In this document: positions 1-64,000 of the stretch, one piece after another
How positions within the stretch are numbered: position 1 is the stretch's first letter
How the letters are laid out: every line of letters begins with the position of its first letter
Assembly (NCBI GenBank): GCA_965249325.1
Contig: CBDFLP010000019.1
Span: 24,950 to 88,949 of the forward strand
Direction of reading: 5' to 3'
Source of the DNA: Dehalococcoidia bacterium
Lineage (GTDB): Bacteria > Chloroflexota > Dehalococcoidia > Lucifugimonadales > Australimonadaceae
DNA: 64,000 nucleotides
Program-made: the position numbers and the translations under genes
The notes under the pieces: model-generated
The model's database searches: none
Seen by the model: the letters and a program-made list of their open reading frames with translations, nothing else
What the model was told of the DNA's origin: nothing

Positions 1-298
1 CTGGTAATTGAAAAAGGAGAATGGTTCGAATACAAGAATATCAGAGCAAGAACGGCCACGGTGCTCTTGGTTCACGTGCCTGGATTCGATCTGGGGAGTG
101 AGGTCTTCAGTCGCTAGTCGTCTCTTCAAGCGGATTTAAGTACACGGGGTCCGATGCCTTTTGGGTAGGCCCGATTGCTCAGCGAGCCTTCGGTCTGAGA
201 GCTGCATGCCTTGCGAGCCCACTTGCCACGGACGTAAGGACTCTCCCTCCTTGACAGGGCTGGCGAGGCCTCCCTATTTCAACGCCTCAAGCAACCGC

Positions 299-420
299 CT
301 AGCCTTCTGACAGAACCTCCGCCTGTTCCAGCACGATACGCGGCGCCTTCTCCTGCCTACGGGCGGGTAGCCGTGCTTGCGGAGGATGCGGAGGCCGAGG
401 GCGCGCAGGTAGGCCCGCAC
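299..420 (-). pseudogene. Remnant of a type I restriction enzyme R subunit (HsdR) C-terminus
   Basis: Minus-strand translation gives VRAYLRALGLRILRKHGYPP (420..361) and, after a frame change, QEKAPRIVLEQAEVLSEG-stop (355..299). This resembles the conserved HsdR tail (LRKxGYPP..QE.A..VLEQAE), recalled from the family. A stop lies just upstream, so only ~40 codons survive. Confidence 0.35.
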
Positions 421-472
421 GTTTTACCGAAGGGTCCAGCTCCTCCTCGGAGCACGCCTCGCGGGCGCCCTG

Positions 473-498
473 GGTTCCCGCCTGCGCGGGAATGACGG
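473..498 (+). repeat. REP-like hairpin, family A (GGTTCCCGCCTGCGCGGGAATGACGG)
   Basis: Perfect 7-bp stem TTCCCGC/GCGGGAA with 4-nt loop. Related copies at 35641, 36255, 37479, 37914 and inverted at 56342. Confidence 0.75.
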
Positions 499-514
499 GA
501 GGGGCGGGAACGAC

Positions 515-530
515 GGGGGGGGGGGGGGGG
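515..530. repeat. Homopolymer G16 tract within a G-rich intergenic stretch
   Basis: 16 consecutive G counted at 515..530, flanked by GGGAGGGGCGGG and GGGAAGGGGGACGGGCGG. Confidence 0.9.
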
Positions 531-603
531 AACGAGTATGACGCGGGAAGGGGGACGGGCGGAAATTTCTCCCTTACCCCGCCACTGCTCCGGCGGATGG
601 TCG

Positions 604-1875
604 TCAGGCTGCGCCTACGTACATCTTCTCCAAGAGCGCGTCTTGCCAGCGGACGTTGTCGGGCAGGACCTCCTCGATGGCGCGGATGTTGTAGTAGGCG
701 TCGTTCGCGCCTAGGGGCGAGCCCCCGTCCTCGACCGCGCGCACCGCCTGCAGCAGCATCTTGCGCGTCGTGATGACGGCGCGGTCCGTCTGGCCGAGGT
801 GCTCTTGACTACGGTCGACGATCGGCCCCATCGCTTCTTGGACGGCCCTGTCCTGTGCGTTGATGCCCTTGATGCCGGTGAAGGTGTCCGTGCGTTGCAG
901 CTCGCGGTCGATCATCCAATCGTTGCGGGGGTTGCGAAGGCTCCGCCACGTCGTCTGGTCGACATCGTCCGGGCCGTTGCCGGTGAGGAGCTCGTCGCGC
1001 TCGCCCTGGGTGAGCGGCTCGTCCAGGGTGTAGAACCAGTTCCAGACCATCGTGGTCTCGTCGTCAATGGGGACCCAGTGGTGGCCGGCAATCTTGAACT
1101 TGAACCAGGAGCCGTCGTTGTTGAGCTGCGCCGCTCGTATCTGGACATGCGGCATCACGAAGTGGTAGGTGCGGACATAGTTGGAGTCCTCGCCAGGGAT
1201 GGCCCGTATCGAGCCGTAGCGGTAGCCATAGTCCGTCGGCTCGACCTCCAGTTTGGAGGCGGTCGCCTTGGCCCGCAGGCCGTCCAGTCCAGCCGCGCCG
1301 CCCGTGCCGAATTTGCGGTGGAGGAACGAGGAGTGCACCGAGTCTATGCCGCCTTCCAGCGCCTGGAGCCAGTTGCACTCCTCGATGACCTTGGAGGCGT
1401 GCCGGTGCGTCTGGGGCTGACCGGTAAACTCGAAACGGGGTTCCGGCGGCGTCTGTTCTTTCGGGCCCATGTACGTCCAGATGACGCCGCCTATCTCTAT
1501 GGCGGGGTAGGAGGTGGTCCGCACTTTGCGGCTGAAGTCGTACTGCGCGGGTTCGTTGGGCATGTCCACGCATGCGCCGTCTACGTCGAATTTCCAGCCG
1601 TGGTAGACGCACCGGATGCCGTTCTCCTCGTTCCGCCCGAGGAACAGGGAGGTGAGACGATGGGGGCACCACTCGCTCACGAGGCCGATGCGGTTGGACG
1701 TGTCGCGGAAGGCGACGAGGTTCTCGCCAAGGAGCCGCACGCGCACGGGGTCGCAATCGGGGTGCGGCAGCTCGTGGGAGACAAGGACGGGCTGCCAATA
1801 GCGACGCATGACCTCGCCCATCGGCGTACCGGGCCCCACGCGGGTGAGTCGTTCGTTGTCCTTGGTTGATAGCAC
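604..1875 (-). CDS. Rieske [2Fe-2S] ring-hydroxylating oxygenase, alpha subunit
   Basis: 423-aa ORF with Rieske motif CPHRLTSL..CVYHGW and N-terminus MLSTKDNERLTRVGPGTPMGEVMRRYW. Paralog of 52165..53382. Confidence 0.85.
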   Translation of the reverse strand: MLSTKDNERLTRVGPGTPMGEVMRRYWQPVLVSHELPHPDCDPVRVRLLGENLVAFRDTSNRIGLVSEWCPHRLTSLFLGRNEENGIRCVYHGWKFDVDGACVDMPNEPAQYDFSRKVRTTSYPAIEIGGVIWTYMGPKEQTPPEPRFEFTGQPQTHRHASKVIEECNWLQALEGGIDSVHSSFLHRKFGTGGAAGLDGLRAKATASKLEVEPTDYGYRYGSIRAIPGEDSNYVRTYHFVMPHVQIRAAQLNNDGSWFKFKIAGHHWVPIDDETTMVWNWFYTLDEPLTQGERDELLTGNGPDDVDQTTWRSLRNPRNDWMIDRELQRTDTFTGIKGINAQDRAVQEAMGPIVDRSQEHLGQTDRAVITTRKMLLQAVRAVEDGGSPLGANDAYYNIRAIEEVLPDNVRWQDALLEKMYVGAA

Positions 1876-1946
1876 GGTCAGACTCCTTTGGCGCCTACGC
1901 CTGAAGAGCGTTTGTACCCCTAGGGAGCGCGCCTGTCAACGCCCGG

Positions 1947-1968
1947 CCGCTGTCGGTAACTGTTCAGA
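1947..1968. promoter_or_regulatory. 22-bp repeat, copy 1, in the divergent promoter region (candidate operator)
   Basis: CCGCTGTCGGTAACTGTTCAGA. Partner at 2046..2067 contains the same CCGCTGTCGG decamer and the inverted TCTGAACAATTA. Confidence 0.4.
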
Positions 1969-2045
1969 CTTCGTGAGGTCCGCCGGGCCAGGCGGTCTCA
2001 CCGGACAGCATGTTTTACTCTCCGCAGGCATTTCGCCTCATCAGA

Positions 2046-2067
2046 TCTGAACAATTACCGCTGTCGG
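2046..2067. promoter_or_regulatory. 22-bp repeat, copy 2 (candidate operator)
   Basis: TCTGAACAATTACCGCTGTCGG, 26 nt upstream of ATG 2093. Mirrors 1947..1968. Confidence 0.4.
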
Positions 2068-2092
2068 CCCCGCCGCCCGCGGGCAACCCGCG

Positions 2093-3100
2093 ATGCGGCT
2101 GATTGCCGGTATCATGGAGCCCATCAACACGTTGGAGTTTCCCATGCCCCAAGGAGTCATCGGCGTCGCCGCTATGGGCGGCGACAGCAACCAAGTCCTC
2201 AACCGCATCGAGGACTACGAGGAGCGCGGCATCGGCGCGGCCTGGCTCACCGTCGGCAGCGCGAATCTGGACGGCATTACGCTCATGGCCGCCGCAGGCG
2301 TGCGGACCGAGGAGATACTGCTGGGGACGTGCATCGTGCCCACGTGGGGACGACATCCCGTCGCCGCCGCGCAGCAGGTGCAGGTGGCGGCGCAGTTATC
2401 CGGCAGCCGGTTCCGTTACGGCATCGGCCCGAGCCACGTGGCGGCCATGCAACGCGTGTTCGGCGCGGACTATCGCACGCCGGTAACGGCGCTCCGCGAG
2501 TACCTCACCATCGTCAAGACGCTGCTGGACACCGGCGCCGTCGAGTTCGAGGGCAAGATATACCGCGCCAGCGTCGCGCTGCCCGCGCCCGTGCCCGGCG
2601 TGCCCGTTATGGCGTCGGCACTGCGCCCGAAGTCGTACGAAACGTGCGGGGAGCTTGCGGACGGCGCCATCAGCTGGGTGTCGCCCGGAACATATCTGCG
2701 CGACGTCGCGCAGCCCGCTATGCGGCGCGGCGCCGAGCGTGCCGGACGCCCCGTTCCGCCGCTCATCGCCCACACGCCGGTCTGCGTTCACGACGATCCC
2801 GACGAGGTGCGCGCGGCGGCGCGGGAGCAGCTTGCCAACTACCCTCGCTCCCCCTTCTATCAGGCGATGTTCGCCGAGGCCGGCTTCCCCGAGGCGGGCG
2901 AGACGCAAGGCTGGAGCGACGCGATGATCGAGGCGGTGGTGCTCTCGGGCGACGAAGAGCGCGTCCGGGAGCGCATCGCCGGGATGTTCGAGCTTGGCGC
3001 GGACGAGATCATCGTCTCGGTCGTGACCGCGGGAGAGGATGCCGCGGCGTCCCGCGAGCGCACGCTGTCTCTGCTTGCCGAGGCCGCGGGAGGCCGATAG
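2093..3100 (+). CDS. LLM-class (luciferase-like) F420/flavin-dependent oxidoreductase
   Basis: 335-aa ORF with typical LLM features (IGVAAMGG.., GIGPSHVAAMQRVFG, C-terminal GADEIIV). Start could be 2114 or 2144. Confidence 0.7.
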   Translation: MRLIAGIMEPINTLEFPMPQGVIGVAAMGGDSNQVLNRIEDYEERGIGAAWLTVGSANLDGITLMAAAGVRTEEILLGTCIVPTWGRHPVAAAQQVQVAAQLSGSRFRYGIGPSHVAAMQRVFGADYRTPVTALREYLTIVKTLLDTGAVEFEGKIYRASVALPAPVPGVPVMASALRPKSYETCGELADGAISWVSPGTYLRDVAQPAMRRGAERAGRPVPPLIAHTPVCVHDDPDEVRAAAREQLANYPRSPFYQAMFAEAGFPEAGETQGWSDAMIEAVVLSGDEERVRERIAGMFELGADEIIVSVVTAGEDAAASRERTLSLLAEAAGGR

Positions 3101-3181
3101 GAGGGTCTCTCGTTGACGCTCCCCATAGCGCCTCATATATCATCATCGGGCCGCCGCTGCGCGGAAAGGGAGACGACTTAG

Positions 3182-3424
3182 ATGGCGACAACCAAAGCGT
3201 TCGTGCTGATCGAGACGGCGGTGGGGAAGACCAAGGACGTGGTGAGCGCGCTCCACAACGTGTCCGGCGTGACATCGGTGGATGTCGTCACCGGCCCCTA
3301 TGACGTCATCTGCATCGTTCAGGCGGAAGACCTGAGCTCGGTGGGCGACACCGTCACGGGCAGCGTCCACACCATCGGCGGGATCGTGCGCACCGTGACC
3401 TGCCTAGCGGTCGGCAGCAACTAA
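3182..3424 (+). CDS. Lrp/AsnC ligand-binding (RAM) domain-only protein
   Basis: 80 aa, KAFVLIETAVGKTKDVVSALHNVSGVTSVDVVTGPYDVICIV pattern. GGGAGA ribosome site upstream. Confidence 0.65.
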   Translation: MATTKAFVLIETAVGKTKDVVSALHNVSGVTSVDVVTGPYDVICIVQAEDLSSVGDTVTGSVHTIGGIVRTVTCLAVGSN

Positions 3425-3443
3425 CGAGCGCCCTAGCATCATT

Positions 3444-3484
3444 TGACTGACGGATGCACAGGGGTGACTGACGGATGACAGGGG
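3444..3484 (+). repeat. Tandem 21/20-nt direct repeat TGACTGACGGATG(C)ACAGGGG x2
   Basis: Copy 1 at 3444..3464, copy 2 at 3465..3484. Read directly from the sequence. Confidence 0.85.
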
Positions 3485-3526
3485 TGGCCGGCAGGGACGT
3501 TCCAACCGGCGCCCCTGTTTTCGTTT
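3479..3526 (+). terminator. Intrinsic terminator after the RAM-domain gene
   Basis: GC-rich stem CAGGGGTGGCCGG / CCGGCGCCCCTG followed by TTTTCGTTT. Confidence 0.6.
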
Positions 3527-3537
3527 AGGGGGCCGAG

Positions 3538-3885
3538 GTGACGGAGCAGGACTGCATATTCTGCAAGCTCGGTCGGGGCGACATCCCCGCCGACAAGCTG
3601 TTCGACGATGGCGCGGTGTTCGCGATACGCGACATCGAACCGGAGGCGCCGACGCACGTTCTCGTCATCCCGCACGCGCATGCCGGGGCGCTTGCCGAGT
3701 CGCCCGAAGAGACGGTCTCCGCTGCTGCGCATTGCCTGACGGTCGCGCCGGGGATAGCGCGGGAACTGGGGCTTGGCGAGTCCGGCTACCGGCTCGTGGC
3801 GAATCAAGGGCCGGACTCTGGGCAGGAGGTCCCGCACTTCCACCTCCACATCCTCGGCGGGCGACGCCTCGGCGCCATGGGCTAG
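3538..3885 (+). CDS. HIT (histidine triad) family protein
   Basis: 115 aa with GTG start. Contains CIFCKL.., HVLVIPHAH and the triad HFHLHILGG. Confidence 0.85.
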   Translation: MTEQDCIFCKLGRGDIPADKLFDDGAVFAIRDIEPEAPTHVLVIPHAHAGALAESPEETVSAAAHCLTVAPGIARELGLGESGYRLVANQGPDSGQEVPHFHLHILGGRRLGAMG

Positions 3886-3887
3886 GC

Positions 3888-4469
3888 GTGGCCTTCGAGC
3901 TGCCGCCATCCCTCGACGCCCGACTCGACGCGCTGCCCGGCGGCCTTCGCTCGCACGTCGAGCGCGTTCGCGGAATCGCCCGCCAGCTTGCGGCGGTTCA
4001 CGGCGTCGACATTGCCATCGCCGACCTGACGGCGGCCGCCCACGACGTTGCGCGGCATATTCCGGGCCGCAGGCTGATCGAGGAGGCGGAGCGTCTCGGG
4101 ACCGGCGTGAGCGACGTGGAACGAGCGGCTCCCATCCTGCTGCACGGGCCCGTCGGGGCCGGATGGCTCCGCGAGGACGGCTCCATCGTGGACCCGGAGG
4201 CGCTCGAAGGAGTGCACTGGCACACCACAGCCCACCCGGACCTAGCGCCGGTAGGGAAGGTCGTCTTCATCGCCGACAAGCTCGACCCGCATAAGGCGAA
4301 GGCGTACCCCTTCCAGCCGGCGGTGCGGGAGGCCGCGTTCCGCGATCTGCAGGAGGGCGTGCTCGCCTTCCTTGACGGCACGATCAAGGCCCACGTGGAC
4401 CGTCGCGAGCTCGTCCACCCCATGAGCGCCGAGACGCGGAACCGGCTGCTCATGGCGCTGAATTGCTAG
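3888..4469 (+). CDS. HD-domain phosphohydrolase (YqeK-like)
   Basis: In-frame GTG 3888 lies 2 nt after the HIT stop; the listed ORF start 3732 overlaps HIT. Motifs AAAHDVARH, HWHTTAHP, FIADKLDP. Confidence 0.6.
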   Translation: MAFELPPSLDARLDALPGGLRSHVERVRGIARQLAAVHGVDIAIADLTAAAHDVARHIPGRRLIEEAERLGTGVSDVERAAPILLHGPVGAGWLREDGSIVDPEALEGVHWHTTAHPDLAPVGKVVFIADKLDPHKAKAYPFQPAVREAAFRDLQEGVLAFLDGTIKAHVDRRELVHPMSAETRNRLLMALNC

Positions 4470-4515
4470 CCCGCGAGCAATCCGCCAAAATCACGCACAT
4501 TTGTTCTGATAACTG

Positions 4516-4545
4516 TTGACACTGCCCGAACACGCGTTCTAATAT
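4516..4545 (+). promoter_or_regulatory. Sigma-70-type promoter (TTGACA-18 nt-TAATAT)
   Basis: -35 at 4516..4521, -10 at 4540..4545. An AT-rich island in high-GC DNA, 35 nt upstream of GTG 4580. Confidence 0.6.
4527..4540. promoter_or_regulatory. Candidate LexA (SOS) box 1, CGAACACGCGTTCT
   Basis: Matches the Gram-positive-type consensus CGAACRNRYGTTYC at 13/14 positions. Lies between -35 and -10. Confidence 0.55.
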
Positions 4546-4556
4546 GCCGCTAGTTT

Positions 4557-4570
4557 AGAACGCATGTACG
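4557..4570. promoter_or_regulatory. Candidate LexA box 2 (imperfect), AGAACGCATGTACG
   Basis: GAAC-N4-GTAC, one core mismatch. Lies between the -10 and the GGGAG ribosome site. Confidence 0.35.
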
Positions 4571-4579
4571 GGAGCCGCA

Positions 4580-5902
4580 GTGCTAACTCCAACGCCATAC
4601 CAACGTGAAATCGCAGCCGCTGTAGCTGGTGACGTGCTGCACGAACGAGCCTCCGTCTTTACGGTCGAAATGCCCTTGGGGGCCGGCGTCCGCGAACTGG
4701 CGTCCCAGCTCGAGATGCTCGTGATGAGCGTCAACGTGAATGCCGGAGGGTCGCTGCTCCGGGTGGCGCCTACCGAGGCGGCCTTGGTGAAGGACAGGCT
4801 CGTCGCCCACCTCCGCGAGGGCGCACTGAACGGGCTATGGTCGTCGACGGCGGAGAACGTGCGACTGGGCCGCGCCCGCGTCCGCTACGTGACCCACGAG
4901 CAGCTGCCGACGGTCCGGGGCTCCTTCAGCCTCATCCAGGTGGTCGACTCACACCTGCTCAACCACGCCGGACTCGAACGAATCCGGCTTCTCGCCGCGG
5001 CGTCCGGCGCAACCGCCGTCTTCTACGGGCGTCCCTGGAGTGGGGAGACCCCCTTCGAGCAGCTCAAGGTCCGAAACAAGCAGTCTCAAGCCTCCGACGG
5101 CGGGGCTCTGCACTTCCGGGCCCCCCTGGACCGCGTCATAGCGGAGCTCCCCGACTACGCCGACCGCGCCGCCAAAGCCCGCCAGACCCTCGGCGCCGAG
5201 CACCCGGAGTACACGACGGCCTATGAGCTGCGTCCCGTGACGGCGGGCCGGGCATTCCCCGTGGAACAGCTCCACAGTCTGTTCAGCGGCGGACGAGCGC
5301 GCAGGGCCGTCACGGGAGGCGAGGTCGTCGCATCTATCGTCCTGACGCGGCTGCCGGAGCCCGGCGCGGCCTTGCTCGCTCCAGCCTCGGCGACTGCCGT
5401 TGTCACGGTGGCGGAACGCGCGCCGGACGGCCTGCGAGTCATCGATCACCGATGGCTCGAAGCCGTCGACGCGGCATCGCTCGCCCGGGCCATCGCGCGC
5501 TTCACCTCGAAGACGTGGGCGTGCGCGCGGGTGACAGTACGGCCGCAGACGGGACGGACAGCGGGCCAAGTACGGCGCCTCCTGGATAGCGAGCTTGGCG
5601 CGCGCCGTGTGATCTGGCTCGACGACCCGCCGGTCGCGCGGAGCACGGAGGTCTCGGACCTCATCGCAGCCGTCCTGACGGGCCGGCTCAGTCTCTACGC
5701 CATGGACGGCTCGCACGAGTACCGGATGCTCCGCCACGAGGTTGAGAGCGCGTCGCTGCGCCTCGGCGATGGCCGCGGCCTTGACTTGGCGATGGAGGGT
5801 CCGAGGGAAGGGTTCCTCGAAGGTCTCTTAGTCCTTGCTCACTACGGCGCGGAGCGCGTACAGGAGCGCAACGGAACGCTCCCTGCCGCGCTCGCGTCGT
5901 GA
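4580..5902 (+). CDS. Hypothetical protein with terminase-large-subunit-like motif order and degenerate Walker motifs
   Basis: 440 aa with GTG start preceded by GGGAG. Contains TPYQREI, P-loop-like EMPLGAGVRE, LLRVAPTEAA and Walker-B-like LIQVVDSHLL; the C-terminal half is alpha/beta-like. Similarity judged by eye only. Confidence 0.35.
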   Translation: MLTPTPYQREIAAAVAGDVLHERASVFTVEMPLGAGVRELASQLEMLVMSVNVNAGGSLLRVAPTEAALVKDRLVAHLREGALNGLWSSTAENVRLGRARVRYVTHEQLPTVRGSFSLIQVVDSHLLNHAGLERIRLLAAASGATAVFYGRPWSGETPFEQLKVRNKQSQASDGGALHFRAPLDRVIAELPDYADRAAKARQTLGAEHPEYTTAYELRPVTAGRAFPVEQLHSLFSGGRARRAVTGGEVVASIVLTRLPEPGAALLAPASATAVVTVAERAPDGLRVIDHRWLEAVDAASLARAIARFTSKTWACARVTVRPQTGRTAGQVRRLLDSELGARRVIWLDDPPVARSTEVSDLIAAVLTGRLSLYAMDGSHEYRMLRHEVESASLRLGDGRGLDLAMEGPREGFLEGLLVLAHYGAERVQERNGTLPAALAS

Positions 5903-5974
5903 GGCGTGTTGCCTGGATTGCCTACATAACGGACGAATAGCCGACAACTAACGGAACCATTGAAGGAGGGAGAG

Positions 5975-6295
5975 ATGAGCAGTTACGCGAAGTCCCATCG
6001 ACGGCGGCGGGAGCCCGTTCTGGACGGGCCGCCAGAACAGCAGCACTACTCCGATACCGGGTGCGAGGTATCGATGTCGTGTCTGACGTGCCCATTGCCT
6101 CAATGCAAGTTCGACGACCCTACCTGGTACAAGACCTACAGGCGTCAAGGGCGAGACCTGGAGTTCCTCCTGGCCCACGTACAGGAGGGGCTCAGCGTCT
6201 TCGAGATAGCGGGGCGTTTCCGCGTGAGCCCGCGCACGGTGCACCGTGCGATCCAGCGCATCGAGGGCACCCCCCTGGCCGCGCAGGTCGCTTGA
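5975..6295 (+). CDS. Cys4 + helix-turn-helix DNA-binding protein
   Basis: ATG 5975 follows GAAGGAGGGAGAG. Contains CEVSMSCLTCPLPQC (C-x5-C-x2-C-x4-C) and then LSVFEIAGRFRVSPRTVHRAIQR, an HTH of sigma-70 region 4 or resolvase type. Confidence 0.55.
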   Translation: MSSYAKSHRRRREPVLDGPPEQQHYSDTGCEVSMSCLTCPLPQCKFDDPTWYKTYRRQGRDLEFLLAHVQEGLSVFEIAGRFRVSPRTVHRAIQRIEGTPLAAQVA

Positions 6296-6341
6296 CCGCT
6301 ACGCGCAATAGAACGCCCCATCGTCAGGCAACACAGAACCG

Positions 6342-6365
6342 GAAGCCGGCCCACGGGCCGGCTTC
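6342..6365. terminator. Hairpin between convergent genes (bidirectional terminator candidate)
   Basis: GAAGCCGGCC-CACG-GGCCGGCTTC, a perfect 10-bp stem followed by TCTCT. Confidence 0.5.
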
Positions 6366-6427
6366 TCTCTGCTCTAAGCAGTGCTCCTCCCCATCTGCGG
6401 GGGAAGGCGTCGAAGGGGATAGGAAAC

Positions 6428-6856
6428 CTAGTTGGCGCGCTCCAGAATCACCACGGGAATCTCGCGCTCCGTGCGCGCCTGGTATTCATCGTAGGGCGGG
6501 TAGACCGAGGCCATGTGCCGCCAGAGCTCGGGTTTCTCGTCGGCATCGGCGGTGCGCGCCGTCGCCTTGAAACCGTCGGCCTTGACCTGCACGCCGACGG
6601 AAGGGTTCGCCAAGAGGTTGCGGTACCACTGCGGGTGCTCGGGCGCACCGCCCCGCGAGGCCACGATCAGGTAGCGGCCCTCGTGCTCTCCGTAGATCAA
6701 CGGCGTCGTAATCTCGTTGCCCGACTTTCTGCCGATCGTCGTCAGGAGGAGCGTGGGATAGCCGCGCCACATGTGGCCGTCTTCACCGTTGCTCTGCCGA
6801 TAGCTTTCGATGTGATCGAGCACCCACTGAGGCTTGCCGCTATTGGACGTTTTCAT
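6428..6856 (-). CDS. Deazaflavin (F420)-dependent nitroreductase-family oxidoreductase (DDN-like)
   Basis: 142 aa. LLLTTIGRKSGNEITTPLIY..YLIVASRGGAPEHPQWYRNL is the family signature. Confidence 0.75.
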   Translation of the reverse strand: MKTSNSGKPQWVLDHIESYRQSNGEDGHMWRGYPTLLLTTIGRKSGNEITTPLIYGEHEGRYLIVASRGGAPEHPQWYRNLLANPSVGVQVKADGFKATARTADADEKPELWRHMASVYPPYDEYQARTEREIPVVILERAN

Positions 6857-6931
6857 GGCCCCACCCTCCTGACCTGGCCGCCGACATCAGCGGGCGCGGA
6901 CACCCATGCCGACGACGGTTTATAGGAAATA

Positions 6932-7008
6932 TGGTCGGGGTGATTGGATTTGAACCAACGGCCCCCTGCACCCCATGCAGGTGCGCTTCCGGACTGCGCC
7001 ACACCCCG
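6932..7008 (-). tRNA. tRNA-Pro (anticodon GGG)
   Basis: Reverse complement reads CGGGGTGTGGCGCAGTCCGG..CCTGC-ATGGGGT-GCAGG..GGTTCAAATCC..CACCCCGACCA. Cloverleaf folded by hand; CCA is encoded. Confidence 0.85.
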
Positions 7009-7170
7009 ACCTAGGCTAACGAGCGTAGCACAGCCCCGAGGCGACCGTCCAATGAAACGCGTCGCCGTTCCCGGGCAGACGAGAACCTAGCAGCCCCACG
7101 AATGGATTGGGGGTATAATGGCCATGACGGGCTCCAGAAGCCCGTTTACTTGTGGAAGGGAGCAAGCGCT

Positions 7171-8272
7171 ATGGATGAGCTGCGCCAACGCCTGGCAGAG
7201 CTGGGCGAGCACGTCTCCGACATCATGGCGCGTCTTTGACCTCCCCGACAAGGCAGCAGAGGCCGAGCGGCTGGAGATAGCCGCCGCCGAACCCGATTTC
7301 TGGAACGACTCCGATAACGCGCAAGCAGCGATGAAGCGGCTCGCGCGGCTTCGCGCGACCGTCGACGGCTGGCGCGACTTCGAGGAGCACGTCGCGTCCA
7401 CCGCCGAGATGCTGGATCTGGCAATCGAGTCCCAAGACGCCGGAATGTCCGAAGAGCTGGCAATCGAGGCGGACAAGCTGTTCGAGGAATCGGAACAGCG
7501 CGAGTTCGACCTCGTGCTCGCCGGGGAATACGACGACCGCGGCGCCATCCTCGCTATCCACGCTGGCGCCGGAGGCACGGACTCGCAGGACTGGACCGAG
7601 ATGCTCATGCGCATGTACACCCGTTGGGCAGACCTCAGCGGGTACAAGGCCGAGGTGCTCGACCTCTCCACAGGGGAAGAGGCAGGGGTGAAGAGCGTGA
7701 CCCTGGAGATATCCGGGGCCAACGCTTACGGGTACGCCAAGGCTGAGCGCGGGGTACACCGACTCGTCCGGCTCTCGCCGTACGACGGCGCCCACGCACG
7801 GCACACGTCATTCGCCCTCGTCGAGGTCCTGCCCGAAGCCGAGGGCGACGTCGACCTACGCATCGACCCCGACGACATCGAGATGGAGGTCTTCAAGGCG
7901 AGTGGCGCCGGCGGCCAGCACGTTCAGAAGAACTCAACCGCGGTGCGCATCCGCCATCTTCCCTCGGGGCTCGTCGTCGCCTGCCAGAATGAGCGCTCGC
8001 AGCTACAGAACCGCGAGGTCGCGATGAAGATTCTGCGCGCACGTCTGATGGCAATCGAGGTGCGAAGGCGCGCCGAGGAACGCGCCGCCCTCAAGGGCGA
8101 CCACATCTCGGCGGGCTGGGGCAACCAGGTGAGGAGCTACGTCCTCCACCCATACAAGCTCGTGAAGGACCACCGCACCGGGTTCGAGTCCACCAACCCC
8201 GACTTGGTGCTCGACGGAGAGTTGGACGGCCTCATGCGGGCGTACCTCCTATGGAGCGTCGACGGAGCCTAG
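7171..8272 (+). CDS. prfB: Peptide chain release factor 2, with programmed +1 frameshift: join(7171..7236,7238..8272)
   Basis: Frame 0 reads MDELRQRLAELGEHVSDIMARL, ending CGT CTT TGA C (7231..7240). Frame +1 continues DLPDKAAEAERL... and contains GGQHVQK and RLSPYD..RHTSF. Confidence 0.9.
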
Positions 8273-8275
8273 CGC

Positions 8276-9673
8276 GTGAAGAGTCTCCGCTTCGGCGCGC
8301 TGGCTGTCCTGCTCCTGTTCGCGTCATCCACGCCTGCGAGCGTCTGGGGACAGGAGCCGCTCCTCGTAGTCCGCGACGAACAGACGCTGGACTTCCCGAA
8401 CGCCATCACATTCGAGCTGCGCGCGAGCCCGCCGACCGCCATCGAGAGCGCAGAGGTCCGCTACCGCGTGGACTCGCTGAGCTGCGGGGCGGCGGTCGCG
8501 ACGGGGATAGCCGATCCGCCTCTCCCGTCTGCGGGAGAAGCCGCGGGGGAGGCCGCAGCGGCGGAGAGCGGCTCCAAGGGCTTTGCCGCGTCGTGGGAGT
8601 GGGACCTCCGCGAAAGTGGCGGGCTGCCCGTGGGCGCGTCGGTCACGTATCACTGGCGTCTCTCCGGCGGCGGCCGCGTCTTCGAGACCAAGGAGCGGAC
8701 GTTCGTCTACGAGGACCCACAGCATGACTGGCGTGTGCTCGACGGAGAGCGCGTAACGCTGCGCTGGAGCAACGGGGACGAGGCCTTCGCGCGGGACCTG
8801 CTCGAAACGGCTGACGCCGCCGTGGAGCGCCTCGCCGAAAGCACGGGCGTGACGCCCGACCGCAAGATAGGACTGCGAATCTACGAGGACACGGATGCCC
8901 TCAGAGATGCGTTGGTCTTCCCCGGCGAGTACACCGGCGGGATCGCCTACCCCAGCTACGGCCTGACGGCCATAGGCATTAGCCCCTGGAACGTCGTCTG
9001 GGGCAGGCGCGCTATCGCGCACGAAATGACCCACGTTGTGATCGGCCAAGCCGCCTTCGCCTGCGGGGCCGATATACCTGCGTGGCTCCACGAAGGGCTC
9101 GCGGTCTACAATGAAGGCCCCCTCCAAAGCAGCTTCGAGCGCTCGCTTTCGTCGGCGATAGAGGAGAAGCGCGTCTTTCGCCTGGGAAGCATTGCGGGGG
9201 CATTCCCTGCCGACGAAGAAGGCGTCACGCTCTCGTACGCACAGAGCTGGAGTGTGGCCAACTATCTCATCGAGACCTACGGGGCCGACCGGATGAACGC
9301 CCTCCTAACCGCATTTCAGGCGACCGGCAGTATCGAGCAAGCGCTCACCGAGGCTTACGGTTTCGGGAGGCTGGGCCTGGAGAACCGGTGGCGCGCGAGT
9401 CTTGGCTTGCCGGAGCTGCCGCCCCTGGCCATCCCCGCGCCCCGCATGCCAGAGATACCCCCACTCACGCTGCCCACTCCCAACGCGCCCGCTCCGGCTA
9501 CTCCAACATACACGGCCCCTGCCACGCCGACGCCGTTCGCGGCGGCCACGCCTACTCCGCCTGCAAGCGGCGCAGGCTGCAACAGCTCAGGCGGCGCCGT
9601 GTCCGGCCTCGATGGCGCCCTCGCAGTGCTCCTCATCGGAGGAGCCGCCGCCTCACTCCGGAGAACTGTATGA
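8276..9673 (+). CDS. Secreted/anchored peptidase MA-like zinc metalloprotease
   Basis: Signal peptide MKSLRFGALAVLLLFASS. HEMTH..EGLAVYNEG (HExxH+E), a Pro/Thr-rich linker and a C-terminal TM helix. Confidence 0.65.
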   Translation: MKSLRFGALAVLLLFASSTPASVWGQEPLLVVRDEQTLDFPNAITFELRASPPTAIESAEVRYRVDSLSCGAAVATGIADPPLPSAGEAAGEAAAAESGSKGFAASWEWDLRESGGLPVGASVTYHWRLSGGGRVFETKERTFVYEDPQHDWRVLDGERVTLRWSNGDEAFARDLLETADAAVERLAESTGVTPDRKIGLRIYEDTDALRDALVFPGEYTGGIAYPSYGLTAIGISPWNVVWGRRAIAHEMTHVVIGQAAFACGADIPAWLHEGLAVYNEGPLQSSFERSLSSAIEEKRVFRLGSIAGAFPADEEGVTLSYAQSWSVANYLIETYGADRMNALLTAFQATGSIEQALTEAYGFGRLGLENRWRASLGLPELPPLAIPAPRMPEIPPLTLPTPNAPAPATPTYTAPATPTPFAAATPTPPASGAGCNSSGGAVSGLDGALAVLLIGGAAASLRRTV

Positions 9674-11712
9674 CGCGCCTCGTCCTCCTGACCATCGCGC
9701 TGCTGACGGCGGCTGCCGCATGCTCCGGCGACGCGGACCCGACGCCAAGCCCAACGCCGACTGCGAGCGCCTACCTGACGTACACGAACGAGGTCCACGG
9801 GTTCACGTTCGAGCATCCCTCAGCCTGGACGTCCGCGCCTGCCCCAGCCAACGGCCCCCTGCTCATCCTGAACAGCGGGACGCTCCAGCTATTCGCCTCG
9901 AGCTACTTCTCGCCGAGCGACAGACCCCTCAGCGAGCGGCTGAACGCCGCCATCGAGCTGGTCTCGGCCACGCTGGACAACCCGCGCGTCGAGGGGCGCA
10001 GAAACGTGGCCCTCGGGGACGGCGCCGCCGCGGAGCGCGCGGACATCGTTCATCGCAGGGAAGGCGCAGACGCTGTGGCGCGTCTGCAGATTGCCCAACG
10101 CGGCCCGCGAACCTTCCTCCTGACGCTCACCGCTCCCGCAACCGAGCTGGAGCGCCAAAGCGAGACCGCCGAAAGGGTGCTGTCTAGCTTCCTCAGCTTC
10201 CCGGCCGCGCCGTTCGAGGTCTCGCGAGACCGGTCGCTCACCATGCCGTGGAGCGACCCCCTTACTCTCGATCCCGCCGTCACTCGTGAGTCCGGTTCTC
10301 ACTTCATCGTCAGTAACGTCTTCAGCGGCTTGGTCCGGTTCGACGCCGACCTGCGGGTGCAGCCCGACCTGGCCGAAGCGATACAGGTGGACGGCGCGGG
10401 CACGGCCTACACCTTCACGCTCCGCGCCGACGCCAAGTTCCACGACGGACGCGCAATCACAGCGGACGACGTGAAGTACTCGCTCGAACGCGCGGCAGAC
10501 CCCGAGCTCATGAGCGATACGGCTGTCCTCTACCTGAGCGACATCGTCGGCGTGCGCGACAAGCTCGAAGGGCGAGCGGAGGAGATCTCGGGCGTCGAGG
10601 TCGTGGACTCGCGCACCGTGCGCCTCACGATTGACGCGCCGAAAGCCTTCTTCCTGGCGAAGATGACGTACCCCACCGGCGCAATCGTGGATAGGCGAAC
10701 TGTCGATTCCGGCGGGGTCGAGTGGTGGCGTAGCGACGTGAATGGCTCCGGCCCGTTCAAGCTCCGCGAGTGGACTGAGGGCGAGGTCCTCATCCTCGAA
10801 CGATTCGACGACTATCACGCCCCAAGCTCATTGGGGCTGGCGGTCTTCCCCATACTCCAGGGCGTGCCGATGCAGATGTACGAGTCGGACGCCGTGGACG
10901 TTGCCCTCATCGGCGGGTCGAACGTGGATAGGGCGCTCGACCCGGTCAGCGGGCTCGCCGACCAGCTGGCCGTCTTCCCCCAGCTCAACACCTTCTACCT
11001 TGGGTTCAGGGCGCGGGAAGCGCCGTTCGACGACCCCTTGGTCAGACGCGCCTTCGCGATGGCCGTGGACCGAGAAGCTCTGCTCGAAACGGTGTATGGC
11101 GGGCGGAGGAGCCTCGCCGCCGGGCTGCTTCCTCCGGGCATGCCGGGCTACTCGGCCGACCTGACAGGCATTCCCTACGATCCCGAGGGCGCCCGGGCAT
11201 TGCTGGCGCAGTCGCAGTACGCGGCGGATTTCCCCCCAGTCCTCTACACGACGGCTGGTTCGGGGGAGGTCCCGGCGGACGCGCAGTTCATCGTGGGCGC
11301 TTGGGAAGCCAACCTGGGCGTCGACGTGGAAATCGAGCTCGTCCCACCCGATGCGTACTTCTACCGGCTGGACGAGCTGGCGGGGAACATCTTCGACTAC
11401 GGTTGGGCGGCTGACTACCCTGACCCCGAGAACTTCCTGGACCTGCTGCTGCACAGCGAGAACCGAAGCAACAACATCGGAGGCTATAGCAATCCCGAGT
11501 ACGACCGCCTGCTCGAGCGCGCTCGGGAGCCGGACTGCGAGACGCGCATGGCTCTCTACGCCGAGGCCGAGGAGCTGCTCATAGCGGACGCGGGAATCAT
11601 CCCGCTGTTCCACTCGCCGGACTACGTTCTGATAAAGCCGCACATCCAAGGCTTCATCATCGAGCCCTTCGGCGCCCCTTCCCTCGGAGACGTTATCGTC
11701 CTGCCCAAGTAA
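9670..11712 (+). CDS. ABC transporter substrate-binding lipoprotein (peptide/nickel family 5) with an extra N-terminal domain
   Basis: ATG 9670 overlaps the upstream stop (ATGA). Lipobox LLTAAAAC-S, then ~170 aa of an unrelated domain, then a family-5 SBP body (FTLRADAKFHDGRAITADDVKYS). Confidence 0.75.
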   Translation: MTRLVLLTIALLTAAAACSGDADPTPSPTPTASAYLTYTNEVHGFTFEHPSAWTSAPAPANGPLLILNSGTLQLFASSYFSPSDRPLSERLNAAIELVSATLDNPRVEGRRNVALGDGAAAERADIVHRREGADAVARLQIAQRGPRTFLLTLTAPATELERQSETAERVLSSFLSFPAAPFEVSRDRSLTMPWSDPLTLDPAVTRESGSHFIVSNVFSGLVRFDADLRVQPDLAEAIQVDGAGTAYTFTLRADAKFHDGRAITADDVKYSLERAADPELMSDTAVLYLSDIVGVRDKLEGRAEEISGVEVVDSRTVRLTIDAPKAFFLAKMTYPTGAIVDRRTVDSGGVEWWRSDVNGSGPFKLREWTEGEVLILERFDDYHAPSSLGLAVFPILQGVPMQMYESDAVDVALIGGSNVDRALDPVSGLADQLAVFPQLNTFYLGFRAREAPFDDPLVRRAFAMAVDREALLETVYGGRRSLAAGLLPPGMPGYSADLTGIPYDPEGARALLAQSQYAADFPPVLYTTAGSGEVPADAQFIVGAWEANLGVDVEIELVPPDAYFYRLDELAGNIFDYGWAADYPDPENFLDLLLHSENRSNNIGGYSNPEYDRLLERAREPDCETRMALYAEAEELLIADAGIIPLFHSPDYVLIKPHIQGFIIEPFGAPSLGDVIVLPK

Positions 11713-11738
11713 GGACTCTCGCAGGGCGATACGTGTGT

Positions 11739-12848
11739 CTAGGGCGAGCGCATGCGTGACGCGCCGACGCCGACGATTGCGGCGGCTGCGACAACCAGCA
11801 CGGCCAACCCCGCGCTCACTCCGCCGTCGTCTGCCCGCGGCTTCTGCGGAGGGGCGGCCGTTGGCGTGGGCGGCTCCGGCGACGAAACGTTGGTCGGCGT
11901 TGGCGTCGGCGGTGGCGATGGCGTGGGCGCAGGCTGGTCCAAGCCGAGGTCCAACCGCGTGGCTTCCAAGTCGGGCAGCCCTTCCGAAACGCACGGCATA
12001 CCTGCGCCTTGGGGCGCTTCCGTAGCACAGTCTTCGGCGGCGGAATCGACTGCCTCCGAGGGCGCCGGGGAAGGTGCCGTTTGGTCTTCGTCGCCGGAGG
12101 TCACAGAGACGTACTCTTCAGGGACGACGAGCTCCACAGTCTGAGAAGCGTCGCCTCCAGGCGCAGGGCCGACGACGATAAGCTCGAACGTTCCTTGGAC
12201 CGACGCTCCATTGGGGTCGGACACCGTCACCGCAATAGTCGTTTCACCGACCTGTAGGGGCGTCATTGCCAAGGAGCTTCCGTCGACTACCGTGGCGACG
12301 ATGGCAGTGGACGGTTCCGCCACGTAAATGAGACCGTCGTCGTCGGGGTCTGAGAAGAATTCCGACAGCTCCAGGCCTAGCGCGTCCCCGCCAACCTCCG
12401 CCCTTTGAGAAGGGATGCGCCCTACGGCGACCGGCGCATCGTTGACTGGGCCCACGAACACTTTGACGCTGCCCATCGCGCTGGCGGCGCCGTCGGAGAC
12501 GACGTAGGTGAAGGAGTCCTCGCCGTAGAAGTTTGTATTGGGAGTGTCGGTTATGACGCCGTCATCGCCGCCCGCGCCTACGATGATGCCGCCATTGTGG
12601 GGCTGCGAAGCCGACGCGATGCTCAAGCTGGCCCCGGCATCTTCATCGCTATCGTTTTCCAGCACGGGGACCGCGATCGCGGTGTCCTCATCGGTTGTTG
12701 CCGCGTCTTCTACCGCCACCGGGGGCTCGTTCACGTCAGCAATGCCAATCGCAACGGCGATGCTGGCCGTGCCGCCGTTGCCGTCGTCGGCGACCACGGT
12801 CACCAAGTAGCTGGCCTTGGTCTCGTGGTCGATTGGCTCCCTCGTCAC
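11739..12848 (-). pseudogene. Cadherin-like/Ig-like repeat surface protein, 5'-truncated
   Basis: Contains VNEPPVAVEDAATTDEDTAI..ENDSDED and VNDAPVAV repeats, a PT-rich linker and a C-terminal TM anchor. No signal peptide. The ORF opens inside a repeat, with an in-frame TGA at 12873..12875. Confidence 0.55.
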
Positions 12849-12882
12849 GAGCCTCGCGGGGAACGTCGACCCTCAGCAGGTC

Positions 12883-13371
12883 ATGGCGCTGCTTGGAGGC
12901 GCCCCCGACCTCGTCTCACCCGAGGAGACCACGGCGCTGATTCAATGCCTGGAAGACGAGACGTTGCTGAGGCTGTTCCTGACCGGCCTGATCGGCCAGA
13001 CCGGGCCGCTGAGCGCGGAATCATCCGTGTGCGTTCGCAGTGGATTTGCGCACTTCGACCTTCGCTCCGTGATGCTCGCCACGCCTGTGGAGTCCGATGC
13101 GGCGGCCATGGCGGGCAGCATGGCGGGCTTCCTTCTGACGCTTTCCTGCCTGAACGACGAGGAATGGCAGGCTGTCGGCCCTTCCTTGGGCATGGGGGCT
13201 GACGACCGGGACGGCCTGCAGTGTGTGCTGGCTGAACTGGGCGGCCCGGAAGGACTGGCGGCGGCGTTGCAGCCCGGCGCGGGCCCTCCCACGGCCTTCT
13301 CCAAAGCGTCGGCGACGTGCAATCCACAGATGACGCAAGGGGAGTCAGGAGCTCGGTTGTCGCCCCCGTAG
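12883..13371 (+). CDS. Hypothetical protein (possible gene fragment)
   Basis: High third-position GC and protein-like sequence (EETTALIQCLEDETLLRLF..). No signal peptide and no recognisable ribosome site. Abuts the truncated cadherin-like gene head to head. Confidence 0.35.
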   Translation: MALLGGAPDLVSPEETTALIQCLEDETLLRLFLTGLIGQTGPLSAESSVCVRSGFAHFDLRSVMLATPVESDAAAMAGSMAGFLLTLSCLNDEEWQAVGPSLGMGADDRDGLQCVLAELGGPEGLAAALQPGAGPPTAFSKASATCNPQMTQGESGARLSPP

Positions 13372-13419
13372 CCTAGGCGTATGCTCGCGCATGAATCGGA
13401 CCCGCGTGGGAGGGACCAC

Positions 13420-14544
13420 ATGAGCACTGCCGCTGGGGGCTCCTCGCCCCAAGAGCTTCGCATCTCGGCCGACGCGCACATGGGTGAGCCGCCGGACCTC
13501 TGGGAGAGAGAGTTGCCGGCGAAGTTCAAGGACCGCGCCTTGCAGTTCGACGAAATACCCTTCGAAACGAACCACCACCTGCGCGCCGGGTGCTGGGATC
13601 CCCACGAACGGCTGAAAGACCTGGCCATGGACGGGATCAGTGCCGAGGTGCTTTACCCGACGCTCGCCGTCCGCGCCTGGCTCATAGATGACCACGAGCT
13701 CGAGGAGGCGCACCTCCGCGTCTACAACGATTGGATGATCGATTTCTGCAGCGTCGCTCCTCATCGGTACTGGGGACTCGGCATGGTCTCCTTGTGGAAC
13801 GTGGAACATGCCATCGACGAGATGCGGCGGTTCATCAAGGCCGGTCTCCGGGGCGTCGACATCTGGATTGCTCCGCCCGAGAGTCTGCCCTACAGCTCCG
13901 AACGCTACGAACCCTTTTGGGCCGCCGCCCAGGAGCTCGGCGCGACGGTCAACATGCACATCAACGGCAGGGCCGAAACTCGGGAACGCGACCCGGCCGC
14001 AATCCCCGTCCATTCAATCAACGGCCATAAGTTCGACGCGATGAACTCCCTCCTCCACATCATCGGCTCCGGGGTGCTCGAGCGTTATCCGCGCCTGAAC
14101 GTCGCCGTCGCAGAGGCTGGTGCCGGCTGGGCGCCGTTCTGGCTCCAAGAAGCGGACCATTACACGATGAGCCGCCGCACCATTCTGCCGATGCCCCCGA
14201 GCGAGTATTTCAAGCGGCAGGTGTTCTGCGCCTTCATCAGCGACGCCGTCGGGGCCTATCTCCTGCACGATTTCGGACAGGACAACTTCATGTGGTCCAA
14301 CGACTACCCCCATCCCGCCTGCACTTGGCCCGACTCTCATATCCTGATACCGGACGAGCTCGGGCATCTCCCCAGCGACGTTCTGGAGAAGGTCGTCTGG
14401 CGAACGGCGGCCAAGGTGTACAACAACGGCGAGCCCCCAGCCCCGCCGGACCCGCCCGGCGACCGCGCGGAAATCGATCGCTGGCTCGAACACCACCAGG
14501 ATTTCGGGGCCAGCGCTCGCCCGAAGCACAGCCTCGCCCGCTGA
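13420..14544 (+). CDS. Amidohydrolase-2 family protein (ACMSD-like decarboxylase/hydrolase)
   Basis: ATG 13420 follows GGGAGGG. Contains ISADAHMGEPPDLW, DGISAEVLYPT and WSNDYPHP motifs. Confidence 0.7.
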   Translation: MSTAAGGSSPQELRISADAHMGEPPDLWERELPAKFKDRALQFDEIPFETNHHLRAGCWDPHERLKDLAMDGISAEVLYPTLAVRAWLIDDHELEEAHLRVYNDWMIDFCSVAPHRYWGLGMVSLWNVEHAIDEMRRFIKAGLRGVDIWIAPPESLPYSSERYEPFWAAAQELGATVNMHINGRAETRERDPAAIPVHSINGHKFDAMNSLLHIIGSGVLERYPRLNVAVAEAGAGWAPFWLQEADHYTMSRRTILPMPPSEYFKRQVFCAFISDAVGAYLLHDFGQDNFMWSNDYPHPACTWPDSHILIPDELGHLPSDVLEKVVWRTAAKVYNNGEPPAPPDPPGDRAEIDRWLEHHQDFGASARPKHSLAR

Positions 14545-14656
14545 CCCGGCCCCTCTCCGTCGACGGAGGGAGCTTACGGGAACTAGCTTCCTTAGACGGG
14601 ACAGGGACGGTGAAGATGTTGAGCAAACCGCAAACGTGGAGTAATCTGCCGCTAAT

Positions 14657-15388
14657 ATGGCAGGAAGGAGCACCGAGATGACCACAAAGCAATGGGGCCG
14701 CGACAAGCTCGCCCCCGACGAACTGATGGACAGTCTCGAAGAGATCCGCGCGGAGTGGAAACAGGGCCACCCGGAGCGGCCAAAGGTGGCCACCGTCGAG
14801 GCGATTGCCGAGCGCAAGCGCCGAGCGCACCAAGGCGGCGACGGCAACCACCGGTTCGAAGGTGAGCGCTACATAAACACCACCAACAAGGACGTGCGCC
14901 GCTTCCAGCTCCGCAAGCTCGTCGACGAGGGCGGCCAGGATAGTGTTGGCGGGCCCGTGCCGAGCCACCCCACCCTGAGCCGCTGGCACTCCGAGGAGTT
15001 CGGGGTTCCCAAGGAAGAGATCGACTCCCTCGAAAAGACCGACTGGACCCCCGAGGAGCTCGTATCCAACGGCTGGTACTACTGGATGCACCGCACCGAG
15101 CCCTGGCCGGTCCTCTTGGGCAGCGCCCTCGTAGGAGAGGGCGAGAAGCGGCTGCCCGAGGTCCGCGAGCGGATGGTCCAAGAGCTGGAGGAGACGAAGC
15201 AGCTCTACCAGCAGCTCGGGATCAAGGACATCGAGCGCGCGATGCTCAACCAAAGGGAGCATTCGCCGATCGGAGCCGACGCCGACCACGTCGTCTTTGG
15301 CGAGGACGTCACGAAGGCTTTCGTGAACACGCCCGAGCTGCAAGAACGGCTGCGGCAGGTGTTCATCTTCAGGCTGCAACGACGTTAG
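14657..15388 (+). CDS. Hypothetical protein
   Basis: 243-aa ORF with AAGGAG ribosome site and coding-like composition. No family recognised. Confidence 0.5.
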   Translation: MAGRSTEMTTKQWGRDKLAPDELMDSLEEIRAEWKQGHPERPKVATVEAIAERKRRAHQGGDGNHRFEGERYINTTNKDVRRFQLRKLVDEGGQDSVGGPVPSHPTLSRWHSEEFGVPKEEIDSLEKTDWTPEELVSNGWYYWMHRTEPWPVLLGSALVGEGEKRLPEVRERMVQELEETKQLYQQLGIKDIERAMLNQREHSPIGADADHVVFGEDVTKAFVNTPELQERLRQVFIFRLQRR

Positions 15389-15502
15389 CGGGACATCGTC
15401 CCGCTTGGCGGAATTCTCGCTGCCGCCGCTCCGCGTCATCAGCATGCGCTCACGCGTCATGTCGACTCGCGTCGGCGGCAGCCATAACATGAGGGTATCG
15501 CG

Positions 15503-16318
15503 ATGCTGAACCATCCTCCCTATAACGCCGAGGACTTGAAGGACCCGCCGCTGCCGGGGCCCGAGTTCATCCAGCTCCTGCACCAGCAGAGGGCGGAGCG
15601 CTACCCCGACCCTCCGCCGTTCTACCAGCTCCTCTACTCCGGGGAATTGACCAAGGACGACCTGCGGCTGTGGGCGAAGAACCATTACTACTACCTGGAC
15701 CATGGCCTCCAGTTCACCACCGCCGCCCTGTACGTCAAGAACAACGACGAGCCGTCTCGCACACATGAGCTCACAAAGCTCATCAAGATCGAAGGCAGAG
15801 ACATCGTGAACGACCTCGTCGGCTGGACCACCCCCGCCTACGAGGAGATGTGGATGCGGTTCTGTGAGGGGCTCGGCCTCGAACGGGACGAGGTGACATC
15901 GTGGCGGAACTTCAGCCGCTCGTACTTCGCGGTATCCACGCTCTCGCTCTGTACGCGGTGGTGGGAGTGGAGCTGGCTCGACGGCATCGCCGGCCTATTC
16001 GCGGGCGACCTCCTCGCTAGAGACATCATGGGCAAGGCCGCCGAAGCCCTAGAGACGCACTACGGGATTGCGGCAGAACACCTGGAGTTCTTCGGACACT
16101 TCACTGCGGACGCCGAGGAGGACCTCGGGTGGGAAGAGTCAACGCTCGCCGAGTGGGCCTGCACCACGGAGCGGCAGCTTACGGCCGCTAGGGCGTTCCG
16201 CTACCGTCTGGACATCGACTACCAGTACGTCCAGCCGGTCCACGTCGCCATCACGACGGGGGAACTCCCCGTGCAAGTGCCGGTGTCACTCTACGACGAG
16301 ACAGCGTCCGCCCCGTAG
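15503..16318 (+). CDS. PqqC/TenA-like heme-oxygenase-fold (iron-containing redox enzyme family) protein
   Basis: 271 aa. HPFYQ-like PPFYQLLYSGELTKDDLRLWAKNHYYY pattern typical of PqqC-like proteins, judged by eye. Confidence 0.45.
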   Translation: MLNHPPYNAEDLKDPPLPGPEFIQLLHQQRAERYPDPPPFYQLLYSGELTKDDLRLWAKNHYYYLDHGLQFTTAALYVKNNDEPSRTHELTKLIKIEGRDIVNDLVGWTTPAYEEMWMRFCEGLGLERDEVTSWRNFSRSYFAVSTLSLCTRWWEWSWLDGIAGLFAGDLLARDIMGKAAEALETHYGIAAEHLEFFGHFTADAEEDLGWEESTLAEWACTTERQLTAARAFRYRLDIDYQYVQPVHVAITTGELPVQVPVSLYDETASAP

Positions 16319-16605
16319 CTTCTCACTTTCGGGGCCGCCTTCTCTCTATTGCTTCGAAGTTCGCTTCACTGTCTATTGTGGAGCGTTAGAGAGGGGCCGC
16401 CTCGCCCGCCTACTTTCGTCGGTCGCGGCGCCAGCCGAGGGCTCCAGGGGAGTGATTCCCATGTTGGCAAGCATCATGCGCACTCGACGACTGTCACGTC
16501 TCCGGCGCGTTGACTGCCTCCGTATGTGTCCGTGGCGCCCGGCGGCATGCTATGTCCACCACACGAACACGGAAACGCCGAACACGAACGACAGAGAGGC
16601 GGCTC

Positions 16606-17700
16606 ATGGGCTGGACCATCCATCACCCGAAGGGATTGCTCTACAAGGACTCTGCGCAAGCGTTCGAGGGCTATACGCTCATCGCGATGTCGGGCGGGAA
16701 GGAAGCATTCCTCATCGACATGGACGGCCGCGTCTGTCACCGCTGGCGACGCGACGAAGGGCTGGGGTACGGGTTCCTTCTGGAGAACGGACACTTGCTT
16801 GCCCGCACCCGCGCAAGCGGCGGAACTATCCCCAATGAGCACGAGCAGACCGGCATCCTCGAATTGGACTGGGACAGCAACATTGTCTGGGCCTACTGGG
16901 ACCGCTTCGTCCACCACGATTTCAAACGGCTTCCCGACGGTCACACGCTCGTGGTCTGCTACGAGCTCATGCCACCGGAGATCGCGCGCCGAGTCCGGGG
17001 AGGCCGCGGAAGCATTGATGAGCCCATGTACGGCGACATCGTGCGGGAGCTGGACTCCGCCGGAGAGACGGTCCAGGAGTGGAGCATGTGGGCCGCCCTC
17101 GATCCCGAGACCGACGCTATCTGCCCGCTCGAGGGACGCGAGCAGTGGCTGCACCAGAACGCCCTGAGCCTGACCTCGGACGGCGACCTGCTCGTAAGCT
17201 TCCGGCAGATCGACACCATCGGCATCGTCGACCGCTCAACCGGACAGTTCACATGGAAGTGGGGGCCGGGCGTGATATCGCATCAGCATCACCCGACCTA
17301 TCAACCCAACGGGGGAGTCCTGCTCTTCGACAACGGGCCCCATCGCGGCGGCGGCACCTACTCCCGAGTCATCGAGGTGGACCCTACAAGCGGGCAAATT
17401 GCTTGGGAGTACACGGGAGACCCGCCAATCTCGTTCTACAGCTATCACATCAGCGGAGCGGAGCGGCAGCCGAACGGCAATACGCTGGTGTGCGAGGGGG
17501 CTCCGGGGCGCATCTTCGAAGTGACGCCGCAAGGCGAGATTGTCTGGGAATTCGTCAACCCGCACCGCATCCCGCCAGGCGTCGCGGCAGGCTCAGGCGG
17601 ACCGAGCTCCGTCTTTCGCGCCCACCGTTACGCCGTCGACCACCCCGCCCTCGCCGGCAGGGACCTGACTCCTCACGATGGACAGTCCGGCGCGTCCTAG
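16606..17700 (+). CDS. Arylsulfotransferase (ASST)-family beta-propeller protein
   Basis: Start taken at MGWTIHH (16606). Contains HHDFKRLPDGHTLV, HQNALSLTSDGDLLVSFRQIDTIGIVDRSTGQFTWKWG and GNTLVCEG. Confidence 0.55.
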   Translation: MGWTIHHPKGLLYKDSAQAFEGYTLIAMSGGKEAFLIDMDGRVCHRWRRDEGLGYGFLLENGHLLARTRASGGTIPNEHEQTGILELDWDSNIVWAYWDRFVHHDFKRLPDGHTLVVCYELMPPEIARRVRGGRGSIDEPMYGDIVRELDSAGETVQEWSMWAALDPETDAICPLEGREQWLHQNALSLTSDGDLLVSFRQIDTIGIVDRSTGQFTWKWGPGVISHQHHPTYQPNGGVLLFDNGPHRGGGTYSRVIEVDPTSGQIAWEYTGDPPISFYSYHISGAERQPNGNTLVCEGAPGRIFEVTPQGEIVWEFVNPHRIPPGVAAGSGGPSSVFRAHRYAVDHPALAGRDLTPHDGQSGAS

Positions 17701-19205
17701 CGCGCCGCTTTGAACGGCGATCCGACCGCGACCAGAAATGTGACAGCCGAACCGGGTTCGGCGCCGAGCGCTTCCACAACCTCATCGTCATAGAACGTCA
17801 GCCCGGTCGCGCCGAGACCCAGCGCGTACGCCGCCAAGTACACCCGGCCAGCCCTGATGCTGGCATCGAGGTGGGCTGTCCTATATCCGCGCGCGCCGAG
17901 CCTGCCAAGGACAGCCGGCATGTCCGCGATGAAGTAGAGGTCTGCCGCGGCGTCTCCTCCCAGCGGCTGGTCCAGCGCTAGGTGCTGGGCCAACGCCCGC
18001 GTTTCAGGTCCCCTGACCATCTCCAAGGCGCCCAGCGACGGCCGATAGCGGTAGATGCCTTGCTCAAGGCCCCCGACCGCGTTGGCAATCACGTACAAGT
18101 CGTTCAGCCCCTCGTCCGCGCTGGTCCCGTCCAGCTCTGTCGGGCGCGCCGCGGCGTCGATCATCGTGGCGAGCGCTGAGAAAGGAATGGCGTCTGTAGC
18201 GAACCTGCGCGATGAGCCGCGACTGACGATGACGTCCTCCAACGTTCTCGTGATGCGCTCCCTCTCACGAAGCGAAACGACGCTCCCTCCCAGCGGGGCA
18301 GGCGCCTCTGTTGGCATTGGCGCAGGCCACACCGGCATTGGGCCGCCGAGCACAGTCGCCGTGTGCGCCTCTCGAATCAATGGGTAGTCGATGGACTTCC
18401 GAGACAACGAAACGACCGGAATGTCGGTTCGCGCCGGGGCTCCGACGGGCGGTACGTCACGCCCGACGCCCAGGGGCAGCAGCGCCACCGACGCCTCCGT
18501 AATGCCGTCGACGTCGATGAGGTCGTTTATGACGTCGTCCGCGTACCGAGTGACGACGTCCGTCCGCAGACCGTTGGCCCGCGCCGCCGCCGCGCTGTTG
18601 GCGAGGATCGTCCCGCAGTCCCAAAAGGAGTGGCGGTAGGTCCTGCTTCCGTATTTCCACGAGTTGCGCCAGAACGTGGACGTGTAGGCCACAACGGCAG
18701 CCGGGGGGCTCCCGAGGCCAGCGGCCTGCATGGCTGCCCCCCGGAAGTCGCCGTCGCGGACTCGTCGCAGGGTGTTGTCATGCGCTCCATAGTGGTAGAC
18801 GCCGGCGGACAGGTCGGCCAGCGGCCCGGCGATGACGTACAGCTCGATGTGATAGAGAGCGCCGGTGCAGGCAGCGGCGCGGAAGTACATATAGCCGCCG
18901 CCCGCCCGCAGCCGCTTCGTGATCCCGGCGGACAGCTGCAGGACACTCGCGAGGTTCGCTTTCGTCAGCTCGGCTTCACCGGCAACCGTACCTGCGCCGA
19001 GAAGCGCCTCGTGGGCCGACACGCCAGTCCGCGCCAGCTGCGACGGCAGCGGCGTCTCGGGAAGTGGGGTCTCGTAGAGCTTCCACGGGTGGGGCATGGT
19101 CGTGTAGTCGAGCATGTGCGCCCCGCGTCGAACGCTTTCCACAGAGTGCTTGGTGGCCTCGTGATACGCGAGGACTGCATCGACTTCGGAGCGGTTCTGC
19201 GTCAC
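17697..19205 (-). CDS. SagB-type dehydrogenase / double nitroreductase-fold protein
   Basis: 502 aa. N-terminal AYHEATKHS signature, two nitroreductase-like halves, 4-nt tail overlap with 16606..17700. Confidence 0.55.
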   Translation of the reverse strand: MTQNRSEVDAVLAYHEATKHSVESVRRGAHMLDYTTMPHPWKLYETPLPETPLPSQLARTGVSAHEALLGAGTVAGEAELTKANLASVLQLSAGITKRLRAGGGYMYFRAAACTGALYHIELYVIAGPLADLSAGVYHYGAHDNTLRRVRDGDFRGAAMQAAGLGSPPAAVVAYTSTFWRNSWKYGSRTYRHSFWDCGTILANSAAAARANGLRTDVVTRYADDVINDLIDVDGITEASVALLPLGVGRDVPPVGAPARTDIPVVSLSRKSIDYPLIREAHTATVLGGPMPVWPAPMPTEAPAPLGGSVVSLRERERITRTLEDVIVSRGSSRRFATDAIPFSALATMIDAAARPTELDGTSADEGLNDLYVIANAVGGLEQGIYRYRPSLGALEMVRGPETRALAQHLALDQPLGGDAAADLYFIADMPAVLGRLGARGYRTAHLDASIRAGRVYLAAYALGLGATGLTFYDDEVVEALGAEPGSAVTFLVAVGSPFKAAR

Positions 19206-19216
19206 CGGACCACCCG

Positions 19217-20098
19217 TTAGTGAACGACCGCGGCCTCGTAGCTGAGGGCGCCTGCCTGATCAGCTGGAAAGAGGCCGTGCAGCATCATCCAACGGTGAGT
19301 CCGCTCGAATACCTCCGGGGTATACGGTTCGAACACGAGCCGCTCCCCAATCCCGCATCGCCGAATATCCAGCATGGAGTGGTACTTCTCCGGAAGCTCG
19401 TCTAGCAAGTAGTGCTTGTACCGCTCAGGCTCGACATCGATGTCGCGCTGGGCCCGTCGCAGAGCGCGAAAGTACTTCGCGGCATCCTCGTCCGTTGCAG
19501 TGTCCTGGCCCAGGAATCCGATCATGAACGAGGTGTCGACCACCTTTCTGAACCCCTGCTGCTCGAGGACATAGACCGGCGTGCCGAATACGTTGGCCGC
19601 CTCGACACGCCGGTCCAGCATCAGCTGCAGCCTGTCCAGCGCGCCGCCTACGAACTGTAGCTCCACGTGCTCGGGACCCAGCAGCGGTTCGAGCGCTTGG
19701 AGTGCTGAGAAGTGACTGCCCGAGTGATAGCCAACCGCGACTGGGACATCGGCAAGGTGCTCTGGAGCCGTAATCAAAGACTCGGCCGGTGCCCACACGT
19801 CGGCCGGCGTGACGGAGTAGGCATGGCCCCACATGCGGCCATGGTGAGCGCTGGCGGCCATGCCGACCGCCCAATGACACGCGGAGCTCACGTCGCAGGC
19901 CCGGCCCGCTTCCATCGACTCGAACGCGCCGCGCTTCACTTCCGCCGGCGCAACCTCCGTCGAATTGACGGACGGGTTCCGCGACCCCTCGTTCGAGGGT
20001 CTGAACTCGTAGTCCAAACCCTCGGCGGTGAAATAGCCGTTCTCTTCGGCCACCCACTCCTGAAGCCGGGAATGGGGCTGAATGATGAATGTTCCCAT
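19217..20098 (-). CDS. NMT1/THI5-like (periplasmic-binding-protein fold) cytoplasmic protein
   Basis: 293 aa with no signal peptide. Sits 11 nt downstream of the SagB-type gene on the same strand. Family assignment by eye, weak. Confidence 0.4.
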   Translation of the reverse strand: MGTFIIQPHSRLQEWVAEENGYFTAEGLDYEFRPSNEGSRNPSVNSTEVAPAEVKRGAFESMEAGRACDVSSACHWAVGMAASAHHGRMWGHAYSVTPADVWAPAESLITAPEHLADVPVAVGYHSGSHFSALQALEPLLGPEHVELQFVGGALDRLQLMLDRRVEAANVFGTPVYVLEQQGFRKVVDTSFMIGFLGQDTATDEDAAKYFRALRRAQRDIDVEPERYKHYLLDELPEKYHSMLDIRRCGIGERLVFEPYTPEVFERTHRWMMLHGLFPADQAGALSYEAAVVH

Positions 20099-20277
20099 AG
20101 CGGCGCCTCTCAGTCTGGTCCGGCTCTACTTGCGACGCCCATGCTACGACTGGCCAGGTGCGCCCGCAACGAGGACGTCACCCAACCGGCCATGGGCGAC
20201 CATCTTGCCAAAGGCGCATTCGGTCAGCCACCTCAAGACCGTTGCAGGGCAGTGGGCCGTCAGTCCTGCGACTGCGC

Positions 20278-20380
20278 GGTTGTCTCGTCCTTTGGCATCC
20301 GGTAAACCGACGCGAGGCTCGGTGAAGATGTAGGTGGGGTTGTCCGCGTCGTTGCCCAGCTTGCGGCCAAGGTTCCAACT
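20278..20380 (-). pseudogene. Remnant of an OmpR-type response regulator C-terminus
   Basis: Minus strand reads LGRKLGNDADNPTYIFTEPRVG and then, in another frame, YRMPKDETT. This matches the winged-helix tail LRxKL..P.YI.T.RGvGYR. Confidence 0.35.
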
Positions 20381-20406
20381 ACGGTGCGCAGCGGCCGCAG
20401 GTAGGC

Positions 20407-20757
20407 CTAACGGTGTGACAGTATGTTGATGAGCTTACCGTAAGGGTCACGGACGTAGAACCGGCGAACGCCCCAGGGTTCGTCCTTCAGAGAATAGACG
20501 ATCTCGAATCCGGCAGTACGCATTCGGCGATATGCCGTATCGACATCGTCAACTTCGATTGAGAGGTCCGGGACCTCCGTTCCGGATCCTCCTTCGGTGG
20601 CGATGCTGATCTGCACCGGGGCGTTCGTGCCGGAGGAGAGAGTCATGATCCATCCGAGGTCCATCACGACCTCAAGGCCCAAGACATCCCAACAAAACCC
20701 CCGTGCGTCCTCGATTCGGTCCACGGCGATGTTTGGAACAACGCGTTTAATCTCCAT
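20407..20757 (-). CDS. VOC/glyoxalase-family protein
   Basis: Start MEIKRVVPNIAV preceded by GGAGG-5 nt. Ends PWGVRRFYVRDPYGKLINIL. Confidence 0.7.
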   Translation of the reverse strand: MEIKRVVPNIAVDRIEDARGFCWDVLGLEVVMDLGWIMTLSSGTNAPVQISIATEGGSGTEVPDLSIEVDDVDTAYRRMRTAGFEIVYSLKDEPWGVRRFYVRDPYGKLINILSHR

Positions 20758-20892
20758 TTCGTCCTCCATGCGGAATTGTGGCTGGGCCTGAAGGCTCACC
20801 AAGGTCAGCCGGGACGATGGAGCGGTGGTATGCCGCAGCAAACTCCGGTGCGGTAATTGCCCTACAGAGGGGCTCTGCATGTGTCTTACGAA

Positions 20893-20969
20893 TGGTGGGC
20901 CACCCTGGAATCGAACCAGGGACCTCAGTCTTATCAGGACTGCGCTCTAACCGACTGAGCTAGTGGCCC
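20893..20969 (-). tRNA. tRNA-Ile (anticodon GAU), intact
   Basis: Reverse complement reads GGGCCACTAGCTCAGTCGGTTAGAGCGCAGTCCTGATAAGACTGAGGTCCCTGGTTCGATTCCAGGGTGGCCCACCA. Confidence 0.9.
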
Positions 20970-21050
20970 ACATGACTCCCTGATTCTACAGGTTCAAGCA
21001 CTCGTTGTCCTTGGCTTTCGATAACAGCCTCCTTCGATGGCCGGCTTCAC

Positions 21051-21356
21051 CTAGAGCAACCGACCTTGGAGACCGTCCCCTATCGCGGCGAGCGGCGAAT
21101 AACGCCTGTGCTGGTCGAGGGCGCGCCGCCGGTCGAACGGGCGGTAGACCCTCAGCATCGCCCGGCGAGGTCCATCCCATGAGGCTCTGCAGCAGCGACT
21201 CGTCGCCAGCCCACAACCGAACGAATGTGTGCCTGAGCGTGTGAGCGCTGGCCCGCTTGCCCCCGATACCTGCCCGCCGAAACGCGGCCCGCACAGCCTG
21301 CCCGGCACCTCCAGGGGTGCGCCACGGCCAGGGGAGCACGCGCAGGACCTCAGTCT
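21051..21356 (-). pseudogene. Tyrosine recombinase (integrase) remnant, C-terminal ~100 codons only, frameshifted
   Basis: GKRASAHTLRHTFVRLWAGDESLLQSLMGWTSP in one frame and AMLRVYRPFD in the next. No N-terminal or box I region upstream. Confidence 0.6.
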
Positions 21357-22498
21357 CTACCACGGGCGCGAGTCGGGCGCAGGGATGAACAGGACGCCGT
21401 CGCTGCCGTTGTCGATCTCCTGGATCGCGTTGCCGGTGAGCTTGAGCAGGCGTCCGTTGCCCTGGTCGACGTACATGACGTTCCGCTCGGCGTCGTAGTG
21501 GGCGAACCGGTGCACCTGGACCTGCTCCCCTCGCAGGTGGGCCTCGACCTTGGCCTGCTGGATGACGAACTTGTGCCGGTGGTCCTTGGAGCTCAACCGG
21601 TAGCGGTCCGCGAGGAGGACGTCCATGTCGAAGCTGTCGACCTCGCATATCTGTTTGGTGTCGGCGTCGAAGAAGAAGTACCGGTTGTCCGCACAGATCA
21701 GCCGCCCGTGCTGGAGCAGGCCCCGCTCCACCATCTTGACCGCCAGGTCGTGGTGGGCGTTCCGCTCCGCCAGCTCGACGGTATGTCCCTGGTCCAGCCA
21801 GTCGGATACGTCGCCCTTCGGCGGGAGTCCGGGCAGCTCGAGCAGCTTGACCGACAGCGCCACCGGCCGCACCGACCCGCACACGTGTGAGCGTGCGCCA
21901 TCCCCGGCTTGTCATTGTCCGGAATGACGACGGCGCGCCGGTCACGGAAGAACCGCGCGTAGCCGAGCTTCCACCTGCCGGCCCCCTGGGGGTTCGTCGT
22001 CGCCGTGAGCCCGAGGGAGCGGAGACGGTCGACGTCCTTCTCCCCCTCGACGACGTACACCGGGCGGGCGGGGTCGGACGCCAGGAGCTCCGGCAGCCGG
22101 TAGGGGACCCGCCGGACGCGGTCCAAGCGCCACTCCCACTCGCCGGGCCGTGAGGGATGCGGCTTGCGCTGCCGTATCTCTTTCCCCGCGAACCGGACCA
22201 CCTGGAACAGGAGCGCGCCGGACTCGTCACGGTAGTCGTAGGCAGCATCGATGTCGATGGCGCGCGAGGTCCTGGTGGGAGCAGGGGCAGCGAGGCCGAA
22301 CAGTTCCGCGAGCTCCTTGAGGGACCATGCCTTGTCCTCGGCGTGGCAGTAGGCGTTGCCTTCCGGCCAGACCGTCATGGACGCTTTCTCATCGTCATGG
22401 AACGGACACCGCGTCGGCGAACCGCTGCTCCGCGGAGGCTTGGTCAGCCCGATCCGGTCGAAGACTAGGTCACGCAGGTGGGCTGGGGACTGGGTCAT
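21357..22498 (-). pseudogene. DNA primase (CHC2 zinc finger + Toprim), frameshifted near 21885..21900 and C-terminally truncated
   Basis: CPFHDDEKASMTV, VYVVEGEKDVDRL and VVIPDNDKPG in frame A. VKLLELPGLPPKGDVSDWLDQG continues in frame B. Confidence 0.65.
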
Positions 22499-22683
22499 GG
22501 CGCCGCCTGCTCCTGGGCCTGCAGCCAGTCGATCTCGTCGGCGAGGGCGGCTACGAGGTGCTTAAGGAAGGCGGTGTAGCCCGGGTCCCGGCGCGAGTTC
22601 TCGATGACCGAGCCCACCTCCTCGCGCGTGAGGCCCGTTGTGACTTCGAGGCGTTCATAGGTGCTGGCGCGTAGGACGGTCAT
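22495..22683 (-). CDS. Island small protein (62 aa)
   Basis: MTVLRASTYERLEVTTGLTREEV... Its ATG overlaps the stop of the upstream 40-aa ORF, and its stop overlaps the primase ATG (ATGA in both cases). Confidence 0.5.
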   Translation of the reverse strand: MTVLRASTYERLEVTTGLTREEVGSVIENSRRDPGYTAFLKHLVAALADEIDWLQAQEQAAP

Positions 22684-22802
22684 GCCGCAACTCCCCGGTG
22701 GTCCCGCCGGAAATGGACCGCCCAGTAATTGGCGGGGACCGGCATCTTGCATCGAGGACACCAGTCGGTACGCGTGTCGATGGGTCGCCATACGAGGGGC
22801 AT
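22680..22802 (-). CDS. Island small zinc-ribbon-like protein (40 aa, below the track cutoff)
   Basis: MPLVWRPIDTRTDWCPRCKMPVPANYWAVHFRRDHRGVAA. GGAGG lies 8 nt upstream, and there is an ATGA overlap with the next gene. Confidence 0.4.
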   Translation of the reverse strand: MPLVWRPIDTRTDWCPRCKMPVPANYWAVHFRRDHRGVAA

Positions 22803-22814
22803 GACCTGGACCTC

Positions 22815-23018
22815 CTACTTGATTTCGAGCTGGCGCGTGCGGGCGAACGCCTCCAGCTCGTCGAGGATCTGGGCCATTCCTTCCTTCTTCTTGCCCGCGC
22901 GCTCGCGCGGGGTCTGGATGCTCTTGGCCTGGATGAACCAGAGCACATCGCCCGCGCTCAAACCGTGCAACCCTTGGTCCCCGGCGAGCTCGTCCGAATC
23001 AGCTTGGCCGCGTTCCAT
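22815..23018 (-). CDS. Island hypothetical protein (67 aa)
   Basis: GGGAGGAG ribosome site 7 nt upstream of the ATG. Protein-like sequence. Confidence 0.5.
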   Translation of the reverse strand: MERGQADSDELAGDQGLHGLSAGDVLWFIQAKSIQTPRERAGKKKEGMAQILDELEAFARTRQLEIK

Positions 23019-23039
23019 AGTCCGTCTCCTCCCTACCAG

Positions 23040-23453
23040 TTACTCGCCATGCTCCTGGCCGTCCCAGCCGACATGGGTCGGGAACTCTGAGGGTTCTCGT
23101 CTGGCGGCTTCCTGAAGGAATGCATCGAGCTTGTCCCGTGAGGACGGCTGCCAACGGGGATGGGTGAACTGCGCCCGGTCCCAATCAAAATCGAAATACA
23201 CGCGGTCCCAGGTATCGCGGCAGCGGAAGCGGCCCTGCGGGTAGTGCTCGTACCAGACCAGCTTGTGAGGGGAGATGCGGTACAGGCGGCAGACCGCAGT
23301 CGCCAGGCCCTCCGCCATGTTGGTGACGCTCGTGCCGGGGTTGTCGTCGACCTCGGTAGCGACCACGACGGTGCATACGTCCGAGACCTCGGCGATCTCG
23401 ACATCGCACCACGGCTCGCAGCCTCTGAAACCGTTGAAGTGGAAGCGGCTCAT
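23040..23453 (-). CDS. Island hypothetical protein (137 aa)
   Basis: ATGA overlap with the upstream gene. Trp/Phe-rich, globular-looking sequence. Confidence 0.55.
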   Translation of the reverse strand: MSRFHFNGFRGCEPWCDVEIAEVSDVCTVVVATEVDDNPGTSVTNMAEGLATAVCRLYRISPHKLVWYEHYPQGRFRCRDTWDRVYFDFDWDRAQFTHPRWQPSSRDKLDAFLQEAARREPSEFPTHVGWDGQEHGE

Positions 23454-23686
23454 GCGCCCGCTGTCCTTCCTTCCCGCCGCATCCCCCGGAGGTTGAGCTC
23501 CTCCCTGACGTAAGGCTGGGCAGCCTCGCCGACGAACTCCTGCAGGTGGGGCTTCGTTATGAGCAAGGAGACCGCTGCGAGCTCCTCGTCAGTCAGCGGC
23601 CGAAGGCGTTTCAGCCATGCGGTCCGCCGCTTCGACTCAGCAGCCTGCTCGCGTTCCGTCCGTCTCCGGAGTGCGTCCGGCATCAT
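23450..23686 (-). CDS. Island hypothetical protein (78 aa)
   Basis: MMPDALRRRTEREQAAESKRRTAWLKRL... ATGA overlaps at both ends. This is the C-terminal part of the listed ORF 23450..24148. Confidence 0.5.
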   Translation of the reverse strand: MMPDALRRRTEREQAAESKRRTAWLKRLRPLTDEELAAVSLLITKPHLQEFVGEAAQPYVREELNLRGMRREGRTAGA

Positions 23687-24071
23687 TCCCCCTCCCCATC
23701 GCCGGCGAGCCCATCCCCAACGGCCCGGCGCTGGAACGGGATGATCCCCTGTTCCCGGCGCTTCTCCGCGGCGCGCTGCGCCCGTTCGCTCCGGCTGCGC
23801 TTCAGGATGGAGGCGCGATGCGCGTAGAGGGCCTCCATCACCTTCGTCGGGAGGTAGAGGCGGACCGTCCCCTCGGGCGTTATCGCGTCGATGAAGCCGT
23901 GCCAGCCGTCTTCCGTCCGGCAGGTCTCCACGACGAAGGTGGAGACTGCGTTGACGATAGGCACGACCTGCTTGATCGTGCTCTGGCTCCGGGTAAGCCC
24001 GGCAGGCCGTCGATGGAGCCTCGTACGCGGTCCATGAGCGGTTGGCGGTCGATGACGTACTGGTCAGGCAT
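23683..24071 (-). CDS. Island hypothetical protein, possibly frameshifted near 24000
   Basis: MPDQYVIDRQPLMDRVRGSIDGLPGL (from 24071) continues best as TRSQSTIKQVVPIVNAVSTFVVE.. in the frame of ORF 23683..23964. Alternatively a 93-aa product from GTG 23964. Confidence 0.4.
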
Positions 24072-24146
24072 GGCGTTCCCCCACGTGAGGCTTGGTAGCG
24101 CCTCGCCAGGGAACGTCCCGGCGCCTGAGGGTGCCGCGCCTCAGAC

Positions 24147-24177
24147 AAAAAAGTAGGCGCCCCCGACGAGGCGCCTA
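24147..24177 (-). terminator. Intrinsic terminator inside the island
   Basis: Minus strand reads TAGGCGCC-TCGTCGGG-GGCGCCTA followed by CTTTTTTG. Confidence 0.55.
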
Positions 24178-24204
24178 TAGTATTTTACTAGGTCTAGTAG
24201 ATTG

Positions 24205-24585
24205 TCAACAGGTGGTCAATGGCCTCTTGGGCCGTCCTGGCTTCACGCCCTTCGCCACCTCGCGCGCGACATCGCGGTCGTCGACCAGGACCGCCCCGCC
24301 AACCTCCGCGATTATCTTGACAGTGCCGTACTTCCGCGCCCACAACCAGACCGTGCGCATAGCAACGCCATGCTTCTTGGCGGCACCGGCCATGGAGATT
24401 GGCTCAGCGCCGTCAGGCCAAGCGCCGTTTGTCGTCTCGGGTTCGGCCATCGTCCCAGATTCTGAGATCGCCTGGGTTGCCATGATTTCGCTTTCCAGTT
24501 CTGCAACACGCTTGCGCAGGGCTGCGAGTTCAATCTCCTTGCGGAGTGACTCACTCTCTGCTACTGCCACTGACGTTTTGGTCAT
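24205..24585 (-). CDS. HTH DNA-binding protein (excisionase/MerR-like) with N-terminal coiled coil
   Basis: GGGAGG ribosome site. ISMAGAAKKHGVAMRTVWLWARKYG helix-turn-helix. Starts 26 nt from the partial tRNA copy. Confidence 0.55.
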   Translation of the reverse strand: MTKTSVAVAESESLRKEIELAALRKRVAELESEIMATQAISESGTMAEPETTNGAWPDGAEPISMAGAAKKHGVAMRTVWLWARKYGTVKIIAEVGGAVLVDDRDVAREVAKGVKPGRPKRPLTTC

Positions 24586-24611
24586 GTGGGCCTCCCAAGG
24601 TGCGCGGGTGG

Positions 24612-24668
24612 ACCAGGGACCTCAGTCTTATCAGGACTGCGCCCTAACCGACTGAGCTAGTGGCCCAC
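24612..24668 (-). repeat. Partial tRNA-Ile copy (positions 1-55 plus 2 nt of 5' flank), island junction
   Basis: 56/57 identical to 20915..20971. The mismatch 24643 C versus 20946 T falls in the D-stem. It diverges from the tRNA inside the T-arm. Confidence 0.85.
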
Positions 24669-24805
24669 GCCATGCGACTCTCAGTATAGACCAACCGCCA
24701 AGCCCATAGCAGACCGCCGCTCTTCCGAGGAGGTGGTGGCGCGAGGCCGGCGGGCCCTCTAAAAGGCGAGAGGCCAGCAGCGGGGCTGGCCTCTCGGGCA
24801 GGGCG

Positions 24806-24833
24806 CCTTAACCGGTGAATAGTGGAAGGAAAG
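24806..24833 (-). other. 16S processing-stem, 3' strand
   Basis: CCTTAACCGGTGAATAGTGGAAGGAAAG is the reverse complement (27/28) of 26556..26583, which flanks the other side of the 16S. Confidence 0.7.
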
Positions 24834-24977
24834 ACTTTTTGTTTGTTTGCCGTCAGGCCCTCGTGAGAGGGATTGAGGCCGCCGTTGCCGAGACGAGGGA
24901 GCAGAACTCTACCAATCGTCCAGCGCGGGCCGGTCTCCCTGAACGGACCGACCTAGGATTCCCCGAAGGGAGCTCCC

Positions 24978-26484
<1,507 letters not shown>

Positions 26485-26555
26485 TTTTTGGGTCTCAAGA
26501 GACCCATTTTGTCAGATTGACAAAGGGTTGCATGCCCCTAAGGGGCACGCAGGCG

Positions 26556-26583
26556 CTTTCCTTCCACTATTCACCTGTTAAGG
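26556..26583 (-). other. 16S processing-stem, 5' strand
   Basis: Complementary to 24806..24833. Lies between the candidate promoter and the mature 5' end. Confidence 0.7.
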
Positions 26584-26616
26584 AGCGACTCAATCCCCCC
26601 GGAGGGGAACCTAACC

Positions 26617-26645
26617 AGAATAACGGGGCCTAGGCCGTGCGTCAA
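26617..26645 (-). promoter_or_regulatory. Candidate rRNA promoter (TTGACG-17 nt-TATTCT)
   Basis: Minus strand reads GGGGGTTGACGcacggcctaggccccgtTATTCTGG, directly downstream of the tmk stop and ~35 nt upstream of the leader stem. Confidence 0.45.
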
Positions 26646-26654
26646 CCCCCGTCC

Positions 26655-27320
26655 CTACGGCAATAGGGACTGCACGCGCTCATACACTTGAGCGTGGACG
26701 TGGTCTACAGGCTGCCCGGCGTCGAGCACTACCCAACGCTCAGGCTCGGCCTTCGCCAGCTTCAGATAGCCGTCACGCACCTTCTGGTGGAACGACGTTC
26801 CGAGCTCTTCGAAGCGCCGCTTCGCGTCGTCTGCGCGCGGGACGGGGTCCACGCGCGCCTCCTCGTCGAACGACATCTGAACCCTCACGCGGCGCAAGCC
26901 GGTGTCCTCCGGCGTGTCGAGGAGGAAGGTCAGATCAGGCCATGTGTCTCCCGTCGCGATGGCGTTGGCCGCCTGCACCTGGTCGAGGGGGAGTCCGCGC
27001 GCGTATCCCTGGTACACCGTTGTGGAGTCGGCATAGCGGTCTGAGATAACGACTGCTCCTTGGGCGAGCCAGGGCGCAATTACCTCCCGAACGAGCTGGG
27101 CGCGCGCCGCGGCAAACAGCAGCAGCTCCGCTTCCAGCGTCATGCGTGAGGTGGACGCCTTCACCCAACTGCGGATGTACTCCCCCAACGGAGTGCCGCC
27201 CGGCTCATGCACACGCACAACGCGATGTCCATCGGCTTCCAGACGCGCCGCCAGCAACTCTGCCTGGGTGGTCTTACCCGCCCCCTCGCCGCCTTCGAAC
27301 GTTATGAACAGCCCGCTCAA
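26655..27320 (-). CDS. tmk: dTMP (thymidylate) kinase
   Basis: FITFEGGEGAGKTTQ P-loop, DRYADST, 221 aa. Confidence 0.9.
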   Translation of the reverse strand: MSGLFITFEGGEGAGKTTQAELLAARLEADGHRVVRVHEPGGTPLGEYIRSWVKASTSRMTLEAELLLFAAARAQLVREVIAPWLAQGAVVISDRYADSTTVYQGYARGLPLDQVQAANAIATGDTWPDLTFLLDTPEDTGLRRVRVQMSFDEEARVDPVPRADDAKRRFEELGTSFHQKVRDGYLKLAKAEPERWVVLDAGQPVDHVHAQVYERVQSLLP

Positions 27321-27364
27321 GCCCGCCTCCCGCCGACCGTGGATACTCGCATGTGACTCGCCTG

Positions 27365-29002
27365 CTATTGTGAGCGGCGGATCGTCACGCGCCTGCGCGG
27401 CTCCCGGCCGATGCTGTGGGAACGGAGAAACGCCTGCTCGGCGATCCGGTGCTGGACGCGGCGCACGAACGCCGCCTGCGGCTGCAGCTCGACCTCGTTC
27501 ATCTCGCCCGCGAGAATTCGGTCCACGCCATCCTGCGCCTCCAGAGCTCCTTCGTTGAGCGATTCGCCAGCCACGGCGGGGAGGCCGCCGCCCATCTGCT
27601 CCAGAAAACCGATGATCTGGCCAGGCGTATTGCGCCGCAGGACGAACACTGGCACACCGTGTTCCTCCGCCGCCACGAGCGCCCCCGCCCGCCGACGAAA
27701 GTGCGCCTTGGTCGTGAGCACCACGTCGGCCTCTCCGGGATTCTCGGCGATTCTCACCGATAGGCCGGCTTCCTCGGCGGAGCGCTGTAGGCGCTCCCGG
27801 CTCACGCCGAAGGGGTGAACGCGGGTCGCTGGGCGGCCGGCTTCGGCTTCGCGCGGCTGCGGACGCGGACTCCTCAGGCCTCCTGCCCGGTCTGGCGACG
27901 GCTCACGGCGCTCTGAACGCCTGCCCGTGTCCTGGCCATAGACGAAAGGCGCCACCTCGAACTCAGGCGCCTCGCCGGACTGCTGGATGCTCTTGCGGAC
28001 CGCTCCTGCGTCGTCCAAGTCACGCAGCTCCGGCGCGACCGAGCGTCCTCTCAGAACGGCGTCGACGGTGCGCGCGACATCCCCGTGGACCGCGACGCTG
28101 TTCCAACCTTGAATCTCGACCAGGACATCGAATGTGGGCGGCGCCTTCCGTTCCAGAATCGTCTTCTGTGTACGCCGTCGCCGGGCCTCTTCGTCTCCCA
28201 GAGTGACGGTCTGAACGCCGCCGACTAGGTCGGAGAGCGTGGGGTTCACGAGCAGGTTCTCGAGAGTATTGCCGTGGGCGGTGGCGATAAGCTGTACGCC
28301 ACGCTCGGCAATGGTCCTGGCGGCGGCCGCCTCCAGTTCCGTGCCCATCTCGTCCACGACGATCACCTGCGGCATGTGGTTCTCAACCGCCTCGATCATC
28401 ACCGCGTGCTGACGTGCGGGCGTGGGCACTTGCATGCGCCGCGCCCTGCCAATGGCGGGATGCGGGATATCCCCGTCCCCCGCAATCTCGTTGGAAGTGT
28501 CCACGATGATCACGCGTTGGCCGGCCCCAGCCAGGACCCGCGCGAGCTCCCGCAGAATGGTCGTCTTGCCCACGCCCGGACGGCCCACCAGCAGGATGCT
28601 CTTGCCGGACATCGCAAAATCCTCGACCACGCGGGCGCTTCCGCTGATCGCTCGCCCTACCCGGCACGTGAGGCCCACCACCTCGCCCCTGCGGTTCCTG
28701 ATTGCCGATATGCGGTGAAGCGTGCGCTCGATGCCCGCGCGATTGTCGTCCCCAAACGCCCCCACCCGTTCGATGACGTGGTCAATGTCTTCCCGCGTGA
28801 TGTCTTCATCGCTCAGGCAAAGGTCTCTGTCGGCGAACCGCGCCTCTGGAGGCCTGCCGAGGTCGAGGACGACTTCGAGCAAGTCCTGTTGGTCCTCGTC
28901 GGCCTCGATAGCCTTGCGGACACGGTACGGAAGCACCCCGAATAGCGCGTGGCGCTCCTCTTCTAAGGTCCCCTCATGGACGGCGACTTGGGGTTCTATC
29001 AA
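27365..29002 (-). CDS. AAA ATPase with C-terminal R3H domain (Ycf45/SpoIIIAA-like)
   Basis: LEVVLDLGRPPEARF, ILLVGRPGVGKTTILRE, VIIVDTSNEIAGDG. TTG 29002 preceded by GGAGG is preferred over the listed 29059 start, which overlaps the upstream gene. Confidence 0.7.
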   Translation of the reverse strand: MIEPQVAVHEGTLEEERHALFGVLPYRVRKAIEADEDQQDLLEVVLDLGRPPEARFADRDLCLSDEDITREDIDHVIERVGAFGDDNRAGIERTLHRISAIRNRRGEVVGLTCRVGRAISGSARVVEDFAMSGKSILLVGRPGVGKTTILRELARVLAGAGQRVIIVDTSNEIAGDGDIPHPAIGRARRMQVPTPARQHAVMIEAVENHMPQVIVVDEMGTELEAAAARTIAERGVQLIATAHGNTLENLLVNPTLSDLVGGVQTVTLGDEEARRRRTQKTILERKAPPTFDVLVEIQGWNSVAVHGDVARTVDAVLRGRSVAPELRDLDDAGAVRKSIQQSGEAPEFEVAPFVYGQDTGRRSERREPSPDRAGGLRSPRPQPREAEAGRPATRVHPFGVSRERLQRSAEEAGLSVRIAENPGEADVVLTTKAHFRRRAGALVAAEEHGVPVFVLRRNTPGQIIGFLEQMGGGLPAVAGESLNEGALEAQDGVDRILAGEMNEVELQPQAAFVRRVQHRIAEQAFLRSHSIGREPRRRVTIRRSQ

Positions 29003-29012
29003 TGGACCTCCG

Positions 29013-29924
29013 TTATGCCTGGGCCGGCGCCATCGACGGCTCGCGGACGAGCCGCGCAACCGGCCTCACGTAGACGTCATACCTACCGTCCGACCGCCAG
29101 CCGCGGGCGTCGAGGACCTTAGCCAGCGCGGGCTCGTAGCTGGGCACGATCCAACGCACGTGGGTCTCACGACCCACAATCTCCGCAGCGCCTTCCACCA
29201 ACTCCTGCGCCCGAGAGGAGTGGTCCGGGTGCAGGACTGCCTCGATGGTTGCCTCGTCGCCCCGGCGGTCCAAACAGAGCCAGGCCATCAGCCCACGCTC
29301 CGCATCCCATACGAACTCCTCAGCCCTTCCCACCGCCTGCTCGCGGCCGGCCGTCCACTGATCGAGGGTCATGCCGACGGCGGGCCTGGCGGATGCGGGC
29401 AACGCCGCGGTGTGCAGCCGGAACACTCCGTGGATGTCGCTCGCCTGGAGTCTGCGCAGGCCCAGACCGGAGGCTCCGCTGCCGCTGAGCATCCCGGCGA
29501 ACACCTCCTCGGTGAAGGCCCGCCTAAAGCCGGTGCGTTCCGCGGGTCCGCAGGCCGGGCCCATCGATGGCGAGCGCAGGAAAAGGCGGTCGGCCCCCCG
29601 TCGCCCCGCCGCACGCACGCCGGCCGTGACCAACTCGTCAAGCTGTGCGTAGCCGCGAGCGGATGAGAAGAGCCGCGCGACTTCCCAGGCCGTGGGCTCG
29701 CGCCTCGCCTTCACCACCACAACTGCCTCCAGACGTCCGTCCTCGAATGCGCCGATAGCTTCGCGGCGGCGGGAGGGCGACGTTGTCCAGCGGGCCATCT
29801 CAATCTGCGATAGCCGATCCCTCGGCGATTGGAGCGTCACGTGAGTGGAGACCAGGTCCTTGCTTTCGAGGCGGCCGGGCAGAAGCTGCCATGGAACGTC
29901 GCTCAAGCGAAGCGTTCGTATCAT
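29013..29924 (-). CDS. Hypothetical protein (possible tandem GNAT-like fold)
   Basis: 303-aa ORF, 4-nt overlap with pdxT. Family call weak. Confidence 0.4.
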   Translation of the reverse strand: MIRTLRLSDVPWQLLPGRLESKDLVSTHVTLQSPRDRLSQIEMARWTTSPSRRREAIGAFEDGRLEAVVVVKARREPTAWEVARLFSSARGYAQLDELVTAGVRAAGRRGADRLFLRSPSMGPACGPAERTGFRRAFTEEVFAGMLSGSGASGLGLRRLQASDIHGVFRLHTAALPASARPAVGMTLDQWTAGREQAVGRAEEFVWDAERGLMAWLCLDRRGDEATIEAVLHPDHSSRAQELVEGAAEIVGRETHVRWIVPSYEPALAKVLDARGWRSDGRYDVYVRPVARLVREPSMAPAQA

Positions 29925-30523
29925 CGCGTCGCCTCCCCCGTGAGCATGCCCAGAAGAAGTCCGTGCATTCGGCAGTCGCCTGTAAGTTCCGGGTGGAACG
30001 CCGTCGCCATCACGTTGCCCTGCCGCACGGCCACAATAGTCCCGTCATCGAGCGTCGACAGCGCCTCCACATCCGGCCCCACCTCGGTCACCAGCGGAGC
30101 GCGGATGAACACCGCGTGCATTGGCCCGCCGTCGACCCCGGTGATAGCAAGATCCGTTTCGAAGGAGTCGACCTGCCGTCCGAAGCCGTTGCGGCGGACG
30201 GTCATGTCAATCAGGCCAAGGGGCTCGGGACGGTCCTCCACGAGGCGGGAGGCCATCAAGATGAGACCGGCGCAGGTGCCCCACACCGGCCGTCCGCTGC
30301 GCGCATAGGCCGTCAGCGGCTCTCTGAGGTCGTAGGCGTCCATCAGCTTCGCCATCGACGTGCTCTCGCCGCCCGGCACGATGAGCGCATCCACCGCGTC
30401 GAGCTCGTTGGCCGTTCGGACTTCGACGGCGCGCGCGTCAAGCCTGCCTAACGAGGCGCAATGCTCCGCAAAGTCTCCCTGGAGCGCTAGAACGCCGACC
30501 GTTGCCGTTGGCTCACCTCTCAG
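29921..30523 (-). CDS. pdxT: Pyridoxal 5'-phosphate synthase glutaminase subunit; start codon non-canonical or unresolved
   Basis: GTCAGLILMA active-site Cys region. The conserved N-terminus TVGVLALQGDFAEHCASLG lies upstream of the listed GTG 30394, in an open frame with no ATG/GTG/TTG back to the pdxS stop. Confidence 0.75.
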   Translation of the reverse strand: MRGEPTATVGVLALQGDFAEHCASLGRLDARAVEVRTANELDAVDALIVPGGESTSMAKLMDAYDLREPLTAYARSGRPVWGTCAGLILMASRLVEDRPEPLGLIDMTVRRNGFGRQVDSFETDLAITGVDGGPMHAVFIRAPLVTEVGPDVEALSTLDDGTIVAVRQGNVMATAFHPELTGDCRMHGLLLGMLTGEATR

Positions 30524-30532
30524 CGGGCGGGG

Positions 30533-31441
<909 letters not shown>

Positions 31442-31521
31442 GCCGTCCTCCCATCCCCAGTATACGGCGGACGAGGGAGGCGCTCAATCAAAGACCAGGG
31501 GCGAGGTGGCGCGGGGCAACG

Positions 31522-31949
31522 TCAGTCCGTGGGGATAACGAACTCTGCCCGGCCCGAAGGGCCATCGTACGTGAGGACACAACGTTGCATAACATCCATG
31601 CCCAGGATGGACGGCACAGACGACGTGGCTGATTCCCCGGATGCTCGATGGCCGAGAAGGATGGAGTCTATCTCGCACCGCCGCCAGGCTCCGGCATCTT
31701 GATCTAGAACGTATAGGACCGCGCGCCCGCAATCCCTATGAGCTCGGCATCCTCGGAAAGCGTCTGCGACTGTTCAGACGGCACAATGTGTGCCCAGTCT
31801 CTTGGATGCAGTGCAGAAGATGCAGCTCCCGTGTCAATCAGCATGTTGACGCGGGAGCCCTTGGAATAAGCGGGCAAGTACACGTAGACCGGCAGCCACA
31901 AGGCAACGGAGGTCGGCGTTTGACGGACTACGATTGTGGGGCGCGCCAA
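31522..31949 (-). pseudogene. Retropepsin-like (clan AA) aspartic protease, split by a frameshift near 31700
   Basis: N-part has VNMLIDTGAASSALHP (D-T/S-G) and stops at 31704. Another frame continues CEIDSILLGHRASGESATSSVPSILGMDVMQRCVLTYDGPSGRAEFVIPTD to the stop at 31522. Confidence 0.55.
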
Positions 31950-32245
31950 TGGCCTAGCATCCAGAGCGGTTCCTGGGCAGTGATGAGTTCTCGAACGGCG
32001 AGGCCCTTTGAGTCATCGGTCTTATTGAGCTCTCGAATGAACTTATCGAGACTCGCTTCATGGGCAATAACCCGTTCGTTCCTGACCGCCACCCACTGCT
32101 CCGGGTAATGCTGCAGAAGCGATTCCTTGTTCTTGTGGAACCAATCCCAGTCGCGCTGGGACTGCGCCCACTCTTCTAGCGTGGGTAGAACCCCCTTCGG
32201 TCCCGAGTTCCACGAGTCGTCGGCCGTCTTGCGCGCAGTAGCCAT
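31928..32245 (-). CDS. Small DUF5678-like protein
   Basis: MATARKTADDSW.. with LLQHYPEQWVAVRNERVIAHEASLDKFIRELN. Family name recalled from memory. Overlaps the protease start. Confidence 0.45.
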   Translation of the reverse strand: MATARKTADDSWNSGPKGVLPTLEEWAQSQRDWDWFHKNKESLLQHYPEQWVAVRNERVIAHEASLDKFIRELNKTDDSKGLAVRELITAQEPLWMLGHWRAPQS

Positions 32246-32348
32246 CACGCTCTCCCATAGTCCCTGCCTCCGCTTACTATAGCCTATGGCAATGTGGTGA
32301 GCTGTCCCCAGCAGGGACGGCCTGGATCGCATCTCTGCACTACCATCG

Positions 32349-34070
32349 CTACAGCTCGTCCCGAGCGAGTAACTCTCCGACCACCGACAGCACTTGGTCC
32401 GGCGGGGCCTGCACGGCCTCCGAGTCGCGGCGGCGCTTGAGCTCGACGACGCCTTGCTTGAGGTTGCGCGGACTCACCACGACGCGCACCGGGAGACCGA
32501 GGAGGTCCGCGTCGTTGAACTTCACGCCCGCGGACTCGATGCGGTCGTCGTACAGCGTCTCGTAGCCCGCCGCTTTGAGCTGTTCGTAGAGCGCGGCGGC
32601 GGCGGCCTTCACCTGCACGTCGTCCGCGTTCAGCGCTAGGAGATGCACTTGGAAGGGGGCTATGGGCGCCGGGAAAATCACGCCCTTGTCGTCGTGGTTC
32701 TGCTCAATGGCGGCGGCGAGCACCCGCGTCACGCCGATGCCATAGCACCCCATGAGCACAGGATTGAGCTTGCCGCTCTCGTCCGAGTATTCGACGCCCA
32801 TCGCGTCCGTGAAGAACGTCCCCAGTTTGAAGACGTGGCCGACCTCGATGCCCCGGACCGCTGTGAGCTTTCCCTTGCTGTCCGGGCTCGTGTCTCCCTC
32901 GCGGGCCGTCGCAATGTCCGTGATCTCGTCAACCTCGAAGTCGCGGGGATAGTTCACGTTCACGTAGTGCTTGCCGGGCTGGTTGGCGCCGGCGGCGAAG
33001 TTGGCGCCCTGCTGTATCGACGGGTCGGCGATGCGCCGGACCCCGCTCAGACCGACGGGCGAGGTGGAGCCGGGCGTGAGGCCCGCCGCGGCCGCCTCGT
33101 CCGCATTCGCAAGCCGCAAGTCATTGGCGTGGAGGTAATTCTTGAGCTTGACTTCGTTCACCTCGATGTCGCCCCGAATCGTCACGAGCGCCGTCTCGCC
33201 GTCGGCCTGCCCGTAATCGACCTGATAGAAGACGGCCTTCAGCGTCTGCGACTCAGGGATGTCCAACAGCTTCGCGAGGTCGGCGATGGTCGTGACGCCG
33301 GGAGTGTCGACCATCGCCATTTCGATCCCCGCGCCCTCGGGCGCGGGATCGATGATGGACGTTGCGCGCTCAACGTTGGCGGCGTAGCCAGACTCCTCGC
33401 ACACGAGAATGACATCCTCGCCGCTCTCGGCAGGCATAATGAACTCGTGGGAGTCCTTGCCGCCGATGACCCCGCTGTCCGCCTCGACCTCGATGGTGGG
33501 CAGGCCGCAGCGCCGGAAGATGTTGCGGTACGCCTCCCGCATCCGCTGGTACGTCGCGTCCAACGACTCCTGGTTGGCGTCAAAGGAGTAGGCGTCCTTC
33601 ATGCTGAACTCGCGCCCGCGGAGCAGGCCGGCGCGGGGCCGGGGCTCGTCCCGGAACTTGGTCTGTATCTGGTACAGCGTCAGCGGGAGGTCGCGGTAGG
33701 ACTCGACGTGGGCGGCGGCGATGGCGGTGACGGTCTCCTCATGAGTGGGCGCCAGCACCATGCCGCGCTCCCGTCGGTCGAACAGCCGGAAGAGGTTCTG
33801 ACCGAACGCTTCGTCCCGCCCGGTCAGCCGCCACAGCTCGAGGGGCTGGAGCGTCGGCATCAGGACTTCCTGCCCGCCTGCCGCGTTCATCTCCTCGCGG
33901 ACGATCTGCTCAATCTTCCGTATCGACCGCAGGGCGAGAGGCAGGTACGAGTAAACGCCGGCGGCGACCTGCATCATCATGCCCGCGCGGAGCATGAGCC
34001 GGTGGCTGACGGTCTCGGCCTCGCCGGGGTCTTGTCTCAGGGTGCGTGAAAGAAACTGTGATGCGCGCAT
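32349..34070 (-). CDS. proS: Proline--tRNA ligase
   Basis: MRASQFLSRTLRQDPGEAETVSHRLMLRAGMM, class II motifs, 573 aa from the second in-frame Met. Confidence 0.92.
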   Translation of the reverse strand: MRASQFLSRTLRQDPGEAETVSHRLMLRAGMMMQVAAGVYSYLPLALRSIRKIEQIVREEMNAAGGQEVLMPTLQPLELWRLTGRDEAFGQNLFRLFDRRERGMVLAPTHEETVTAIAAAHVESYRDLPLTLYQIQTKFRDEPRPRAGLLRGREFSMKDAYSFDANQESLDATYQRMREAYRNIFRRCGLPTIEVEADSGVIGGKDSHEFIMPAESGEDVILVCEESGYAANVERATSIIDPAPEGAGIEMAMVDTPGVTTIADLAKLLDIPESQTLKAVFYQVDYGQADGETALVTIRGDIEVNEVKLKNYLHANDLRLANADEAAAAGLTPGSTSPVGLSGVRRIADPSIQQGANFAAGANQPGKHYVNVNYPRDFEVDEITDIATAREGDTSPDSKGKLTAVRGIEVGHVFKLGTFFTDAMGVEYSDESGKLNPVLMGCYGIGVTRVLAAAIEQNHDDKGVIFPAPIAPFQVHLLALNADDVQVKAAAAALYEQLKAAGYETLYDDRIESAGVKFNDADLLGLPVRVVVSPRNLKQGVVELKRRRDSEAVQAPPDQVLSVVGELLARDEL

Positions 34071-34136
34071 GGTGCGGTAGGATACCAGACCCCCCTCCTC
34101 AGTCCTCCCCATCGACGGGAGGATGGGCGGGGCGCG

Positions 34137-35618
34137 CTAGGCGCCGACGGCTTCGGCGGTCTTGTAGAGCGAGAGCTCCATAGGAGCTAAGTCGTCGCCG
34201 ATGTGGGCCTTGATGGCGTCGAAGAAGTCCAGGTCCCACTCGCTTACGAAGGTGACCGCGACACCCTCCCGGCCCATGCGGGCGGTGCGCCCTATGCGGT
34301 GGACGTACTCTTCGACGGTCTCGGGGATGTCGTAGTTGATGACGTTCGCCACCGCGGGGACGTCGATGCCGCGGGACGTCAGGTTCGTCGAAACGAGGAG
34401 CTTGAGCTTGCCGTCGCGGAAGTCCTGCATGACGGTGTTGCGCTCGCCCTGCGGCAGGCCGCCGTGGATCGCCTCGACCCGGACTTCCCTCCGCTTGAGC
34501 GAACGTACGAGCCAATCGACGTCCTCTTGGGTGCGGCGGAACACGAGGGTCTGCTCGTTACGGTCGAGCAGCTCCACAAGGGCGGAGAGCTTATCGCGCC
34601 TGGCGACCTCAACGTAGCGCTGAGTGACCTGCTCGACCGGCTCGGACTCCTCGCCCACGCGGAACCACTCCGGGTCATTCAGATAGGAGTAGATCAGCCG
34701 CTTGATCATCGTCGGGACCGTCGCGGTGAAGAGAGCCGTCTGGCGCCCCCTTGGCGTGGCGCGCAGGATGCGCCGGATGGCGGGCAGGAACCCGATGTCC
34801 AGCATCTGGTCCGCCTCGTCGAGCACCACCATGCGGGTCCTGTCGAGCCGGAGCACGCCGCGGTCTATCAGGTCGATCACCCGGCCCGGCGTGCCCACGA
34901 TGACAGGCGCGCCATCCTCGATCGCCTTAATCTGCGGACCGAGACGCGCGCCGCCGTAGACGGGCACGACCTCGGCTCCCCTGTACTTGCATATCTTGCT
35001 GAGCTCCTCCGCCACCTGGCGGGCCAACTCCCGCGTTGGCGCTAGGACGATGGCCTGAACATAGCCCTCGCGGGCGTCCACTGCCTCGGCGATAGGTATG
35101 CCGAACCCGGCGGTCTTGCCGGTGCCGGTTTGCGCCTGCCCGACGAGGTCCTGTCCCCGGAGGAGCGGGTCTATGACCAGTTCTTGGATGGGTGTCGGGG
35201 CGGAATACCCCATGTCCGCAAGGGCGCGGGAGACTGGCGCAGAGACCATGACCGGCCCGAACGCCATATCGCGCGGGGCCGGGCCAGCGACAATGTCCAG
35301 TTGCTCGCGCCGCTGGGCGCCGCCTGCGCCGTTCTTGTCTACTCTCCCATCTTCGGGAGAGGACTGAGCAGGAAGGCTTCCGCCACGGCCGCGCCGACGC
35401 CGCTTGCGCGGCGGGCGGTCGCCGTTGGGGGCAGGGGCCTCGGTTGGCTGACGCTCTTCCTTTGGGCGGCGGGAGCGCGGCGGACGCGACTTCACGCTCT
35501 CCGGATTGTCACGCCGGAAATCGGGAGCACCGATGCGGTCTGTCGGAGAGGTGGCGGGCGGCTCACTGGCCGCCGGAGCCGGCTTCCCGAGAAGCCGTGA
35601 GAGGAACCTGCGAATCAT
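34137..35618 (-). CDS. DEAD-box ATP-dependent RNA helicase with a basic, disordered N-terminal extension
   Basis: APTPIQ, AQTGTGKTAGF, VLDEADQMLD, FTAT, HRIGRTAR. ATG 35618 or alternative ATG 35267 (MAFGPV..). The upstream part of the 1029-aa ORF is a different gene. Confidence 0.85.
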   Translation of the reverse strand: MIRRFLSRLLGKPAPAASEPPATSPTDRIGAPDFRRDNPESVKSRPPRSRRPKEERQPTEAPAPNGDRPPRKRRRRGRGGSLPAQSSPEDGRVDKNGAGGAQRREQLDIVAGPAPRDMAFGPVMVSAPVSRALADMGYSAPTPIQELVIDPLLRGQDLVGQAQTGTGKTAGFGIPIAEAVDAREGYVQAIVLAPTRELARQVAEELSKICKYRGAEVVPVYGGARLGPQIKAIEDGAPVIVGTPGRVIDLIDRGVLRLDRTRMVVLDEADQMLDIGFLPAIRRILRATPRGRQTALFTATVPTMIKRLIYSYLNDPEWFRVGEESEPVEQVTQRYVEVARRDKLSALVELLDRNEQTLVFRRTQEDVDWLVRSLKRREVRVEAIHGGLPQGERNTVMQDFRDGKLKLLVSTNLTSRGIDVPAVANVINYDIPETVEEYVHRIGRTARMGREGVAVTFVSEWDLDFFDAIKAHIGDDLAPMELSLYKTAEAVGA

Positions 35619-35640
35619 GTTGCACCAGTGTAGCACACTT

Positions 35641-35669
35641 GCGTTCTGCGCGGGAATGACGGATGGGGA
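35641..35669 (+). repeat. REP-like element family A, degenerate copy
   Basis: GCGTTCTGCGCGGGAATGACGGATGGGGA, between the helicase start and the terminase-like stop. Confidence 0.6.
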
Positions 35670-35677
35670 TGGCGGGG

Positions 35678-37103
35678 TCATACATAAATTTGGAGGGAGG
35701 GGGGCTCCATGAAGGCGAGGGCCAGGGCGTCGGCGCGGTCGGGGGACTTGACGCCGCGTTTGCGGAGGCTGGTCTTGCTTTCGAGGCGGATGCGCCCCGT
35801 GCTCGATATGTCGTACCGCAGGGAGCTGGTCGGCCAGGACCGCGTCGTCCGGGATGTCGATGGCGTCCTCGCGGAGGAGGCGGGCGATCTCCCAGAAGAT
35901 CTCGGCGCGCATGTCCACGAACTGGGAGGGGCGTTTCGCCTTCCCGCCCGCCTCCACCCCAATGACCGGGACGCCGAGGACGCCAAGCCTATCGACGACG
36001 CCTCCTCCGACCCCGTTCTCGTCCACGAACACGGCGGGGACGCGAAGGGCGTCGGCCCATGCCTTGACCTCGTCGGCCACCTGCATCGTGTCGAGGCCGC
36101 GCTTGAGGGGAATGAGATGTTCGACCCGGGCGCCGCGGCGGATGCAGATGACGGACTCGGCATCGCCGAACCGGGCAACGTCGACGCCCATCCGGTAGGG
36201 CTGGTTGAGGTAGTCGCGGTCTATCTCACCTGCCGGGAGGGGGAAGGGCTGCGAGGTTCCCGCCTGCGCGGGAATGACGGATGGGGACGCGGCCATGTCG
36301 GAAGGGGAAGGGAGAGGGATGGGTTCCCCGCGCCAGCGGGCGACGGCCCGGTCTACGTGGTGGCGCGTGGTCAGGGAGTCTTCGAGGGCGTCCGGGAAGC
36401 GGCCTAGCACCGAGGCGATGTACAGGGGCGAGTCTTCTCCCCAGTCGCGGCGGCGGCGCTCCACGTCTTCCGGGTTGACCAGGCCGGGGATATGGAAGCG
36501 CTTGCGCCGGAAGTTCGGCGAGTCCAGGGCGGAGATCGCGATCCGGTGGTAGAGCGCGGACTTCGAGTGGAAGGACTCGTAGAGCTCGCCCTCGTGGGAG
36601 AGGGGGTTGCCGAGGAGGAGCGTCTTCTTGGGGTTCAGGTGCTTGAGGGCTTCGAAGTAGGGCTGCTTGACGCCTTGGGCCTCGGTGACGACGACGAGCA
36701 GGTTCGGCGAGTGGAAGCCTTGGAGGTTGTACTGGGAGTTGGAGCAGAACGCGATGGCGAAGCGGTCGTCGTCGATGACGTACTTGTCCGCGGTGAGCTT
36801 GCCGGGCAGGCGTCCGTTGGCGGCGGCGAGGGCCACGCCGAGCTCGTGCCAGAGAATCTCCTTGACCTGGCGGGCGGTCGGGCCGGTGACGACGGCTTTG
36901 GCGTGGGGTCGGGTGTGGAGCCACCAAAGCACGGCGCGGGCGGCGGCCCAGTCCTTGCCGGAGGAGTTGGCGGCCACGACGGAGACAGCCGCGTAGCGGG
37001 CGAGGGCGTCGAGGATGGCTTCCTGCTTGTCGTAGGGCTTGCCGGCGTTCTGGAGGATTTCCTTGACGAATCGGGCGGGATGGTTCTTGTATTGGTCGAG
37101 CAT
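35678..37103 (-). pseudogene. Phage terminase large subunit-like gene, orphan, frameshifted near 35821..35823
   Basis: Walker A AANSSGKD, LLVVVTEAQG, nuclease part MGVDVARFGDAESV. The tail LRYDISSTGRIRLESKTSLRKRGVKSPDRADALALAF-stop (35678) is in the next frame; removing one C from a CCC run restores DQLLRYDI. Confidence 0.6.
36255..36287 (+). repeat. REP-like element family A copy lying in-frame inside the terminase-like ORF
   Basis: GGTTCCCGCCTGCGCGGGAATGACGGATGGGGA, translated on the minus strand as ..SPSVIPAQAGTS.. between the ATPase and nuclease parts. Confidence 0.7.
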
Positions 37104-37278
37104 GGACGTTGGGCCTTTTTCACCGCATAGCAAAGAGCCGCCGGGCTGGTGTGCCGGGCGGCTCGTCCGCTCCTGCTGGGGTGGGGTGCTGCGTCCCATT
37201 GTGACGGTTTCATGACATTTTTTCAATGGGTAGTTGTCACAAGGTCTATTGACGTGGGTGGGCCGGCAGACGCGCAGA

Positions 37279-37329
37279 CCCCCTCTCTAGCTCTCCCCCG
37301 CAGACGGGGGAGAGTACCGGAGCAGACGG
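37279..37329 (+). repeat. REP-like element family B, intact reference copy
   Basis: CCCCCTCTCTAGCTCTCCCCCGCAGACGGGGGAGAGTACCGGAGCAGACGG. Stem CTCCCCCG/CGGGGGAG, loop CAGA. Confidence 0.7.
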
Positions 37330-37478
37330 AGGGGGTTGGGGGTCGATGGCAGGGCGTCGCGTGGTTCGACGGGCTCACCACGAATCTATTGGAGGGCGCA
37401 AACCTATGGGGTGGGGCGCCCACAAGGGACGCCCCTACAGGGGGCAAGGACTGGTACGTGGGGCGTGGCGGGCATCCT

Positions 37479-37505
37479 GGGTTCCCGCTTTCGCGGGAAT
37501 GGCGG
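37479..37505 (+). repeat. REP-like element family A variant
   Basis: GGGTTCCCGCTTTCGCGGGAATGGCGG. A further degenerate copy lies at 37914..37937. Confidence 0.65.
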
Positions 37506-37599
37506 GTTGGCATGGCTCACTACCTCTGCTGAGCCCTATTTTCGAGGCAATGACGGAAAAGGGGGCGGGAGTGACGGGAGGGGGAGGCGGACGCTGGGG

Positions 37600-37809
37600 T
37601 TAGGAAGCGGCGTCGAGGCGGGAGATGTCGGCTTGGGCCTGGATGAGGCCTTCGAGGACTCCCCTTACGGTCTCGTGATGCTGCGCGGCTTGCGCTTCAA
37701 GGACCTGAATCCGCTCCCGGTGGGCTTGGAACCTCTGGGTCGACTCCGCCCGTATAGCCTCTATCCGCTGGTCCGACTCCGCCCGCTGCCGATCCCACTC
37801 CGCACGCAT
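37600..37809 (-). CDS. Small coiled-coil protein (69 aa), hypothetical
   Basis: Heptad-like MRAEWDRQRAESDQRIEAIRAESTQRFQAHRERIQVLEAQ. Sits in a REP-rich spacer and could be spurious. Confidence 0.3.
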   Translation of the reverse strand: MRAEWDRQRAESDQRIEAIRAESTQRFQAHRERIQVLEAQAAQHHETVRGVLEGLIQAQADISRLDAAS

Positions 37810-37969
37810 GGCTCCTCTATGGTCGGGAGGAGTGTAGCGGAGGGAAATACGCCTTGGCTATGCGGTTTTGTCAAGGTTGGGGGCGCGGGCGGGACGTAAG
37901 AAAAGGCTCCCTAGATACCCGCTTTCGGGGCACGACGGAAGGAGGACGAGGACACCTGGTAGGCCATCC

Positions 37970-39121
37970 TTACGCCCCCACGGACTCGATCTCGGCGGCG
38001 ACGGCCTCGACTTCTTCGAGGAGGGCGGTGAGCATGTCGGCTTCTTCTACGACGCGGGCTTTGCGGCCCTTGCGGAAGATGACGGCGCGGCCGGCGCCGG
38101 CGGCTATGCCCACGTCGGCGTCCTTCGCCTCGCCGGGGCCGTTGACCTCGCAGCCCATCACGGCAACCTTCACGCTGGTCTCCATGCCCTTGAGCATGTC
38201 ATCGACGGTGTTGGCGAGCTTGCGGATGTCAACGTCGGCGCGGCCGCAGGAGGGGCAGGCGACCATCTGCACGCCCTTCTTGCGGAGGTCGAGGGCCTTC
38301 AATATCTCGTACCCGACCTCGACCTCCTCGCGGGACTCGTCGCTGAGCGAAACGCGGATGGTGTCGCCGATGCCGTCGTAGAGGAGAGCGCCAAGGCCGA
38401 TGGCGCTGCGGATGGAGCCGGAGCGAGCGGTGCCGGCCTCGGTGATGCCGAGGTGGAAGGGGTACGGGACCATCGGGGCGAGCTTGCGGTACGCCTCGAC
38501 GGTCGTGTCGATGTCGTAGGCCTTGAGGGATATCTTGATGAGGTCGAAATCGAGGTCTTCGAGGAGCTGTATCTCCCAGAGGCCCGTCGCGACCATGTGG
38601 TCGACGGTGGAGACGCCTTCGCCCCCGCCCGACGCTTCCGAGCCCTTCAGGAGGCGGTTGACGCCGTCCGCGTGGCGGTGCTGGCCGCGGGTGACGCCGA
38701 TGGCGCCGACGGGGGGCAGGCTGCCGAAGTTGACGCCGATGCGTATGGGGACCTGGCGCACCTTCGCCTCACGGACAACGGTCCGCACCTTCTCCGGGTC
38801 GCGGATATTGCCGGGGTTCAGCCGCAGGCAGTCGATGCCCTGTTCGAGCGCTTCCAAGGCAAGCTGATAATGGAAGTGGATGTCGGCGACGACGGGAATC
38901 CCGACCTGCCGCTTGATGGGTCCGAGGGCTTGGGCGGCCTCCATGTCGGGCACGGCGCAGCGGATAATCTCGCAGCCGGCCTCTTCGAGCTCATGAATCT
39001 GGCGAACGGTGGCTTCCACGTCGCGCGTGTCGGTCTTGGTCATGGACTGGACGGTGATTGGCGCGTCGCCACCCACTTTGACGTCGCCCACCCACACTGG
39101 TTTGGTCATTCGGCGTCGCAT
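37970..39121 (-). CDS. ispG: 4-hydroxy-3-methylbut-2-en-1-yl diphosphate synthase
   Basis: VGDVKVGGDAPITVQSMT, RCAVPD, ACPSCGR; 383 aa. Confidence 0.92.
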   Translation of the reverse strand: MRRRMTKPVWVGDVKVGGDAPITVQSMTKTDTRDVEATVRQIHELEEAGCEIIRCAVPDMEAAQALGPIKRQVGIPVVADIHFHYQLALEALEQGIDCLRLNPGNIRDPEKVRTVVREAKVRQVPIRIGVNFGSLPPVGAIGVTRGQHRHADGVNRLLKGSEASGGGEGVSTVDHMVATGLWEIQLLEDLDFDLIKISLKAYDIDTTVEAYRKLAPMVPYPFHLGITEAGTARSGSIRSAIGLGALLYDGIGDTIRVSLSDESREEVEVGYEILKALDLRKKGVQMVACPSCGRADVDIRKLANTVDDMLKGMETSVKVAVMGCEVNGPGEAKDADVGIAAGAGRAVIFRKGRKARVVEEADMLTALLEEVEAVAAEIESVGA

Positions 39122-39199
39122 GTGTGGCTCCTTCGGCTCGCCTGATTCGGTCCCGCGTCATTGTATCGCACGGCTCCACCTATAGCCTCCGCGCTCGCA

Positions 39200-39239
39200 G
39201 GCGGCCCCCTCCCAACCTCCCCCGCAGACGGGGGAGGGG
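39200..39239 (+). repeat. REP-like element family B copy
   Basis: GGCGGCCCCCTCCCAACCTCCCCCGCAGACGGGGGAGGGG. Confidence 0.65.
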
Positions 39240-39254
39240 TTTAGCGGTGGGGAA

Positions 39255-39591
39255 TCAGCGCCCGATGGCGCCTTTGCGCTCGGCGAGGGCGGCCTCGATG
39301 AGCAAGCGAACGCCAGGCCGGGCTGCATCTTCGAGCGAGCGAACCTTTACGTGCAGCCGAGCGCCTGTCCCCGTCAGCCCACGCGCCGTAGGGCAGGATG
39401 TAGGCGTAGCCGTCGATCATCTTCCTGGGCCCGACGCCGTACGTGGCTGCGCGGTCGCCGAGACGCACGACCTCGCACGCCTCCGGGTGGATGTCGAAGA
39501 CAAGCGCCCGCAGCGCCTCGGCCACCGGCCGCAGAGGCTGCTCCGTCATCTGGAGCAAGTCGTCAAATGTTCCGAGTCGCGCGGTCGACAT
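39255..39591 (-). pseudogene. DUF1801 (YdhG-like) protein, internal deletion/frameshift
   Basis: N-part runs ..ATYGVGPRKMIDGYAYILPYGAW. The expected tail GLTGTGARLHVKVRSLEDAARPGVRLLIEAALAERKGAIGR-stop is in another frame, with ~20 residues apparently missing. Confidence 0.5.
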
Positions 39592-39608
39592 ATCTAAGGT
39601 TGGCTCCT

Positions 39609-39677
39609 CCCTCCTCAGTCCTCCCCCGCAGGGGGGCGGGCGGCCCCCTCTCTAACTCTCCCCCGCAGACGGTGGAG
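39609..39677 (+). repeat. REP-like cluster (family C plus a family B copy truncated by the IS)
   Basis: CCTCCTCAGTCCTCCCCCGCAGGGGGG, then GGCGGCCCCCTCTCTAACTCTCCCCCGCAGACGGTGGAG, ending at the IS junction. Confidence 0.65.
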
Positions 39678-39692
39678 CAACTGTGTTGGAAG

Positions 39693-40640
39693 TCAAGCCA
39701 TCTGGGGGTTCCACGGAGTCCCGTGCCGGAGCATGGCGTTGAGGACGGTCAGCAGCTTGCGCATGCACGCGGTGAGCGCCACCTTCGGAGGCTTGCCCGC
39801 TTTCACCAGGCGCGCATAGAACTCCTTGATCACCGGGTTGCATCGCATCGCCGTGACCGTCGGCATGTAGAGGGCCGCCCTCACCTCCGCGCGACCGCCC
39901 CAACAGGTGCGCGCTCCACGGAATTCCCCGCTGTCTCGCGCGAAGGGCGCCAGGCCCACCAGGGAGGCGACCTGCTTGTTGCTGAGGGCGCCCAGCTCGG
40001 GCAGGCCCGCCAGCAGGGTAAAGGTGAGCGCCGGCCCCACGCCCGGCACACTGCGCAGCAGCTCGTCGCGCTCCCGCCAGAGCGGCGACTCCCGCAGCCG
40101 CCGCGTCAGGTCTTCATCGATCTCTTCCAACTCTTGATTGTAGAAGGCGATTGCCCGGTCGATCCCGCGCCGCACAACAGGGACCGCTTGCTTCCGGTGC
40201 TGCAGTTCGACCGTCCGCATGCGGACGACCTGGCGGCGGCGGGTCACGAGGGCTGCGAGCTCCCGCGCCTCTGCGGGGACCGGCGGTTGCGGTTGGAGTT
40301 CACTGACCTCGCCGAAGTGGGCAATCACCGCCGCGTCGAGCCGGTCCGTCTTGGCCAGCTTCCCCTGGGACCGTGCGAATTCGCGCACGTGGCGGGCGTT
40401 CACCACGGCGACGGGGAGGCCAGCGACAGCGAGGGCAGCGGCCGGCAACCGCTCGCACCCGCCGGAGGCTTCCATGACGATGAGCTGGGGCCGCAACGCG
40501 TCGAGTTGCCGGACCAGTTCGTCGATGGCGTCCTCGTTCTGGGCCGCGCGCCACGCGGCGCCGGTGGGCCGGACGGCGACGTCCAGCCAGTCCCCGGAGA
40601 CATCGATGCCGACGAACACGTTCTGAGGGACAGTAGACAC
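39693..40640 (-). CDS. IS110-family DEDD transposase/recombinase
   Basis: GTG 40640 follows AGGAGG. Contains VFVGIDVSGDWLDVAV, LIVMEASGGCE, LRSVPGVGPALTFTLLAGLPELG and LVGLAPFARDSGEFRG. Confidence 0.88.
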   Translation of the reverse strand: MSTVPQNVFVGIDVSGDWLDVAVRPTGAAWRAAQNEDAIDELVRQLDALRPQLIVMEASGGCERLPAAALAVAGLPVAVVNARHVREFARSQGKLAKTDRLDAAVIAHFGEVSELQPQPPVPAEARELAALVTRRRQVVRMRTVELQHRKQAVPVVRRGIDRAIAFYNQELEEIDEDLTRRLRESPLWRERDELLRSVPGVGPALTFTLLAGLPELGALSNKQVASLVGLAPFARDSGEFRGARTCWGGRAEVRAALYMPTVTAMRCNPVIKEFYARLVKAGKPPKVALTACMRKLLTVLNAMLRHGTPWNPQMA

Positions 40641-40803
40641 TTCGTTCCTCCTGCTTGGCCCGTCCTTGTGCGATGCGGGCTCGCTCTGGCCCCGGCAACT
40701 GTTCGGGCTCTCTGGTGGGGGCGGCGGGGCGACCTCGCTCCACCACGGTCTCTTCCAACCGAGAGGACAACGGCCTGCCCCGCCATCTCCGACAACATAC
40801 AAG
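40641..40803 (-). ncRNA. Candidate IS110 bridge (guide) RNA region in the non-coding left end
   Basis: 163-nt non-coding left end versus a 15-nt right end, the IS110-subgroup layout. Contains CTCCACC (40738..40744), complementary to flank GGTGGAG (39671..39677), and GCAACTGT (40695..40702), identical to the junction 39677..39684. Confidence 0.4.
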
Positions 40804-40834
40804 GGGACCGGAGCAGACGGGCGCGGGAACGCCG

Positions 40835-42136
40835 CTACTGCCCTAGGACGCTGCCGCCGGTCAGCAGGCGCTGAATGTCGTTGACCGAGACGGCGATGAT
40901 TGCTCCTATCAGCACGGCGAAGCCGACTAGGTGAACGACGCGCTCTTTCGAAGGAGCAAGACGCCGGCCGCCGCGAGCCAGCTCCACCAGCACGAAGAGG
41001 ATGCGGCCGCCGTCGAGGGCGGGGATCGGGAGCAGGTTGACGATCGCCAGGTTGATCGAGAGGAGCGCCGTCCACATGATGAGAGGGCTGAGGCCCGCGC
41101 GGGCAACGTCGCCCGTTATCTGGGCGATGCCCACCGGCCCCGCCACCTGGATGCCGCCCGAGCCCGCCACCCAACGCGAGACCTCATTGCGGAACAAGAC
41201 CAGTATCTCCCACATCTGCCGGATGCTTGACCCAAGCGCCCGCAGCGGCCCCTGCGACCGGGGATCCTCGGGGCGCTCGCTAACGGTCAGGCCGTCCAGC
41301 CCGCCCAGACCGGGCGGAAGCTCCAGGCTCGCGATGCCCGCCGACCGGAGCACGTCCACGTTCACCGGCGCGCCGGGGTCCGCCTCCAGCTCACCGGCCA
41401 CGACCTCCTCAGGGTCGCCCTCGTTCAGCACCCGCGACGAACCGACGCGGAGGAGGAGGTCGCCCTCGCGCAGGCCGATCTGCGCCGCCGTCGAGCCCGG
41501 TGCCACGTCCGTGACCGTCAGCCGTCCGTCCGTCAGCAGGATGCCGACCGCGCCCTGGCCCGGCGGCGGCGCAACCCGCGCCTCCGGGATGCGCAGCTCT
41601 ACCAGCCGCCCCTGCCGCTCGACGATCCAGACCATGTCGGCGCCGAGGCGGAGCTGGATGGCGGTCTGCAGGTCGGCTGAGTTGTCGATCTGACGCCCAT
41701 CCGCGGTCCGCACGATGTCTCCGGCGAGCACGCCCGCGGCTTCCGCAGGCGACCCGGGCGCCACCTCCAAGACCGCCGCGTCCGTCACTCGGACAGGCTG
41801 CGGGAGCATGAAGACGATGGTGAGCAGGATGACGGGAAGAAGCGCGTTCATCGCGGGACCGGCCCCCAGCACTGCGAGCCTGCGCCACGCGCTCTTGCTC
41901 GCGAAGCTCTCCGGGCCGTCGGGGTCCTCTTCCCCCAGCATCCGCACGAACCCGCCGAGGGGGAGGAGGTTCAGCGAATAGGTGGTGTCGCCCCGGGTGA
42001 TGCCGAAGATGCGGGGCGGATAGCCGACGCCGAACTCCAGCACCTTGACCTTCGAGAGCTTGGCCACGGTGAAGTGGCCGAGCTCGTGCGCTATGACGAG
42101 CACGCCCAGGACAACGATGAAGATGAGGATGGTCAT
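40835..42136 (-). CDS. rseP: RIP metalloprotease (site-2 protease, M50) RseP
   Basis: MTILIFIVVLGVLVIAHELGHF, PDZ region, NLLPIPALDGG. Start taken at Met64 of the listed ORF. Confidence 0.88.
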   Translation of the reverse strand: MTILIFIVVLGVLVIAHELGHFTVAKLSKVKVLEFGVGYPPRIFGITRGDTTYSLNLLPLGGFVRMLGEEDPDGPESFASKSAWRRLAVLGAGPAMNALLPVILLTIVFMLPQPVRVTDAAVLEVAPGSPAEAAGVLAGDIVRTADGRQIDNSADLQTAIQLRLGADMVWIVERQGRLVELRIPEARVAPPPGQGAVGILLTDGRLTVTDVAPGSTAAQIGLREGDLLLRVGSSRVLNEGDPEEVVAGELEADPGAPVNVDVLRSAGIASLELPPGLGGLDGLTVSERPEDPRSQGPLRALGSSIRQMWEILVLFRNEVSRWVAGSGGIQVAGPVGIAQITGDVARAGLSPLIMWTALLSINLAIVNLLPIPALDGGRILFVLVELARGGRRLAPSKERVVHLVGFAVLIGAIIAVSVNDIQRLLTGGSVLGQ

Positions 42137-42149
42137 GGCCCTGGGGCCG

Positions 42150-43256
42150 CTAGCTGCTCGCCACAGCAGCCGCCGTCTGCCGGCGCGCCCATGCGTCGGC
42201 CTCCAGGACGGCTTCGGGAGTGAAGACGTCGAAGGGTTCGTGCCTTTCGAGGACGCCGTCGACGAGGCGGCGGATGTCGCCGAACCCGATGTGGCCGTCC
42301 AGAAATAGATGGACCGCCTCCTCATCGGCGGCGCTCAGGACGGCTGGATAACTCTGCTGCTTGCGGCCAGCCTCGACCCCCATCACGAAGCAGGGATAGC
42401 GGGCCGCGTCCATCTCCTCGAAGGTCAGCGAGGGGTAGGCGAGGGGGTTGTACTTCGACAGCGAGCCGTTGGGCACGCGCTGGGGGTGCGCGAGGGCGAC
42501 CTGGATGGGCAGCCGCATGTCGGGCGGCCCCATCTGCGCCTTCACCGAGCCGTCGGCGAACTCGACCATCGAGTGGATGACGCTCTGCGGATGGACGACC
42601 ACGTCGATCTGCTCGAACGGCACGTCGAACAGCCACCGGCACTCGATGACCTCGAACGCCTTGTTCATCAGTGTCGAGGAGTCGATCGTGATCTTCCTGC
42701 CCATCACCCAGGTGGGATGCGCCAACGCCTCCGCAGACGTAACCGACTCCATCTCGTCCAGCGGCCGCTTCCGGAAGGGGCCGCCCGACGCGGTGATGAT
42801 GAGCTTGCTCACCGGCTCGTCCTCCCCACGGAGGCACTGCCAAATGGCGGAAGGCTCGCTATCCACGGGAAGGAGGGGCGCGTTGTGCTCGGCGGCGGCG
42901 CGCGTGACGAGCTCGCCCGCCATGACGATCACCTCTTTGTTCGAGAGGGCAACCGCCTTGCCGGCCCGCAGCGCGTTGAGCGTGGGGACGAGGCCCGCGC
43001 GCCCCGTCGTCGCCACCATCACGATGTCGACATCCGGGGCCGTGACCATCTCCTCCATGGGCGTCCGCTTCGCCGAACCGAACGCGTCTGGCCACGTCAT
43101 GTGGGGGGCGAATTCTTCGGCCTGCTTCGCCAAGAGGTCGACGTTGCGCCCCGCGGCCAGGCCGACGACCTTGAACTCGTCGGGAAGCGCGCGCACTACG
43201 TCCAACGTCTGCGTGCCGATGGAGCCGGTTGAGCCGAGGACGACGATGTTCTTCAT
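42150..43256 (-). CDS. dxr: 1-deoxy-D-xylulose 5-phosphate reductoisomerase
   Basis: MKNIVVLGSTGSIGTQTLDVV, LANKE-like LSNKE, IITASGGPF. Confidence 0.92.
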   Translation of the reverse strand: MKNIVVLGSTGSIGTQTLDVVRALPDEFKVVGLAAGRNVDLLAKQAEEFAPHMTWPDAFGSAKRTPMEEMVTAPDVDIVMVATTGRAGLVPTLNALRAGKAVALSNKEVIVMAGELVTRAAAEHNAPLLPVDSEPSAIWQCLRGEDEPVSKLIITASGGPFRKRPLDEMESVTSAEALAHPTWVMGRKITIDSSTLMNKAFEVIECRWLFDVPFEQIDVVVHPQSVIHSMVEFADGSVKAQMGPPDMRLPIQVALAHPQRVPNGSLSKYNPLAYPSLTFEEMDAARYPCFVMGVEAGRKQQSYPAVLSAADEEAVHLFLDGHIGFGDIRRLVDGVLERHEPFDVFTPEAVLEADAWARRQTAAAVASS

Positions 43257-43296
43257 GTCGCTAGACCTCTGTCCGCCGAGCCAGCATCGCTTTCCA

Positions 43297-44154
43297 TCAG
43301 ACGGGCCAGTAACGAGAGGCATAGTAGACGAGGGGGAACACCGGGACAAGGCTGTCGAGCCGGTCGAGGAGTCCGCCGTGGCCGGGGATGAGCCCGCTCG
43401 CATCTTTGACGCGGGCCAGCCGCTTCAACTTCGATTCCAACAGGTCTCCCACCTGCGAGACGAGCCCGATGCTCACGCCGAGGACGGACGCAGCAATCAG
43501 GTGGTCGGACACTTGGTCGAACAGACACACCAGGCCGATAGTCGCGCCCACGCCGCCGAGCAGTCCCCCCGCGGCGCCCTCCCAGGTCTTGCCCGGCGAG
43601 ATGCTCGGGGCCATCTTGTGCCGTCCGATGAGCCGTCCGACCACGTAGGCGCTCGTGTCCGTCGCGAACGTGGCGAGGAACGCCAGGGCGACCCATTGCA
43701 GACCGGCGTCGCTGAAGCCCAAGGCGTAGTCGGCGGCTGCCGGGCCGCCGTCGCCCAGCCGCGTCAGCACGAGGGCCGCGAGGGAGAGCGACACGTAGGC
43801 TGCGCCTACTGTCATGAGCGTCCAGTCGCCGACGGCTTTGAGAGACCTACGCCAAACGATGGACACGAGCGCCAGGGCGACGGCGCCGGCTGCGAGGGCG
43901 ATGAGGACGGCCCGCTCGTCGATGGCGGCGGCGGCGGTCGTCGCTCCAGCCCAGATCGAGCCTCCAACGATGAACGGGCGCCATCCGGCAAGCCGCTGGA
44001 GGATGAGAAGCTCGACTGCGCCGACGAAGGCGGCGAATGCCGCAACGCCCGCGAGCCAGTAGCCTCCAGCCCAGAGGACGAGAGCGAGCAAGGGCAGGCC
44101 AACGGCGGCGCTGAGCAGGCGCAGCAGCAGCTCAGGCCGCCCTGCAGCGGCCAT
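43297..44154 (-). CDS. cdsA: Phosphatidate cytidylyltransferase
   Basis: Polytopic. SDTSAYVVGRLIGRHKMAPSISPGKTWEG. The start overlaps the uppS stop by 1 nt (TAATG). Confidence 0.88.
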   Translation of the reverse strand: MAAAGRPELLLRLLSAAVGLPLLALVLWAGGYWLAGVAAFAAFVGAVELLILQRLAGWRPFIVGGSIWAGATTAAAAIDERAVLIALAAGAVALALVSIVWRRSLKAVGDWTLMTVGAAYVSLSLAALVLTRLGDGGPAAADYALGFSDAGLQWVALAFLATFATDTSAYVVGRLIGRHKMAPSISPGKTWEGAAGGLLGGVGATIGLVCLFDQVSDHLIAASVLGVSIGLVSQVGDLLESKLKRLARVKDASGLIPGHGGLLDRLDSLVPVFPLVYYASRYWPV

Positions 44155-44897
44155 TAGTCCTCTTTCGGAAGCGCCCCAAACCGACGATTTCGGCGCTTGT
44201 ACTCGTCGAGGGCGCGCTCGACCTCAGCCGCGTCGAAATCAGGCCAAAAGGTGGGCGTCTGGTAGTACTCGCTGTACGCCGCCTGCCAGATGAGGAAGTT
44301 GCTGAGCCGCTGCTCGCCCGCGGTGCGGATGATGAGGTCCGGGTCCGGCACATCGGGCAGGTAGAGGTTCGCGCGCACCAGCTCTTCGGTTACGTCCTCC
44401 GGGGCCGTCCCCGAGGCGACGATGCGGCGGACCGCCTCGACTATCTCGGCGCGCCCTCCGTAGTCAAAGGCGACGCACAGCTCGAGGCCGGTGTTGGCGG
44501 CGGTGAGCGATACGGCACTCTCGATCGCGTCGGCGAGAGGCGCAGGCAGACGGCTGCGGGCGCCCAGATGCCGGATGCGGACGTTGCTCCTGTGCAGCTT
44601 GCCAACCTCGCTCGCGATTACGGACTGTAAGAGGTCGAGCAGCCCGGCGACCTCGTTGTCCGGCCTGCTCCAGTTCTCCGTGGAGAACGCGAAGATGGTG
44701 ACGAACTCGACGCCCGCGCCGTGCATCGCATGGAGGACATCCCTGAGATTGCGCGCCCCGGCTTCATGGCCCGTCAGCCGCGGCATCCCGCGCTTCCTCG
44801 CCCAGCGCCCGTTGCCGTCCATGATGACGGCGACGTGCCGGGGCGCGCCCGAGGCCAATCTGCGAGCTGCCCGCTCGCCGGAGATTTCGAGCGTCAT
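44154..44897 (-). CDS. uppS: Isoprenyl transferase (undecaprenyl diphosphate synthase)
   Basis: HVAVIMDGNGRWA, FAFSTENWSRP, RTAGEQRLSNFLIWQ. Confidence 0.92.
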   Translation of the reverse strand: MTLEISGERAARRLASGAPRHVAVIMDGNGRWARKRGMPRLTGHEAGARNLRDVLHAMHGAGVEFVTIFAFSTENWSRPDNEVAGLLDLLQSVIASEVGKLHRSNVRIRHLGARSRLPAPLADAIESAVSLTAANTGLELCVAFDYGGRAEIVEAVRRIVASGTAPEDVTEELVRANLYLPDVPDPDLIIRTAGEQRLSNFLIWQAAYSEYYQTPTFWPDFDAAEVERALDEYKRRNRRFGALPKED

Positions 44898-44902
44898 GCG
44901 CT

Positions 44903-45475
44903 CTAGACCTCCATCAGCTCGGCCTCTTTCTTGGAGGCCACCTCGTCCGCCTTGGCGATATGGACGTCGGTAATCTTCTGCAGGGCTTCCTGCTCGCGGT
45001 GCAGGTCGTCCTGAGATATCTCCTTGTTCTTTTCGAGGCCCCGCAGGTGCTCCAGAGCGTCGCGACGGACGTTGCGCACTGCGACGTGGGATTCCTCTCG
45101 CTGACGCTTCAACCGCTTGACCATCTCCAGTCTGCGCTCCTGCGTCATAGCGGGGATGGGCAGGCGGATGACGTTGCCGTCGACGTTCGGGGTCAGCCCG
45201 AGGTCCGCCTTCTGAAGCCCCTTACCGATGACGCCGAGAGCGCTCTTGTCGAACGGCTGCACGACCAGCAACCGCGAGTCCGGAGCGGTGACGGTTGCGA
45301 GCTGATTGAGCGGCATCAGGGTCCCGTAGGCCTCGATTCTGACCGAATCAAGCATGCTGGGGTTTGCGCGGCCCGTGCGGATCGCGTCAGCCTCGTGCCG
45401 GAGCACCTCAATGGTCTTGTCCATCCGCTCGGCGGCGTCTTCCAGGACTAGTTCGATTTCCTCGTTCTCAGCCAT
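44903..45475 (-). CDS. frr: Ribosome recycling factor
   Basis: 190 aa. IRTGRANPSMLD, VRNVRRDA. Confidence 0.92.
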   Translation of the reverse strand: MAENEEIELVLEDAAERMDKTIEVLRHEADAIRTGRANPSMLDSVRIEAYGTLMPLNQLATVTAPDSRLLVVQPFDKSALGVIGKGLQKADLGLTPNVDGNVIRLPIPAMTQERRLEMVKRLKRQREESHVAVRNVRRDALEHLRGLEKNKEISQDDLHREQEALQKITDVHIAKADEVASKKEAELMEV

Positions 45476-45554
45476 GTCGCGGACCTCTCGTTCTTCTCAT
45501 CATCCCCGAGCCTGGGCCATCATCCGCGCATCCCGCGCGGGGCGGGACGATGCC

Positions 45555-46307
<753 letters not shown>

Positions 46308-46811
46308 CTACTCGCCCAGACCGTACCGCGCGAACCGTCCCACGCGGATGTTCTCCCCCACCTTCGCCCGCACTTCCAGGATAAGGTCGGCGATGGTCTT
46401 GCTCGGCTCTTTGATGAAGGACTGCCTCATCAGACAGACCTCCTCGGGCGTGGCCTCTGAGTCCTCAGGGATGTCCTCCGCGTCTAGGTAGAGGGGAGAC
46501 ATCGCTGCAACCTGCATCGCGATGTTGTGGGCCAAATCTTTGAACTCCGGCGTTCTGCCGACGAAGTCCGTCTCGCAGTTGAGCTCAATCATCGCTCCGA
46601 TGCGGCTCCCCGCGTGGATGTAGGAGTCGATAATCCCTTCGGCGGTTGCGCGGCCCGCCTTGGTCGCGGCCTTGGCCATACCCTTCTCGCGAAGGGTTCT
46701 CTCGGCCTTGTCGATGTCCCCCGACGCGTCTTCGAGGGCCCGTTTCGAGTCCATTATGCCCGCGCCCGTACGCTCACGGAGCAGGCGGATTGATTCCGTG
46801 GAAACCTGCAC
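46308..46811 (-). CDS. tsf: Translation elongation factor Ts (short form)
   Basis: IRLLRERTGAGIMDSKRALE, ELNCETDFV; 167 aa. Confidence 0.88.
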   Translation of the reverse strand: MQVSTESIRLLRERTGAGIMDSKRALEDASGDIDKAERTLREKGMAKAATKAGRATAEGIIDSYIHAGSRIGAMIELNCETDFVGRTPEFKDLAHNIAMQVAAMSPLYLDAEDIPEDSEATPEEVCLMRQSFIKEPSKTIADLILEVRAKVGENIRVGRFARYGLGE

Positions 46812-46836
46812 TAGCTACCTCGCTAAGGTTAGTGGG

Positions 46837-47706
46837 CTATGTTTCGTCGGCATCAGGATCCGACTCGTCGTCGGCAACCTCGATGTCCGCCGCTTCAGCT
46901 GCTTCCGGCTCGGCGTCTTCCGTCGTGGGGGGCTCGTCGCCCACCATGCTGTAGCCGCCTCGCATCGCGAGCCACTGGTTGTGACCCTCCATGGCGGCGC
47001 GCGCGATGTGGCTGGAGACCAACCGAATCGACCGGATCGCGTCGTCGTTGCCGGGCACCGGCCAGTCAATCGTCGTGGGGTTACAGTCCGTGTCCACCAG
47101 CGCGATGATCGGCACTCCCGCGCGACGCGCCTCCGCGACCGCGATGTCCTCCCGACCCACGTCGACAATGAACATGGCGCCTGGCAGGGTGGTCATCTCT
47201 TTGATGCCCCCCAAGTACCGGTTGAGCTTCTCAATGGAGGCTTCCAGCTTGAGAGCCTCCTTCTTGGGCAGCCGCGAGAACTCGCCCCGCGCCCTACGTT
47301 CCTCCAGCCGCACCAGATAGTCGATCCTCTTTTCGATGGTGGCGAAGTTGGTGATGGTGCCGCCGAGCCAGCGCTGGTTGACGAAGAACTGCCCCGCGCG
47401 CATCGCCTCCTCGCGGATGGCGTCCTGCGCCTGCTTCTTCGTCCCCACCATCAGGATTCGCTTGCCGTCGGCGGTGACCTCCCTGGCGAACTCGCACGCC
47501 TGTTCCAGCAGCCCCATGGTCTGCTGCAGGTCGACAATGTGGATGCCGTTGCGCTGGGCAAAAATAAAACGCCGCATCCGCGGGTTCCACCTGTGCGTCT
47601 GATGACCGAAATGGACTCCCGCCTCTAGCAGCGCCTTCATGCTCAGGGCATCCTCGCCTTGCGGCGCCACTTCCCGAGCAGGGGCTGAAATTGCCTCTTG
47701 AACCAT
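46837..47706 (-). CDS. rpsB: 30S ribosomal protein S2
   Basis: [32 protein letters not shown], acidic C-terminal tail. The N-terminal start is uncertain. Confidence 0.9.
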
Positions 47707-47885
47707 GGGACCTGCCTTTCCGTCGATCTAAGATATTTCCGCGAGGCTCGACGTTCCCCGCGGCTGTTTTAGAGACGCGCCCGATTCTAACACAGCAGGC
47801 GCGAAGCGTTCGCCGGGCGGCCCCTGCTCCAGTCCTCCCGCAGCCGGAGGAGGACGCATCCGCCGGAGGAGAAGGGAAGGTGCGC

Positions 47886-49052
47886 CTAGCTCCAGAGCGC
47901 TTCGCTGGCGATGCGGGCGCCCTCGGACATGGCGCTGAACTTGGCCCAGCAGACCTTGGCCTGCCCCACCCGCGTGCCTAGGCCGCAGTCCGTGCCGGCC
48001 ATGAGGTTCTCCTTGCCCACCAGCTCCGCGTACTGCATGAGGCGCTCCGCGACCAGCTCGGGGTGCTCGACGAAGTCGCTGAAGTGGCCGACCACGCCCG
48101 GTATGAGGGTGGCTCCCTCGGGAAGCTTCACGTCTTTCCACACTGCCCATTCGTGCGCGTGGCGGACGTTCGACGCCTCGACGGAGTAGGTCTGCGCCTT
48201 GACACTGAGGAAGAGGTCGACGACATCTTTGAGCGGGATGTCGTACACGTGGGGGCCGTGGTAGCTCCCCCAGCAGACGTGAAGGCGTATCTGCTCGCGG
48301 GGGATGTCGCGCAGCGCGTAGTTCAGCACGTCGACCCGAATCTCGGCGTACTTCCGGTACTCCGACACGTCCAAGTCCGTCTTGATCTGCCACGCGTCGA
48401 ACAGGTCGGGGTCGTCAATCTGGAGGACGAGTCCCGCGTCGGCTATCGCCTTGTACTCCTCGTGCATGGCGTCCCCCATTGCGTAGAGGAACTCCTCCTG
48501 GCTCGAGTAGTGCTCGTTCCAGAGCCAGTGCTCGATGCTGCCGGGCGCCACTCCGGGCAGGAACGGCTCCGCGTCGCCGATGTCGGTCTCGGACAGCACC
48601 GCTTTGAAGCGCGCGATGTCGGCGTTCACGAGGTCGCGCCCCGCGTACGTGACCGGCCCCACGCAGAACAGCTGACGTTCCCTCGGCCGCCCGACGGTGA
48701 AGCCGTGGGGGGAAGCGAAGTACTCGGGAAACTCGAGGCGGTCCCTCGCGGATATCTGCATCGGCTCGGGCCCGTCGCCCTCGGAGAAGACCCGCATCTG
48801 GATGCCGCCGAGGCGCTCGTTGGCGTAGTTCGTGAAGTTGGTCTTGCTCAGCTCGCCGTCGTTGATGCTGTCGATGCCGCATTCGAGCTGGAGGCGGACG
48901 ACCTCGGCCACGGCCTCCTTGAGACGGGTTTCGAGGGCCGCTGGGTCCTGGAGCGTCCCCGCCGCCTTGGCCGCGACCATCTCACGCACGTCATCCGGCC
49001 TCGGCAGGCTTCCCGCGTGCATCGTTCGAATACGGTCCGTGCTGCGCTTCAT
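47886..49052 (-). CDS. Cobalamin-independent methionine synthase II (MetE C-terminal domain-like) family protein
   Basis: HAGSLPRP, INDGELSK, IRLHVCWGSYHGPH, AGTDCGLG. Confidence 0.65.
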   Translation of the reverse strand: MKRSTDRIRTMHAGSLPRPDDVREMVAAKAAGTLQDPAALETRLKEAVAEVVRLQLECGIDSINDGELSKTNFTNYANERLGGIQMRVFSEGDGPEPMQISARDRLEFPEYFASPHGFTVGRPRERQLFCVGPVTYAGRDLVNADIARFKAVLSETDIGDAEPFLPGVAPGSIEHWLWNEHYSSQEEFLYAMGDAMHEEYKAIADAGLVLQIDDPDLFDAWQIKTDLDVSEYRKYAEIRVDVLNYALRDIPREQIRLHVCWGSYHGPHVYDIPLKDVVDLFLSVKAQTYSVEASNVRHAHEWAVWKDVKLPEGATLIPGVVGHFSDFVEHPELVAERLMQYAELVGKENLMAGTDCGLGTRVGQAKVCWAKFSAMSEGARIASEALWS

Positions 49053-49079
49053 GGCGCCTCCTGACAGCGTGGTGTGGAG

Positions 49080-49664
49080 TTAGGCGCTCCACCCATCGCG
49101 CCCGTCGAAGTCCAGGTGGGCCTTGCTGGGCGTCGGGTCCTGGTCGCCTTGGTACTTGGAGCCGAGCTCCGCCGAGCCGTAGAGAACGTCGGCCGGAGTC
49201 GTCAGCCGGAGGAACGATATCTGGCCGATACGCATCCGGTGGTAGAGCGTGATCGGCAGCTTGGAGACGTTGCTTAGCTCGAGGGTCAGATGCCCCTTCC
49301 ATCCGGGGTCGACGTACCCCGCCGTCGAGTGGATGAGCAGGCCGATGCGTCCGAGCGAGCTCTTGCCTTCGAGGCGCGCCACCAAGTTGGCGGGCACTTC
49401 GATGTGCTCCAAGGTGCTGCCTAGCACGAACTCGCCGGGGTGCAGCATGAACGGATCGTCGTCGCCTACCGTGACCACCTCGGTGAGACGCTCGCTGGTC
49501 GCACGCACGTCGATATAAGGCACCCGGTTGTTCTGGAACACGAGGAGGTTGCGGTCCAGGTGCAGGTCGACGCTGGCGGGCTGGATGCAGCCGTCGCCCA
49601 GCGGACTTATAACGATCCGCCCTTCGGCGAGCTCCTCGCGTATGGACCGGTCGCTCAGGACCAT
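49080..49664 (-). CDS. dcd: dCTP deaminase
   Basis: MVLSDRSIREELAEGRI, GKSSLGRIGLLIH, PGWKGHLTLELSN. Confidence 0.9.
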   Translation of the reverse strand: MVLSDRSIREELAEGRIVISPLGDGCIQPASVDLHLDRNLLVFQNNRVPYIDVRATSERLTEVVTVGDDDPFMLHPGEFVLGSTLEHIEVPANLVARLEGKSSLGRIGLLIHSTAGYVDPGWKGHLTLELSNVSKLPITLYHRMRIGQISFLRLTTPADVLYGSAELGSKYQGDQDPTPSKAHLDFDGRDGWSA

Positions 49665-49802
49665 CGACGCCTCCCCTCAGCGGCGGCATTCTAGCAGGCA
49701 CCGCCGCTGAGGACAGGCCGACCTGTACAATGAGCCCGCTTCGATATCCCTCCACCGTTTCGCGGAGAGGCCAGGAGGGACCGTGGCGCGGGAGCATCCC
49801 CA

Positions 49803-50300
49803 ATGAATAGCTGGTCGACCCGGTGGCTGATCGGAACGGGAGCGGCGATTGCCGTACTGGTGATTGCGAGCGTGCTCGTGGCCGTTCTGGCGGGCGGCGG
49901 GGACGCGGAAACGTTTCCCGAAGACTCCCCGGAGGGCGTCGTCCAGCGCTACCTGCAGGCCATCAACGACGACGACTTCCAGGCGGCTTACGGCTACCTC
50001 AACGCTGACCTCCATGAAAGATGTACGCTCCAAGAGTTCCGCGAGAGGACCCGTTGGAATTCGGACGAGGACCACCGCGTCGTCTTGGAGGGGACTGAGG
50101 TCTTGGGAAGCCGGACCATCGTCATGGTCCGCGTTTCGCAGGTCCGCACGGACGCGCCCTTTGCGCCCAGCGAGTCGTCTTACCAGCGGGAGTACACCCT
50201 CGAACAGCAGGACGGCGCGTGGCGCTTCACCGAGCCGGCCTGGCCGCTGAACTACTGCCCGCCAGCGGAGAAGATCCCAGAGCCCAGCGTGGCGGGTTAG
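49803..50300 (+). CDS. Membrane-anchored hypothetical protein (NTF2/SnoaL-like fold suspected)
   Basis: N-terminal TM helix, then VVQRYLQAINDDDFQAAYGYLNADL. Confidence 0.5.
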   Translation: MNSWSTRWLIGTGAAIAVLVIASVLVAVLAGGGDAETFPEDSPEGVVQRYLQAINDDDFQAAYGYLNADLHERCTLQEFRERTRWNSDEDHRVVLEGTEVLGSRTIVMVRVSQVRTDAPFAPSESSYQREYTLEQQDGAWRFTEPAWPLNYCPPAEKIPEPSVAG

Positions 50301-50309
50301 GGGCCGGCC

Positions 50310-52145
50310 TTGGGTTTCGGGCTTGAATTCCTCATCGTTCTCCTGCTACCGCTGGGAGTGCTGGCCGCCATTGTGATTGTTGTGGTCGCCCTGTTCCGGC
50401 GCGCCGGAGATAGGACCGATCTCGACGACCCCGGCATAGGCTCCCTCAAGCGGCTGTACTACTACCTGCTCGGCTTTGCCGCCTTGGCAGTCGCCTCCGC
50501 GGGCGTGACCCTTCTGGTGAGGGGGCTGCTGGAGGTCATCGCCGGAGAGCGGGTCATCGCCGGAGGAGAAGCGGAGCTTGCCCTTGCGCTGGCCCTGACC
50601 CTCGTGGGAACGCCCCTCTGGCTGTACCTGTGGAGCTTGGCCCAACGCTCCCTCCGCGAGCACCCCGTCGAAGCGGGGACCCTCGGCCGGAAGCTCTACG
50701 TGTACCTCGTGCTGGGCTGGGCGGCGGGGATAGCCGCCGGCGGGCTCGTTTCGCTGCTGATGAACGTCTTCAGCACCGATGACGACTTCAGCCCCGGCCA
50801 GCTCGCGCTCCCCTTAGTCATGGGCGGCGTGTGGTGGTTTCACTGGCGCAGCGAGGCCGTGGAGGGCCAGCCCACCGAGGCGGCCCTGCTCGTGCGGCGG
50901 CTGTACGTCTACATAACCGGCGCATACGGCCTGGCCCTCCTCGCGATAGGCGGAGGACTCATCCTCGCCGGCGTCTTCACCAGCGCCTACGATGCGCTCG
51001 TGGGGACCCTGCTGGTCTCCCCCGGCGGCGCACCCATCTGGAACCCGGACGTCCGCGCGGGCGCGCCGATGGCGATCGTGGGTGCCATCTGGTGGTGGTG
51101 GCACTGGCTGCGGGTCGCGGACGCTGACGAGCAGTCGGCGCCTCGGCAGATATACCTCTATCTCTACACCGTCCTGGGTGGGGCCGTAACGGTCGTGGTC
51201 TCCTTCAGCGTCGCAATGGATGGACTGCTGCTGTGGGTGATGGGCGCTGCGGACGTCAGTGCGGCCGCTGTTCACTTCCGGTTCCTTCCCGCCGATCTAG
51301 CAGGGCTTGCCGTTGGCGGCGGGTTATGGGGTTACCACGCAGCGGTCATTCACCAAGAGACCGGCGTTCTGGACGGCGGACAGACAGCCGCGCGGCGAGT
51401 GTACCGCTACCTCGTGGCCGCCCTTGGTCTGGGAGTGATGGCCGCCGGCCTCGTCCTGCTGATCGGCGTCGCGGTGGGTACGCTCGCGCCTCAGACCGGC
51501 GACACGCTGGCCGGGCGCGACTGGTGGAAGCAGCCCATGAGCTGGAGCCTCACGCTAACGCTGGTGGGGGCGCTCATATGGGGCTTCTACTGGTGGGTTA
51601 TCCAGCGGACGGTCGCCGTCAGCCCGCCCGCCGGCGCGGACGAAGAGCGCGATTCCCAGTCCCGGCGCACCTTCATCTACGGCGTGTTCGGCGCCGCCGT
51701 CTTGATTGTCCTGGGCAATCTGAGCGCGCTGCTGTTCGTCGTTTTTCGGGACCTGCTGGAAGGCGAGCTTGGAGCATCCGCGCTGCAGGGCGGCAAGTGG
51801 TCCATAGGCGCTCTGCTCATGGCGGGCGCGATCGGCGTCTACCACTGGCTCATCGCCCGGCAGGACCGAGAGGCGGGCGCGGGGAAGCCCCGGGAAGCCG
51901 TCGCGCGGCCTCGCCGCAAGAGCGTCACCGTCGCAGCGGGCGCCGCCGACCCGGTGCGGCGCATCGAGGCGAGGCTCGGCTATCGAGTCCGGTGGTGGCG
52001 CACGACGGACGCCGCCGAAGCGTCCGGCCTCCCGGAAGCCGACGTGGACGGCCTAGCCGAGCAGATCAACGCGGCGCCAGGAGACAACGTCCTCGTGATG
52101 GTGGACGCTTCGGGAGCGCGCGTGCTTCCCTACGAGCCTTCCTGA
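50310..52145 (+). CDS. Polytopic membrane protein with six internal R-x-(L/I/V)-Y-x-Y repeats
   Basis: 611 aa, TTG start. KRLYYYL, RKLYVYL, RRLYVYI, RQIYLYL, RRVYRYL and RRTFIYG each precede hydrophobic helices. Soluble C-terminal ~90 aa. Confidence 0.6.
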   Translation: MGFGLEFLIVLLLPLGVLAAIVIVVVALFRRAGDRTDLDDPGIGSLKRLYYYLLGFAALAVASAGVTLLVRGLLEVIAGERVIAGGEAELALALALTLVGTPLWLYLWSLAQRSLREHPVEAGTLGRKLYVYLVLGWAAGIAAGGLVSLLMNVFSTDDDFSPGQLALPLVMGGVWWFHWRSEAVEGQPTEAALLVRRLYVYITGAYGLALLAIGGGLILAGVFTSAYDALVGTLLVSPGGAPIWNPDVRAGAPMAIVGAIWWWWHWLRVADADEQSAPRQIYLYLYTVLGGAVTVVVSFSVAMDGLLLWVMGAADVSAAAVHFRFLPADLAGLAVGGGLWGYHAAVIHQETGVLDGGQTAARRVYRYLVAALGLGVMAAGLVLLIGVAVGTLAPQTGDTLAGRDWWKQPMSWSLTLTLVGALIWGFYWWVIQRTVAVSPPAGADEERDSQSRRTFIYGVFGAAVLIVLGNLSALLFVVFRDLLEGELGASALQGGKWSIGALLMAGAIGVYHWLIARQDREAGAGKPREAVARPRRKSVTVAAGAADPVRRIEARLGYRVRWWRTTDAAEASGLPEADVDGLAEQINAAPGDNVLVMVDASGARVLPYEPS

Positions 52146-52164
52146 GCCTCCCTCCCAGCCTCGA

Positions 52165-53382
52165 CTACCGCCCGGCGAGGAGCGGCATGCCGCTGCGCTG
52201 GTTGGGCAGAGCCTGGTACTGGGTCTGCTCGGCGCCCACGTCCAAACGCTCGTTCACCTGCGCGTCGAGGAAGACGTTCATCGGCTGGGCACCGTCCTCA
52301 ACGACGGCTATCTGCTCGTCGAGGAGCTTGCGGAAGAGGATGAGGCCCTCGTCCGAGACGCCGAGCGCCTCCTTGGTGCGGTCCGCGATGGGGCCCTGGG
52401 TGACCCAGGCCATAAAGTCTTGGACGAGGGTGATGTCCAAGCGGTACTCCCCCTTGTCGTCGTAGAGCGGCAGGTCGTAGGCCGTCACGTTAGTCCGGTC
52501 CTCCAAGGGCGTGCCTTCGGGGGCGTCGGCGGCGCGGTAGAGGAGATGCCAGGTGTGGGTGTCGTCGACCGGGGCGCGGATCTGGAACGTCCCGCCGCCC
52601 TGGGGCCCGCCGCTGTTCCGGAGGATGGTGGGGAATAAGACCGGGTGCCCGGTGCGCCAGTCGTCGTTCTCGTCGGACTGTCCGGCGAGCAGGCGCTGCT
52701 TGTAGAGGCCGTGCTGGAACGAGTAGAAGCCGATCCGCTCGTGCCGCTGGACGTCGTAGAGACGGTCGTAGGCGCGGGGAACGTCCATGCCCTGGCGGTC
52801 GCGCAGGTGCTGGGTCAGGTAGGCGTGCAGCCACTCGGTGTGGACGGGGTCCATCGAGTTCTCCATGCACTGGAGCCAGTTGCACGGCACCATGGTCGTG
52901 CCCACGTTGCGGAGCAAGTCCTCGCGGACGAGCAGGTCCCAGCGGGGCAGCAGCGGCGCGGGCGACGGGCCCAGGTACGCCCAGATCAGCCCGCCGAGCT
53001 CCTCGACGGGGTAGCCGGCGATCTTGACCTTCTCCTTGAAGCGCCCGTCGGGGTGGACGGTCTCCTCGAAGGGCTGCTCGATGCACTGGCCGGTCTCGTC
53101 CATCATCCAGCCGTGGTACATGCAGCGGAGGCCGTGCTCCTCCGGGATGCCGTAGGAGAGGTCGACCCTGCGATGCGGGCAGAACCTGTCGATGAGGCCG
53201 AGCGTGCCGGACTTGTCGCGGTAGAGGACGAGGTCTTCGCTCAGAAGGCGGACGGGCTTGGTGGGCTTGTCGCGCATCTCCTGACTGGTGGCCACGACGT
53301 GCCAGTAGCGGCGCATGAGCTCGCCGCCGGGGGTCCCCGGCCCCACGTGCGTGAATCGTTCGTTCTGCTCTCTCGTGAGCAT
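52165..53382 (-). CDS. Rieske [2Fe-2S] ring-hydroxylating oxygenase, alpha subunit (paralog)
   Basis: MLTREQNERFTHVGPGTPGGELMRRYW, CPHRRVDL..CMYHGW. Start taken at Met62 of the listed ORF. Confidence 0.85.
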   Translation of the reverse strand: MLTREQNERFTHVGPGTPGGELMRRYWHVVATSQEMRDKPTKPVRLLSEDLVLYRDKSGTLGLIDRFCPHRRVDLSYGIPEEHGLRCMYHGWMMDETGQCIEQPFEETVHPDGRFKEKVKIAGYPVEELGGLIWAYLGPSPAPLLPRWDLLVREDLLRNVGTTMVPCNWLQCMENSMDPVHTEWLHAYLTQHLRDRQGMDVPRAYDRLYDVQRHERIGFYSFQHGLYKQRLLAGQSDENDDWRTGHPVLFPTILRNSGGPQGGGTFQIRAPVDDTHTWHLLYRAADAPEGTPLEDRTNVTAYDLPLYDDKGEYRLDITLVQDFMAWVTQGPIADRTKEALGVSDEGLILFRKLLDEQIAVVEDGAQPMNVFLDAQVNERLDVGAEQTQYQALPNQRSGMPLLAGR

Positions 53383-53526
53383 GGCGTCTCCTCGAATCAG
53401 GCCGGATGCCGCAACCCTAGGCGCCCGCGCCAAGCGCGTCAAGCGCGGGGCGGCAAGAGGGGTCTGCGTTCGGCTGCACAGAGGTACAATTCTGATGCGC
53501 CCTGGAAGCCAGCAGGGGAGGACTGC

Positions 53527-53760
53527 ATGAACAGAGATGATGTACTCGATACCTTGCGAGCGCACAAACAGGTCCTAGAGGAGCGCTTCGACGTGGTGGC
53601 CCTTGTCCTGTTCGGCTCCTTCGCCCGGGACCAGGCTACCGATGAAAGCGACATCGATATCTACCTAGGCATAGACGATGATGTTATATGGGACATCGTT
53701 CAGACCGATGTCCCGACCCTATTGCCCAAGCTGCGGCGATTAGTGGACTCCGCCGAGTAG
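53527..53760 (+). pseudogene. In-frame fusion remnant of an MNT (nucleotidyltransferase antitoxin) / HepT (DUF86 toxin) pair
   Basis: N-part LFGSFARDQATDESDIDIYL (MNT core) is joined directly to GIDDDVIWDIVQTDVPTLLPKLRRL, which matches the extreme C-terminus of DUF86/HepT proteins. 77 aa in total. Confidence 0.55.
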
Positions 53761-53860
53761 AAGGCCCCAATGACCACCCCCGTCATGCTGAACGAGTAAC
53801 AACCACGCCGAGGGGCCGGCGCACTCGGATCGCCTTGCCCTTCGTGGCGAGCCGGTCGGA

Positions 53861-54187
53861 CTACGTCCCCTGCGCCTCAACCTGCGCTTTCGTGTTCACC
53901 CTGTCGAACTGCGCCGTCGCGCTACTCACGTCGAACATTCCCCACGGCCCTCTGGAGCTGAACTGCCAGACGCTGACCGTCGCCGCGCCCGCGACGATGG
54001 ACGCCAGCGCGCCCTGGAAGTTGAACCTGCGCCAGTAGAGCGCAAGGATGGCGACCGGCCCGAACGCCGCGCCCATGCCGCCCCACGCGTAGCCGACGAG
54101 GCTCGCTATCGAGTCCGGCGCGACGATCGCCAGACTCCCCGCAACCCCGCCGATGAGCAGCAGCAGCGTGCGCCCCAGCCACTTCCC
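53861..54187 (-). pseudogene. Sodium:solute symporter (PutP-like) fragment, last ~108 codons only
   Basis: LVGYAWGGMGAAFGPVAILALYWRRFNFQGALASIVAGAATVSVW. The upstream part of the 485-aa ORF is non-protein-like antisense to the SDR gene. Confidence 0.6.
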
Positions 54188-54330
54188 CACCCCATGTGTT
54201 TCAGGGAAGTTCTCACTCGTAGAGGAATGTGCGGGTGGGGAACTTGTTACTCGTAACAACTGGGGAACTTCCCCACCGCGGCGCGGATGGCGGGGAAGTT
54301 GCGAAAAGGTCTCGCAGACAGGGGAGCAGG

Positions 54331-55287
54331 CTAAGGGTCGGTGGGGATGAAGGGGGCGGTGGAGTCGTCGAAGAGGAGGCTGCTGGGGAGGATGCGGCCG
54401 AGCTCCTCGGGGGTCCACTTGCCCTTGTTGCGCCAGTCCTTGTGCACCGCGCGGACTTCGGTGGGGTGGGTGTAGATGCCGTACTTGCCGCTGCCCGCGC
54501 GGAAGACGCAGCCGTTGACGTGGGAAGCGGCGTCGGTGGCGAGCCAGACGACGATGGGCGAGACGTGCTCGCCGCCGGGCCTGGCGGACGCGAGCTCGTC
54601 GCCGGCCTTCTTCGCAGGGATCCCGGCCTCGGCCAGGACCTGCGGGTGGCTGTAGTTGAGGAACCCGCGCGTCTGGGCCATCGGCGCGATGGCGTTGACG
54701 GTGATGTTGTGGTAACGCAGCTCGAAGGCCAGATCCCACGTGAGGCTGACGATGCCGCCCTTGGCCGCGCCGTAGGCCGCCCGCCCCTCGGGGTTCCGCC
54801 ACTGGCTGGACGCGGTGTTGATGATGCGGCCGGAGCGCTGCGCCATCATCAGGGGGACGGCGTGGCGGCAGGTGTTGAACGTCCCTTTCAGGTGGGTCCC
54901 GACTACCGCCGCGAAGTCCTCCGGGCTGATCTGGTGGAAGAGGCCGTCCCGCGATATCCCCGCGTTGTTCACGAGGATGTCGAGCTGCCCGTAGGCATCG
55001 ATGGCCGTCGCGATGATCTGGCCGGCCTGCCCGAAGTCGGCGACGGAGTTGTAGTTGGCGGTCGCCTCGCCGCCGTTCTCCTTGATGAGGGCGACGACCT
55101 CGTCGGCGGGGGCCACCGTGCCGCCGCTGCCGTCCCGTTCGACGCCGGGGTCGTTCACGATGACCTTGGCGCCCTCGGCGGCGAGGGCGATGGCGTGGGC
55201 CCGGCCGATGCCGCGTCCTGAGCCGGTGACGACGGCGACCTTGCCCTCGAGCCGGGCGCCCTTCGGCGGGATGTGGTCGTCTGGCAT
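54331..55287 (-). CDS. SDR-family oxidoreductase
   Basis: GKVAVVTGSGRGIGRAHAIALAAEGAKVIVND, NNAGI, YGAAK; 318 aa. Confidence 0.85.
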   Translation of the reverse strand: MPDDHIPPKGARLEGKVAVVTGSGRGIGRAHAIALAAEGAKVIVNDPGVERDGSGGTVAPADEVVALIKENGGEATANYNSVADFGQAGQIIATAIDAYGQLDILVNNAGISRDGLFHQISPEDFAAVVGTHLKGTFNTCRHAVPLMMAQRSGRIINTASSQWRNPEGRAAYGAAKGGIVSLTWDLAFELRYHNITVNAIAPMAQTRGFLNYSHPQVLAEAGIPAKKAGDELASARPGGEHVSPIVVWLATDAASHVNGCVFRAGSGKYGIYTHPTEVRAVHKDWRNKGKWTPEELGRILPSSLLFDDSTAPFIPTDP

Positions 55288-55346
55288 GGCTGTCTCCTGT
55301 GGCTATCTCCTCCTCCACGATCCTTGGGGAGGGTCGTAGAGGGGGA

Positions 55347-56270
55347 CTAGGGGATGAAGGGGGCCTTGGTCTCGCCGCCCATGACCGTCGACGGCAGGGC
55401 CTCGTCGAGCTCGTCGAGTGTCCACGGCGAGCCGTTGCCGGCCTCGCGGTAGAGCGTGCGCGACTCCGTTGGATGGGTGTAGCGGGCGACCTTGCCCGAG
55501 CCGACCCTGAAGACGACCCCGTTCACGTTCGCGGCGAGGTCGGAGGCGAGGAAGACGACGGTGGGCGAGACGAACTCCGGGCCCGCGCGGTTGCCGCCCT
55601 GCTCGGCGGGGTCCTTCTTCCGGTCGAGCCCGGCGTCGGCCAGCATGTCGCGGTAGGTGTTGTCGGCGAAGCCGCGCGTGGCGCCCATGGGGGCGATGGC
55701 GTTCACGGTGATGTTGTGATTGCGGAGCTCGAAGGCGAGCCCCCAGGTGAGAGAGACGATGGCCCCCTTCGCTGCGCCGTAGTTAGCGCGTCCCTCGGGG
55801 TTGCGCCACTGGCTGGAGGCGGTGTTGATGATGCGGCCGTAGCGCTGCTCCATCATCACCTTCACGGCGTGATGGCAGGTGTTGAACGTGCCGTAGAGGT
55901 GGACGCCCAGCAGCCCATCCCATTGCGCTTCCGTCAGCTCGTGGAAGAGGCGGTACTGGAAGGTGCCCGCGTTGTTCACGAGGATGTCGAGCCGCCCGAA
56001 GCTGTCGAGGGCCGTCTTGACGAGGTTGCCTGCGGCGGCGTAGTCCGAGACGTCGTCGTAGCTGGCGACGGCGTTCCCGCCACCCTCCCGGATGTGCGCG
56101 ACGACCTCGTCGGCCGGGCCTCGCGCGCCGCCGGTCCCGTCGCGCTCGACGCCGATGTCGTTCACGACGACGCTCGCGCCTTCCTCGGCCAGCGCGATGG
56201 CGTGCTCGCGTCCGATGCCGCGCCCGGAGCCGGTGACGATAGCCACCTTGCCATCGAGTAGATTGCCCAT
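55347..56270 (-). CDS. SDR-family oxidoreductase (tandem paralog)
   Basis: MGNLLDGKVAIVTGSGRGIGREHAIALAEEGASVVVND. Collinear with the 54331..55287 product throughout. Confidence 0.85.
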   Translation of the reverse strand: MGNLLDGKVAIVTGSGRGIGREHAIALAEEGASVVVNDIGVERDGTGGARGPADEVVAHIREGGGNAVASYDDVSDYAAAGNLVKTALDSFGRLDILVNNAGTFQYRLFHELTEAQWDGLLGVHLYGTFNTCHHAVKVMMEQRYGRIINTASSQWRNPEGRANYGAAKGAIVSLTWGLAFELRNHNITVNAIAPMGATRGFADNTYRDMLADAGLDRKKDPAEQGGNRAGPEFVSPTVVFLASDLAANVNGVVFRVGSGKVARYTHPTESRTLYREAGNGSPWTLDELDEALPSTVMGGETKAPFIP

Positions 56271-56341
56271 TGCGCCTCCGTCCCGCCGCTGGAATCGCGG
56301 GCAGTGTAGCGGCGGGCGCCGTGGTCGGCTAGTGCCCCCTC

Positions 56342-56438
56342 CCGTCATTCACGCGCAGGCGGGAACCTCGCAGCCCCCCTGTCATTGCCCCGAAGTCCTC
56401 TCCACCGTCTGCGGGGGAGAGTTAGAGAGGGGGGCCGC
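56342..56438 (-). repeat. REP-like cluster: family A (inverted), a degenerate A copy, and family B (inverted)
   Basis: CCGTCATTCACGCGCAGGCGGGAACC (56342..56367), CCTGTCATTGCCCCGAAG, and CTCTCCACCGTCTGCGGGGGAGAGTTAGAGAGGGGGGCCGC (56398..56438). Confidence 0.7.
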
Positions 56439-56480
56439 TCAGGGCGATTGGAGCTATGGGTCAGGTATGATCGTTTCGCT

Positions 56481-56816
56481 ATGGGCTGCCGGATCGAAGA
56501 GCTGATGGTTGCGTGGGACGAGAAGACTCACCGGCTCGTTATGGTGGGGGACGATACGCTCGGCTTCCGCGAGTTCGCCGCGCGCACCGATCACTGGCTG
56601 CTCACCGCCGGCGACGCTACGACCTCCACGCCGGCAGTCCGCCGGCGCGGGATCGAGGGCGACAGCGACCTCTGGAAGGTCGTGGACTCCTTCTGCGACG
56701 AGAGGGCGTTGGTCTTCCCCTGGCGATTCATGCAAATGGTCCCCGACGAGGACGTTCTGGCGCGAGCGGCGTCGGAAGGCCCTCCTCCCCCGTCGGCCGC
56801 CAACGAAGTCCCCTGA
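56481..56816 (+). CDS. Hypothetical protein (111 aa)
   Basis: MGCRIEELMVAWDEKTHRLVMVGDD.. The listed start 56385 lies inside REP sequence. Confidence 0.4.
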   Translation: MGCRIEELMVAWDEKTHRLVMVGDDTLGFREFAARTDHWLLTAGDATTSTPAVRRRGIEGDSDLWKVVDSFCDERALVFPWRFMQMVPDEDVLARAASEGPPPPSAANEVP

Positions 56817-56848
56817 CTCGCCCGCGCGGCGATGCAGCCGGAGCTGCG

Positions 56849-57532
56849 TCAGCCGGTTGCGCTTTCGCTGCTCCTGATGAGTTGCACGCCGAGGTAGACG
56901 CTCCAGGCAACCCACAGGAAGTAGCACACCCTGGGGATCATCGTGGCCTCCGCTCGCAGATCGACCACGAAGAGCCCCACGATCTGGCTGGCGAGCGCAA
57001 TGAGAGATACGAGCGCCGTTCCGTTCGCCGCGAGCGTGTTGGAGCGGCCCCGCATCCACGGACTCAGGCTCAGGACAAGGAATCCTGCGGCAGCGAACAG
57101 TCCGCCCAGGGTACGCGTCGAGGACTGCACCGCGCTGAGCGTTACACCCATCGACAGCGATTGCTCCGACGCAACGTCGATCTCCGAGATCGGGTGGTTC
57201 AACGCCTGCGTTATCCCCCACGTAGTAACGCCGAGGCCCAGGAACACGACTGCGAGCAGGGCCGCGCCAATCCCGCCGCCTTCACGAATCGCTCCCGCCT
57301 GAAGGACGATGAACCCGAACAGCAATGGCGCCAGACCGAACGGGACGATCAGCGTGGTCAAGTGCGTGAGCTCGGTGTTCGACGCCTTCGCCGTGATGCC
57401 CGCGACGGCGTCGGTCGTATCGGCGCGGTCTATCAGCAGGCCGCCCGGCTCGATCAGGAAGAAACCTAACGCGAGCAGCGACCCGATCACGAGCGCCCAT
57501 CCTCCGGACCTGTTCATTGCGGGGCTCATCAC
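56849..57532 (-). CDS. Integral membrane protein of unknown function
   Basis: 227 aa, about 6 hydrophobic helices. Confidence 0.55.
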   Translation of the reverse strand: MMSPAMNRSGGWALVIGSLLALGFFLIEPGGLLIDRADTTDAVAGITAKASNTELTHLTTLIVPFGLAPLLFGFIVLQAGAIREGGGIGAALLAVVFLGLGVTTWGITQALNHPISEIDVASEQSLSMGVTLSAVQSSTRTLGGLFAAAGFLVLSLSPWMRGRSNTLAANGTALVSLIALASQIVGLFVVDLRAEATMIPRVCYFLWVAWSVYLGVQLIRSSESATG

Positions 57533-57667
57533 ATCCTCCTTTCCAGCATGTGCGGCCTTTCCAGCGTACGCGGCGACGCTAGCAAGCCTGAGCGGGGACG
57601 GTCAAGGCGGATTGTGCGTTCAATAAGCAGTGTTCCCCTTGTAGCGCCCTGACGGTAAGCTGGGGAA

Positions 57668-58135
57668 CTATTGCTGACGCCGAGGGCGTTGGCGGTCCGC
57701 GGAGTCCACGATGATGGTCACGGGGCCGTCGTTGACGAGGGCGACCTCCATCATCTCCTGAAAGCGGCCCGTCTCGACCGCGGCACCCGCGTCCCGGAAA
57801 CGTTCGACGAGGTCGGCGAAGCGGGAGGCCGCGGCGGCGGGGGCGGCGGCATCGGTGAAGGACGGACGCCGTCCCTTGCGCGTATCCCCGTACAGGGTGA
57901 ACTGGCTGACGACGAGCAAGCTGCCGCCGACATCGAGCAGGGAGCGGTCGAACCGGCCTGCGTCGTCGGGGAAGATGCGCATGTTCACGGTCTTATCCAC
58001 GACGTAGGCCGCGTCGGCGTCGGTGTCGTCGCGTCCCACGGCAGCGAGAACGAGGAGGCCGCGGCCTATCGCAGCTACGGGTGCGCCGTCGATGGAAACG
58101 GACGCGCTGCTGACGCGCTGAAGGACCGCGCGCAT
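57668..58135 (-). CDS. dtd: D-aminoacyl-tRNA deacylase
   Basis: MRAVLQRVSSASVSIDG, LLVVSQFTLYGDTRKGRRPSF. Confidence 0.9.
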   Translation of the reverse strand: MRAVLQRVSSASVSIDGAPVAAIGRGLLVLAAVGRDDTDADAAYVVDKTVNMRIFPDDAGRFDRSLLDVGGSLLVVSQFTLYGDTRKGRRPSFTDAAAPAAAASRFADLVERFRDAGAAVETGRFQEMMEVALVNDGPVTIIVDSADRQRPRRQQ

Positions 58136-58138
58136 CCG

Positions 58139-58462
58139 CTACTTGGATTCGCTGGAGGCCTTGCTCTTGGAGCTCTCGCTCTTCGACTCGGAGGTCTTGG
58201 ACTCGGAGCTCTTCGATTCAGAGGTCTTGGACTCCGACTTCGACTCCGAAGAGGAGGAGGAGCCGTTCGACGAGCTGCTGCCCTTGCGAGCGTAGTCGGT
58301 GGTGTAGAAGCCAGAGCCCTTGTAGATGACGGTCGGCGCGACGAACCTGCGCCTGGCCGTCTCGTCGCAGACGGGACAGATGGTCTCGGTGCTGGCGTCG
58401 AACCCCTGCTTGAGGTCGAACTCATTGCCGCAGGCGCCGCATTGATATGCGTATATGGGCAT
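58139..58462 (-). CDS. FmdB-family zinc-ribbon protein with a Ser/Glu/Lys repeat tail
   Basis: MPIYAYQCGACGNEFDL..CPVCDE, then a low-complexity tail SSSSESKSESKTSESKSSESKTSESKSESSKSKASSESK. Confidence 0.75.
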   Translation of the reverse strand: MPIYAYQCGACGNEFDLKQGFDASTETICPVCDETARRRFVAPTVIYKGSGFYTTDYARKGSSSSNGSSSSSESKSESKTSESKSSESKTSESKSESSKSKASSESK

Positions 58463-58632
58463 CCGTATAACCTGGCGACTTAGCAGTCGAAACGGGCGAG
58501 TGCTAATGCAAAATAGCGCGGATGGGGCCGCCTGTCAACCGGGCGGCGCCCGTTCACCTGTGAAATCCCTTGCCCTCGGCGCTCCTGATATGCTATGTTC
58601 GGCCGGTTGCAAAGACGATTGCTGGAGCGTTC

Positions 58633-58818
58633 ATGGCCTACGTATCGATTAGAGATGGCGAGCCGCCCGAGGCTATCGTTTCACGTTTCCGCGCGGCGGT
58701 GACGAGGAACGGGATTCTCAAGGAGCACAAGGACCGCCGGTTCTTCCGCTCGAAGGGCGAGAAGGCCCGCATCGCCGCTCGCCGTTCAGCTCGACGACGC
58801 CGACGCTCAGCCGCGTAG
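58633..58818 (+). CDS. rpsU: 30S ribosomal protein S21
   Basis: MAYVSIRDGEPPEAIVSRFRAAVTRNGILKEHKDRRFFRSKGEKARI; 61 aa. Confidence 0.85.
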   Translation: MAYVSIRDGEPPEAIVSRFRAAVTRNGILKEHKDRRFFRSKGEKARIAARRSARRRRRSAA

Positions 58819-58892
58819 GCTCCCACCCCGCCGACCCCCACAGGCGCCCGCTTTGACGGGCGCATTCTTCGTTTGGGGCGACTCTTGCTCTT

Positions 58893-59285
58893 CTATTGGC
58901 GTTCCTCCGCCCACTGGACGACTGCTTCGGCGACCTCCAACGCAGCCAAGTATTCTTCGAGGGCGACGGGTCTGACGGGGCCGGGGTAGCGCGTAATCAA
59001 CGCGAACGGGGTGAGTTCCTCAGCCTTGCGCACCATGTCAGGAAGGGCCTCTCCTGCCTCTTCCAGCAACGACAGTAGGCGAGCCAGGTCATGCACGTAG
59101 GGAAACTCAAGGCCACGCTCAATCAGCACGGACTTGATGGCTTTCTCAGCCGCCTGCTGCGCCTCGAAGCATAGGTCTTCCAGGTAAGCGCCTGAGATGC
59201 GGTTCTTCGCCAAAGCAAGATTGCTTCTGGCGCGGTTCAACCATTCTCTCGGGTCGTCCGGGGAGAACCGCTCAGGGGGACTCAT
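58893..59285 (-). CDS. HEPN-domain protein (toxin-like partner of the MNT gene)
   Basis: REWLNRARSNLALAK..AQQAAEKAIKSVL..ITRYPG. 14-nt overlap with the upstream MNT gene. Confidence 0.75.
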   Translation of the reverse strand: MSPPERFSPDDPREWLNRARSNLALAKNRISGAYLEDLCFEAQQAAEKAIKSVLIERGLEFPYVHDLARLLSLLEEAGEALPDMVRKAEELTPFALITRYPGPVRPVALEEYLAALEVAEAVVQWAEERQ

Positions 59286-59586
59286 ACACCACCGTCCCGT
59301 CTCGGAGGGCCGGCTTGATCACGAGGGCGTGGCTATCTTTGTAGCGCTCCACGTCTTCAGGGGAGACCACGATTGCATCAACCGCAGCGCCGACGCCATG
59401 CAGCCTCCGGTATATCCGGCCCATGAGGTCAAGCGCGTCTCCTCCATGCTTGATGATGAGCAGGTCAATGTCGCTGTTCGGGCCCATGCCGCCGCGCGCC
59501 GCGGAGCCAAAAAGGATGATCTTCTCCGGCTCCGCCACGTCGACGATGCGCTCGATCACGTCGTCCAAGACTCTCTGTTCAACCAT
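59272..59586 (-). CDS. Nucleotidyltransferase-domain protein (MNT-type antitoxin-like)
   Basis: ILFGSAARGGMGPNSDIDLLII; 104 aa. Confidence 0.78.
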   Translation of the reverse strand: MVEQRVLDDVIERIVDVAEPEKIILFGSAARGGMGPNSDIDLLIIKHGGDALDLMGRIYRRLHGVGAAVDAIVVSPEDVERYKDSHALVIKPALRDGTVVYESP

Positions 59587-59707
59587 ACGGCTCTCGACTA
59601 TCGCCCAGCTGCGGGCAGCATAGCATTCCCCCTAGTCTTTCCCTAGAAGACGCGCGTCCTCCATCACTCCGGCGAGGCGGAATCCCGGCGCACCAAAGGG
59701 GCGTGAT

Positions 59708-61537
59708 ATGCTCGGAGCGTCCTTCGGAAGCCGCATGCGCGGCAAACCCTGGTTCACGAACGTGACACGACCACTCCGCTTAGCCCTCGGGCAGTTCAAT
59801 CCGACAGTCGGCGACCTCCAAGGCAACGCCGACCGGATGATTGCGCTCGTCGACAAGGCGCGGGAGCAGGAGGCGGACGTCGTAGCGTTCCCAGAGCTCG
59901 CCCTCACCGGCTATCCGCCGGAGGACCTGCTCTTCAAGAAGCAGTTCTTGACGGACGCCGCGACGCAGCTCGAACGGCTCGCCGCCGCCAGCGGGGACAT
60001 CACCGTGGTCGCGGGCGCGCCCGATCTGGTCGATGGCGAGCCGTTCCATCTGGGGGCGGTCCCGTACCCCGACGAGGTCATGGGGCGCATCTTCAACGGA
60101 GCGGCAGTCGCCTACGACGGCCGTCTGGTCAACATCTATCACAAGGTCCTGCTGCCGAACTACGGCGTGTTCGACGAGGAGCGCTACTTCGAGCGCGGCG
60201 ACGAGTGCCCCGTCTTTACCGTCAACGGCGTACAGGTCGGCGTCAACATCTGCGAGGACATCTGGTACGACGTTGGACCGACCACCGTTCAGCGGCTCGC
60301 GGGCGCCGAAGTGGTCGTCAACGTCACCTCCTCGCCATACCACCGAGGCAAGGGGCAGCAGCGCCACGCGATGCTCTCCAAGCGCGCGGCCCAGCACGGG
60401 CTATTCGTCGCCTACGTGAACGTTGTGGGCGGTCAGGATGAGCTGGTCTTCGACGGCCAGAGCGTCGTGTTCGACCCACGGGGCGCGCTCATCGCTCGCG
60501 GACCCCAGTTCGAAGACTCGCTCGTCGTCGTCGACATCGATGCCGATGAGGTCGGCCCGCCCTCGCTGGACGGCTCGCTGATCGAGGCGAAGCTGGACAG
60601 CATCGGCCGACCCGCGCGCTATCACCTCTTCGACGCGCGCCCCGGCAGCCGTGAGCCCCTCCCAGCGCCCATGGCCGAGGAACTGCACCCGCTGAGCGAG
60701 GTGTATCAGGCGCTCGTCACCGGCACGCGCGATTACGTCGTCAAGAGCGGGTTCCGCGGCGCGGTCATCGGCCTCTCCGGCGGCATCGACTCTGCGCTGA
60801 CGACCGCGATCGCCGCCGACGCCCTCGGGCCGGACAGGGTGACGACGTTCTTCATGCCGTCCCAGTACACGTCGGACCAATCGTACGAGGACTCCGTATC
60901 GCTCACCGCCAACCTTGGTGTGCGGATGGCCGTTCTGCCCATCAAGCCGGTGTTCGACTCCTACCTCGACACGCTCGCGGAGGAGTTCGGGGACGCGGCC
61001 CCCGACACGACCGAGGAGAACATCCAGGCGCGCATACGCGGCAACCTGCTGATGGCGGCCTCGAACAAGTTCGGATGGATCGTGCTGACGACGGGCAACA
61101 AGAGCGAGATGGCCACGGGCTACGCGACGCTCTACGGCGACATGGCCGGCGGGTTCGCCGTCATCAAGGACGTGCCGAAGACCCTCGTGCGGGAGCTGTC
61201 GCGCCACCGCAACGCGATGGCCGGCCGGGAGGTCATCCCGGAGTCGATCATCGTCCGCCCGCCAACCGCCGAGCTGCGTCCCGACCAGAAGGACGAGGAC
61301 TCGCTGCCGCCCTACGACGTGCTCGACGCAATCATCGAGGCGTACGTGGAGGAGGACCGCAGCGTGGAAGAGATGCTCGAGGCGGGCATGCCGCGGGACG
61401 CCGTCGAGCTGACTATCCGCCTCGTGGACAGGAGCGAGTACAAGCGCAGGCAGGCGCCGCCTGGCGTGAAGATCACCCGTCGCAACTTCGGGCGCGACCG
61501 TCGGCTGCCCCTCGTGAACCGGTACCGGCAGGCGTAG
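59708..61537 (+). CDS. nadE: Glutamine-dependent NAD+ synthetase
   Basis: CN-hydrolase N-domain ([31 protein letters not shown]) and synthetase domain (GLSGGIDSA). The start may be the downstream ATG 59735. Confidence 0.9.
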
Positions 61538-61541
61538 GGCG

Positions 61542-61730
<189 letters not shown>

Positions 61731-61752
61731 GCCCCCCATCTGCTCTGGTTTC

Positions 61753-61965
61753 CTCCCCCGTCTGCGAGACCTTTGCGTAACCTCGAACTGGTTCGTGGTG
61801 AGCCTGTCGAACCATGGACCAGCCTGGGATAACGGGGAGTGCAGAGGGGCTAAGCCCCTCTGCCGGGGGTGTGGGGGTGTCCCCCACAGCATACGGGCGG
61901 GTGGGTGGGAAGAGTTACGCCCGCCCGAAAAAGAGTTACGCAAAGGTCTCGCCTGCGGGGGAGGA
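61753..61965. repeat. MITE-like 213-bp structured element with 30-bp terminal inverted repeats
   Basis: IR-L CCTCCCCCGTCTGCGAGACCTTTGCGTAAC (61753..61782) versus the reverse complement of 61936..61965, 27/30 identical. Internal perfect hairpins GCAGAGGGGC-TAA-GCCCCTCTGC and GTGGGGG-TGT-CCCCCAC. Confidence 0.6.
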
Positions 61966-61986
61966 CTGAGGAGGCACCGGCAAGCG

Positions 61987-62427
61987 TCACGCCGGAATCA
62001 CGTAAAGGAAGGGCCGCGCCTCCTCGGCGGCCAAGTTTGCGAGCCTGGCGTCGAAGGTTGCGAGCTGTCCCTTGCGCTGCATCGCGACGCCCAGCAAGAC
62101 GGCGTCCGTAACCTGGCGATACCCCTGGATGCGGGCGACAATTGCCCCCGGCAGATCAATCATGGACACGTCCTGGGGCCAGAACGAATGCGCGCCCCGC
62201 TGCCTGAGCTCATCCAGCATTTCGATGGCCTCGCGAGGGGTTACGATGTGCTCTACCACCGAATGGTTGCAAGAGAGGCGCACGAATCCGGCTTCGGTCA
62301 GTGGGCAGGTCGCCCAACCCTCTTCCCTCTGCTCCCTGAACCAAGCTTGGACTGCGTCATGATGCACATGGCCGGACCAAGCCAGAGCTACGAGCGCGTT
62401 GACGTCCAATAGCGCGATCACGGCCAA
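61987..62427 (-). CDS. vapC: PIN-domain ribonuclease toxin VapC
   Basis: MAVIALLDVNALVALAW..; 146 aa; 10-nt overlap with the upstream antitoxin gene. Confidence 0.8.
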   Translation of the reverse strand: MAVIALLDVNALVALAWSGHVHHDAVQAWFREQREEGWATCPLTEAGFVRLSCNHSVVEHIVTPREAIEMLDELRQRGAHSFWPQDVSMIDLPGAIVARIQGYRQVTDAVLLGVAMQRKGQLATFDARLANLAAEEARPFLYVIPA

Positions 62428-62645
62428 TCATCGAGCGCCCGGTACACGTCCTCATCGGTGATGGGCTTGGCGCCGGGGGCGACGCCGAACACGGGCATCC
62501 CGTATTCATTCACGGTGATAGTCGCCCGCGGAAAACCGCGCCGCACAAGCTCCGACAGCGCGCTGCCGAGGCTGCACCCGTTCCGGCTTGCCAGCTCCCT
62601 GGCGAGGTCGAGCACGTCATCATCGATGTTCACTGTCGTTCGCAT
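62418..62645 (-). CDS. vapB: VapB-type antitoxin
   Basis: MRTTVNIDDDVLDLARELASRNGCSLGSALSELVRRG; 75 aa from Met22 of the listed ORF. Confidence 0.75.
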   Translation of the reverse strand: MRTTVNIDDDVLDLARELASRNGCSLGSALSELVRRGFPRATITVNEYGMPVFGVAPGAKPITDEDVYRALDDWP

Positions 62646-62782
62646 CACCGCATCACACCACATCATTGCATCACACGCACCTTCTCCCAATGTCAACCAC
62701 GATGTCAATCCCCCCCGCCGTTGGCGTCGTGAGAAGCCGCCCCGTACAATCGCCGCGCGGTCTATCCGCGAGGAGCGAGGGA

Positions 62783-63967
62783 ATGATGGACGTTGTCATC
62801 GTCAGCGGCGCGCGGACTCCCATCGGACGATTCGGCGGCTCGTTCAAGGACATGCCTGCCTCGGAGCTCGGCGCGGTCGCCATCAGGGCCGCCGTCGAGC
62901 GCGCCGGCATCGACCCCGGCGACGTGGACGAAGTCATCATGGGCAACGTCCTGCAGGCCGACGAGACCGGCTACACGGCGCGGCGCGCCATGCTCAAGGC
63001 CGACCTGCCGGAGCACATTCCCGCCATGACCGTGAACCGCGCCTGCTCCTCCGGCCTCGAATCGATCAACCTGGCCGTCCAGGCCATCGCCACCGGCGAG
63101 TCCGAGATCGTCGTCGCGGGCGGCGCGGACAGCATGAGCCGCGTACCTTACCTGATGCGCGGCGTCCGCTTCGAGGGCCCCCGCATGGGCGACTACGCCG
63201 TCACCGACGGCCTCACCCTGGGCCTGAGCTGCCCCATCTACGACTACCACATGGGCGTGACCGCCGAGAACGTCGCCGAGCGGTTCGAGGTCACGCGCGA
63301 GACCCAGGACGCGATGGCGCTCCTGAGCCATCAGCGCGCCGTCCACGCCCAGGCCGAGGGGTACTTCGACGGCCAGATCGCCCCGGTCTCCGTGCCCCAG
63401 CGGCGCGGCGGCCCCATCGAAGTCACGGCGGACGAGCACCCGCGCGCCGACACGACCCTCGAAGGGCTGGGCAAGCTGCGCGCCGTGTTCAAGGACGGCG
63501 GCACCGTCACCGCCGGCAACTCGGCCGGCATCAACGATGCAGCCGCCGCGGTCGTCGTCATGTCCCGCGAGCGGGCCGAGTCCCTCGGCCTCACGCCGCG
63601 GCTGCGATGGGTGGGACGCGGCGTCTCGGGCGTGGACCCGTCGGTCATGGGCATCGGGCCCGTCCCCTCGACGCGCAAAGTGCTGCAGAAGACCGGCATG
63701 GCCATCGAAGACCTCGACCTCGTCGAGCTCAACGAGGCGTTCGCCGCCCAAGCCGCCTACGTGATGCGCGAGCTGGAGATGGACCCGGACAAGACCAACG
63801 TGAACGGCAGCGGCATCTCGCTCGGCCACCCCGTCGGCGCCACCGGCGCAATCATGACCGTCAAGCTCATGGAGGAGCTCTCCCGCACCGACGGCCACTT
63901 CGGACTCGTCACCATGTGCGTAGGCGGCGGCCAGGGAGTCTCGACGATCTTCGAGCGGCTCAACTAG
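62783..63967 (+). CDS. Acetyl-CoA C-acetyltransferase (thiolase)
   Basis: MMDVVIVSGARTPIGRFGGS, NRACSSGLESI, NEAFAAQ, CVGGGQG; 394 aa. Confidence 0.9.
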   Translation: MMDVVIVSGARTPIGRFGGSFKDMPASELGAVAIRAAVERAGIDPGDVDEVIMGNVLQADETGYTARRAMLKADLPEHIPAMTVNRACSSGLESINLAVQAIATGESEIVVAGGADSMSRVPYLMRGVRFEGPRMGDYAVTDGLTLGLSCPIYDYHMGVTAENVAERFEVTRETQDAMALLSHQRAVHAQAEGYFDGQIAPVSVPQRRGGPIEVTADEHPRADTTLEGLGKLRAVFKDGGTVTAGNSAGINDAAAAVVVMSRERAESLGLTPRLRWVGRGVSGVDPSVMGIGPVPSTRKVLQKTGMAIEDLDLVELNEAFAAQAAYVMRELEMDPDKTNVNGSGISLGHPVGATGAIMTVKLMEELSRTDGHFGLVTMCVGGGQGVSTIFERLN

Positions 63968-64000
63968 GGGTTACCCAAAAGCCATCGACGCCATAACCCG

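What the first reader, a model, noticed from the sequence alone, without database searches (positions are those of the whole stretch)
4501..6295. LexA-box promoter driving a degenerate terminase-like gene and a Cys4-HTH gene
An AT-rich near-consensus promoter (TTGACA 4516..4521, 18-nt spacer, TAATAT 4540..4545) stands out in high-GC DNA. Between the -35 and -10 lies CGAACACGCGTTCT (4527..4540), a full GAAC-N4-GTTC core of the Gram-positive-type SOS box, which Dehalococcoides LexA is also reported to use. A near-box, AGAACGCATGTACG (4557..4570), sits just before the ribosome site of GTG 4580. The 440-aa product has terminase-large-subunit-like motif order, but the P-loop Lys/Thr (EMPLGAGVRE) and Walker-B acid (VVDSH) are replaced. 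It is followed by a 106-aa protein with C-x5-C-x2-C-x4-C plus an HTH. No other phage genes flank the pair. I do not know of a described SOS function that pairs a damage-inducible, catalytically altered packaging-ATPase homolog with its own DNA-binding partner.
Basis: partly seen in the sequence, partly recalled or inferred. Interest (0 to 1): 0.7.

Follow-up and report, generated by a model that had tools for sequence, protein, structure and literature searches.

The report
SOS-controlled dead phage terminase operon
A lineage of Dehalococcoidia bacteria keeps a two-gene viral remnant at one fixed chromosomal spot, an enzymatically dead DNA-packaging protein plus a small DNA-binding protein, under a promoter with up to three (here two clear plus one degenerate) operator sites of the DNA-damage (SOS) repressor LexA.

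Summary
The TTGACA/TAATAT promoter, the GAAC-N4-GTTC box between the hexamers and the near-box before the ribosome site are at the stated coordinates. A third, degenerate box lies upstream of the -35.

This architecture is conserved upstream of all 33 close orthologues from other Dehalococcoidia genomes. In 1.17 Mb of fetched DNA, 41 of 51 GAAC-N4-GTTC matches sit in these promoters. The consensus, TAGAAC-N4-GTTCTA, is also the single strong site in the promoters of Chloroflexota lexA genes.

The 440-aa protein has a full terminase-large-subunit fold. It has lost the Walker A lysine, the Walker B glutamate and the nuclease acidic residues, yet it is under purifying selection (dN/dS 0.12-0.31) at a syntenic housekeeping locus.

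The Cys4-HTH partner always follows it. Portal, capsid and small-terminase genes are absent. In Dehalococcoidales, the catalytically intact homologues belong to a vertically inherited phage-like head and packaging module, whose two operons carry the same kind of box.

Best reading: a LexA-repressed, exapted "pseudo-terminase" plus regulator operon. What the proteins do after induction is unknown.

The parts
4494..4507 (+). Box 1: degenerate LexA-type operator CGCACATTTGTTCT, upstream of the -35. Its centre lies 33 bp from the centre of box 2.
   Evidence: sequence. (it aligns with GAACATGCGTTCT/AAACATGCGTTCT in the orthologues). (7.7 bits for the same 16-mer in L001; up to 22 bits at this position in other genomes).
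4516..4521 (+). -35 hexamer TTGACA.
   Evidence: It is invariant as TGTTGACA in the orthologous promoters.
4527..4540 (+). Box 2: CGAACACGCGTTCT, a full GAAC-N4-GTTC LexA operator between the -35 and -10, overlapping the -10 by one base.
   Evidence: Conserved in 31 of 34 promoters as a strict match and in the rest with one mismatch. It scores 19.7 bits and has the same 14-mer core as the box of the lexA locus L164.
4540..4545 (+). -10 hexamer TAATAT.
   Evidence: TAnTAT is conserved.
4557..4570 (+). Box 3: AGAACGCATGTACG, a near-consensus operator in the 5' leader, 30 bp from box 2. It abuts the ribosome site.
   Evidence: (12.2 bits). (a box at this position in most orthologues, as GTACATACGTTC or GAACxxxxGTAC).
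4580..5902 (+). Gene 1: TerL* (440 aa), a terminase-large-subunit homologue with inactivated ATPase and nuclease centres. Walker A is PLGAGVRE (V37 replaces the Lys). Walker B is VVDS (S124 replaces the Glu). Motif III is YGR. The nuclease Asp positions are V254 and R321, and the HDD motif is reduced to REG. The tail ...PAALAS is conserved.
   Evidence: (fold). (motif table). (dN/dS 0.12-0.31). (tail).
5903..5974 (+). Conserved spacer with the ribosome site AAGGAGG (5963-5969).
5975..6295 (+). Gene 2: a 106-aa Cys4 (C30, C36, C39, C44) plus sigma-70-region-4-like HTH protein.
   Evidence: (family alignment; all four Cys and the LPEQ..Y.D.GCE motif are invariant). (always linked to the TerL family). 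(only the HTH part folds confidently; no significant fold match).
6341..6366 (+). An 11-bp GC-rich hairpin, GAAGCCGGCCC-ACGG-GGGCCGGCTTC, followed by TCTCTCT. It is the probable operon terminator.
   Evidence: MFE structure, z = -2.8..

Best explanation
This is a LexA-repressed two-gene operon of phage origin that has become a fixed chromosomal component of a Dehalococcoidia lineage. The nearest genomes are labelled Dehalococcoidia and SAR202 MAGs.

Control. Three LexA operators lie about 30-33 bp apart, so on one face of the helix. They bracket and overlap a near-consensus sigma-70 promoter. In undamaged cells LexA dimers occlude the -35/-10 region and the leader. After DNA damage, RecA-stimulated LexA self-cleavage frees the promoter and both genes are transcribed as far as the hairpin at about 6341-6366. 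The presence and conservation of the sites are shown. Binding and induction are inferred.

Gene 1. It encodes a terminase large subunit that keeps its two-domain fold but has lost the residues needed for ATP hydrolysis and DNA cleavage. It can therefore act only as a non-enzymatic binding partner, that is, a pseudoenzyme. This is shown at the level of sequence and predicted structure.

Gene 2. It encodes a small metal- or Fe-S-type Cys4 module fused to a sigma-region-4-like HTH. In the intact relatives of Dehalococcoidales it is the first gene of the portal-scaffold-capsid operon, and in some viral contigs it sits directly upstream of TerL. I infer that it is the element's own DNA-binding regulator, like a late activator. 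In this lineage I infer that it serves as a second-tier, SOS-induced DNA-binding factor, with TerL* as its partner.

The cellular output is not known. It could be gene regulation, interference with phage packaging, or handling of DNA ends.
For: Operator.
- 41 of 51 GAAC-N4-GTTC matches in 1.17 Mb lie in these promoters.
- The box1 / -35 / box2 / -10 / box3 layout is conserved while the N4 bases vary.
- No other hit of at least 11 bits occurs in 31 of the 33 flanking loci.

Identity of the binder.
- A matrix built only from these sites scores 25-28 bits on the sole strong site in the promoters of three Chloroflexota lexA genes picked by protein similarity.
- 76 metagenomic lexA genes carry AGAAC-N4-GTTCT at the expected distance, although these were selected by that pattern.
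- GAAC-N4-GTTC is the published LexA motif of Firmicutes and Actinobacteria, with a variant reported in Chloroflexi (PMC4951493). That paper cites Fernandez de Henestrosa 2002 on Dehalococcoides ethenogenes. I recall the content of that work from my own knowledge, because the paper is not held.

TerL origin and inactivation.

Selection and vertical inheritance.
- dN/dS is 0.12-0.31.
- Synteny with the HD gene, the F420H2 reductase and the release factor holds across genomes whose TerL* is only 54-69% identical.

Partner.
- The Cys4-HTH gene is directly downstream in all G1/G2 loci.
- A standalone Cys4-HTH gene in 4.1-4.5 Mb genomes has the same box/-10/box promoter.

Ancestry.
- In Dehalococcoidales a box TAGAACATATGTGCTA precedes both the TerS-TerL operon and the Cys4-HTH-portal-scaffold-capsid operon.
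- Relatives in viral contigs are all canonical; none is of the dead type.
Against: - The lexA, recA and uvrA promoters of this very genome could not be reached, so the link from the motif to LexA is shown for the phylum and not for this organism.
- No expression or binding data exist.
- The Cys4-HTH protein could also recognise the same palindrome.
- The Dehalococcoidales boxes carry a conserved GTGC half-site that departs from the canonical GTTC. This could mean tuned LexA affinity or a different binder.
- TerL* keeps the YQ adenine motif, a G-x-G remnant of the P-loop, the Walker B Asp and D376/E410, so nucleotide binding or a non-canonical activity cannot be excluded.
- One orthologue (L006) is frameshifted.
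- Whether portal and capsid genes survive elsewhere in these genomes is untested beyond the 64 kb window and 33 loci of up to about 17 kb.
- The function assigned to the two proteins is inference only.
Confidence: 0.65

Rival explanations
1. The palindromes are operators of the operon's own Cys4-HTH protein (negative autoregulation, perhaps sensitive to redox state or metal), and not of LexA.
For: Every occurrence of the operator controls a transcript that encodes, or belongs to the same element as, the Cys4-HTH protein. The Dehalococcoidales sites have a conserved non-canonical GTGC half-site. The protein carries a DNA-binding HTH.
Against: The same 16-bp consensus is the single strong site in lexA promoters that have no Cys4-HTH gene nearby. 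It equals the experimentally defined LexA motif of this phylum and of Gram-positive bacteria. A small sigma-4-like HTH is a poor fit for a symmetric dyad repressor site.
Confidence: 0.1
2. The pair is a functionless, decaying prophage remnant, and the boxes are leftovers of the phage's regulation.
For: The catalytic residues are lost. TerS, portal and capsid genes are gone. A tRNA-Pro gene lies 640 nt away. One orthologue is frameshifted.
Against: Full-length ORFs survive in 32 of 33 genomes down to 40% identity. dN/dS is 0.12-0.31. Promoter, operators and ribosome sites are conserved. Synteny is fixed. New lineage-specific conserved features exist, such as the ...A[LI]AS tail. No att repeats were found.
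Confidence: 0.05
3. TerL* is still the packaging enzyme of a gene-transfer-agent-like particle or prophage whose other genes lie elsewhere in the genome.
For: Gene transfer agents have dispersed loci (own knowledge of RcGTA). In Dehalococcoidales the TerS-TerL operon and the head operon are already separated by 1.4 to more than 8 kb.
Against: The Walker A Lys, the Walker B Glu, the motif III Thr and the nuclease Asp residues are all replaced. TerS is absent between the promoter and the gene. No head gene occurs in 64 kb or in 33 loci.
Confidence: 0.08
4. The pair is an SOS-timed anti-phage or anti-prophage device. The dead TerL, with its DNA-binding partner, poisons or misdirects the packaging motor of related phages that are induced by the same DNA damage.
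For: A catalytically dead subunit of an oligomeric motor is a classic dominant-negative design (inference). Expression would coincide with prophage induction. The viral relatives of this TerL family are intact.
Against: PADLOC defence models give no hit. No defence genes lie nearby. Standalone Cys4-HTH genes with the same promoter suggest that the regulator, and not TerL*, is the core of the module.
Confidence: 0.12

Closest known systems
Phage terminase large subunits (Sf6 gp2, D6E TerL, HK97 TerL, T4 gp17)
   Same: The two-domain fold (ASCE ATPase plus RNase-H-like nuclease) aligns over the full length (Foldseek E 1e-14 to 1e-12, TM up to 0.68). The YQ adenine motif and the order of motifs are kept.
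   Different: The Walker A Lys is Val, the Walker B Glu is Ser or Ala, the motif III Thr is Arg, and the nuclease Asp residues are Val, Arg and Gly. There is no TerS, portal or capsid. The gene is chromosomal, syntenic and under LexA-type control.
The phage-like module of Dehalococcoidales found here (TerS-TerL, then Cys4-HTH-portal-scaffold-HK97-type capsid)
   Same: It contains the same TerL family (27-32% identity) and the same Cys4-HTH family (about 40-45%). It has the same promoter logic, with a TAGAAC-N4-GT(T/G)CTA box between or after the promoter hexamers.
   Different: Its TerL is catalytically canonical, and TerS and head genes are present. It has two separate boxed operons. In the window's lineage only TerL* and the HTH gene remain, fused into one operon with up to three boxes.
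Host-LexA-controlled temperate phage GIL01 of Bacillus thuringiensis (own knowledge; not checked in a paper here)
   Same: A phage-derived element has no repressor of its own. Its promoters carry host LexA boxes, and a small element-encoded DNA-binding factor assists.
   Different: GIL01 is a complete, infectious tectivirus. Here there is no virion gene set, and the retained packaging protein is dead.
LexA-repressed sigN (zpdN) of plasmid pBS32 in Bacillus subtilis (PMC6751061, seen)
   Same: A LexA-controlled small sigma-type factor of a prophage-like element is switched on by DNA damage.
   Different: SigN is a full sigma factor that drives cell death genes on a plasmid. The protein here has only a sigma-4-like HTH plus a Cys4 module, and it is paired with a pseudo-terminase.
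Gene transfer agents (RcGTA with its activator GafA; PMC6363796, abstract seen)
   Same: Both show vertical inheritance of phage head and packaging genes, host-integrated regulation and a dedicated small activator.
   Different: Gene transfer agents keep active TerL and a full particle gene set. RcGTA is not directly boxed by LexA at its structural promoter (own knowledge).
LexA regulon of Dehalococcoides and Gram-positive bacteria (GAAC-N4-GTTC; Fernandez de Henestrosa 2002, cited in PMC4951493)
   Same: The operator core is identical, and the position overlaps the promoter.
   Different: To my knowledge and in the searches, the known members are repair, mutagenesis and division genes, and not a terminase homologue.

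Membership tests
Terminase large subunit (TerL) | Two-domain fold: N-terminal ASCE ATPase plus C-terminal RNase-H-like nuclease | tested here: met
   AF2 model with pLDDT 86 and pTM 0.83. Foldseek gives full-length hits to Sf6, D6E, HK97 and T4 TerL. Sequence profiles alone do not reach Pfam or PDB TerL. The link by sequence runs through P0056 and the G3 homologues (PF17289 and phrog TerL hits).
Terminase large subunit (TerL) | Walker A P-loop with catalytic Lys | tested here: not met
   RQGGKNE in the canonical relatives, against PLGAGVRE here (V37).
Terminase large subunit (TerL) | Walker B hhhhDE with catalytic Glu, and the motif III coupling Thr/Ser | tested here: not met
   LLEIDE(S/A)Q against LIQVVDSH (D123 kept, Glu replaced by S124). 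YGTTW against YGRPW.
Terminase large subunit (TerL) | Nuclease acidic metal ligands | tested here: not met
   GIDLAGE against SIVLTRL (Asp replaced by V254). VVVDA against VTVRP (Asp replaced by R321). GHDDF against PREGF.
Terminase large subunit (TerL) | Encoded with TerS, portal and capsid genes | tested here: not met
   None in the 64 kb window or in the 33 orthologous loci.
LexA (SOS) regulon | Operator that matches the clade's LexA motif, placed so as to block the promoter | tested here: met
   Boxes at 4527-4540 (between the -35 and -10) and 4557-4570 (leader). The motif equals that in Chloroflexota lexA promoters and the published GAAC-N4-GTTC.
LexA (SOS) regulon | Operator conserved upstream of orthologues in other species | tested here: met
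   34 of 34 promoters.
LexA (SOS) regulon | Same motif upstream of lexA and other core SOS genes in the same genome | tested here: inconclusive
   There is no lexA or recA in the window or the loci. The motif was shown for lexA genes of other Chloroflexota.
LexA (SOS) regulon | LexA binding in vitro and induction by DNA damage | not testable with these tools
   This needs EMSA or footprinting, and RNA-seq after mitomycin C or UV.
Gene transfer agent or functional prophage | Complete head (and tail) gene set with an active packaging enzyme | tested here: not met
   It is met only in the Dehalococcoidales relatives, and only for the head genes.
Terminase small subunit (for the Cys4-HTH protein) | Profile match to TerS families, and position upstream of TerL | tested here: inconclusive
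   Only a weak hit to phrog_7067 (E 0.0076) for the G3 homologue. G3 has a separate TerS (phrog_1889/509, E 1e-7). However, in the viral contigs L175 and L179 the Cys4-HTH gene lies just upstream of TerL.
WhiB-like Fe-S proteins (for the Cys4-HTH protein) | C-Xn-C-X2-C-X5-C motif and a Pfam Whib match | tested here: not met
   The spacing is C-x5-C-x2-C-x4-C and no Whib hit appears at E up to 0.1. The spacing of the WhiB motif is from my own knowledge.
Known anti-phage defence systems | Match to PADLOC models | tested here: not met
   No hit for TerL*. The partner gives only generic HTH noise.

The most novel reading that the evidence does not exclude
The class Dehalococcoidia carries an ancient, vertically inherited phage-derived particle module (like a gene transfer agent) that is directly controlled by LexA. 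In the SAR202-type lineage of this window it has been stripped down to a new kind of SOS effector. This effector consists of a catalytically dead terminase kept as a non-enzymatic DNA- or protein-binding subunit, together with a Cys4 (metal or Fe-S) sigma-4-like DNA-binding protein that acts as a second-tier, possibly redox-gated, SOS regulator or as a device that interferes with phage packaging.
Probability: 0.3. Interest if true: 0.8.

Novelty: new variant of a known kind. Interest (0 to 1): 0.68.

Why it matters
It adds an unexpected member to the SOS regulon of an abundant but almost uncultivated bacterial class. It is also a clean example of a viral molecular motor kept for tens of species-level divergences after losing both of its enzymatic activities.

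The comparative series offers a natural dissection of how a phage packaging gene is domesticated. It runs from the intact TerS-TerL and head operons in Dehalococcoidales, through intermediate P-loops, to the dead TerL* plus regulator, and finally to the regulator alone.

It also points to a conserved, LexA-boxed phage-like particle module in Dehalococcoidales, the group that includes the organohalide respirers. That module may be an undescribed gene transfer agent, and it links DNA damage to gene exchange or lysis in these organisms.

The predictions can be tested directly with a 90-bp probe, purified LexA and two small recombinant proteins.

Tried and rejected
Searches and scans that gave nothing useful:
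- Pfam, NCBIfam and PHROGs gave nothing on the 440-aa protein.
- An HMM search of the family profile against PDB sequences gave only noise.
- tblastn with E. coli and B. subtilis LexA and RecA against the window and 80 loci gave no hit.
- The Dehalococcoides LexA paper (PMC135389) is not held.
- Literature searches for a Dehalococcoidia gene transfer agent, a LexA-regulated terminase or a described Dehalococcoides prophage module found nothing relevant.
- Fold searches with the Cys4-HTH model found only generic sigma-4, DeoR or LuxR HTHs above E 0.2, and the Cys4 part is poorly modelled.
- PADLOC gave no defence hit.
- A search for att-like repeats around tRNA-Pro found none.

Leads rejected:
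- The 571-aa 'fusion' protein P0006 is not a Rosetta stone. It comes from a frameshift in the last 50 or so codons.
- The two copies on one 2.85 Mb contig are not paralogues. They sit at the two ends of the contig with identical neighbours, which indicates an assembly overlap.
- The ten GAAC-N4-GTTC matches outside the family's G1/G2 promoters say nothing about an SOS regulon. Six lie inside long ORFs. The other four lie in intergenic DNA upstream of the TerS-TerL or Cys4-HTH operons of the canonical relatives, and none precedes a recognisable DNA-repair gene.

Not achieved:
- The attempt to fingerprint LexA proteins from the very genomes that carry the pair, using chromosome length in the hit table, failed. 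None of the 120 listed hits came from those chromosomes.
Full report
**1. Observation**

- TTGACA is at 4516-4521 and TAATAT at 4540-4545, 18 nt apart.
- CGAACACGCGTTCT is at 4527-4540, between the two hexamers.
- AGAACGCATGTACG is at 4557-4570.
- GGGAG is at 4570-4574, and the GTG start is at 4580.

The consensus scan finds this as the only sigma-70-like promoter in 3400-7300. GC drops to 0.57 here. The ORFs are 4580-5902 (440 aa) and 5975-6295 (106 aa). The second has Cys at positions 30, 36, 39 and 44 and a Pfam HTH_23 match at residues 66-97.

On its own, one GAAC-N4-GTTC in 64 kb is what chance gives: 0.83 are expected. The case therefore had to be made by comparison with other genomes.

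**2. The protein family and its three grades**

The 440-aa protein has no Pfam, NCBIfam or PHROG match. It does have 56 homologues in the protein collection, nearly all 431-460 aa long, from Chloroflexi/Dehalococcoidia MAGs. It also has 226 relatives in the species-level genome collection. Eighty of these were fetched as loci L001-L080.

The relatives fall into three grades.
- **G1** comprises the window, L001-L024, L028 and L030, at 50-97% identity. The P-loop reads PLGAG(V)xE.
- **G2** comprises seven loci with intermediate P-loops: ARGAGARE, AKGAGLRE and ARRGGVRE.
- **G3** comprises 47 loci, mostly labelled Dehalococcoidales or Dehalococcoidaceae, at 27-32% identity. The P-loop is the canonical ARQGGKNE.

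**3. Terminase fold with dead active sites**

The AlphaFold model built on the family alignment is confident (pLDDT 86, pTM 0.83). Foldseek aligns it end to end with the large terminases of Sf6, D6E, HK97, T4 and T7 (E 1e-14 to 1e-9, TM up to 0.68).

The table compares the canonical G3 relatives with the window protein, column by column.

| Motif | G3 (canonical) | Window (G1) | Change |
|---|---|---|---|
| Walker A | RQGGKNE | PLGAGVRE | Lys replaced by V37 |
| Walker B | LLEIDE(S/A)Q | LIQVVDSH | D123 kept, Glu replaced by S124 |
| Motif III | YGTTW | YGRPW | Thr replaced by Arg |
| Nuclease, site 1 | GIDLAGE | SIVLTRL | Asp replaced by V254 |
| Nuclease, site 2 | VVVDA | VTVRP | Asp replaced by R321 |
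| Nuclease, site 3 | GHDDF | PREGF | HDD reduced to REG |

The one error concerns the Walker B Asp, which is retained.

**4. Maintained, not decaying**

Pairwise dN/dS within G1 is 0.12-0.31. The gene sits at one chromosomal position. The order is a luciferase-like gene, an HD-type gene, TerL*, the HTH gene, an F420H2 quinone reductase on the opposite strand, and a release factor. This order holds across genomes whose TerL* is only 54-69% identical, and in part of G2.

No portal, scaffold, capsid or TerS relative is detectable in the 64 kb window or in the 33 G1/G2 loci. IMG/VR viral contigs contain only catalytically canonical relatives of this family, at 32% identity or less. None is of the dead type.

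**5. The operator**

In 1.17 Mb of window plus loci there are 51 strict GAAC-N4-GTTC matches. Of these, 41 lie within 200 nt upstream of G1/G2 genes.
- Of the other ten, six lie inside long ORFs. Four lie upstream of the TerS-TerL or Cys4-HTH operons of the canonical relatives, and none precedes a recognisable repair gene.
- No strict match lies within 200 nt upstream of a G3 gene.

The aligned promoters show one architecture.
- Box 1 reads (G/A)AACATGCGTTCT.
- It is followed by TGTTGACA.
- Box 2 reads (T/C)AGAAC-N4-GTTCTA and runs into the TAnTAT -10 hexamer.
- Box 3 reads GTACATACGTTC or GAACxxxxGTAC.
- The Shine-Dalgarno sequence and the start codon follow.

Box centres are 30-33 bp apart. 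The arms are invariant while the N4 spacer drifts, which is the signature of a protein-binding site. In the window, box 1 is degenerate (CGCACATTTGTTCT, 4494-4507). All 34 promoters have at least one matrix hit of 10.6 bits or more, and 32 have one of 17 bits or more. Almost nothing else in the flanking loci scores.

**6. Is the binder LexA?**

I therefore scanned metagenomes for AGAAC-N4-GTTCT followed at the right distance by the LexA N-terminal motif GYPP(S/T)xREI. This returned 76 lexA genes.

A profile of one of their families retrieved LexA proteins that sources name as Chloroflexota. I then fetched three of these (P0158, P0132, P0219), chosen by protein similarity and contig length only.
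- Each has exactly one strong site in about 8.6 kb.
- The sites read TAGAACGTGCGTTCTA, TAGAACGAGTGTTCTA and CAGAACACGCGTTCTA.
- Each lies immediately after the -10 of its own TTGACA-type promoter.
- Each scores 25-28 bits with the matrix built solely from the TerL* promoters.

The last site shares the 14-nt core GAACACGCGTTCTA with the window's box 2.

GAAC-N4-GTTC is the established LexA motif of Firmicutes and Actinobacteria, with a variant reported for Chloroflexi (PMC4951493). The underlying Dehalococcoides ethenogenes study could not be read here. I recall from my own knowledge that it showed LexA binding to GAAC-N4-GTTC in the lexA and uvrA promoters.

I conclude that these boxes are LexA operators, with about 0.85 confidence. 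The remaining doubt is that the lexA promoter of this particular genome was not seen.

**7. The partner**

The Cys4-HTH gene follows TerL* in every G1/G2 locus. Its family alignment shows an invariant LPEQ..Y.D.GCE....C..C.LP.CK.DDP.WY block and a conserved HTH. The apparent fusion in L006 is a frameshift.

Only the HTH part models confidently. It resembles sigma-70 region 4 and DeoR- or LuxR-type HTHs, without significant matches. Profile hits point weakly to phage Mu Mor and to a PHROG of late transcriptional activators. The Cys4 module matches no Pfam family.

In 4.1-4.5 Mb genomes a standalone homologue, without TerL, has the same box/-10/box promoter. The constant unit is therefore the LexA-boxed promoter together with the Cys4-HTH gene.

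**8. Where it came from**

In G3, the canonical TerL is preceded by a small terminase gene (phrog_1889/509). The Cys4-HTH homologue lies 1.4-8 kb downstream on the same strand. It is directly followed by an SPP1-type portal, a coiled-coil scaffold and an HK97-type capsid gene.

A box TAGAACATATGTGCTA sits just upstream of TerS, and a second one sits just upstream of the Cys4-HTH gene.

The module is at a fixed position next to a CT398-like gene. It is more conserved (TerL 70-80%, capsid about 80%) than that neighbour (42-58%). This argues for vertical inheritance of a domesticated head and packaging module.

Viral contigs L175 and L179 place a Cys4-HTH gene immediately upstream of a canonical TerL. 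L175 also carries a tyrosine integrase.

The window's operon is therefore the reduced end of a series. The series runs from the full boxed module, through G2 intermediates, to TerL* plus HTH, and then to HTH alone.

**9. Mechanism proposed**

Shown:
- operators placed to block a strong promoter;
- the operon structure, ending in an 11-bp GC hairpin at 6341-6366;
- a TerL-fold protein without catalytic residues;
- a conserved DNA-binding partner;
- purifying selection.

Inferred:
- LexA represses the promoter, and DNA damage derepresses it.
- TerL* acts non-enzymatically.
- The Cys4-HTH protein is the element's regulator, like a late activator, now serving as a second-tier SOS factor.

The downstream cellular effect is open. 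Rival readings were weighed and judged less likely: autoregulation by the HTH protein, junk remnant, still-active packaging enzyme, and packaging-interference defence.

**10. Novelty and score**

LexA control of phage-derived genes, domesticated phage modules and pseudoenzymes are each known. A catalytically dead large terminase conserved under a triple LexA operator, together with a novel Cys4-HTH protein, is not described in anything I could find or recall. I file it as a new variant of a known kind and score its interest at 0.68.

The conserved, LexA-boxed head module of Dehalococcoidales, noticed on the way, may deserve its own study.

Noticed in passing
Loci L036-L080 (for example L070: 7574-9362 and 12286-15534): Dehalococcoidales genomes carry a TerS-TerL operon and a Cys4-HTH-portal-scaffold-HK97-capsid operon at a fixed chromosomal position. 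Each operon is preceded by TAGAACATATGTGCTA. TerL (70-80% identity) and the capsid protein (about 80%) are more conserved than the flanking host gene (42-58%). This looks like a vertically inherited, LexA-box-controlled module like a gene transfer agent, and I found no description of it.
   Followed up: partly
L082/L083 9943-10330: In 4.1-4.5 Mb genomes a standalone Cys4-HTH homologue, with no terminase gene, has the same promoter: CAGAACGTGCGTTCTATAAT, then TAGAACAAACGTTTCG, then the ATG.
   Followed up: partly
window 5885-5902 and 6275-6295: TerL* of all G1/G2 genomes ends in a near-invariant [A/P]xA[L/I/M]AS tail that the canonical relatives lack. The partner ends in an Ala-rich PxAAxxA tail. 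These may be protease degrons, but this is unexplained.
   Followed up: no
window 5903-5974: The spacer between the two genes is conserved across G1 (GTGTTGCCTGGA ... GAGAACGCATGGATAGCCGTTATGAG ... AGGAGG). In relatives it contains an AGAAC half-site. This may be a relic of the box that precedes the HTH gene in Dehalococcoidales.
   Followed up: partly
window 6932-7008 (-): A tRNA-Pro(GGG) gene lies 640 nt downstream of the pair, which would be a classic phage integration target. No att-like repeat was found in 3400-7300.
   Followed up: yes
window 24981-26485 (-) and 20893-20969 (-): A complete 16S rRNA gene is present, with no 23S rRNA anywhere in the 64 kb window. The nearest tRNA-Ile(GAT) is 4 kb away. 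The rRNA genes appear to be unlinked.
   Followed up: no
L006 8001-9716 (protein P0006): The 571-aa 'TerL-HTH fusion' in one genome results from a frameshift in the last 50 or so codons of TerL*. This is either a sequencing error or a pseudogene, and not a true domain fusion.
   Followed up: yes
L225 and L227 (ena ERZ21830300 ctg717501l, positions 25-38 kb and 2836-2849 kb): The locus appears at both ends of one 2.85 Mb contig, with identical neighbours and 434-aa and 436-aa variants. This is most likely an end overlap of a circular assembly that mixes strains, and not paralogy.
   Followed up: yes
L081 5364-9683: A high-GC metagenomic contig shows another reduced form. A box AAGAACATAAGTTCTA is followed by four small genes (at least one membrane-like), a canonical TerL and an SPP1-type portal. 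Unrelated polysaccharide genes come next.
   Followed up: partly
L175 560-2536 and 5446-6309; L179 about 6950-7918: In these IMG/VR contigs a Cys4-HTH gene sits directly upstream of a canonical TerL, which is the usual TerS or late-activator position. L175 also encodes a tyrosine integrase. No LexA-type box of 13 bits or more was found there.
   Followed up: partly

Follow-up and report, generated by a model that had tools for sequence, protein, structure and literature searches.

The question raised by this locus was how a copy of the 5' part of a tRNA-Ile gene came to lie beside a 16S rRNA gene, with the intact tRNA gene on the far side of a block of other genes. A 64-kb stretch of DNA (the window) from a Dehalococcoidia bacterium was analysed. 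Read along the minus strand, the order was 16S rRNA, partial tRNA-Ile copy, 3,640 bp of co-oriented genes and intact tRNA-Ile, as follows.

24981..26485, minus strand: 16S rRNA gene (Rfam SSU_rRNA_bacteria, 1513.8 bits, full length)
24612..24668, minus strand: attL, tRNA-Ile(GAU) positions -2 to 55 with one mismatch (repeat search; homology of relatives ends at 24612)
20893..20971, minus strand: attR repeat and intact tRNA-Ile(GAU), the tRNA itself at 20969-20893 (ARAGORN; Rfam 70.3 bits)

ARAGORN and Rfam both called a single tRNA-Ile(GAT) in the window, at 20893-20969 on the minus strand. The attL copy was called by neither and is not a functional tRNA. The direct repeat comprised 57 nt (20915-20971 versus 24612-24668), and its 1 mismatch is in the D-stem, where the 16S-proximal copy has G instead of A. 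In 100 shuffles no comparable match was found. A search for the 32-nt tRNA 3' part, with up to 3 mismatches allowed, found only that of the intact gene in the window. The intact tRNA sequence was 100% identical in L080, L043, L066, L069, L126 and L291. The partial copy started approximately 313 nt from the 16S 3' end, a spacing shared by the relatives (309 nt in L080). The 16S gene was flanked by a 31-nt inverted repeat (24803-24833 and 26556-26586), probably a processing stem, and every island ORF was on the minus strand, in the same direction as the 16S. A preliminary description of this DNA had stated that an intact tRNA-Ile and a 57-bp partial copy bracket about 3.6 kb, that the copy lies about 315 nt past the 16S 3' end, and that the island is co-oriented with the rRNA and parts the 16S from the only intact tRNA-Ile of the window. 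Each of these statements was upheld.

Six close relatives with flanks 93 to 99% identical each contained one intact tRNA-Ile and no insert, and their homology stopped exactly at 24612. The insert is therefore lineage-specific and precisely bounded. Conservation of the 3.6 kb in all relatives would have spoken against an inserted element; all six sites were empty, with the breakpoint at 24612. An element entered the tRNA-Ile(GAU) gene after an unlinked 16S through site-specific recombination. The insert is what remains of this integrase-bearing mobile element; genomic islands of its kind are well known, though the layout here is less common. The following features were assigned to it.

24205..24585, minus strand: 126-aa ORF, candidate excisionase/regulator, first gene after attL (PHROG 66 'excisionase and transcriptional regulator', E=5.6e-5)
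24154..24177, minus strand: terminator-like hairpin of 10 pairs downstream of the first gene, followed by CTTTTTTG (terminator scan)
22495..23964, minus strand: six small ORFs (ORF list), namely
23964-23683, minus strand: ORF of 93 aa
23686-23450, minus strand: ORF of 78 aa
23453-23040, minus strand: ORF of 137 aa
23018-22815, minus strand: ORF of 67 aa
22802-22680, minus strand: ORF of 40 aa
22683-22495, minus strand: ORF of 62 aa
21357..22498, minus strand: primase pseudogene with CHC2-like zinc-binding region and Toprim (Pfam, PHROG, homologue alignment)
21051..21372, minus strand: C-terminal ~100 codons of a tyrosine recombinase (PF00589, PHROG integrase, family alignment)

The first gene started at 24585, 26 nt from the junction, with GGGAGG 5 nt ahead of its ATG. 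Its product comprised a coiled-coil-like N-terminal segment and an HTH-like C-terminal segment. No Pfam HTH model was significant (HTH_23 only, E=0.22), and among 5.8 billion proteins no homologue was found except the protein itself. For the earlier label of an HTH/Xis-like gene, the position and the excisionase match stood, but the HTH assignment did not reach significance in Pfam. Four ATGA overlaps (23686, 23453, 22683 and 22498, the last joining the 62-aa ORF to the primase) and several GGAGG sites were read directly from the island sequence, as previously described. The six small ORFs had no Pfam or PHROG matches. The ORFs of 93, 137 and 67 aa, the three that were looked up, were each a singleton cluster at 90% identity; a homologue of the 137-aa ORF, 49.5% identical, was located in L124 directly upstream of a related primase.

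The primase matched CHC2 weakly (E=0.002-0.003) and PHROG DNA primase at 1.3e-20. When stitched at ~21885, its frames (380 aa) aligned unbroken to residues 32-414 of a 655-aa homologue (P0001), so the gene is frameshifted and lacks ~240 C-terminal residues. Homologues were 590 to 660 aa with PF01807 and PF13481, and the absent part corresponded to the C-terminal ATPase/helicase. Viral contigs often contain this primase domain, with at least 554 loci in IMG/VR. The recombinase remnant was frameshifted near 21160 and retained the motifs HTLRHTF, GW and VYRPF, without the Arg-I and Lys regions. Its stitched 102 aa matched PHROG integrase (6e-9) and PF00589 (E=9e-4, profile positions 113-166 of 172). 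These results agreed with the preliminary description, in which a decayed island with a frameshifted, truncated primase and only the last ~100 codons of a tyrosine recombinase had been recognised. Because the integrase is without its N-terminal two thirds and the primase without its helicase part, the element is dead and no longer mobile. Originally it carried genes for a tyrosine integrase and a phage-type primase-helicase, together with small ORFs and an excisionase-like regulator. No second copy of the element was found in the databases searched, so attP could not be read directly.

P4-like satellites and PICI-like elements are small islands in which a fused primase-helicase provides the sole replication function, alongside an integrase, an excisionase/regulator and short, overlapping ORFs. 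We presume a resemblance to these in gene set and size class, as a lead only; it is a likeness of layout rather than of demonstrated sequence relationship, and no packaging or helper-interaction genes were recognised.

Rfam detected no 23S in the window, and none was present downstream of the locus in relatives over ~8 kb or more (L125, L126, L128, L129) or ~1.5 kb (L080). The locus is therefore an unlinked 16S-tRNA-Ile and not an ITS spacer, and the earlier 'spacer tRNA-Ile' label was abandoned. A hairpin and a -10-like box were conserved between the 16S and the tRNA, and a promoter-like site was present upstream of the intact gene.

24761..24795, minus strand: host terminator-like hairpin between 16S and tRNA-Ile (sequence reading, conservation)
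24683..24688, minus strand: host TATACT box, candidate native tRNA-Ile -10 element (conservation)
20983..21011, minus strand: promoter-like AGGACA-17-TAGAAT in the element-derived flank (promoter scan)

The hairpin comprised an 11-bp GC-rich stem and a 6-nt loop followed by GCCTTTT, was kept in L125, L128, L080 and L126, and lay in a 51-nt segment with an MFE of -28.6 kcal/mol. It was missed by the consensus terminator scan because its T-run is short. The TATACT box lies 16 nt ahead of the tRNA 5' end and now precedes the partial copy; it was invariant in five close sequences and was also seen in L043, L066 and L069, which are more distant. Across 125 tRNA-Ile genes (same anticodon arm, mostly Chloroflexota), TANNNT boxes were enriched in the upstream interval -25 to -16, and the TATACT box is the predicted native -10 element of the tRNA-Ile gene.

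The intact tRNA is at the integrase-proximal end, behind element DNA. The host spacer and TATACT box have stayed with the partial copy, in accordance with the island-derived upstream flank proposed earlier. In this flank TAGAAT started 19 nt before the intact tRNA, a position that fits the enrichment of -10-like boxes. AGGACA-17-TAGAAT had 9/12 matches, and 2 such sites were found versus 0.6 expected. The flank had no significant similarity to the ~125 native tRNA-Ile upstream regions compared, and hence no direct trace of host capture.

Full-length members of the integrase family were 269 to 354 aa, and the remnant aligned to their C-terminus. Identity to the last ~90 residues of most full-length relatives was 57 to 69%, and to L140 and the end-cut L143 it was 49 to 60%. 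At 12 of the 13 closest integrase loci the integrase gene was followed by a co-oriented tRNA 3' fragment (Asp-GTC, Gly-GCC or Glu-TTC) running from the anticodon stem/loop to CCA, which identifies the family as of the anticodon-loop type. No intact tRNA was present at those 12 loci. The remnant belongs to the same family as classical anticodon-loop elements (L131-L142; 'A' sublocation, Williams/Islander). Shared features were the order of integrase, att block and first gene on one strand, and an att block containing the anticodon stem-loop. In contrast to these relatives, which had only the 3' part of tRNA-Asp, -Gly or -Glu, the integrase-proximal copy here is a complete tRNA-Ile and the distal att copy is without the tRNA 3' part. 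An SSV-type split integrase, to which the locus is similar in having only part of an integrase gene beside the att site, was also considered and rejected: the remnant ended 82 nt before the repeat, fused to the truncated primase inside the island, and full-length relatives have attP outside the integrase gene.

Beyond the intact tRNA, the window also differed from its three closest relatives (L125, L128, L129) by a further segment.

19216..20892, minus strand: segment X, 3' of the tRNA, with a glyoxalase-family gene and a 293-aa gene (relatives' comparison, Pfam)

Segment X (glyoxalase Pfam match 3e-10) was missing in those three, in which the tRNA was followed after 35 nt by a nitroreductase gene (window 19222). 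The junction of the 293-aa gene and the nitroreductase gene was common to L127, there in another context beside a transposase. Segment X is probably an event separate from the element. A single element of ~5.4 kb (24611-19216), with tRNA-Ile and the glyoxalase-family and 293-aa genes as cargo and the host tRNA destroyed, would account for a difference from these relatives over that entire interval and for the lower GC content around the glyoxalase gene. This was considered improbable: neither a tRNA 3' fragment nor the 35-nt host flank was found at the 19216 end or elsewhere in the window, two further deletions would be needed, L127 has the junction without the element, and the 57-bp direct repeats already delimit a complete integration product. 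Still poorer prospects were given to a chimeric join or collapsed repeat that made one of the copies. The window is part of a metagenome-assembled contig (398,707 bp), the island genes were found in no other contig, and the frameshifts are possibly sequencing errors. A misjoin, however, would not give a precise 57-bp target duplication that encloses an integrase remnant and an excisionase-like gene and is itself bordered by host flanks, and the primase and integrase truncations are hundreds of codons long and so not homopolymer errors. Ancestral presence with precise excision in all six relatives was regarded as just as implausible. Excision via the repeats would yield exactly the empty site seen, but the insert was absent from the six relatives and from the more distant L043, L066 and L069, and the element is without a working integrase.

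The remaining choice concerned the attP, and a pentamer next to the break was relevant to it.

24607..24611, minus strand: CCACC directly after the break, equal to tRNA positions 71-75 (sequence)

The best explanation, given about even confidence, is a dead element with a whole-tRNA attP, an anticodon-loop crossover, a later 16-nt deletion and a hybrid tRNA with a predicted promoter. The attP would have had its own promoter and would have included tRNA-Ile sequence from either side of the anticodon loop. Most likely it would have been a complete tRNA-Ile gene, perhaps acquired via an earlier imprecise excision. Crossover in the anticodon loop, as for the integrase's relatives, would have produced two full tRNA copies. 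Deletion of 16 nt (positions 55-70) from the redundant 16S-proximal copy, together with one substitution, would then have given it the appearance of a '5' fragment'. The surviving tRNA would be a hybrid, its 5' half and promoter from the element and its 3' half from the host, and the putative promoter AGGACA-17-TAGAAT would drive its transcription in place of the 16S promoter or the host TATACT box; the latter would now point into the tRNA stub and the first gene of the element. A whole-tRNA attP with deletion is slightly favoured over true 5' polarity because 12/13 relatives carry anticodon-loop 3' fragments, because the partial copy runs into CCACC, and because the identity block is two-sided (33 nt 5' and 17 nt 3' of the anticodon loop), an extent not needed by a one-sided restoring block. 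As judged from sequence, CCACC is at most suggestive of a tRNA 3' terminus left by the deletion, and the match was noticed post hoc. Among island pentamers, 0.58% coincide with any of the three terminal tRNA pentamers and 2.7% with any 3'-part pentamer. CCACC lay 21 nt from the first gene, resembling the 27 to 39 nt between CCA and first gene in L135, L136, L140 and L141. Because of the 16-nt deletion, the whole-tRNA reading takes one event more than a simple 5'-fragment attP. The ends of the proposed deletion had no microhomology, CCA was missing its terminal A, and a complete tRNA was absent from the att region of all 12 relatives that carry a tRNA fragment.

A true 5'-fragment island, as in the preliminary description, is possible but was rated lower. 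Its attP would consist of a promoter and tRNA-Ile positions -2 to 55, followed by CCACCCGCG; the host 5' part would be displaced beside the 16S, where the copy was never complete, and the rebuilt gene would combine the element 5' part with the host 3' part. It is the simplest account of the 57-bp repeats, the identity block stops in the T-loop, which is a frequent sublocation of crossovers, and the promoter-like site that it requires is present in the element flank. The layout is also documented. In Islander, 159 of 3,919 islands have a 5' fragment upstream of the restored gene, an arrangement accepted by its configuration filter, with size limits of 2 to 200 kb (Hudson, Lau and Williams 2015, PMC4383910); in PMC11476347, 9 of 88 tRNA-integrated elements of Sinorhizobium meliloti duplicate the tRNA 5' end and leave the tRNA intact. 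Against a 5'-fragment attP, the closest integrase relatives are of the 3'-fragment, anticodon-loop type at 12 of 13 loci. An anticodon-loop crossover would leave 11 to 12 nt of identity past the anticodon stem unexplained, a T-loop crossover would set the element's sublocation apart from its integrase family, and the CCACC that follows the break would have arisen by chance, at the frequencies above (0.6-2.7%).

The Islander 5'-tDNA islands likewise have an intact tRNA and a co-oriented fragment, the 5' part upstream of the restored gene, around an island with a tyrosine-integrase gene, and 3.6 kb is within the size range. Here, by contrast, the integrase is only a C-terminal remnant, the target is a tRNA-Ile after an unlinked 16S, and the 5'-fragment appearance may be secondary to whole-tRNA duplication and deletion. 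In the S. meliloti phage-related sequences att likewise matches the tRNA 5' end, but these belong to another phylum with other integrases, and promoter replacement is not mentioned in the excerpted text (PMC11476347). Of the earlier claim that identity covers the 5' instead of the usual 3' part, the repeat over -2 to 55 was confirmed, whereas the layout was already catalogued as a minority; the element joins a known island type in a less common arrangement, and its apparent 5' polarity may not reflect integration chemistry.

The 3,640-bp island is real and was mapped precisely. The features of its locus lie in the following order.

27320-26655, minus strand: thymidylate kinase gene, first in order
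26485-24981, minus strand: full-length bacterial 16S rRNA gene (Rfam, 1513.8 bits)
24668-24612, minus strand: 57-nt copy of tRNA-Ile(GAU) positions -2 to 55
between the partial copy and the intact tRNA, every one on the minus strand: island ORFs, 3,640 bp
20969-20893, minus strand: intact tRNA-Ile(GAU) (ARAGORN; Rfam, 70.3 bits)

Reading of the sequence confirmed the coordinates and descriptions given for the island locus in the preliminary description. Direct reading showed a gene start at a distance of 26 nt from the junction, as well as GGAGG sites and the four ATGA overlaps. The two repeat copies differ by a single base, in the D-stem, where the 16S-proximal copy has G for A. A full-length tRNA gene and a fragment of it lie on one replicon and share an orientation, the arrangement by which Islander recognises an island (PMC4383910). 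Islander permits fragments that reach the tDNA end, either 5' ones lying upstream or 3' ones lying downstream, and excludes internal ones (PMC4383910); here, the fragment comprises tRNA positions 1-55 plus 2 nt upstream, lies 5' of the gene and reaches the tDNA end. A second copy of the tRNA 3' part was not found in the window. The classical 3'-fragment island was ruled out because this part is present in the intact gene alone.

Insertion was established from empty sites in relatives, the standard proof, which stands outside Islander's own criteria. An exact-pattern scan with the tRNA anticodon arm returned 120 loci, for the most part from Chloroflexota. In the Dehalococcoidia chromosome L080, a 95% match to the window extends from 29100 to 24612 exactly, after which the tRNA 3' part follows. 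Exact-protein look-ups that started from the clusters of thymidylate kinase and nitroreductase retrieved five further close genomes; these matched the window at 97.1% over 6.9 kb (L125), at 99.0% across the 16S and spacer (L128 and L129) and at 93.5% (L126 and L291). Homology breaks at 24612 in all six, each of which has the empty site, with a single intact tRNA-Ile approximately 310 nt past the 16S. The insert is also absent from the more distant L043, L066 and L069. Since the homology of all close relatives ends at 24612, the host upstream flank belongs to the partial copy. The DNA 5' of the intact tRNA-Ile is foreign. The inserted island with a foreign flank upstream of the intact tRNA, as first proposed, is thus borne out by six empty sites with a boundary exact to the nucleotide.

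The 16S end and tRNA-Ile are 134-642 nt apart in 48 of the 50 loci holding both; in the window, the intact tRNA-Ile is 4,012 nt from the 16S end. The outliers L047 (2.8 kb) and L006 (3.8 kb) were considered as similar islands and rejected, their content being unrelated and free of tRNA fragments. L047 is a Saccharibacteria MAG and L006 a MAG labelled as Gammaproteobacteria; their intervals contain protein-coding ORFs, with a P-loop protein in L047. In each of six other loci (L002, L063, L071, L098, L107 and L113), two or three intact copies of tRNA-Ile(GAU) share this anticodon arm. The copies are 350-430 nt apart in the Ktedonobacteria L002, L063 and L071 and follow the 16S in L063 and L071.

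For the first island ORF (126 aa), a candidate excisionase or regulator, PHROG 66 ('excisionase and transcriptional regulator') gave E=5.6e-5 and Pfam HTH_23 E=0.22. No homologue besides itself was found among 5.8 billion proteins. The three small ORFs looked up were singletons. A 63-aa ORF (23880-24071) has a good ribosome-binding site (GGGGGAAC, ATG at 24071) and overlaps the start of a 93-aa ORF out of frame; the two may be one gene split by a further frameshift. The 137-aa ORF, the exception among the three looked up, has a 49.5%-identical homologue immediately 5' of a related primase in L124, which alone among the island relatives searched has two adjacent island genes in common with the window. 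The contexts of the primase relatives P0005-P0007 are unrelated to the island.

The primase was recognisable (PHROG primase, 1.3e-20), with a weak zinc-binding CHC2 region (E=0.002-0.003) and the Toprim-type motifs VVEGEKD and IPDNDKPG. Its homologues are primase-ATPase fusions of 590-660 aa (ATPase, PF13481). The two primase frames, joined at approximately 21885, align with residues 32-414 of one such homologue (P0001, 655 aa); the gene is therefore frameshifted and approximately 240 residues short. It is not a complete bifunctional DnaG-type primase-helicase, since the P-loop ATPase part is missing and the frame is broken near 21885. The primase domain is very common among viral contigs (at least 554 IMG/VR loci), which makes the replication module one of phage or mobile-element type.

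The tyrosine recombinase is represented by its last third, a frameshifted C-terminal stretch of approximately 100 codons fused directly to the primase stop codon. It is recognisably integrase-derived (PHROG integrase, 6e-9; PF00589 profile positions 113-166 of 172, score 19.5 vs a cut-off of 27.1), and the island contains no intact integrase gene. The catalytic motifs HTLRHTF and GW and the tyrosine of VYRPF are kept. The family alignment places the DTGxRxxE (Arg-I) and GKxGxRxVPV (Lys) regions in the missing part, and the PF00589 catalytic set (Arg-I, Lys, His-x-x-Arg, His/Trp, Tyr) is incomplete. Judged by its sequence, the integrase is a non-functional remnant of a family member. The element is immobile and dead. 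The decay reported in the preliminary description accordingly stands for both genes, each frameshifted and each truncated. Profile searches also upheld its integrase (PF00589 weakly) and primase assignments; its HTH/Xis-like gene stands as a candidate, given the PHROG 66 match and no significant Pfam HTH model.

A 12-nt stretch, AGACTGAGGTCC (21345-21356), is identical to tRNA-Ile positions 38-49 and lies precisely where the truncated primase and the truncated integrase are fused, which is a striking place for it. Approximately 0.5 such matches are expected per window and this one falls within integrase-homologous codons; it is probably due to chance. An SSV-type split integrase, in which attP lies within the integrase ORF and the halves occupy both island ends, was rejected: the remnant ends at 21051, the repeat starts at 20971, and no integrase N-terminal part is present at the other island end.

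An exhaustive HMMER search placed the remnant in a family of 269-354-aa recombinases. An uncharacterised integrase family is hereby added (approximately 270 aa, motif LPWPW ... HTLRHTF ... GWTS ... VYRPY). Thirteen close integrase loci were collected by a metagenome scan with the family alignment. None of the 13 contained an intact tRNA; 12 carried a co-stranded tRNA 3' fragment after the integrase, running from the anticodon stem/loop to CCA. The fragments derive mostly from tRNA-Asp(GTC), with Gly(GCC) in L136 and Glu(TTC) in L142. Rfam at a relaxed threshold called nothing on the fragments of L133, L135, L136 and L140. Fragments were identified by parsing the anticodon loop, T-arm and acceptor end, and that of L136 was compared with a real tRNA-Gly(GCC). 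The next gene starts 27-39 nt after the fragment in L135, L136, L140 and L141. These 12 relatives have the classical anticodon-loop arrangement, and the family att blocks for tRNA-Asp, -Gly and -Glu can be read from the metagenome contigs. In the window, the block spans -2 to 55 and does not, as in the anticodon-loop (A-type) attP of these 12, run from the anticodon stem or loop to the 3' CCA.

Downstream of the family integrase in L131 (approximately 9375-9840), two tandem tRNA-Asp 3' fragments with identical 3' flanks lie approximately 370 nt apart. In L136 (approximately 8820-9210), the tRNA-Gly fragment is followed approximately 330 nt on by a different tRNA 3' fragment, again downstream of the family integrase. 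Both pairs look like stacked att remnants. Same-family integrase fragments that start near the start of the window remnant, just before LPWPW, were seen in locus L130 (154-459) and in proteins P0140 and P0144, with unrelated sequence upstream. A stand-alone small-protein family was rejected for fragments of the L130/P0144 type, as full-length relatives exist.

The tRNA-Ile had initially been taken for the spacer tRNA of an rRNA operon. That view was abandoned: no LSU/23S rRNA was found in the 64-kb window, in the relatives the tRNA is followed by protein-coding genes with no 23S after the locus as far as their sequence extends, and the order 16S - tRNA-Ile - 23S is thus absent. Unlinked rRNA genes have been described in Chloroflexi (bioRxiv 10.1101/705046). 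The 16S-tRNA interval (window 24683-24795) contains a conserved terminator-like GC-rich hairpin and T-run, and a TATACT box lies 16 nt 5' of the tRNA (of the partial copy in the window) and is also kept in more distant relatives. This region was compared across L125, L128, L080, L126, L043, L066 and L069. Ahead of 125 tRNA-Ile genes sharing the anticodon arm (mostly Chloroflexota), the interval from -25 to -16 is enriched in TANNNT boxes. Given the conserved hairpin and box and this enrichment, the tRNA-Ile probably has its own promoter; the hairpin and box, with no 23S nearby, suggest independent transcription of the tRNA in this lineage, whose 16S is unlinked. In front of the intact tRNA, the element-derived flank contains AGGACA-17-TAGAAT, with a -10-like box starting at -19, a plausible candidate for a replacement promoter.

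The 5' polarity of the repeat, put forward as unusual, was upheld in so far as the block covers the 5' part and lies upstream of the intact gene. The layout itself is not new and the island is of a known kind: placement of the 5' fragment ahead of the restored tRNA has been recognised as a minority arrangement, found in 159 of 3,919 Islander islands (PMC4383910) and in 9 of 88 S. meliloti elements (PMC11476347). It may also stem from later decay. We give an even chance to an attP that comprised a whole tRNA-Ile with its promoter and integrated via the anticodon loop. Integration would then have yielded two full tRNA copies, of which the redundant, 16S-proximal one would afterwards have lost positions 55-70. 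The identity block covers both sides of the anticodon loop, the integrase family is of the anticodon-loop type, and other deletions are seen at the locus. The CCACC after the partial copy corresponds to tRNA positions 71-75, a 0.6% coincidence by island pentamer frequencies, although it was spotted post hoc. Such a history needs one extra event, however, and the proposed deletion ends without microhomology. Whole tRNAs are absent from the att regions of all family members, and the flank on the element side is unlike every native tRNA-Ile upstream region compared (approximately 125); in a search for capture of a native tRNA-Ile promoter, the 60-nt element flank scored no higher than shuffles against any of them. 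The att core was also sought in viral contigs, with no matches. Alternatively, the attP may have carried a promoter plus no more of the tRNA than positions -2 to 55, with CCACCCGCG after them, which would make the 5' polarity genuine; we regard this as somewhat less likely.

Under either history, the 5' flank of the surviving tRNA-Ile is element-derived, as is probably its 5' half, and the host TATACT box now faces the tRNA stub and, beyond it, the 126-aa gene. We tentatively propose, at somewhat under even chances for the whole, that within an anticodon-loop integrase family otherwise restoring the 3' half, the element carried the opposite side of the target and a promoter, as a genuine 5'-polarity attP or as an entire tRNA-Ile gene that aberrant excision had captured together with its own promoter. 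It would have replaced the promoter and 5' half of possibly the host's only tRNA-Ile(GAU), separated this tRNA from the 16S locus and put its own first gene under the host tRNA promoter. If so, att polarity is not fixed inside one integrase clade and an essential tRNA can come to rely on a dead element's promoter.

The case is modest: a cleanly documented tRNA-integrated island in Dehalococcoidia with six empty sites and a nucleotide-level breakpoint. The restored tRNA-Ile stands behind element DNA and a predicted element promoter, away from its native flank; were it the genome's sole tRNA-Ile(GAU), an essential gene would now be reliant on a dead element's sequence. For annotation, such an island would be overlooked by tools that expect an intact integrase or the layout with a 3' fragment, and '5' polarity' can be mimicked when one of two complete tRNA copies suffers a small deletion.

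Genomes whose upstream sequence is 93-99% identical have three unlike tRNA 3' flanks, each beginning directly after CCA. In the window, a 1.68-kb segment (19216-20892; a glyoxalase-family gene, lower GC, and a 293-aa gene) precedes the nitroreductase gene; L125, L128 and L129 have 35 unrelated nt in its place; L080, L126 and L291 have an unrelated LVIVD-repeat gene. This suggests repeated recombination at the tRNA-Ile 3' end, and the 1.68-kb segment was treated as one or more separate events there. A single 5.4-kb element including the tRNA and this segment is unlikely because no att remnant was found at its far end (19216); the junction of the 293-aa and nitroreductase genes is also shared by L127, where it lies elsewhere, beside a transposase.

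At a further site in the window (31507-32348), a stretch of approximately 840 nt between the prolyl-tRNA synthetase gene and pdxS has approximately 120 nt in its place in L125, L126, L128, L129 and L291. Two small ORFs, of 134 aa and 81 aa, lie in this stretch on the minus strand, the latter with a DTGA motif as in retropepsin-type aspartic proteases.
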